A DNA stretch of 63,603 nucleotides, filler included, from Collodictyon triciliatum (taxonomy: Eukaryota): assembly GCA_043381765.1 (NCBI GenBank). It is 4 parts of 4 records of this genome, joined end to end, with 100 filler letters (N's around TTAATTAATTAA, not from the genome) between each part and the next. Parts side by side here need not be neighbours in the genome. Positions count along the whole stretch, not along the records: positions 15,015 to 29,914 come from JBHJMP010001757.1; 3 more parts are not named here. One strand, written 5' to 3'. Below are positions 1 to 63,603 of this stretch, piece by piece. Made by a program: the position numbers and the translations under genes. Numbering within the stretch: the stretch's first letter is position 1; each line of letters opens with the position of its first letter. The notes below the pieces were generated by a model, which was given only the letters and a program-made list of their open reading frames with translations, made no database searches and was not told the DNA's origin.

Positions 1-101
1 TTTGTTTTGTTTTGTTTTGTTTTGTTTTGTTTTGTTTTGTTTTGTTTTGTTTTGTTTTGTTTTGTTTTGTTTTGTTTTGTTTTGTTTTGTTTTGTTTTGT
101 T
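1..101. repeat. (TTTTG)n intronic microsatellite
   Basis: Directly visible. Confidence 0.95.
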
Positions 102-145
102 TCATCCGCAAGTGATGAAGTAATACAAACATTTGTCAATTCCAG

Positions 146-5444
<5,299 letters not shown>

Positions 5445-6037
5445 ATGCTGGTGGGCGGTTACCATCTCATCCACACACACACACACTTTTTTTTTCGTTT
5501 TTATTATATTTCTTTCAAGGGATGGATGATTTTCAAGAGAATACAGAGATAGAAAAATAATAACAATATTACATTCGCCGCTGGCGCGAGTATCAATTAT
5601 GTATTCTGGCGAGGACGGAGCGTGGGTGTTCCGTCTTATGTGCGATGCCAACCAGAATCACTAAGTATCTTTTTGGGAAGGGAACGTACCTTTCTTTTCG
5701 TTTTTAGAAGGAAAAAAAATTATTTTTTTTTTTTTTAATAACGATGCATCTCTGGGTTTCTTTTTCTTCATCTTTCGAAATGGATGTTTGCTGAACTTTG
5801 CATAATTGTTTGGTTCAGAAAAATAATCGAAAAGACATCCCATAAACACTTTGATTATCACCGATGAATCATATTATCCTATTTCCCCCTGCTTGGAACA
5901 GAAAGAGACAGAGACGAGCGAGAAAATCGTGGGTTTATTTTTGTATGTTTTGTTGCTCTTTTTTTCTTCTCTTTTTTCTGCTGGTTATGTGATTGCGTGT
6001 TTGCATGATTGTGTGATTGCATGATTCGCCTTTCCGC

Positions 6038-6445
6038 TTAACTCCACACGTCCAGCTGCATGCGCCCGTCCTTAATCATGGCCTCCACGTACGCCTTGGA
6101 AGCTTCTTCGTCGATGGCGGCAAACTCGGAGATGATTTCAACCAGTGCGCTGCGCACATCACGAGCCATGTTGAGAGCCTCTCTGTGCGGTTGAATAATT
6201 GGTTATGACGTTGTGCTCGTTGTTTTTAAAGATATATATATGAACAAGTGTTTGAAAGAAAAAAATTATGATGTCTTTTGAGGAGAAATAATGGCGATAG
6301 GTAATCACAATCCGCATATTATGTTTTTATCATAGTGATTCAATGTATAAAAGAAAGAGGGAAGACATGATAATTGTGAAGATATGGAATAAAAACAAGT
6401 AAATGCATAACCATGGGTCGAGATTAACGTAGAAAAGAGAGTGAA

Positions 6446-6530
<85 letters not shown>

Positions 6531-9500
6531 GAATCACAATAGGACTATAGTATGAAACGAGAAAGAAAAAATATTTGGAGGCACAAACCCGCAAATGTAG
6601 AAATAGCCCCCTTGAGTGTATATGTGCTTGAATATGCTTTCTTTATTTTCCAGCATCTTGTGCTGAACGTATTGCTTCTTTTCAGACTGCGGTTCGAAAG
6701 AATTGGGGGAAATAATCGTTAATTGAAGTGTTGATATTTTAAATTTTGCTCAACAGATTTGCGTTGCTTTTCAATTACTCTTGAAAGAGTCTGCATTATT
6801 GCATAAGGGTGAGAGAGCAATGGAAAAAAAAAAGGAAGAAATGGATACATTTAAAAGAGCAATTTGAGAATGAGAAAACCTCTCGCGAGAAAGCAACGTG
6901 GAACTCTGTCAAGGTACCGTCGCGTGTGTAACTTAATAACTCGTCTTCATAGATAAAATCAATTTCACGGTTTCGGCAACCAAAATACAGAATGGTTGGC
7001 CCGACGCTTTCTGGTCCATCTGAATTGCAAGGAAAAACATCAGGTATAGGAAATGTACCGCGTCCTTAATTATTCTCTTAATCTTAAAAATCATCAAGAC
7101 ATGACACACATACAAAGGAGAATATAAAGTAAACTAAAAAAGAGTTGATTTAATTAAATGATATATCTGGTGTAATACTTTTATACGTCATGAGTATGGA
7201 GATGGAGACGGATATGATAAAAAAAAATTTTGGGTTTACTTTTCTTTCGGAGTGCGTGTCTATCCTGGATGAATCCTCTGAAGGGCGCAATCCCAGTCCC
7301 CGGGCCAACCATCACAACAGGAAGAGTGGTGTCCTTCGGGAGTTTGAAGGTGGAGTGGCGCACTTGGCACTTGACGGTGACAGGTTTGTCGATTGTGGAA
7401 ACGGGCAAGCGAGTGAAGTAAGACGTGCAGACGCCAAGCTTCTCTTTGCTAATGGGCGATGTGTACTGAACAAGTACCGCTGTCAGATCGATGCTGTCGG
7501 GCGAAAGGATGTTAGAGGAGGAGATAGAATAGTATCGGCACTGGAGCGGGCTGATGACTTGCAGAAACGTCTCGAGGGGCAGCTGCACACTTTTGTGGTC
7601 CTCAAGGACATCCAGAACACTTCGAACGTCATCTTTGATGTATTTCGTGTACTCTATCTGCGTTTGGGGTGATCATTTCTTTCATTATAGTTTTTTAAAT
7701 AAAGTTGTCTTCTATTTTCTTTTGAATAGCTATGAGGCGTACCTTGGCCTCTTCGGTGGTGGAAGCGAGCAGGCTAAGATGCGCTTTTTCTTTTGGGTCG
7801 GAGGCAACTTCGGCGAGCGCTTTCAACACAAGTCGGGAAGCGGGCTGAGTCAGGTCGCAGTATTTGGTGAGAGCCTCTCTGACAGTACACGGAGTTGGGA
7901 AGGGAGACTCATCTATGTGGCCAGTTATTTCGATATAATTGATAATGTTTGTTAAAAGAGTGTCATTAGCCTGCCGGTGCGCATGTATTTTTTTTTTTAA
8001 GAAGAAGAAGAAGGATTACAATAGTAAAGAAAAGAATAAAAACAAAAATAAAACAAAAATAAAGATTCCAAGGTGTAAAAATAACGTACCTGCAGAACCT
8101 AACTCTCTCGGACGAAGGGAAAAGAATGCATCCAAGTCATATCCGAGCCTCGTTGCGTATGCCTCCACAATATTGGAAGAATTATGAGGGAAAACTGTCA
8201 GATGGTCGCCAGTTTCATATCTGCATAAATATTTGATTTCAGAAATGGTCATTATTTCACGTCTTAAGAGCGATTTAAAAATTTCATAAGTCAAAAACGC
8301 AAATTAAAAAAAATATTTCACGAAGATTATTTCATCCCGGTATTTAATAATGCACTAATGTATATGTATATGGTTTATCATCGTGATCAGATTACTTTAA
8401 TCCACTCTCTTTACAGTCGACTGTAACGTGTCTACACGAGCGGTCCGACTTTGAAGAATGCAATTCACGATTTTCAATCACTTTGGCGTTGACGGCCGAG
8501 CGAAGCCTTATATCGACACAGCATTTTAGCAGATGTGTTCAAAAGAAAACAAAATGATTGTTATATTCTAAAATTATGCATACAAGTGAGGTTCATTTGC
8601 TCCAATCTGGAGTGTCTCATCATTGGGATGGATAAAGAGTTTGAATGCTGTGGTTCTGTTCATGAGAGGGGAAAATACATTCCATTAGATATTCGTCCGA
8701 GTTTGTGCATACCATCACCGACAAAAAATATGGAACAAAAAATGGTATATACTACAAGAAAAATAGGGGGAAAATAATAGGAAACGGAGCGATGGATATT
8801 ATGCGTATATGTGCATATTTAGTTGAATCATACACTTTATCTCCACCAACTGGTTCGCTGCTTATTCCGAAGTGTCGGCACACTGCAGGCCACATTTTGT
8901 CCTTCCAGGTCAGAAAATCTTCCTCGATGCTTTACAGTTTTAAAAATTGGTTTAATCCAAAGCATGGATTATAATCGCGGCTGTGACAATATGCGAAAGT
9001 TCTCATGTGTGTATCCAATAGTGGAGAAGGAGAAGGAACATAGTCTACTTTGCATCGTCATCGCCTTCGCCTCTTTGGAATAGCGACTTTGCTCCAAGAG
9101 CACTCAAGCGGGCATCAATAGCTCTACTGAAAGCATTGAACTGGTCATATGTTTTGTTTCCCAGTCCAAATATCTGTTCCGGCAGTAAAGCATATTTAGA
9201 GTATGGTAAGAAAAAGAAATAAATCAGGAAACAAAAAGAAAATTGCTCAAATCGACGATTATGATCACTACGTATATTGCAAGATAACATACGGCATATT
9301 CAGTGTTGCGGAGGAAATCACTCTGGCGTTCATCTGATTTGAGCCAGTTCCAAAATTCACGGGCATTGTCTGTCGGTTCACCTTCTCCATAAGTTGCACA
9401 CACAAAAAAGGCAAGCTTAACATCCTTCAGTTTTTCCTATTATTCAATTTTCATATTAAAGTGCAGTATTTGGTTTTATTTGCGTTGTAGCTCTTATGAT

Positions 9501-10578
9501 ACACATATATTTGAGAGAAAAAAGGAGGAGGGAAATCATCGATTTTGGTATCATCTCTGAATAAAGATTTGATATTATGTGGTTTTACTTTGTTCATATG
9601 TGTATTTGTGTGAATTGAATGACGATCATAAACATCACAATATTTCGCTTTAAAAGTGAACCTTATCATAATGCTCCATATCGATGACTTGCGGAACAAA
9701 ATTGTAGGCTTTTGATTCCTGTGCGAGTCTCTTTGAGAATTGCTCGGCAGTTCCTGTTTGCGATGCATAGAATATCTTGAGTGGAATCCCGGTTCCGTCC
9801 TGAGTCTATTGGAATAAATATCACTCTTGATTTCAAATACTTGTTTCTGATTCATAAAATATAGCCAGGTGTAAAAAGAATGACACTAATTGGCAATAGA
9901 AAAAAGTAAAGAAAGTAAAGAAAGGAAAGAAAGAACAGAAAGAACAGAAAGAACAGAAAGAAAAGAAAGAAAAGAAAGAAAAGAAAGAAAAGAAAAAAAG
10001 AAAGAAAAGAAAGAAAGAAAGGAAAGAAAAGAAAGAAAAGAAAGAAAGGAAAGAAAAGAAAGAAAAGAAAAGAAAAGAAAGTAAAAGGCTACATAATTCA
10101 ACCCCGTACCTCTTCCGCAACGACCTCCTTTGTCTTTGGCTTTATTTGACCACTGCATTGAATATACATATATGGTTATCCATTTTGAATCGAATAAAGG
10201 GGAAAAGGTAGTTACATATATATATATATATTCAAGTAAAGGGCGAGAGCAAATCACTTAATATGAATAGAAGGGTTGGTTCTCTTTTCTTTTCTTTTTT
10301 TTCGTTAATATTTGGGGAACTGATTCGCAGGTTTCATATAAACGCACTGCCGGTCTGCGACAAAGTAAGAAAAGCTGCGGCAGCCTTTTGAGGAGAACTG
10401 GAGGATTTTGGTGAAGCGGGGGCGAGATGATCAAGAGCAAAAGTCACGTTGGCATTGTTGCGCCGGTTGCTGCAGTTGCGGCGATCGGCCGAGCTGCGTT
10501 GCTGGATCGTGACCGATAGTAGAGATAGATCAACACCAACGCCGTTGTTGGGATGACGATGTATGAATAGTCAAACAT
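6038..10578 (-). CDS. POR: NADPH-cytochrome P450 reductase (multi-exon)
   Basis: N-terminal membrane anchor MFDYSYIVIPTTALVLIYLYY, flavodoxin motifs IFYASQTGTAEQF, ATYGEGEPTDNA and FGLGNKTYDQFN, FAD motif RYYSISSS, NADPH motif MVGPGTGIAPFRGF. C-terminus ...GRMQLDVWS* (TAA at 6038-6040). Confidence 0.93.
6446..6530. repeat. (AAT)n intronic microsatellite
   Basis: Directly visible; similar AAT/TTA tracts at about 27485, 34129, 42858, 50653, 53704 and 61163. Confidence 0.95.
9905..10080. repeat. Degenerate 9-mer (GAAAAGAAA)n intronic repeat
   Basis: Directly visible. Confidence 0.85.
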
Positions 10579-11561
10579 CCTCGCTTTCTGGCCAAGCTGG
10601 AAGAAAACACCCAGTTTCTCTGGCTGAATCATGAAATTGATAAGCATACTTATAAACAAAGGTGTAGTAGGAGTAAAAAAAAATAAAATACAATGATAGT
10701 ATAAAATAATGATAGAGCTCGGAATTCGCTGTCAACGCTCTCTCGCTCTTCCTTGGGTGTAGTCTTCTGCCGCTTTTGTATTTCTTAGACTTGGAATAGT
10801 TCTTTTCAACAGAGTTTTTTGTTTTGCTTTTTTGTAGGATGGAATCGCGAACGCTGGGGGGACTTGATTTGCGTGTGGCTTTGATTCATCCGGAGCATTA
10901 CTTCGTGGACAAGAAATCTGCATACTTGTTATGGATATAGATTGGTGGGGTTTTTCTTGTTCCTGGGATTTTGAAATTCCCAGAATCAAATAAGATTGGA
11001 AATTATACATTTATATGAAATTTTCAAGCTTAATAAGAATAGTTTGCGTATGCATTGAATAATTAATGTGAATATTTGTATAATTACTTAATTATAATTT
11101 CAAAGATGCATTGATAAGGTGCGTTGGTGGCCAATTTAGGATATGTCTACTAACTCGCCTAAAATGCATCTTTGATGGATACATAATTGTGGAAATTACA
11201 ACCCACTTCATTTCTTCGCTTGCAATGGTGACGACAGATCAAGTCATCCAACGCACTTCCAAACCTTCACGCACCGCGGCATAACAAAGTCACGTAAAGA
11301 ACGAAAACCGGCCTTTTTTCAAAGATCGTCTACCTGCTTCGATTTCTGCATTTAACTTCCCTCTTATTTATTTATTTATTCATTTATTTATTTATTTATT
11401 CATTACTCTCCTTACTGAGCCCAAGGCGTCCCACATTCCAACCTTCCCCAAAGATCCAGATCAAAACCACGACCGAAGCCCACCCCACTTGATTCGCCTT
11501 TATCATCATTTATCCACACACAACCCACCAGGAAACAGCAGCCAGGAAGAAAGCAAGCGAC

Positions 11562-13515
11562 ATGTCCAACATCCTTTTGCCCATTTCGCACGTGGAGGCT
11601 GTGCACGGAGTCAAGGAGCTCTCGCACAAGGATCTGCAAGTCTTTGTCGTGTCCACAAGCGGAACGCGCCGCGCTTTGACGGACCCCACAATAGTCGGAG
11701 ACGCATACATGGCGTGTCTGCAGCAAAGCGCCGTTGCATTCATGCGCTCGGCTCATTGGCAGCAGCTGATTGATTCGGCCGAGCAGCATTTGCGTGCGCA
11801 GGACGAGACGCAGCGGCTGTCGGACAAAAACATCAACGTCCTCACCATTCTGCGCGGGGGTCTTTCCTACTCCATTCGCCAGGCACTCGCAGGCATCGGC
11901 ATTCAGCGCCCGCGGAGCTCCTTTATCAGCGCCCAGCGGAATGAGATATCGGCTGGACTGTTCCGTGTTGATGATGCAAGCTACACAAAGTTTACACTAT
12001 CCAAGGTGGATTCTATGTTTATGCTTATGTTTCAGTTTTAGTTAATGTTGATGTTTCAGTTTTTATTTATAATTATAATGTTTATGTTATTTTATTTGTT
12101 TAGAGTATACGTGAGTTATTCCTATTACAAAATCTACTCTCGCACTTTGAACATTTTTTTCTCTATTTGTGGAGGTTTCTATTTGATGACAGCTTATTTA
12201 TCATCATGTCGTTCAGATGGAAATATGGATGTACATCGTGTCTTCCTTTGTTTGAAGTTAACTCTGATCACATTCTTCCTTGATATAGTTTTTCCCCTCC
12301 ATCGTGGTCATTTCAGACGTGGTTGCCTCCGGGACAACATTGCGATATTGTCTGAGAAACCTGGCCAGAGAATGCAGAGAAGGGCGGTTCAGAGTCAGTC
12401 ACATTGTGCTCATGTGTGTGGGATGCAGCCACGCGATAACAATACTTCAGGAAGAGGGAAATACTCTAATGAGAGAGGCCTGTCAAGACTACGTCGGCTC
12501 ATATTGTGTTTTTTATGAAGGTTGCATTTGAATTAGCCTAGCAACTTTATTATGTATACAATTTTCTGTCCATCGCTTTTTTCCCGATTTTTAATAATTT
12601 TTTTTAATAAAAATGAAGCGTCGGTGATGTAAACTCCCAAAGCACTACAAAAATGTTTAAGAATGGGTTTCGTTATCCCACTTTTTTTTTTTGTTTAGAG
12701 TGTGTTTATAGTCATTGAATTGTTATGTAGTTATTTTATTGTCCCCTTTTTTGGTTTCATTCTGGCACTTAACATGGAGTGATTTATAGGCATATTTTCT
12801 TTGTCATCCTCGGCCAAGCTCCATAATCAAACATCAGGAACCGACCTTGTTCTGTTGAATTCCCGCCTTTCTGAGGAATTCAAACACTATCTCACTCACG
12901 AGACAAGTAAGCCACCGAACCATACTCTCTTCTCATAATATTTTAACTTGATTTTAAATTCTTTTATGAACCATGGCCAATCGTTTATCGCATTGCACAT
13001 GACCCAGCCAAAGACCCTTTGCCCATACACACCCGTTGGCTAAAATATCCATTTCTAGCATCTATATTGTCCATGCTACAGAGATGTGTTACTTATGATG
13101 GAGCAAAAAGGGCATTTTCTCCGAGTGAGCATTTTGATGAAGTCCATCTTTACTTTCGGGGAATGAGAGAAATAATCAGAAAGGGCCAGGTGCGTCAACG
13201 GAGAAGAAAAGCGGAGCAGAATATTAATAATTATACTTAGCTGCTATAACTACCCAATATATAACTCCACACTTGTTCAATTAATACCATTGCATGATGA
13301 AGAGACGAATGGTGTAGCATGAACATATAATCAAGAATGTAAACCCAACTAACTTGCCTTCTCAGATAACACCGCTGGATTTACTGAATGAAAGATGGGA
13401 GGAGACACGCACTTGCCTCTCAGAGCATTGCAAACGAGAACTCAATGATGTTCCATCCTTTCTGGCAAAGCTGGACAGATACATTAAGCTCTTGGAATTG
13501 GAAATCAACATATAA
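11562..13515 (+). CDS. Divergent type-I phosphoribosyltransferase-fold protein (UPRT-like motifs), ~5 exons
   Basis: Exons at about 11562-12005, 12289-12520, 12790-12906, 13059-13188 and 13365-13515 splice in frame. Motifs VLTILRGG (UPRT-like ILRAG) and PRPP-loop-like VVISDVVASGTT. Stop TAA at 13513-13515. Confidence 0.62.
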
Positions 13516-14914
13516 TAAGTTTCCTGCGTAGTTATGGATTCATGGGGCACCATCTCAATATAAAAATAAAACAAGAGAAATAAAGCCTCACTAGCCCCAA
13601 CGATGGGTAGCAAGTCAAAGCTAAAACCTCAACCATCTTGCACAACTTGAAAGGGAGAATAAATAAATATAACAATCGCTTTTTGTCATAGTCGCCAAGG
13701 CAAGAAACGCAAGGAAAGTGAACCGTTATCTCTTCGAAAGACTCATCCTGTGGAATGAAATAGGATGTAAACCTTGTCTGAGATATACAGTTGAAAGGAC
13801 TCGTTGAAATCGATTTTTAAAGTAACTGCCATGCGTACTTTCATCGACCCGATACCTTTATCTGCTCTTCTGTCAGTCTTGAATACAACCAGAAATTGCG
13901 TTGGAGCTGATTCACCTTAGGTAGAATAATCTGCGTTTGAGAACACTTTCTCTCCTTTCTACTTTGTTTTTTTCTTCCTTCTTTCTTCACTCAAAACACA
14001 AATACTCCAACCACACAATCCGGGATTTTTCCTCTGCCTCATCCACAGCTAATTTTTGCATACGCACCAAAAAATTCTTATTTATGTATGTGACTTCCGT
14101 CGACAAAGAAATGAGAATATTTCTAATAATTAATTATCCAGATTAATATACTTCCAAGAGCAACACAAAACTGGAAAAATGTATGTTCGTGTGTCTCCCT
14201 CAGTTTTGCCGTGTGGTCAAAGTAACTGCATCATCTTCCAATCAACCTGGCCTGGCGCGAGTTAGAAGAGTGCTGGGAAGAATCTTTTGCATGATGAAGG
14301 ATTCGCGGTTATTCTAAGCCAAAGACAACAACTCCAGTTCAGGGGCAACTTGCCTACCCTGACTCACTCCCATATCAGATCAATGTTTCCTCCTTCTCGC
14401 ATGTTCTTTCATTGTGGTGGAACTTTCAGGCTGCCGCAAATATTTTTGAAGTGAAAGCACAGAGTAGGCTGGAAACAGTGTCCAATCGCTGACCTATCCT
14501 TTCATTTATGCAAGCTCGATCTAGATGAATCATTTGCCGCTCTGGACAAATACAGAGACACATATCTATATCTAAATCCCTCTACGCTCTGTGATTTCTT
14601 TTTCTTTTTTGTCATTAAATTTCTATCGGAAGTGATCCTCAAAAACAAAAACCAAACCAAACCAAACCAAACCAAACCAAACCAAACGAAACAAAAGCCA
14701 AACCGTACCAAACGAAACAAAAGAAAAAGCCCAAACACAAAAAAGAACAAGAACAAGTAAAAAAAAAAAATATAAAAATAAAAAGGATTCGCTTACCGCG
14801 ATCGCTGCTCTAAACGCTATTGCACATGTCACCACTACTCGACTTCTTTGTGAGCTGCACTTCCCTTTTCTTCTTTTTTTTTTTTTTTTTGTCTTTTTTT
14901 TTTTTTTTTTTTTT

Positions 14915-15014
14915 NNNNNNNNNNNNNNNNNNNNNNNNNNNNNNNNNNNNNNNNNNNNTTAATTAATTAANNNNNNNNNNNNNNNNNNNNNNNNNNNNNN
15001 NNNNNNNNNNNNNN
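14915..15014. other. Assembly linker (N44-TTAATTAATTAA-N44)
   Basis: N runs flank a 12-mer with stops in all six frames; identical structure at 29915 and 50532. Confidence 0.95.
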
Positions 15015-15692
15015 TTTTCTTTTTCTTTTTTCTTTTTTCTTTTTTTCCTCTGCTAAGAAACGGCGTCTCCGATTCTTCGGGCGAACGAAGTGGCTCCAGA
15101 TAAGCTTTTCGCTGGTGAGAATTATCGTTCCCGATGCTGCACAACCTGCCAATCTTCTCGTGCTTCCCTTTCGGATGAAATTTGGTGTTGATAACAAAAA
15201 TCCTGACAGACGTCCCATGGAATCGATATCCCACCGCCATATTAGAAAGCAGTTGCGACTTAATCTGCTGGATGCGAGACGCAATCCACTTGTTCTCAAA
15301 AACAATCAGACTGGGAATCAGCACAACTCATGGCTCTGGTGATCTTATCGGTAGGATGATATGACGATGTAACGGCGCAGAAGTCAACATGCCATCTAGC
15401 CAAGTCCGATGCCATGTGCGAATCGACAATCCCAGCTATAGTAATGTTGTGTTGGAGCTGACAAAATTAAAGATAACAGTTGTTCATTACTGTGGTTGTA
15501 CGAAATTCATCATAAGCTTTACAAAATTATATTTCCACGTATCTTATTGCATATGCGTGCGTTCAAATCATGCTACTGCGCTCTGGTAAACAATTAATCA
15601 TATCTTCCACATATAAATTTCTTCAAAAGGAAAGTATGGTATGATGAAACCGATCCTTCCTTAATTGGAATCCTTCTGGAAGCATGATGAAA

Positions 15693-15707
15693 ATTCTAGA
15701 AAATTCG
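15693..15707 (+). promoter_or_regulatory. Candidate heat-shock element upstream of BiP
   Basis: aTTCtaGAAaaTTCg is three alternating nGAAn units; a TTCtgGAA at 15674-15681 and a TATAAAA at 15829-15835 lie nearby. Confidence 0.45.
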
Positions 15708-16063
15708 GTCGAGCCCAGCTTCCAAACAGAATGTATTCTGTCCCCACTCTAAAAAATAGCGTCCCCTGTAAATCACACATATAAACTTATGTACGCGCAT
15801 TGAGTCATAAATTCACAGCCAGCGTGGATATAAAACAAAACAGCAAAAGCAAGAGTCAACCACAGCAAGATTCTGGTAGGAGTGACTGGCCGTGTTATCG
15901 TTAGGTAAACAAAGAGAGGCCGTGCTATGAGAGGCAATTATCGCGATCACCTGAATATGGACGTAAATGCAGAGAACAAAAACAAATGTAGCAGCATTAC
16001 CTGGAGACTGGAGTTATTCCTCCTCCACAAAGAACTCGTCCTAACAGGAAAACTTGCACTAGA

Positions 16064-18862
16064 ATGAACTTTCGACTCTTCGCTGCCACCTTTGCAGCGC
16101 TGTACATCGTCTTCCTGGCCTTCCCCGTCGCCGTGAAGTCCGAAGAAGCCAGTGAGCATCCAAACACACAATCACAACCTCCTTGATCCCTCCCCTTATT
16201 CACTCCTTCCTCACGAGCGATCCCAGTTTCACGGAACCAAAAGCCGTCTTCAATCGAGCACAACACGCGACCTTCTGTCCTTACACAGTTTATTCCTCGC
16301 ACATAGTCGGCTCCGTCATCGGTATTGATCTGGGAACCACATACTCGTGTGTTGGTGTCTTCAAGAACGGACGCGTGGAGATTATCGCCAACGACCAAGG
16401 AAACCGTATTACCCCCTCATATGTGGCCTTCACAGAGACCGAGCGTCTGATCGGCGACGCCGCAAAGAACCAGGCCACCGTCAACCCCACAAATACCGTC
16501 TTCGACATCAAGCGCCTGATCGGTCGCAAGTGAGTCTCCCACCTGCCTGGCAGTAACTCCCCTTATTCTCCAGCGCTGCCTTCTAAGCAGCCACATATCC
16601 GGCACCACAAACCATGTGACCCTACGACATAAGAAACCATGACTTAACCGTATGCGGCCTCGTCAGGTTCACTGATCAGGACGTCCAGCGCGACATGAAG
16701 CTCCTGCCATACAAGATCATCAACAAGGAGGGAAAGCCCTACGTCTCTGTCATTGTCAAGGGACAAGAGAAGATCTTCTCGCCCGAGGAAATCTCAGCCA
16801 TGATCCTTGTGAAGATGAAGGAAACCGCCGAAGCCTACCTTGGCAAGACCATCAAGAACGCCGTCGTCACCGTCCCGGCCTACTTCAATGATGCCCAGCG
16901 CCAAGCAACAAAGGACGCAGGCACAATCTCCGGCCTCAACGTTCTCCGCATCATCAACGAGCCCACGGCCGCTGCCATTGCATACGGTCTGGACAAGAAG
17001 GACGGCGAGAAGAACATCCTTGTTTTCGACCTTGGAGGAGGAACGTTCGATGTCTCCATTCTCAGGTATCAACCCCGCTTCTCTGAGCGACAGTTCCCTA
17101 ATTACGCCCTCATCATTCACATTGACATAAACCCAGAGCTGACATTAAAACCTCACACTCACATATCGATATGCAGCATTGACGACGGAGTCTTTGAAGT
17201 CTTGGCCACCAACGGCGACACCCACTTGGGAGGTGAAGACTTTGACCAACGCATCATGCAGCACTTCCTTGGCATCTTCAAGAAGAAAACCGGAAAGGAC
17301 GCATCAGTTGACAAGAAGGCGCTTCAGAAGCTCCGACGCGAAGCCGAGAAGGCCAAGCGCGCTCTGTCGTCTATCCACCAGACCAGAATTGAGATCGAGT
17401 CCTTCTTCGATGGCCAGGACTTCTCTGAAACCCTGACCCGCGCCAAGTTCGAGGAGCTCAATCTGGACCTCTTCAAGAAGACACTCACTCCCGTCGAGAA
17501 CGTCCTCCGCGACGCCAAGCTGTCCAAGTCTGAGATTGATGAAGTCGTCCTTGTTGGCGGCTCCACTCGTATTCCCAAAGTTCAGCAGCTACTTAAGGAC
17601 TACTTCGACGGAAAGGAGCCCAACAAGGTAAATTAGTCTCAATTATAAGCCTAATCTCCTATCACACGGAACTTGTACCCTAAAAATGCCCGGCATAATC
17701 GAATGCTTCTTACCGAGACACAGTCACCACTCTGTTAACCCGTTTACTCGTGACATGCGTGCAGGGAGTCAACCCCGACGAAGCTGTCGCCTTCGGTGCA
17801 GCTGTCCAGGGCGGTGTTCTGAGCGGCGAGGAATCCACCAAGGAGGTCGTCCTTCTGGACCGCACACCCCTGACCCTCGGCATTGAGACTGCCGGCGGCG
17901 TCATGACCAAGCTCATCTCCCGCAACACGCCCGTCCCCACAAAGAAGTCCGAGGTCTTCTCCACATACCAGGATAACCAGGACCGCGTCCTCATCCAGGT
18001 CTTTGAAGGAGAGCGCTCCATGACCAAGGACAACCACCTCCTCGGCAAGTTCGAGCTCACTGGCATTGCTCCGGCCCCACGCGGCGTGCCCCAGATCGGT
18101 AAGCAGCGCCACCGAGATGCATGTCCTCTCACTCGCCTGTGTCCATGCACCGCTTCTTGATGTCGAATATTTATTGGTATCAACATACATTCGACATCAC
18201 TTCTCATCTTCAATTTGCAGAGGTCACCTTTGCCATCGATGTCAACGGCATCCTCAGCGTCTCCGCCACTGACAAGGGCTCCGGAAAGTCCGAGTCTGTC
18301 ACCATCACCAACGACAAGGGCCGCCTCAGCGAGGAGGACATCCAGCGCATGGTCGAGGAGGCCGAGAAGTACGCCGAGGATGACCGCAAGGCCCGCGAGA
18401 GAGTCGAAGGTATTTTCCTCCCTAGACATATCCACACTTCCCAACCCCCTATCGCAAGCAACAAAAAGAGAAGGCGATAGATTCACCAGCCTAGCCTCTC
18501 TTCAGTAACGAACAAACTGGGGCTCCCGTGTCTACCTCTGCGAGCCAACCACACTTCCCTACTCACACACACGCACGCACACAGCAAAGAACGGGCTCGA
18601 GTCGTACATCTTCCAGGTGCGCTCCACCCTGAGCGACGACAAGTACAAGGACAAGATCGACTCGGACGACCGCCGTGAGGTTGAGGACGCACTCAGCGCC
18701 GCGTCCCAGTGGGTCGACAGCAACGCCACCGCCGACAAGGACGAGTTTGACGAGAAGCGCAAGGAGCTCGAGCAGGTTGTCTCCCCCATCATGAGCAAGA
18801 TTCACCAGGCCGCCGGCGCATCCTCCGGCGACAGCGGCGATGACTACCACGACGAGTTGTAA
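16064..18862 (+). CDS. HSPA5: ER Hsp70 chaperone BiP/GRP78, 7 exons
   Basis: Signal peptide exon [29 protein letters not shown], then [52 protein letters not shown] and C-terminal HDEL* ER-retention signal. Confidence 0.97.
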
Positions 18863-20006
18863 ATCCCTCCGGCAGTTTTGTGATTCATAAACACCTCTCT
18901 CTTTCTATCACCTCCACGAAACTATGTCCATCCCCCTTCCTCCCTCCATTTTGTGAGTTTCCAGAACAAAATAAATAAACGCCTAAGACTTCAACACCCC
19001 AATGTGGAAAATAGAAGATTCCAAATCAATCCTGCCTATCTTAATCAAATCGAGAGCAAAAGGAAGAGGCACAGGTTTTGGTAGCAGGGCATCAGATATG
19101 CGGCAGACGTTCAAGTCACAGGCACACCGCAAGGGCTCCGTGATGGAAGCGGCGGGTTCGCGGATGCACCTGCGAGGATTAGAGTACGCCCTTGGCTGAT
19201 GGCTCGTGTGCTCTTCCGCTTTGGTTACCTATGGGTAGCAACTCAGCTGCTTAACACAAGATTTCTAGTGTCATCCACGAAAAATGTACAAAGTCTGGCG
19301 CATTTGAGTGGCGTGGATATTAGAATATCATTCACCCGGCTACCTTCACACGATGTGAATATGAATACGTTTTTTTTCAGAATAAATCGAGAAATAGCTT
19401 CGCCCTTGTTTTAATTGTCAAGCGTAACCATGTAGATAAATGAGTCCCTGGTCGCTGGTTTGTTGCGTCACACTAATGTTCTCTGAGGCTCTACCAAACT
19501 TGCCATATAATGGGCTCGCAATGGAGATATAGCATCTCTATCTTGCTCAGGTCAATTAGTGATTATACTATTATTTCGTGCAAACCCCTTTTACCAGGAA
19601 AGGCACGAAAGATAATGGTATGTGATATACGATTGGTCCTTGGTGTCCAGCGTACACCTTTCGTCCATCAAAGCTCTCGAAAACACGGATTTATCATTAT
19701 CGTTATTGCTATCGTTTCAAAAAGGGCAAACCCAATGCCGCCCTAAAAGATTGAAACACCAGGGTTCTTTACTTCTTGGTAGATGCCTTGGCTTAACTTA
19801 TGGATTGTGGGTTGGCAGCTCATCGACTATCTCACATCTCACATATATGATACCTAACAGATTATCCACCAAGGCACGGAAGGAACAGGACACGACGGCC
19901 TTCCCGACGAATCTGCTTTATTGTTCGTGGTGGATCATTCGCCAAAACAGAACGCAAAAATTAGGGGTATCCAAACCACAGCGCACATGGCTGCACAAAA
20001 CTGCGC

Positions 20007-20110
20007 GAAAAAAGAAAAAGAAAAAGAAAAAGAAAAAGAAAAAGAAAAAGAAAAAGAAAAAGAAAAAGAAAAAGAAAAAGAAAAAGAAAAAGAAAAAGAA
20101 AAAGAAAAGA
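20007..20110. repeat. (GAAAAA)n microsatellite upstream of the VWA-arrestin gene
   Basis: Directly visible. Confidence 0.9.
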
Positions 20111-20233
20111 AAAAGAAAAGAAAAAAGAAAAAAGAACAAAAAGAAGAAGAAAAAGAACAAAAAGAAAAAAGGAAGTTTTTGATATTATATGAACACTCAG
20201 CTTAACCCAGACAAACCCCACAGGCAGCTACCT

Positions 20234-23200
20234 ATGAGCGCCACTAGTAGCGAAACTCGTCCAATGTCCTTGGAGACACATAACTGCAGCTTGCCAAACA
20301 CCTTAGAGCAAACAAACCCGCCCCCTTTGATCCCCACCGAGTCTGCCGTTGCTTCGATCAGGACTTTGTTGGAGCCTCGTCTGATTCTTGCGCAAAAGCC
20401 CGAGAACCCTGACAAAGCCACGGCGGACGAGTTGTGGACCCATTTTCTTTGTGCTTTCCAAGAGAGCGAGCCTGGAATACACCGCCTGCTCATATTGACG
20501 GAGTTCCTGGCTTCCTGGCGCCAACCGCTTAGTGGGGAGCAGGCAGTGAAAGTCCTCTGCCACTTTTCTGCTCCTGTAGAGCTGAAGCAGGCTTTTCTTT
20601 TGGTGGAATACTTCATTCCGGGGTTGACTTGTGCACAGGTTGCTGATGCGTTGGCCTCCTTGGAGGATGGTTGGGTAATGCGCGCCTTTAGTATTAGTTA
20701 AATTAATAAGCTTGAGATATGACAAGGCTTTCATTCATTCCTGGGTGGGAATTGTTCTCCTGTAATATTCATTTTAGTTATCAGCGTATGCATTGACGCT
20801 GTGCGTTCACTTAACTTCGCAGGGTGATGTATTGCGCATGATGAGGTCAACCATATTGGATGATACCAACCAAGATGAAATAATTGTAGGGATATCACCT
20901 CATTTACAAATTACATACAAAAACTATGCACACAAAGAGAAGAAGAAATAAGCAAACAAATGTTACTCGAGTAAGTGTGCCCAAATATTCTAAATAAACT
21001 TTACAAATTATAAGTCTAGAATTCGTAATCCTGGAAGCGCCAAATTAGTGGAGGATATTTTAACATACAAAGAAAATAGCCTCAGTTCACTAAGCTGTAT
21101 CTTCGGTAGGCTGGAGGGGGAAAAGAATCTTATAATCATAGATTGTTCTGAATCGATGACCCATATGTAATTCCTCTCTTTTTTTTCTTGATCTGGAATA
21201 ACATCAATATAATTGTTGGCTTGTTTTAATTTATACTTTTCTCATAATGAACATTTGGAGATTCATATGTTAGCCCAGAGAAACTCACCATCGAAAGGGA
21301 CTCACTTCAGAGTATTTTTTTTTTCCATTAATTATCTAATACTTTTGATCTCTTTCCTTTTTTTTTCTTAGGATAACAACACCCGATGGATCTTATATTA
21401 GCAAATCTGATTTTGTATTGAGGGAGTTGAATATTGTTTTGAATACAAAATACGAGAAGCAGCCATGGTAATGATATTTCCATTTGAATAATGATGCGAC
21501 GGAGTATTAGTTTGCCAGTGCACATAGTCGCATATTGCTAATAATGTTTATGGAGTAATCCCAGTCAACTTGCTTGCATTTAACTTTAAAGGGTAAACGT
21601 GGTACTTTATAATGACGAGACGCACGTTCTATCTGAAGAGTTTATGGAGATAAATCGAGAATCTTCGGATAAAATCCAGCAATTTTTTAGAGTGTCGAAG
21701 GTAAATACTGCAGTCTGCACTATCATGAATAAGCTACATTTATTCTCTGGTGCATTAAGATATTTATCTTGACAATTCTTACATCCAGAGGCAGGGTTCA
21801 TCCGCAGGTCTTAAAGATGCATTCCAATTCTCCCTCCCAACAAAATTACTTGATGCTACCGATGCTGTTCATTGCATATGTGGCGGTTCATTCGATTTGG
21901 ATGTATTGCAGCTTGCTATGCAACAACAATATATACCTGTTCATTCCACATTCATATCTTCCATTACGGAAAACAAGTAAAAGAAGACGCATATACCAAT
22001 ACTCATAATAATTCATTAAGTTTTTCTAAAAGAAAAGCCGATATGTTCATCTTATCTCACTACAGCATAACGCACACCATTATTTCTCATTATAACTCTA
22101 GTCAATATTTTACCAGAGTGCTGGAAGATTCACTAGCTTGTCGGAAATTGCACGTTCTGTCATATCACACCGGTGGTACTTTCCGTCTCGTTGGGTGTCA
22201 CAGAGCTTCTGAGGTGAGCGATACATATAAACTGAAAGGAAATCTGAGGCAACTAAATTTTCAACAAACATCGAATATTTATTTGCGGTCATTTTATACA
22301 CATATTTTTCTTTGAAAATGAATTCATAGACTAAGGCTGATCGAAAATCTCGTGAAATCAGTTGGTTCCCTGAGGTACATCTACCCTTTTCATAGGCTGA
22401 TATCATCCATAATTAACATCATCGTTCCGTTTTTCAATTTTTCAATTTCGATCTTTTGATTTATGTTTTTTCGTAAATGAAATAAAGCATCAGGAAGGAC
22501 ACCAAATCCACACTCTTGCCAATTTTGGAGAAGACAATGAAAATACAGCAGAGAATATTAGCTCAAGTAAGTCAAAAATAAAGCAAAAGTAAACAAATCA
22601 AACAAAAGAATCATATATCCTACAAATAACAAAAGAGACCCTCTCGATTTGATATAAAATTATTTTTCTACAAATAATGGACATCTTCACTTCTCTTAAA
22701 CTCATGCACAGACCGTGGGCCAGACTCACCTATGATTCACAATACGGTAAATCAAACGAGTTTCATTAACACCTACTGTGGACGCTACCTGACAAAATCA
22801 TGGTCTAACCCTCGTGTGATTTTTTTCTTCAACCTTACAGGAAGCAGAAAAGTATCGTTATCTGAGTGAGTCTTTGAAGGTCGATGGTATGCCTCAATTA
22901 ATGGGCAATCAATTAGATCAATCAGGAAATGAAATAAGTCCTAATCGTAATACAATAAAATATATACTGACATGACCCAATTTTAAATATCAGAGACAGC
23001 CTCTCAAATTGATGTTGATGAATCATCACAAAGTTCAAGCTTTATGTAAAAACAAAAAAAAATCCTATCACCATCATATATTAGGATTATTTTAAATACT
23101 TATGCCCAAATATACAATTGAAGTTGCCATACATGAGCTTCTTCTTTTTCTTTATTCATCAATTCATTAAATAATCTTGAATAGATACGGGGGAAACTCA

Positions 23201-26200
23201 GACCCGATTTACGGGAGAAAAATACCATCTGTTTCATTTTCCCAACAATTCCAACGAGGCAAGCAGGGTAACGCAAGGTCTGATGTCGTAAAAAACTCGA
23301 CCCGCACAAACTCAAGCCCTAGTGTCATTCTATCAGAAAGATTCAAGAAATTGTCCGCAAGGAAAGATTCTCATGGGACCCAGTTTCGACCTGGTGAAAT
23401 CGAGGCAAATATACAACATTTTTCACATGACTTTTGTACTATCGAATTACTTTGAGCTATATTCTCATATATTTTGGGTCTTCATTGACCATTGACGTGC
23501 CACATACTCAGTTTGACGTGTACATAAGAGACGTCTCACATTTGATTGTATTCTTCAATATTGCCAATCAAACCTTGACTTTGATTTCGGATGCAGGTGA
23601 TGCCCAGACTAGCCGTAGTTGACATGTCGGCCTTTATTCAACATGGCACGCCCACCGAATTTTCCCAAGAAAATTATGTTGTTCTTACTACTCATGACCC
23701 GGGAAATAAAGTATCGATAGAGTTGGATTCAAGTCAGATACACGCTGGTCAATTTGCAACAGGAAAATTGAAAGTTTGACTCTTTTTTTTTTTTTTTTTT
23801 TTTATGTTTTTTCCACTCATAAAAATATGGTTTTGATAAGGCTCTATAAATAGAAATATACATATTCGAATAACTGCTTACCATATAACAATCACATATT
23901 CATTTCCATGTTACTTTTGTGGATAGATATCGTTTGTCAATTGCTTCTTCGTCAATCGGATAATTGTCGAACTCAGAGGATCACAAAAAGTTGAAATAAA
24001 GGGGTTTGTTTACTTTTTTTTAAAAAAAAAATAAGCAGAATAAAAGGAGTGCAATTTTACTTCAAATCCTTAAAAGTGTATTGTGATTCAATATTTACAT
24101 GCGTTTTATATAAATAAAATAGGAAACAAAGTAACACGGTTCAGACGAAGGAAAAGTCGAAGGATAGTTTGATATTTTTTTCACAAGAAACTATTCTATC
24201 CTCCAAAGGGGCATACTATACCCCTGGCACGCGCTATCTTCATTTCTCATCCTTTGTGCCTGTGGAAATGCCATGTGGGTTTAGATATGATTTAACCATT
24301 TCATTTTTTTTATCATAAAACGTTAGTAAACCCTTCTTTCAAACGAATAGAACTTAGAAAAATCAACTGAAAATACATTTTCTTATGATTACTGCATAGC
24401 TTCTTTTTCTATGACCAACATAAAGACATCAAGCTATCCTTCAGGACTCACTGCGCGAGTATGCTTCCTGAATACTCATTTTCTTATAAGGGCCCATAGA
24501 CGCGCTACCTTCTGTTTCTGTCTGATATACGTTCATCCATGTTGAAAACATCAATTCATCCAGGATATACTCAAATTATCTTCATTTTATAAGGTGACTT
24601 ACAAGTTTATTGCCCGGGTCGAAATGGCCATTAATTATTCGTTGACTACAAAAACTAACATACGGGTTCATCAAATACCTAAGCCACCGAAGGTCATAGA
24701 AGGTTTGCATTAATAAAATAATCAAAATGGGTCTGCATCTATGCTCACACATAAGAAATTTGAACATCATGCCCATGCACTGGCTGCTTACAAATGATGG
24801 CCACTATCCTAGGCGAAGTTTCTTCTCGCAGTCTTAATCGCATGTATATGAAAGCTTCCATGGATAAGGTTAAAATTGAAACAATTGCTTTGGTGATGAA
24901 ATCAAAAATTGTGATATTTTAAAAGAGAGTAAGAAGGAAAATGTAATAATAAAAAAAGGCTCCATTTTGATGGATATGGGTTGAAATCTGATATTCTCCT
25001 GAACAGCATCTATATGTCCCGGGAGAACAGGCTCTTTTGAAGTGCGAATTTAACAACTTATCAACAGCTGATATTAGAGCATGGAAGGTAAAAATAACAA
25101 CTTGACTGACACTCTTATCATAATTGCCGATGAAAAATTGCAATTTTCGAATATAACCCTCCAGAATCTCTTATCTGCCCACCAATATTAGCTTATCCTG
25201 AAGGCTCATCAGATTTATACCCAATTCTATTGTATTTTTTATTTTATTTTTTCACAAGTAGTTACCAATCCTAGGTGTCGCTTATCGAGTCCCTGGAATT
25301 GAAATTCGAGGGGCAAAAAATAGTCAATTCCATTCATTTATTTCAAGAAGCTTTTGAGGGATTTGTTCAATTTTATTATGGACAAAGGTAGTATTTCAGT
25401 GGGGTGATATTCGCTCATTTTGCAATTATACAAACAAAAACAAGGGCTTACCTCCCTTTTACATAATTGATTGGCGATGATTTGAGATGTCTCGCTGTTT
25501 AAAAAAAAAATAATCAAATACGACAACTTGATTAAAAAAAAATAATCCAATGAAGCACATCTTGAATTACCTTTTGTAACTAATTGCATGGTTGTAAATT
25601 ACATACACTAGAATTTTCCCGTTTGCAATACCACTATCGATTTTGCCATCGATTGCAACAGAGCTAATTCAGAATAAATATCACCTTCGCATCGAAGCAG
25701 AGTCGAGCTTCGGTCAAAGCCTTGGTCAGAACTGCCTTGCCATACGCTCGACTATTCCTATTTTGCACTCATTTTCTTTAAACTGTTTAATTATTTTTTT
25801 TTAAAAAAAAATAAAGAGGAGTTCTAAAAATATAATAAAATGTAAGCACTGTACAACAATCACTTATTCCATTCTTTCTTAACTATGAACGGGTGTTTGC
25901 AGACATCACGCTTCCTCTCTACATCGGCCATTCCGAAGCCAGCGACGCGCCTTCCTCGAAGCTGCCGATGAGGGCATTGGAGATTCTGCACCGACCAAAG
26001 TGGCAGAACGAAGGCCAAACGTCGATCTGTGCTGTGTGCCAGGAGCAGTTTGGAATGCTGCAGTATGTCCACACCGCTTCTCTCGCGCTTTCTCAGACCC
26101 TTCTATTCCTCGTAATCATGTGTCTCCCACATCATAATCCACTTACACTCGGCCCAAAGGAGAAAACACCATTGTCGGTACTGCGGGAACGTCGTTTGCT

Positions 26201-26346
26201 CGGCGTGCAGCCGTTCCGAAATCCCGCTCCCCCAGCTCGGATTTACGGACGCCGTCCGGATTTGCGACAGGTGCGTCGTCCGGGCGAAGGAGGGAGAAAT
26301 GGGATTTCACACGCCCAGTCGCTATCTGGAACACATAGGCAGCTAA
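20234..26346 (+). CDS. Multidomain protein: DUF4476-like helical region + VWA + linker + arrestin-N/C + FYVE (one gene, or two if a premature-stop acceptor is used near 23600)
   Basis: VWA MIDAS-like IIIDCSESM (~21130) and a C-terminal ...YHTGGTF. Arrestin-like segments KVSIELDSSQIHAGQFATGKLK, YVPGEQALLKCEFNNLS and FPFAIPLSILPSIATELIQNKYHLRIE. FYVE WQNE..C..C...RKHHCRYCG..VC..CS...RICDRC. TAA at 26344-26346. Confidence 0.62.
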
Positions 26347-26864
26347 ACAGGATTGCAAAGCACCGTGAAGGTCTCTGCTCTGCTCTTACTACCGCCAACA
26401 TCACCATCGCCATCACTACCGCCATCTTTATCATCACCACTTCCGTCATCTTTATCATCATTATCGCCGTATCTCGTGAACGCATATCGTTGCCCTAAAA
26501 GTCTCCTCCCTATAAAGCATATATATATTCAAACCTGGTTGTGTATTATTCATGCATAAATTTCCTCAATCATTTATTATTTTTTTGAAGAAGAATAATA
26601 ACTCGACGCTTCCTTCTATCGCGTAAGTGTGATTTAAATACGAAGAGTAGAGTTCTCATAAGGTGTCAAAATATTAACGCTTTTTGTTTCTGTTTTTGTT
26701 TTTGTTTTTGTTTGTTCTTTCGTAGTTGTGCTGGGAAAGCCTCTACCAAGGTTATTGGGATATTGAGGGGGTTTAGATGCTGTCGTTTAAAGTAGAGATG
26801 CAGGAAATAATGCGCGATGGTAAAGTCTATCAAACTTGCACAAAAGAATATATAAGGCGAATGC

Positions 26865-27483
26865 CTAGGCGACCATAGATAGCGTTGAGAAGCAGCGGTC
26901 GCACACACGCGATGGAGGGTCCAGAAATGTAAGTGCAAACTTATTTGAAGAGCACGCGTGGCAGAATATAAGCCCGCATTTCCGACAATGGTGCTATGCG
27001 AAAAGAGAAACGAAAATAATTTAAGTCACAGTGAACCGTGGCCCATGAATATCAATCATCACAGGATAAGGAGAAATGCATAGATAAAGTATTCAAATAT
27101 CAGGCTGTAGGAAAGGGCACGGCGTGACCATTGTCTCTTCTTTTATTTATTTATTTATTTATTTCGCAACTGATGTAATATTTATGTTGTAGACCCATGA
27201 ATATGGAAAATATATAAATTTTGTGTTTCTGTTTCTATTTCTGTTTTTGTTTACCCGCCGAAGTAGAAGAGTAAACGGGGCCTGACAACTCGCACAAACA
27301 CTAACAGCATCATCAGGAACCCACTCTCGAGCCTGGCCAGCTGCTGCTCGTGATGTGGGCATAACTGCATATGAGAACTGACAAGAATCATACTTTCCCT
27401 GTGTTATTTTTTTTTTTGATTAAAAAGGATATGTATCAAGAAATTGTCACAAGCAACAACAAAAGAAAATTGAGCGGGGGACA

Positions 27484-27582
<99 letters not shown>

Positions 27583-30014
27583 TGTAGAAAAAAAAGGAAA
27601 TGAAGGAAATAAAATCTGATGTCAGTATTAAAGATATGAAAGCTACATCATCAGACAAATAATCGTCCTCTTCTACAGGGATTTTCGAGACAACAATCGA
27701 TGACTGCGATAGCACGGGCAACATTGGTGTTGCAATTGGCACGTCTGTTTGGTTCAAGGACCATTTTCGAACGCTGTCTACAAAGACAAGAACACTATCA
27801 GGGTCGACTTCAGGATGCAAGCCCTGACCAAGGTTGGCAATAAACCCTTTGGAGCCAAAATTATCCAACATGCGGAAAACCTTATGAATTATGCGTTAAG
27901 CATCGAAGAAGAAAAAATCAGCACATGACCACATCATCAAAATAGTAGCCATATCATAGACAATAAAAGACAATAGTTTCGTGCACTAAGAATAAGAGAC
28001 CGAAATATGTTGGGATCAACTGGAGTAAGCAACCATGAATGTAAAAAGAAAGGGCAGAAATACTAGGAAATGCGACAAGACATGCAATATATAGTGTGTC
28101 TCATTTTGAAGAAATCATGTAAAATCACCTCTCTCTGAATTCCCTCTGGGCCAGCAAAGAGAACGCAAGGGTCGAGATTTCCTTGTAATGCAACACGGTC
28201 GCCGACCATCTGTAGAGCAGCTTTCGGGTCGACGGACCAGTCCACTGAAAGGACATTAAATCCCGTCCGTGACATAACATCTAGGGAGCAGAATGTGTTT
28301 TTTGTGTACAGAATCAAAGGGATATCTGGGAAGCTCTGACGAGAAGGAAAAAAAGAAAAAGAAAAAGAAAATTAGGGATTTAATACTTAACTCCGCTAGT
28401 GGTGAATGATTTAGATTTTTTTAAAAAATTTTTATCATATGTCATTTTAGCGCTTAAAATTACATAAACCGTGTTTGATCTAAAGACAAAGACAAAGACA
28501 AAGACAAAGACAAAGACAAAGACAAAGACAAAGACAAAGACAAAGACAAAGACAAAGACAAAGACAAAGACAAAGACAAAGACAAAGCTAAATATGATGT
28601 ATCTGTAAAGTTTACGTCTCTAAGCTTTCGGGATATCTGACGAAGATATGAGAATCCAAACAATTCGTGAAGATGTGGAGATATCTCACCCAAGTAATAG
28701 TCCATTACCTGAATTACCTATAATGCCATCGTGAGTGGTCGGCAAGATAATCTTCAAGGGATCTGGATTGGCCCTGAATGTATAACACAAATATACACCC
28801 TTACCTGTGCTCCAGAGTTAAGTTGAAGCAGGGCAAAGTCGATAATAACTTCAGTTAGTTTCTGCAACAAGAAATGACAGGAAGTTGGATACCGGTACAT
28901 CCATCTCTTTGCCTTCTTTAAGACACGGTTCCCTCGCCCCTCGATCATGTAACAAAAAAGAGTAAAAGGGCCACCAAGCAAACCTATTCGTATTTTTAAT
29001 AGAGAAAAACAGCAGAAGAATCACAATAATGATACGTATTGTGTAATGTAGAAAAACGATATAATCAGGTGATCTTTTTGTATCAGGTTGCAGATTTTAA
29101 AGTTTATTGTTTTATAAAAGAAACAAACCTATGAGTGGGACATCACCACATAGCTTCCTTCTGGATAATGTTATGGTTTCCAACACAGGATTGACACACG
29201 GTAGAAGTGATGGTGCAGGGAGACTTTGAATATCCCGAGGAGTATCAATTGGGTTGAAAACTTTTACACCTACAAGTAAAGTATATGATAAATCTTGTTT
29301 AATCGCAGAATTTTAGCACCTAATATCGAATTAGCTCTGTCTTCATGTCTTATAATGAAGCATATGAATAATATTGGATCTCAAGAAGAGTTTGGCCCAA
29401 GTGAATGTATAATTTGACATGAATCAGCCAAAGCTAAGGGTGATTTGTGAGTTTAAAAATATATCTTCTATAGAAATATAAAGGCAATGAGGGAGTGGAA
29501 ACCTGCTCGTGGATCCATCCCGACCCGCAAGTGAAAAGCCTGAAGCGGAACAAGTACGTCGGTAAAGAGAATTGCTGCATCAAAGCCAAACTTGCGAACA
29601 GGAAGTACTGTGCAATCGGAGGCTAAGTCCGGTTCACAGCAGACCTTTTTGTGTAACTCTCAGTATGGTTGCAATCGAAACACACTAACTTGCAGTTGGA
29701 AAGAGAACGTAACGTATGTCAAGTGCAGACGAGCGGGACAAAAAATAAAAAAAAACCAAAAATGAAAAATGAAAAAGAAAGAGAAAAAAAAAGAGAAAAA
29801 AAAAGAGAAAAAAAAAGAGAAAAGAGAGAGAAAAGAGAGAGAAAAGAGAGAGAAAAGAGAGAGAAAAGAGAGAGAAAAGAGAGAGAAAAGAGAGAGAAAA
29901 GAGAGAGAAAAGAGNNNNNNNNNNNNNNNNNNNNNNNNNNNNNNNNNNNNNNNNNNNNTTAATTAATTAANNNNNNNNNNNNNNNNNNNNNNNNNNNNNN
30001 NNNNNNNNNNNNNN

Positions 30015-30049
<35 letters not shown>

Positions 30050-30545
30050 AAAAAAAAGACAAAAAAAAACAAAAAAAAACAAAAAAAAAAAAGGCTAATG
30101 AGAAAAGGAGAATAAAAATCTAGCAAGAGAGAAGACATTTAAGACTGAAAACTCACGGATATAGTTCCTCGCTCACCAAGGACATATCGTGTTCCACCAA
30201 GTTAGAGAGGAGCACAATATCTTTTCTTCTTCGTCAAGTATATAGAGGAGAGAATGTGGTGTACGAAATCGTTTCTTTCTTTAAGAAAAAATCTCCCAAA
30301 GAAAAGGAAAGTGATAAACACGAATGCCCACCAAAACAAAACAAAAAAGTACAGGCGCGTAGTGCTACAAAATGGGTAGTGGCATAACGATTGAAAAGAT
30401 AAAGAACTCACCCAACCGTCAAGAGGTTAACTAGAGAGTGTCGTGTATTTGCAGTGCTGGCACCTTCACTTCTGGAGCGGATCGGCCTCATGACAAACGA
30501 GTCCATCATATTTATATCGATCAGCTCCAAGGCACTGGGATCCAT
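26865..30545 (-). CDS. Uroporphyrinogen decarboxylase-like protein with C-terminal FYVE zinc finger
   Basis: UROD-like segments FDAAILFTDVLV, VPLIGLLGGPFTLFCYMIEG, LSVDW, LQGNLDPCVLFA and FIANLGQGLHP. Exons 27880-27647 (234 nt), 27377-27255 (123 nt) and 26993-26865 (129 nt) join in phase 0 to give WVPD...RRHHCRKCG...RVCDRC. The first two exons (30545-30412, 30228-30177) lie across the linker and are less certain. Confidence 0.8.
28481..28586. repeat. (AAAGAC)n intronic microsatellite
   Basis: Directly visible. Confidence 0.95.
29915..30014. other. Assembly linker (N44-TTAATTAATTAA-N44), apparently inside an intron of the UROD-like gene
   Basis: Same linker structure, with purine-rich low-complexity sequence on both sides. 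Confidence 0.95.
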
Positions 30546-31343
30546 CTTGCTACACCGAGCGTTTTCTATTTCGACAGACCGAGTGTTTTTACAGCAGGAA
30601 GAAAAAAACGCAACAAATTCCAAAAAAACAAAAAAAAACTGGGCAATACACAAGTCAGGTTATCTGAAAAGCCACACCCACACACTGCTCAGCGGAGCAA
30701 TCCATTGCCACTTTCCAGGCTTCAATAATTGTTGTGTTAAGAAAGTCGTGTTTGTTTTTCAAAAGAAAAAAAAAAGAAAGACAGAAAGAAAACAATAGAA
30801 GAAACCTTTACTCTCTACTCCTTTTTTCGAAATGCCACACTCTCATTCAATTCGAAAAGGCAATCAGAAATCCCAATGGCCCGACAAAACGAAGGGAATG
30901 TGATATCTTTGGGGCAACAGATCGCAGGCTGCCAACACGCAACGCCCTTTCCAAGTTTGCAAATCTCAATCGAATTCAAATATTCAAGACGGCCGTTATT
31001 CCCTCGGCTCCAGTTTTGCTCATTGCAGTTGCGTTTTCTTTTTCTTCAGGGTTTAGTTCTCAGGTTGTTTGGATGAGTTTTTTTTTTTAAAAAACAGCCT
31101 ATTTCGAATTTTTGAATTTTAAACCATTGGCACGGCCAGCGGAAAAATCGATCTGAGAAAGCGAGGCGACGCTCGTTGAGCAATCTGCTTCGTGGTGTGG
31201 TGCGAGTTAGGAGGAAGTGGGCGATGTGGATCGGGCTGGGGTGGGAGCAACAGGAGCTTTCTTGGGCCAACGGACAATAGAATGCCGCCTGCATCGTACT
31301 TAGTTTCAGCTTGCTTCGCTTCTTAGTTGCCAAAGGGCCCAAG

Positions 31344-35062
<3,719 letters not shown>

Positions 35063-35665
35063 CCGTCACGATTGGGTTGTTGTGTCGTTCTTGGCAATCA
35101 ACTTACATATTTGACCGTCCTGTATCACGTGAAGAAATCCTGCTCGTCTCCATGTTCGCAAAAGAGCATTACCAATCTTAAACTGTACAAAAAAAAAATA
35201 TTTTTTTTCTATCAACAAAACTTTTCTAACTCACCGTCACCATCACCACACTCATCGCTCTGCTCCGATTATCTCTGGAACTCATACCTCATCAACTAAT
35301 TTTTTTTTTATTTTTTATTTTAAAAAAAAAAGTTAATAAACTAGAAAGAACAAATCTTCATTTGGACGTGAATTACCAAAGCAACTTTAAATTTATCAAA
35401 CGGAAGGAAGCATTCGATTAAATATATATCAATACTCTTTTCATCCCGCCCAATTTCGCTTCAAGGCGCCTCCAACATGTACACAAACTATGATTGTAGC
35501 TACGGCAGAAGGCGGATATCCTTGCTGTTCGCGCCTTGCAATGGCTGATTTAATGGATAATTGTTTGAGTGTGTTTATGTACATGTTCCAGGCAGCTCTC
35601 GCGTAGTTTTCCTACACACGCAGTCGCTGCTGCAACTTCGCCACAGAACAACCAAGCAAATGAAT

Positions 35666-38600
35666 TCAACTGTCCTCCTCTTCCTCCTCGTCGGGATATT
35701 CCTCCTCGTCTCCACCCTCTCCCTCGTTTGCTTCATCACCAACCTCCTCCTCTAATCCATCTCCTTTCTCCCGACCGGCTTCATCCTCGGCGGCGAGCCG
35801 TGCGGCTTCCTCCTCTTCCAGTTTGGCCAGACGCTCCGCTTCGAGCCGTTCTGCTTCCTCGGTTTTGCGTTGCTCGTCCCATTCGCGGGCCTAGAGAAGC
35901 GTGAAACGTCGTATAGCTTTGTTACGATTTTATCGAAGGATATCGGCAGTACGTGCGGTTCTAATTATGTTTCCTTTATATTCTTCAGCAACTTCAAAAT
36001 ACCACGGTCTTGGTTATATAGATTGATGGACTGTATGAGGGTCGTGTTCTATGGAATTAACCTCTTGTCGCTCTTCGTCTGTGATTTCTTGCTTGTCGAG
36101 TCTTACGAGGTCTTCATATTATGGCGGGAGTAAGATTATCATGAGTCGATGAATTTGCTAATTAATTTGATGAATTTCATGATTATATTTGTAATTTTCC
36201 CGCTTTTATATTATCATTTTTCTATTATTATTTTTTTTTTTATTTTTTGCTCGTCATCATGATTCTCTTGTTCAGTATATCACTTTCCTTGCTTATATTT
36301 TCTTCTTTTTTTTATTGTTTTATTGTTTTATGAATTCATATCAGTATGTTTGAGTTAAAAAAGTATATATTGTCTTCTTGGGAATAAGGAAACATAAATC
36401 AAAATAAGGCTCACTCGGAAGAACGAGAATTACTTCATATCGATAGTTGTCGATCTCGCAGATAGGATTCCCTAACAAAAAAAATTGTGGTGATTTTGTG
36501 GTATCAACATGAATAATATCAACATTCACTGCATAACTACCTTTCATTCCAAGCTCGGTGAGAACAGGCAGGACAACAAGTTTCGCTACTTCGATGGCTT
36601 TTTCTATTTTGTTGTCCCTGTTGATTTAAGTTGGATTAAGTGTTGATGCACAAGTCCATTTTGTCTGCGGTGTGTGTTGTAACGTCGAGCATTAAGGTGA
36701 GTATTAACACCCAAGGACATGCTAACTTAGACCACTGAAAAAAATAGATATAAGGCAACAAAGCAAACGCGTGGTTACCGAAGGTTAATCTTGGTCAGCC
36801 GAGCAAGCCTTTCAGAAAATCCAGATAAGTCACTCAGTTGATTTCCTATCAACCTTCGATTTTAGTTGATAAAAAGAAGTAGAAAAAAGAAAGTAGAGGA
36901 CAGCACTCAACGCGCACCGATTGTAGACATGGAAGAAAGCATGGGTGTGCAAAAATCGAAATTAATCAATAGCAGGCCATAAGTATCTTGTGTTTATTAA
37001 TAGGTAATATTAATGATCATTTGTTTTCGAGAAGGAAACACCTCTGAGATGAAGATACTCCAATTCAGGCATTCCATCGAGCGATGCAATTTCCGATATT
37101 TGGTTTTGAGCCTGATACGCATTTGTCATCAGTATAATAATAAAATATAGAGTAAAACACTCAGTCAAAATATCTTCAAATTAGATTACATGAAGGAAAC
37201 GCAGGCCAGATAAAAAAAAAGACGTATCTACTCCTGAAAACATCTTTTTCATTGTGTCAGAAAAAGTAAAATGCGACACATACTAGATATAACTTCGTAA
37301 GGTTAGGCAATTCAGGAAATCCTGCGGTTGATGTTAATTCACAACCTCGAGCTTCAAAAATTTTCAGAGCAGGGTGGGATTTCATCCCCGCCAAAGACTT
37401 GAGTTTGTTGTCTAACCAATTTAATAATACTTGGTTAGCAAAATGGATTGAGTGTGATTGCATCAATTAAGTGCTGAGTAAGTATAAAGAAATCATTATA
37501 GCTATGTTATGTAATGTCAGATTATATTTATATCTAACGGGAAACATACTATTGAAATTTACAGTGGACAAGTTTGGGTGAAGAAATGATTCTCCATCCA
37601 TGGTATGCAAATACTCAATTAAATTGCTGGATAAATCAAGTGTCTAAATAGCAATTTACAATCAGATATAACCATGCATAATATTCCTTTGAAAATAAAA
37701 TTGGTGCACTGTACTAATGATGATATGCATATGATATATGTCTTACATAGAGGTATGGCTTGGACGTAACATTGAAGTTATTGAGTTTGTTTTCTAAAAT
37801 TGTTGAGCGTATATTGACCATTCAAGAAAAAGTGAAAATAAATATCTGAACAACAAAAATGGTTCATAACTAAATTATATCACAAAGACCCTTAAAGTTC
37901 ATACTTTGTAGCTTCAAAATCATCAAGTTTTCCAGATTGCTAATTGATGTGCAATCTTCAATAACGTTATCAGAGAAGTCTATGTATTTTAAATGGAAGA
38001 AGAACCCAATATGCTCGATATTTTTTAATTTCTTGTTCTGTTTGGGAAAAAATATTTTAAATAAATTTATGATTGACTTTATTTTCCATTGACATAATAT
38101 AAGAAATGGTAGTGGCATGAGATAGTAGAGTGCGTAAGTCCAACAGCTATCGATTTATCGGCTGGAAGACAAACAGGAATCCAACCCAATTAATATGGCA
38201 GAAAAATGTATATACCATCTATGAAAGAAACAACTCTATTGGAGAGAGGGATGAGTTAAACCTGCAAGATGATCCTAGAATAAGCGTAGCCTATACCATC
38301 AGGAGTTTTCACCAAAGCAGATAATCCAGGCGCAGCAACTTTCGCATCAAGTGAAATCCATTCTGGAACTGGCTCCGCCTCAGGAACTGGCTCCGCCTCA
38401 GGAACTGCGTTTTCCGTCACAGGGGGCTGTGAAATAGAAGAATATGGATATCATTAAAATATATAATAATTTTGAGATTAACTCTTCCTTGTAAAACTAT
38501 TGATAACGACGATGACAAAAATAATAGAATATTAACCAAATCTATAAAAATTCGATGGTGGCCACATATTCGCATAATTTATCTAGATAAGAAAAACTGA

Positions 38601-39693
38601 GTGGCGAGATGATAACTCTCATAACATCCGCTTTGAATCGAACAAAGAAAAAAACTCTCATAACATCCGAAAAGTTTATACCTGATACGTTCCAATTTTG
38701 TAAGGAGCAAAGAGCTCCATTAAATCTTGTTCAGCAGAGAGCTCATGAAACAACTCAGAAACATCCGTTCCTATTATGTTTTTGAATCCAAGTCAAATTA
38801 TAATCATTTATAATCGATTATAATAGTTTTTTTTCAGAAAATTATCAAGAAAATAAGTGTTGCTGGGCTAAAAATAAAATAAAAAAATCATGACATGACA
38901 TGAAAGAAACAATACAGATTCGTTATTTGACCACGGATGCAAAATTTCAATTTATTTAACAAAAATATAATATTTCAAAATGAATCCAAACTTAACCAGC
39001 AAAGTTTACGCATGAAAAATTGTTTCATGTGATGTTTGGGTGTAGAGGGAACTATGTTGTATTTCTTTCTCTTTGTTTCCTCTTTCATCTGTTCTCAAAC
39101 CTGGGTTTTCGGATAGCTGGGCAACAATCTCTGGCGTCTCCTCACCAAGATCTGCCGATAACAGAGTCAGATCATAAACAGCCTGATCGATCACAACCCA
39201 CGTGCTTTCTGTGGTTGCGTGCTCCTGGAGTTCTTCGGGGCTGATCTACAGATAGTCCGCCAGTCTGTTCAGCTTTTATTCCATATCTTCATTTGCAAAT
39301 GAAAAACAATTCGAGGAGAAAAGTACAAAACATACAAAGGAACAGAAGTGATAATGACAATGATAATGATAATGATAATGATAATGATAATGATAATGAT
39401 AATGATAATGATAATGATAATGATAATGATAATGATAATGATAATGATAATGATAATGTTAATGACAATGACAATGACAATGACAATGACAATGACAATG
39501 ACAATGACAATGACAATGACAATGACAATGACAATGACAATGACAATGACAATGACAATGAAAAATGATAATGACAATGAAAATGAAAAGAAAGAAGAAA
39601 AAGAGTAGCGAAATAGCCAGAAAACGGAAAATAAAAAAAAATTGCATCAGAGAAAAAAGGAGAGGAAAGACTAACTATTCTTTCGTCAGCCAT
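35666..39693 (-). CDS. LRRC23: LRRC23-like leucine-rich-repeat protein with N-terminal cytochrome-b5-like domain and acidic tail
   Basis: GLSALVKTPDGIGYAYSRI, HLKYIDFSDNVI, LPNLTKLYLAQNQI, LEYLHLRGNQL and GNPICEIDNYRYEVILVLPNLVRLDKQEITDEER run colinearly with LRRC23 as I recall it. E-rich C-terminus. Exons 39693-39676, 39245-39101 and 38770-38682 splice in frame upstream. Confidence 0.72.
39350..39560. repeat. Compound (AATGAT)n-(AATGAC)n intronic microsatellite
   Basis: Directly visible. Confidence 0.95.
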
Positions 39694-40133
39694 CCTGGAT
39701 CTTTGCGAAGTTTCTCTGCAGCTGCCTTGCCTTCAACCTAGCTCCTTTTCCAGTTAATCTCGTTTGCGCATCGGATTCGCAATGATCACTCCTCCCCCTT
39801 CCCTGCCAAGCCGATTCTGCAGAGCTAAGTGCCGCACAGCAGAAGTGATGCAGTTGGTTTTGCAGGTAAAGAAAAGAGCTTAATTCCACAACTGGCACGA
39901 GCAACGGAATTTCTATATTACCTATTAGATATATGCGGTATAAGATTTACACTTTGATAACCACAAAATTGCAATATATACGACTTTAATTATTAATTAT
40001 CAATTTTTCCGTATAAGTAATTTTTAATATAGTATGGTTACGACGCTCAAAAATAGTTGTGCTGTGCTTGCCCTTGTCTTTGGCAGCTTGACAGCTTGCT
40101 TTATTCTTGTCCCCAACCAGAAAGGCTGTGCTG

Positions 40134-43450
<3,317 letters not shown>

Positions 43451-43996
43451 TGCGCGGTGCTTTGGTTGCTCTACAGTCACATGCGCATATACAAATCAGC
43501 AGAAAAGATTATGAAGCATGAAAAAGTGTCTTTTTTTTTTTTTTTTTGATCTTTTAATCTTTTTTCAAGGCGTATGCGACCAAGAGCAATCAAGGCTGCA
43601 CAGGACAAAGAGCTCAAAGAAGCAGCCCTCATAACACTTGAGTGTGTGTCGCGGTTGTCTGATGCAAAAGTCTTTGCCGTCACCTCTCGAAGGCGTTTAT
43701 GCGATGTCGTGTTTGTGCTTTGGTTTATTCACTTCTTTTTCCTTCCATTTATTTTATAGACCCATCGCATGAGAAATCGAACCCAACTTCGACCTATTTT
43801 TTTCTCTCATTTTTTTTTTGGGGTGGTTTGTTTGATTTTGAAGCGAAAAGGCGGGTATTTACATAAACTACATATTTCTTCTTATGGAAATAGAAAGTGG
43901 GCTTAACAAACTGCAACCGGATTTTTTCGGCGATGCCATTCCATCTTGGAATATCCAGAATTAGTATGATTCCACTTTCCTGGCAAAGCCGCCGCG

Positions 43997-46804
43997 TCAA
44001 TCTGCGTAGGACACGCTGAACCTGCTGTTGAATTGCGGCTTGCGGGGATAACCCGGCAGACGATCGGCATCTCTGGCCCTCGGAGTTGAGGGAGTTCTCG
44101 GCGTAGATGGGGCAGTGGGCACTTGCCTGAGCAATTGGGATATGGCCGACCTGGGCGTTTGGATGGGCATGGCGTTCTGTTGTGATGTGATGGACGCTAG
44201 GATATCGGTTGAGGGCGGATAAGCGGTGGTGAAGTTTGGCGCGTCTGAGGGTGGCTCATCTAATGACATCGGTGCAAAAGTAGTCGGTGCTTGCAAAACC
44301 CGGCTGAGTGGAAGCTTTCCTGCTCGTGGAGTGTATCCGTAATCTGCCGGGGTCTGTATGGGTGGAAGTGTTGTCGGAGCGGCGTTTTCTGTGGTCGTTT
44401 TGAAGACCTCGCTGGTAATGGCCTTCAGGTGGCCGGATAGAGGTGGATTTTCGACGCCTTCGGTTGTAGCAGTTTCTTCGATAAGGTTTTCTGTCACATT
44501 TGGTGCGGGTGGAGGTACTGAAGTTTGATTGGACGTAGATGGTGTCATGTTTGGGAAGGTGACTGGTGCTTGGATAATGCTGAGCGGGTCGACTCCTCTC
44601 TTGCGTAACTCCTCCATCAGAAGTTTAGTTTGCATCATAGAAGATTTCAAACTCTCTGCAAGCCGCATTCCTGAAAATAATGGAATCAGGTTGGATGAGA
44701 GCTATTGTTGTAAATATAAATTGATTGAAAATGGGTTGGAAATAGGGTTCGTCTAGGATACATATTGGCTCCATCTCAAGAAAACCTTTTTCTTCCTTTT
44801 CCTTGAACTTATCCTGCACTCTATATTGTTTTTTTTTTTTTTTTTTTGAAGAGCGGTGAAATTAAAAATTGGTCGCTGGTGGTGCTGACAATATGCAAAA
44901 AAATATTAAATCNNNNNNNNNNNNNNNNNNNNNNNNNNNNNNNNNNNNNNNNNNNNNNNNNNNNNNNNNNNNNNNNNNNNNNNNNNNNNNNNNNNNNNNN
45001 NNNNNNNNNNNNNNNNNNNNNNNNNNNNNNNNNNNNNNNNNNNNNNNNNNNNNNNNNNNNNNNNNNNNNNNNNNNNNNNNNNNNNNNNNNNNNNNNNNNN
45101 NNNNNNNNNNNNNNNNNNNNNNNNNNNNNNNNNNNNNNNNNNNNNNNNNNNNNNNNNNNNNNNNNNNNNNNNNNNNNNNNNNNNNNNNNNNNNNNNNNNN
45201 NNNNNNNNNNNNNNNNNNNNNNNNNNNNNNNNNNNNNNNNNNNNNNNNNNNNNNNNNNNNNNNNNNNNNNNNNNNNNNNNNNNNNNNNNNNNNNNNNNNN
45301 NNNNNNNNNNNNNNNNNNNNNNNNNNNNNNNNNNNNNNNNNNNNNNNNNNNNNNNNNNNNNNNNNNNNNNNNNNNNNNNNNNNNNNNNNNNNNNNNNNNN
45401 NNNNNNNNNNNNNNNNNNNNNNNNNNNNNNNNNNNNNNNNNNNNNNNNNNNNNNNNNNNNNNNNNNNNNNNNNNNNNNNNNNNNNNNNNNNNNNNNNNNN
45501 NNNNNNNNNNNNNNNNNNNNNNNNNNNNNNNNNNNNNNNNNNNNNNNNNNNNNNNNNNNNNNNNNNNNNNNNNNNNNNNNNNNNNNNNNNNNNNNTTGTT
45601 TAAATTTTTGGTTATTGTTAAGAAATGTTTTTTTTTCCTTTTCCTTGAACTTATCCTGCACTCTATTTTTTTTTTTTTTTTTTTAGAGACGGAAGGATAA
45701 ATAAATTGGGTGGCTGTGTGTGCAATAATGTAGATGAAAAGCATATCTCATGATTTTAGAAATACTTTAGCAATTGAGAACGGAATGCTTTTGCATCCTT
45801 TTCGATCTGTGTCTTCATTTCATTTCTAAGCAGGACTTCATTGTCTGCTCGCTCTCTTTCTCTTCGAATCTATTTTGAAGAGAAATAAGGGTCACCGAAA
45901 ATAGACGAGCAATAGTTTAATATCACATAGTGTCTAATTTAGAGATAAGGTGTTTCTTCGCTTCTCTTTTTATCAGTATATATAACCTCATCTTCTCGTT
46001 TAAATATGGTTTCTCTCAGCTCTGCCTTTTGGTGTTCCTTAAGTGACATGGCTTCTACGTGCTCAATCTCCAGTTGTATAATTTTCTATATGTATTTTGT
46101 TGGCGTCATATATGAGAGATAGAAAATCACTTTGAAAGTAAAGCAGGAGGGTGAGAAGGACCCAAACCTCTCTGAACCCCTTCAGCTCTTGTATCTCCAG
46201 GAGGAGTTGCTGCTGTTGGTGTCGAAGCTTTATTATTTCATCTTGGTATTGTTTCAACTCATTTGCATGTCTTTTGTTTATTTCCTCAATTTGGTCATGG
46301 TGCCTTTGCAATAAATGGAGCATGTCTCGCTCGTGCTCTTGAAAGGCAATCTGCATTCATTTGACATTATATATATATATATATATAAACCCTAGTAAGC
46401 GATGACTCCATCAAATAGGATATATAAAAGATAGAGGAGAAAAGTGAAAAGTGAAAAGTGAAAAGTGAAAAATGAGACAATAGGAAAATAAGAAAATTGA
46501 AAATGAGGAAATTGAAAATGAGGAAATTGAAAATGAGAAAATTGAGAATGAGAAAGCTGAAACCCGAAAAAAAATCGTAAATGAAAATGAAAAGTAAATA
46601 TACTTTCCAAGTTTCTCTAAAAACAGACTCTTGCTTCAAGAGACATGCCTGAAGTTCTACTTTGGCTGCTTTTCTTATATGCTCTAGCTTTTCGTCATAA
46701 ACCTGCCGCAAGTATATCCTCTTTCTGGTATGCTATTTCAAATATTAAGACAACACCAATCTTAGCCAACATCCCCACTATCCAGCACAAAATTGAAAGA
46801 AAGA

Positions 46805-46846
<42 letters not shown>

Positions 46847-48791
46847 ACAACACCAATCAAAATCAAAATGTTGCGATATATTATTATTATTATTATTATT
46901 AAAATTCTATAATTACCGATTGAAGTTCATCATCCATAATTTTTTCATGTTCTTCACACAAAAGATATACTAGTCGGTCATTTAGCTTCGTATCATAATT
47001 TTTCCTCGTGTGAATTTCGTCCTGTATTTTCACAAGATAAATAGATCCAGTTTAATACATGAACCCTCATTTGTATATTATCTGTTATTCGTTCTGTTAT
47101 AAATCTAACATGAAGAGCTAATTATATGAGAAAAAAAAGTACACCTTTAATGCCTCCCTTAATTTTTCATACTGCTCCACCAAAATTTGGTAAACAATAG
47201 GAACGAATTGCTTCTGACATGACTTTTATTTTGAAAATAATTAAATGATTATTACAAAGAGTAATTATATTGTAAAATGCGAGTCAACATAAGGTTGTGT
47301 TAAATCAATTGGCGCGCTTACCGGATGATGAATTGAGAAGTCATTCAGTAGTATTGTCATTTTATCTTTAAAAACAACAAGTAACTCATCATCCAGGTCA
47401 TTTTTTGCATCAGTTACTTCTCCCAATACTGATTTTACAAATGCCTTTTTTTGGACGAGAGAACTCATTAAAATAATGGTGGCAATAATCAAATCAATCA
47501 GGATGAGTGTGTCCCTGTGCCAATTCATAAACGGATTCATGTAACAAAATGTGAATAGAGCAAACATACTGTATACTGTTCGTTCCTCTGCCTCACCCTA
47601 TCACGTATTTGAGATCTTTGATATCCTGGGGACTGAATGAAACAAAATCGGTGTGAAAGTATTCAGCCATTAATTTTTTGTTATAAAGAAAAAAACGCGC
47701 ATGAAAAAAAAAGTAATTTTTATGTTAAGCGAAGGGAAAATATAATTAACCACCATAGAATTCGTTCCATCCTGGAGTGCAGCCACAAATCTCGGTGCTC
47801 TGTGTAAGATAGTACCTCTGCTTTTGCGGCGAGGCTTTTGGTCAGGTCTACTAGAGGAGCGGGATAAGCGGCTAGATGGTGTTGGTAAGTCAGATTCAGA
47901 TGACTTTGTCTGATATTGCCCACCAGGCACTTGCTCAAGCAAGCTGTTCGAAGTTTCCCCTTTTAATGGTGGTGCTTCACTACAATTAGGCTCGTCTGTT
48001 GTAACCAATTCCTTCTGTTTTTCTACTAGGTTACGAATTGAATTAATCGAATCTTTCCCAGGGGTTTTTGACTCGGCTAAATCCTCCAACTCATTTATAT
48101 TTTCATTTGGTTGGGGTGGCTTTGGGCTGTTTGATGTTTGCGTGCCATTTAAGCTTGGAGGAGTAAAAGTGCGAAGTAGCTCAGCATCCGCTATGGAATT
48201 GAAGTTTACATCGAATTCGTTTGCTAGCATCTCGCGTGAAGGTAATGGGTGTTCTTGGAATTTGGCCTCCGTTCTTTCTTCCAAGGTTTGCCCGTGATAC
48301 AGTAGTGTTTGCAGAGTTAAGGACGTAGGTGGAAGATTGACGATGGGATCGATTTTCGAACTGGATGGGATGAACTGAATCCCCGGGTAAATTGGATTGG
48401 TCAAAGAAGAATGATTTGACATGTGCATGATTGGTTGAGTCTTAAGCTGAGAGTGTGCATCTGTAAGAATCTCCTTGCGCCAATTATGGTCACTTCCATA
48501 GCCTCTTTGATTATCCTCCTCATCGTTGTCATTGTCGTAAAAGTCGCTGGAGTATTGCGACCCGTTGGAGCCTCCATCAAAGTCCGCTTCGTGCTCAGCT
48601 TCGACTGGGAGAGAAGGATCAGGAAAAAGGGAGGCTGGATCAAACTTTGCAATGATTTCCTTCTGAGTTGCCAGGCGCTGTGAAGAGCTCTCGCTCAAAT
48701 GCTTCTCGTGCTGCTTCTTTGATTTTATCAGGCGGGCGAGAATCTGATCCTCGATGGACGTGAGTCCAGGCTGATCGCTTGCGTTGGACAT
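43997..48791 (-). CDS. Hypothetical protein: disordered N-terminus, central coiled coil, P/T/S-rich C-terminus
   Basis: A ~1-kb first exon (MSNASDQPG...), several in-phase E/K/Q/L-rich exons (e.g. HTRKRIYLRQVYDEKLEHIRKAAKVELQ; IAFQEHERDMLHLLQRHHDQIEE) and a ~670-nt last exon. No family recognised. Confidence 0.6.
44913..45595. other. Scaffold N gap, probably spurious (flanks overlap)
   Basis: Both flanks share ttccttttccttgaacttatcctgcactctat plus poly-T, and each degrades into a noisy copy of the other side. Confidence 0.75.
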
Positions 48792-50191
48792 GAAGCCGGC
48801 CTTCCTCCTTTTGGTCTGCTTTCTATCAAGATGGACAATTGAGCTACGATGGGTGACTCGAAATAGATTTTCACAGGGCACAAACAGATCTGCGCTGTTT
48901 GAAGAAAAATAATAATGGTAATAATAATTGTTGGTGACAAAGCCGTTGGCAGGAAACCCTGCGGAAAAGAGAAACGATAACAAAGGAAACCAGCGCGCCG
49001 TTGGCGAAGGTGAAGGATAAATGCAAAGAAGGTGCCTATTTCCAGGAAAATCCATACAAGTTCTACATGTTATAATTATGATACTACATATATTCAACTA
49101 TAAGACTTATTTTCGTAAAATCTTATTATATAGAGTTATAACTATATATTCCATAAATAGATTTAAAGGGGGCGACATTAAGAACCCACATTAGAAAAGG
49201 TGGGACCACAGAGCATTAGGTACAGCAGCCACTTCATGGAAAATATACATATTTGAATAAAGTGTAATATTTTATTTGGAAAATGCGTCATCATATTACG
49301 CAAGAAGCTTGTCAAAAATAAAATGAAAGGGTGATTTGCTATTTTCCTATGTGATTATGGAAGAAGCAAAAAAACGATTTATAAATTCATTTGCAGACAC
49401 GAGCAGACTAAAGCGTGCCAATCCATTCAAACGTGGGTATATAAGCGATTATGCGGGTGTCGCGTGCCGTTCGGGCCTTCTTTAGTTTCATTTCTGTTCC
49501 TGGCGCCCCCTTTGCGCTTTTGCATATGCCAGGAGATGCCCTTCAATCCGCTTTTCTTTTCTTCTCTCTTTTCAAAACGAACCACAAAGAAAAAAAAAAG
49601 GAGAAATAATTATAACAAAAAAATAAAGTGGTTGTGTGAAAACAAACACGATAATTGCTGGTGTCGATGAAAATTAAGCACAAGACAAAGGCGACTGCTA
49701 GGCCATGATGGACATGATTGCCGAAGGATGGTTGGGTTAGCGAGCCTCTGTCCCAATCACAAGAGGCATCAATTATTCAATTATTCGATTATTCAATCAT
49801 TCAATCGCCCAATCATTCAATCATTCAATCAAAGGCACACGCTCCAAGTTATTTGGATGACCACAATTAAGCCACGCGCCCGAATTGCGGGAAACCTTCT
49901 GTTTCTCTATGATTTTTTCTAGCTTTTCTCCACGGACAATTTTTTTCTTCTCCGGCTGGATTATCCCCTGGTATATAAACCCCACATGAAAGTTGCAAGC
50001 ACTTTTCTGATTCTAAGTGAATCTGTTATGCGCTTGGCTACAATCGCTGGTCCCGATGTATCTAATCACAAGAGGCACCAGAACAAACACCTACCGTGGG
50101 GAACTCACGCGAGCGAGAGGATGCAGAGACACAAAAAGACTTCATGCCGCTTGCCTCGCTAACAAAGTCCAAATTCTTACTCTCTTTCTAG

Positions 50192-50300
50192 ATGGAACTG
50201 ACAGAGACATCACGCTTCGGTGTCACCGTCAAGGATCTTCGCGAGTTGCTGGAGGCTGAGAAGGAGAAGGGCGTCGAGCTGCTGAATACGAAATATGGAG
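50192..50300 (+). CDS. N-terminal exon of a probable P-type IIB Ca2+-ATPase (PMCA-like); remainder lost at the linker
   Basis: MELTETSRFGVTVKDLRELLEAEKEKGVELLNTKYG|gt resembles the PMCA N-terminal FGITLAELRALME...ESYG segment. It is a single exon only. Confidence 0.45.
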
Positions 50301-50531
50301 GTCTGCAAACCCTTCATTTCTTCTCTCTTCATTTCTCCTCCACTGAGGCGCTACACCTGGATTTCGCGTAGTGTCTTTCACTGCGATAGCAGCCCACTCA
50401 TATATCTTATCTCCTCTCCACTCCCGCTCTCAATCCACACAGAATCAAATTCGTAGAACATTTCCTTTAAACTCCACATTTATCATGACTGCACGGAGAT
50501 TCATATAATCTGCTTTTTTTTTTTTGTTGTT

Positions 50532-50631
50532 NNNNNNNNNNNNNNNNNNNNNNNNNNNNNNNNNNNNNNNNNNNNTTAATTAATTAANNNNNNNNNNNNN
50601 NNNNNNNNNNNNNNNNNNNNNNNNNNNNNNN
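50532..50631. other. Assembly linker (N44-TTAATTAATTAA-N44) truncating two converging genes
   Basis: Same linker structure; the genes on either side lack their 3' ends. Confidence 0.95.
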
Positions 50632-50664
50632 GAAATGCATTATCTTCAAATAATAATAATAAAT

Positions 50665-50763
<99 letters not shown>

Positions 50764-50791
50764 CAACCCCTTCTGATATTAAATGAATTAC

Positions 50792-63138
<12,347 letters not shown>

Positions 63139-63603
63139 TGGAATATTTTTCCGGGATATAGCTCCGTGAGAATTAGGGGGTCTCTATGAAAGAGGTCCAG
63201 CTGTACAGTCTTTCTGTCAGTAATTAATCATGTTTATGTGCAAATAAATAAATGCGGGTAGTACCTTCGTATCAATATAATTGCAAGCCCTTCGTTTTAG
63301 GAATAATCATGTATGCAATAAATATATTTCCATTTTGAATAGACTGTCGCATGATATGAATGATGTCAAGGAAATTTATTATGTAAATTCCTTTTATTGA
63401 TAATATGCTCGCTGGTATCTTCTCTGCCACTATATTTACTTCTTTCTCTAATTCTATGCATTAAAAGTAACATATCCCGACGACATGTGAAAAAAGGGGC
63501 AAAAGATGTAATTACCAAAGGGGGGGGGGGGGGGGGAAAAAAAAAAGGGGGGAAAAAAAATAAAAAAAAATTTAGCAAACGACCCTTTGAAAACCCAAAA
63601 AAA

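Follow-up and report, generated by a model that had tools for sequence, protein, structure and literature searches.

Uroporphyrinogen decarboxylase (UROD, EC 4.1.1.37), which converts uroporphyrinogen III to coproporphyrinogen III in haem synthesis, is regarded as an enzyme that stands alone, soluble in the cytosol, and the locus described here raises the question of whether a UROD fold can be built into one polypeptide with an endosomal type of zinc finger, and what such a protein would do. We analyzed a stretch of 63,603 nucleotides from Collodictyon triciliatum (GenBank assembly GCA_043381765.1; hereafter the window), in which the initial annotation had read a UROD-like sequence and a FYVE finger in a single frame. 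We found that a URO-D domain, a linker, and a complete FYVE finger are encoded by eight GT..AG exons on the minus strand (29644-26865). The minus-strand stop-to-stop frames match the Pfam URO-D profile (PF01208) in order (profile positions 43-92, 83-142, 140-201, 235-305, and 301-346), and five of the six UROD exon frames exceed its gathering score of 23.9, with 24.3-69.5 bits each, so that profile positions 43-346 are covered. The FYVE profile (PF01363, cut-off 27.8 bits) is matched by two successive frames: 27162-27419 covers positions 1-25 with 22.8 bits, which alone is below the cut-off, and 26868-26993 covers positions 25-66 with 46.0 bits (E 5.9e-12). These two half matches indicate that an intron splits the FYVE finger exactly between RR and HHCRKCG.

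Two sources helped to place the exon boundaries. One is the orthologue from Diphylleia rotans, EukProt EP00002 P025202 (P0121), a 474-aa transcript ORF, and the other is X1, a near-identical public run whose contigs are ~99% identical to the window and whose kind ('RNA?') is a guess. The features, with active-site residues in human UROD numbering, are:

29915..30014, no strand: gap, two N runs around the TTAATTAATTAA linker; the window lacks the exon(s) encoding ~50 N-terminal residues, the RQ… substrate loop among them
29503..29644, minus: first UROD exon in the window, …VCCEPDLASDC…FGFDAAILFTDVLV…, with the D86 equivalent inside; Pfam URO-D profile 43-92; tblastn to P0121 residues 51-101; 5' boundary inferred from AG at 29646-29645, donor 29503/GT
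29129..29269, minus: UROD exon 2; Pfam URO-D profile 83-142; GT..AG model
28805..28983, minus: UROD exon 3, …FCYMIEGRG… with the Y164 equivalent; Pfam URO-D profile 140-201, E 3.3e-19; GT..AG model
28616..28717, minus: UROD exon 4, VIQVMDYYLGEI…, with Y at the S219 equivalent; without a Pfam match alone, supported by a tblastn match to P0121 residues 145-239 that spans exons 3 and 4, by the gene model, and by the site table
28129..28335, minus: UROD exon 5, …ALQGNLDPCVLF…; Pfam URO-D profile 235-305; 28129 is spliced to 27880 in an X1 contig (joint 27878/28127, cut +2)
27647..27880, minus: last UROD exon, …IANLGQGLHP… (Q at the H339 equivalent) to …FVDSVRKWS; Pfam URO-D profile 301-346; 42 residues follow …RKWS, of which ~35 are variable linker ending …EEDDYLSDD; donor GAT/GTAGCT at 27647/27646 (sequence, gene model, X1 contig record 5)
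27399..27646, minus: UROD-to-FYVE intron, 248 nt, phase-0 GT..AG, acceptor AG 27400-27399; joint 27397/27646 (cut +1) with CT..AC ends on the plus strand, X1 depth 11.6
27255..27398, minus: exon encoding the conserved linker motif GKYDSCQFSYAVMPT together with the first half of FYVE (WVPDD, CASC, …LLLRR); Pfam FYVE profile 1-25; tblastn match to P0121 residues 385-430 beginning exactly at 27398; X1 records 1 and 5
26994..27254, minus: FYVE-splitting intron, 261 nt, phase-0 GT..AG; joint 26993/27255 in X1 (939-nt contig, side 144) and X3 (side 28)
26865..26993, minus: last exon, second half of FYVE (HHCRKCG, CHAC, RVCDRC); TAG stop at 26865-26867
26724..26864, minus: 3' UTR, overlapped by the spliced 3' UTR of a convergent plus-strand gene

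Positions 1-42 of the URO-D profile are absent from the window, and the gap at 29915-30014 lies upstream of the first UROD exon. A tblastn search with P0121 residues 1-50 gave no credible match in the window; its sole match, at 39884-39913 (E 8.8), was taken as chance. An ATG at 30185-30183 (MSLVSEELYP, then GT) was considered as the gene start and set aside, being without resemblance to the N-terminus of the orthologue. Because the N-terminal exon(s) are missing from the window, residues R37, R41, and R50 are read from the relatives only.

The contig evidence covers 26700-28470, and thus the three 3' introns, with the junctions of exons 1-4 outside it. Within this region, X1 contigs skip all three introns exactly at their GT..AG sites, and an X3 contig skips the last one. 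The metatranscriptome runs X2 and X4 contributed no contigs here, which is neutral evidence. Both introns leading into the finger had been called as phase-0 GT-AG introns, which proved correct, as did the junction 27255/26993 and the peptides quoted for this part of the gene (…FVDSVRKWS, …PVEEDDYLSDD, WVPDD, RRHHCRKCG, and RVCDRC, followed by the TAG stop). The one boundary that had to be moved is the start of the exon carrying the first half of FYVE, which had been put at 27377. The acceptor AG at 27400-27399 places it at 27398 and adds seven in-frame residues, GKYDSCQ, in agreement with an X1 contig that joins 27647 to 27398 and with the sequence ...SDDGKFDSCTFSYAVMP in the D. rotans orthologue.

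The same architecture is found outside the window. P0121 carries URO-D at residues 12-348 (321.8 bits, profile 2-346) and FYVE at residues 409-471 (72.9 bits), and the eight-exon GT..AG model is 77% identical to its residues 51-474 (328/426). Together with its isoform P025203 (P0001), this orthologue shares with the window protein the order URO-D, linker, FYVE, the junction peptide, and the active-site changes described below; it differs in coming from another species as an unannotated Trinity ORF and in having the N-terminal 50 residues that are absent from the window. Two further proteins, D. rotans EP00002 P037730 (P0122, 548 aa) and the Logan-contig protein P0123 (517 aa), also combine URO-D and FYVE. 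They are 50% and 43% identical to P0121, respectively, with longer, unrelated linkers and, in P0122, a 60-residue N-terminal extension. Among 1.84 billion (1.84e9) representative proteins, the clusters with both domains were only three (P0001/P0121, P0122, and P0123), all unannotated. All nine database matches that showed two matched stretches were also examined with Pfam, which placed FYVE in two of them. Of the 3910 matches of the profile search, the best 120 included 3 with both domains, scoring 694-876 bits vs at most 410 for the rest. In a careful tree, the window protein and its three fused relatives form one clade (support 100/99) on a long stem of 0.56 changes per site. The fusion is therefore conserved and not a one-off, and the clade is derived from UROD with a FYVE finger in all its members. 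The initial annotation knew of no described UROD-FYVE protein, and we found none in the literature searched, where the publications were either omics or clinical studies, judged by title, or contained no occurrence of FYVE.

These data bear on an objection to a fusion, namely that a UROD-like gene ending at the stop at 27578 lies next to a small FYVE gene (ATG at 27362-27360, MPTSR…) and that read-through or an assembly artefact joins them. An in-frame ATG does lie just inside the FYVE-bearing exon, and the stop at 27578-27580 ends the frame if the intron 27399..27646 stays unspliced. In addition, record 4 of X1 is a contig in which 27679 is joined straight to 27473, so that the intron sequence 27399-27473 is retained and would put a stop before the FYVE exons; its depth is on a par with that of the 27647-27398 joint (12.8 vs 11.6). 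A UROD part that ends before FYVE, with the FYVE exons transcribed separately, had been named beforehand as the observation that would count against the fusion, and record 4 goes that way only in stopping early. In neither register does its joint (27679/27473) end in GT..AG, AT..AC, or GC..AG, and the contig runs on into the FYVE exon, so that the UROD exon is still linked to it. Record 4 may represent an allele with a deletion, an artefact of template switching, or an unusual isoform. Against two separate genes stand also the GT..AG joint 27647/27398 present in a contig, the junction peptide DDGK(Y/F)DSC.FSYAVMPT kept across the joint in D. rotans, and the same architecture in three other proteins. 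We consider two genes very improbable, a reading already largely refuted, and it is close to certain that a single spliced message joins the UROD fold to the FYVE finger.

The finger itself had been described as intact with a PI3P-binding signature, and every motif is indeed in place. PI3P-type FYVE fingers are defined by WxxD, R(R/K)HHCR, and RVC together with eight zinc-binding cysteines, and the window protein has WVPDD, RRHHCRKCG, RVCDRC, and eight cysteines in four CxxC pairs. The P0121 finger aligns residue for residue with those of EEA1 (1joc, 1hyi) and RUFY1 (E 4e-15 to 5e-18). EEA1, RUFY1, Hrs/Vps27, and ZFYVE16 share the finger over its whole length, including the PI3P-signature residues and the eight cysteines, but carry it on coiled coils or on RUN, VHS, or UIM modules, and none of them on the barrel of a metabolic enzyme. 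On this likeness, the finger is predicted to bind PI3P. Identity between the window protein and P0121 is 249/299 in the UROD part, 13/38 in the variable linker, 14/20 in the linker motif, and 52/70 in FYVE. Within the linker of ~55 residues, a short acidic/aromatic motif is conserved, and an AF2 model shows a confident barrel and linker pLDDT below 50 at 360-385 and 392-403. We also considered whether the finger arose by local duplication of a neighbouring plus-strand FYVE gene and found no support for this: the two are 49% identical over 39 aligned columns, and the neighbour has its FYVE intron at a different codon and phase (read by eye).

The barrel keeps the fold of UROD and differs from it in the substrate-binding residues. 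In one source, R37, R41, and H339 are given as substrate-binding and D86, Y164, and S219 as binding or catalytic (PMC3510221). Among 354 stand-alone URODs, R41 is present in 348, R or K at position 50 in 341, S or T at 219 in 352, and H339 in 336, and all four occur together in 328 of the 354. In the fused proteins, every one of these residues is lost wherever the site is covered: G40-R41-Y42 is deleted, R50 is replaced by H, C, or S, S219 by F or Y, and H339 by Q or G (Y at 219 and Q at 339 in the window protein). Canonical UROD stands alone, with an RQAGRY loop, R50, S219, H339, and no membrane-targeting domain, whereas those sites are changed in the fused proteins. Three of the 354 stand-alone proteins also lack at least three of the four sites. 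At 77 conserved columns, the fused proteins have 16-18 mismatches, against a median of 3 for the stand-alone proteins, whose 95th percentile is 14 and whose maximum is 26; by this sequence measure, the overall divergence of the fused proteins is high but not unique. Their Pfam URO-D scores are 271-322 bits in the three fused relatives, and 17 stand-alone representatives score 274-460 bits, 14 of them above 340.

The closest solved relative is human UROD (E 1.6e-82, 281 bits), and the fold of human UROD (PDB 1URO/1R3Q) and HemE (TIGR01464) is shared along the whole barrel. P0121 passes the NCBIfam hemE equivalog TIGR01464 marginally, with 304.5 vs a cut-off of 302.95 (the window protein is 5'-truncated). 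D86 and Y164 are kept in the window protein, P0121, P0122, and P0123, and R37 in the three relatives. As a counterpoint to altered chemistry, the barrel may yet be that of a UROD: these three residues, the ones most often called catalytic, are intact, and the hemE cut-off is passed, if barely. A homodimer model scored 0.77 vs 0.00 for the best control, a result that may echo the solved human UROD dimers; of proteins with known structures, 21 of 30 same-chain pairs and 0 of 23 single chains attain this mark. Contacts agree by at least 95% between runs, and partner pLDDT is at least 89.

We propose, as the probable explanation, that the locus encodes a UROD-derived and probably dimeric barrel whose decarboxylase chemistry is altered or lost and which its FYVE fingers keep at PI3P membranes. 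One nuclear gene of this diphyllatean-like protist encodes a single polypeptide with a (beta/alpha)8 UROD-fold barrel, a flexible linker, and a canonical C-terminal FYVE zinc finger. The four lost residues are those that hold the substrate carboxylates in canonical UROD: R41 (by deletion in the loop), R/K50, S/T219 (replaced by an aromatic residue), and H339. The loss of several substrate-binding residues suggests that the enzyme part probably has a new, membrane-tethered job. If the barrel dimerises as UROD does, two FYVE fingers would be presented, and the pair may hold the dimer on the cytosolic face of PI3P-rich endosomes or phagosomes. The remodelled, less cationic pocket might then bind, and perhaps modify, a tetrapyrrole less acidic than uroporphyrinogen III; alternatively, the barrel may serve as a non-catalytic binding module. 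In either case, the fused protein would not act as a housekeeping haem-pathway enzyme. The initial annotation had interpreted the locus as a tetrapyrrole-binding barrel tethered to endosomes or phagosomes, for instance to sense or salvage prey-derived porphyrin. The in-frame fusion and the complete FYVE signature support part of that interpretation, and with R41, R/K50, S/T219, and H339 lost, a binding barrel fits better than a working haem enzyme; the location, the tetrapyrrole ligand, and the role in sensing or salvage are inferences only.

Two other functions have to be weighed against this one. The protein may be the working housekeeping uroporphyrinogen decarboxylase of the organism, with a FYVE finger that only places or regulates a normal haem step. 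This would account for human UROD being the best solved relative, for the hemE cut-off being just passed, for D86, Y164, and R37 being kept, and for the barrel being the most conserved part (249/299), and neither another D. rotans UROD nor a canonical one from the organism of the window appears among the matches listed. However, the four sites that most stand-alone URODs keep are deleted or replaced in every fused protein in which they are covered, the URO-D scores are low beside those of most stand-alone representatives, the stem of the clade is long, and two D. rotans paralogues look like a family with a role of its own; we therefore think a housekeeping role rather unlikely. A different possibility is a catalytically dead pseudoenzyme, in which a barrel that binds no tetrapyrrole only serves an endosomal FYVE adaptor as a scaffold for dimerisation or as a module that binds other proteins. 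In general, a FYVE finger on its own depends on avidity to remain at a membrane, and a homodimer is predicted, although this prediction may echo the solved human dimers; besides the loss of the four carboxylate-binding residues, the aromatic side chain at 219 could fill the pocket. But D86, Y164, R37, and Q38, together with the cleft-lining DAAI-F-D-L and QGNLDP motifs, are invariant in all fused members, which is not expected with an unused pocket, and we regard an empty scaffold as improbable.

Returning to a membrane-held barrel with an altered pocket, we can also ask what it might handle. One study reports that algivorous protists turn chlorophylls into cyclopheophorbide enols inside phagosomes, with Diphyllatea unmentioned there (PMC6775998). 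We offer the quite doubtful speculation that in algae-eating diphyllateans a UROD-derived dimeric barrel on the cytosolic face of PI3P-positive phagosomes captures or modifies prey tetrapyrroles as they exit; just as speculatively, this might serve to salvage haem or porphyrin or to deal with phototoxic products of chlorophyll breakdown. A ligand less acidic than uroporphyrinogen would be consistent with a pocket that lacks the four carboxylate-binding residues. Publications on D. rotans that touch on haem are, by title or the start of the abstract, mostly about mitochondria, their genomes, and cytochrome c maturation, and none by these parts is about haem synthesis.

A conserved, expressed clade in the deep-branching, little-studied CRuMs/Diphyllatea thus joins the UROD fold to a phosphoinositide-targeting finger, with remodelled substrate-binding residues. 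It is a clear candidate for a core haem enzyme that has neofunctionalised, as a pseudoenzyme or with a new tetrapyrrole activity, and opens the testable idea that the surface of the phagosome may be where phagotrophs deal with tetrapyrroles from their prey. Since the hemE equivalog threshold is just passed, automatic annotation would label the fused proteins as ordinary UROD, which could hide a missing or different haem pathway step.

UROD has joined other domains elsewhere in the databases, none of them FYVE: it is linked to another haem-pathway enzyme in the UROD-porphobilinogen deaminase proteins P0125 and P0149 and the HemD-UROD protein P0131, and to Ras in P0126, which may be a gene-model artefact. 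The URO-D scores of these four are high (349-460 bits). Within the window, the UROD-to-FYVE intron contains an (AAT)n microsatellite (27485-27580, length 96), and at the 3' end of the gene X1 record 1 covers 26724-26993 and then enters 26339-26368 across a plus-strand GT..AG intron (26371-26725).

A series of open frames, with AT-rich, microsatellite-filled introns between them, runs along the minus strand from about 29650 to 26865. Pfam URO-D (PF01208) matches five of the first six frames collinearly (profile 43-92, 83-142, 140-201, 235-305 and 301-346), and FYVE (PF01363) matches the two final frames (profile 1-25 and 25-66, the latter at E 5.9e-12), in agreement with the initial annotation, which had an intron splitting the FYVE finger between RR and HHCRKCG. 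The peptides quoted there, the TAG stop that ends the gene model (26865-26867) and the motifs of the finger (WVPDD, RRHHCRKCG, RVCDRC and four CxxC pairs) were all found in the window. The exon model takes as its guide the best relative, P0121 (Diphylleia rotans EukProt EP00002 P025202), and selects the frame-keeping GT/GC..AG junctions with the highest similarity; all introns of the resulting model are GT..AG.

Exons of the UROD-FYVE gene (similarity-guided model)
29647(29644)-29503, minus strand: exon 1
29269-29129, minus strand: exon 2
28983-28805, minus strand: exon 3
28717-28616, minus strand: exon 4
28335-28129, minus strand: exon 5, with an X1 contig joint
27880-27647, minus strand: exon 6, with X1 contig joints
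27398-27255, minus strand: exon 7, with X1 contig joints
26993-26865, minus strand: exon 8, with X1/X3 contig joints

URO-D profile positions 1-42 (~50 N-terminal residues) were not found in the window: above 29650 lies low-complexity intron sequence and then, at 29915-30014, two N runs around a 12-mer, TTAATTAATTAA, with a stop in every frame. This block looks like an artificial contig join, and the sequence upstream of it may not adjoin the gene. Long microsatellites sit in the introns and flanks (27485-27580, 28482-28587, 29780-29914 and 30015-30090): a 96-base (AAT)n array, a ~100-base (GTCTTT)n array, poly-T tracts and repeats rich in CT.

Evidence for splicing comes from assembled contigs of public runs, compared with the window over 26700-28470 only; five runs share a small part of the stretch's words, and run X1 was labelled 'RNA?' by guess. 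Contigs of X1 are ~99% identical to the window and carry three joints, 28129/27880, 27647/27398 (a 92-nt contig, short side 29 letters, depth 11.6) and 27255/26993 (a 939-nt contig), all with CT..AC ends on the plus strand, that is, GT..AG on the gene's strand; a contig of run X3 also shows 27255/26993. Runs X2 and X4 contributed no contigs. Both junctions for which the initial annotation had sought spanning reads are covered by contigs, the first with another acceptor: the phase-0 intron between UROD and FYVE stands, but the X1 contig and the P0121 junction move the next exon's start from 27377 to 27398 (acceptor AG 27400-27399), adding in-frame GKYDSCQ and leaving both 3' introns in phase 0, as first described. 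The 939-nt contig does not represent a single mRNA: it also spans a plus-strand GT..AG intron at 26371-26725 and reaches the 3' end of the neighbouring convergent gene, so that two convergent transcripts that overlap have been assembled together. One contig complicates this: X1 record 4 (133 nt, depth 12.8; within 27369-27708) joins 27679 straight to 27473, keeps the 3' part of the intron and continues in the FYVE-bearing exon; in the UROD frame it would give …SKILNFLLLLLVTIS and then a stop before the finger. Its joint lacks canonical splice ends, and it has 2 bases fewer in the A run near 27407; candidates are an allele with 205 bp deleted, a template-switch artefact and a genuine isoform, minor or odd. 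A UROD part ending before FYVE exons that are transcribed separately, the outcome that the initial annotation set against a fusion, is found only to the extent that this record stops early: the record is continuous with the FYVE exon, and the 27647/27398 contig is spliced.

A query with the last UROD exon and linker returned one longer protein, 64% identical and carrying both PF01363 and PF01208, a D. rotans transcript ORF of which P0121 (474 aa; Pfam URO-D 12-348, FYVE 409-471) is the longer isoform. P0121 reads through the junction (…SDDGKFDSCTFSYAVMP…), which is independent evidence for the fusion as well as for the acceptor at 27398. The window model matches it at 328/426 residues (77%), with 249/299 in the barrel (the URO-D part), 13/38 in the variable linker, 14/20 in the linker motif and 52/70 in FYVE, so the barrel is the most constrained part. 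It is from the 77% identity to this one protein that the window is taken to come from a probable relative of Diphylleia. The other isoform, i2 (P0001, 375 aa), begins with an internal Met that corresponds to the start of the window's exon 2 and is without the first 99 barrel residues, the D86 equivalent among them; this may reflect incomplete assembly or a genuine short form.

Searching 1.84 billion representatives with P0121 (phmmer) gave 19,758 hits; nine of the best 150 had two matched stretches, and Pfam tests of all nine found FYVE in two: P0122, another D. rotans protein of 548 aa, and P0123, a Logan-contig protein of 517 aa. Overall, FYVE was present in 2 of 20 Pfam-tested representatives. 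A profile of three fused proteins gave 3910 hits among 5.8 billion proteins, and the best 120 contained three clusters with both domains (694-876 bits), the next protein scoring 410. The architecture, whose spread the initial annotation had wanted checked, is rare by this count but not limited to the window. The URO-D and FYVE domains are each textbook. In line with that annotation, which knew of none, no description of a UROD-FYVE fusion was found in literature on uroporphyrinogen decarboxylase and FYVE (omics or clinical work, judged by titles) or, among the matches listed, on Collodictyon/Diphylleia, where FYVE is not mentioned, and the fused proteins appear in public data solely as unannotated ORFs; as far as our searches reach, the combination and the clade's common remodelled active site are undescribed. 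Other UROD fusions in public data join it to porphobilinogen deaminase (P0125, from the choanoflagellate Barroeca monosierra, and P0149), HemD (P0131) or Ras (P0126, a chytrid record that may be a gene-model artefact).

The best solved relative of P0121 is human UROD (1r3q; E 1.6e-82), whose numbering we use. In PMC3510221, R37, R41 and H339 are described as binding the substrate, with a binding or catalytic role for D86, Y164 and S219. P0121 keeps R37, Q38, D86 and Y164, lacks G40-R41-Y42, and has the changes R50H, S219F, H220Y and H339Q.

Conservation in 354 stand-alone URODs (320-480 aa)
R41: R in 348/354
R50: R or K in 341/354
S219: S or T in 352/354
H339: H in 336/354
D86: D in 354/354
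Y164: Y in 334/354

R41, R/K50, S/T219 and H339 are all kept in 328/354 and all lost in P0121, P0122 and P0123; in the window's protein, position 219 is Y and position 339 is Q, and the N-terminal sites lie outside the available sequence. At least three are lost in 3/354 (P0166, P0148 and P0253, with three or four gone), none of which has the FYVE clade's loop deletion. Degeneration of UROD may have happened repeatedly. In a carefully run IQ-TREE phylogeny of 42 rows and 377 columns, to be read with caution given long branches, the four fused proteins form one clade (support 100/99, stem 0.56), in which the window's protein pairs with P0121 (100/97) and P0122 is sister to the pair (100/99). 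The shared deletion and shared finger are independent characters that agree with a single clade.

A UROD-fold barrel, joined by a flexible linker to a complete FYVE finger, is encoded by one gene and its spliced message. The fusion is conserved in two or more diphyllatean-type species, one of which has a duplicate, and occurs in one further organism. AF2 on P0121 (60 aligned sequences) gave a mean pLDDT of 84.6 and pTM of 0.75, with a confident barrel, linker values <50 at 360-385 and 392-403, and 55-80 in the finger, which aligns full-length with EEA1 and RUFY1. Modelled as a homodimer, residues 1-352 gave a score of 0.77 (best control 0.00), with at least 95% of contacts agreeing between runs and a partner pLDDT of at least 89; the mark was reached by 21/30 proteins solved as same-chain pairs and 0/23 solved as single chains. 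Since human UROD dimers have been solved, the pass may reflect likeness only. We propose that the finger would bring the protein to PI3P membranes and that a UROD-type dimer would present two fingers, adding avidity. The pocket, with three positive side chains lost and an aromatic residue gained but D86, Y164 and R37 kept, probably no longer suits the eight-carboxylate substrate, and would bind or modify something else, or nothing.

The main rival explanation, which we hold less likely, is that the fused protein is still the housekeeping UROD. P0121 scores narrowly above the hemE equivalog cut-off (304.5 against 302.95), and despite the losses the pocket keeps D86, Y164 and R37. The fused proteins are strongly divergent overall, though not uniquely so: of 77 conserved columns, 16-18 are mismatched in them, compared with a median of 3 in the stand-alone URODs (95th percentile 14, maximum 26). 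The suggestion in the initial annotation of a phagosomal location with handling of prey porphyrin seems to us unlikely.

Several neighbouring features were also observed:

25960-26346, plus strand: convergent gene, also with a FYVE-finger end (…CAVCQEQF…RKHHCRYCG…RICDRC), TAA stop 26344-26346
16623-17636, plus strand: HSP70 exon (E 4e-128), ordinary nuclear gene, GC-richer stretch at 15-21 kb
19619-20182, plus strand: Afi1-like docking domain, ordinary nuclear gene
51305-51829, minus strand: protein-kinase fragment, ordinary nuclear gene

The NAD-GH match on the strand opposite HSP70 is probably an artefact of antisense reading. In the convergent gene, the 26371-26725 intron lies in the 3' UTR (X1 contig); the part of the transcript beyond it and the 3' UTR of the UROD-FYVE gene overlap. 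The FYVE introns of the convergent and the fused gene differ in codon and phase.
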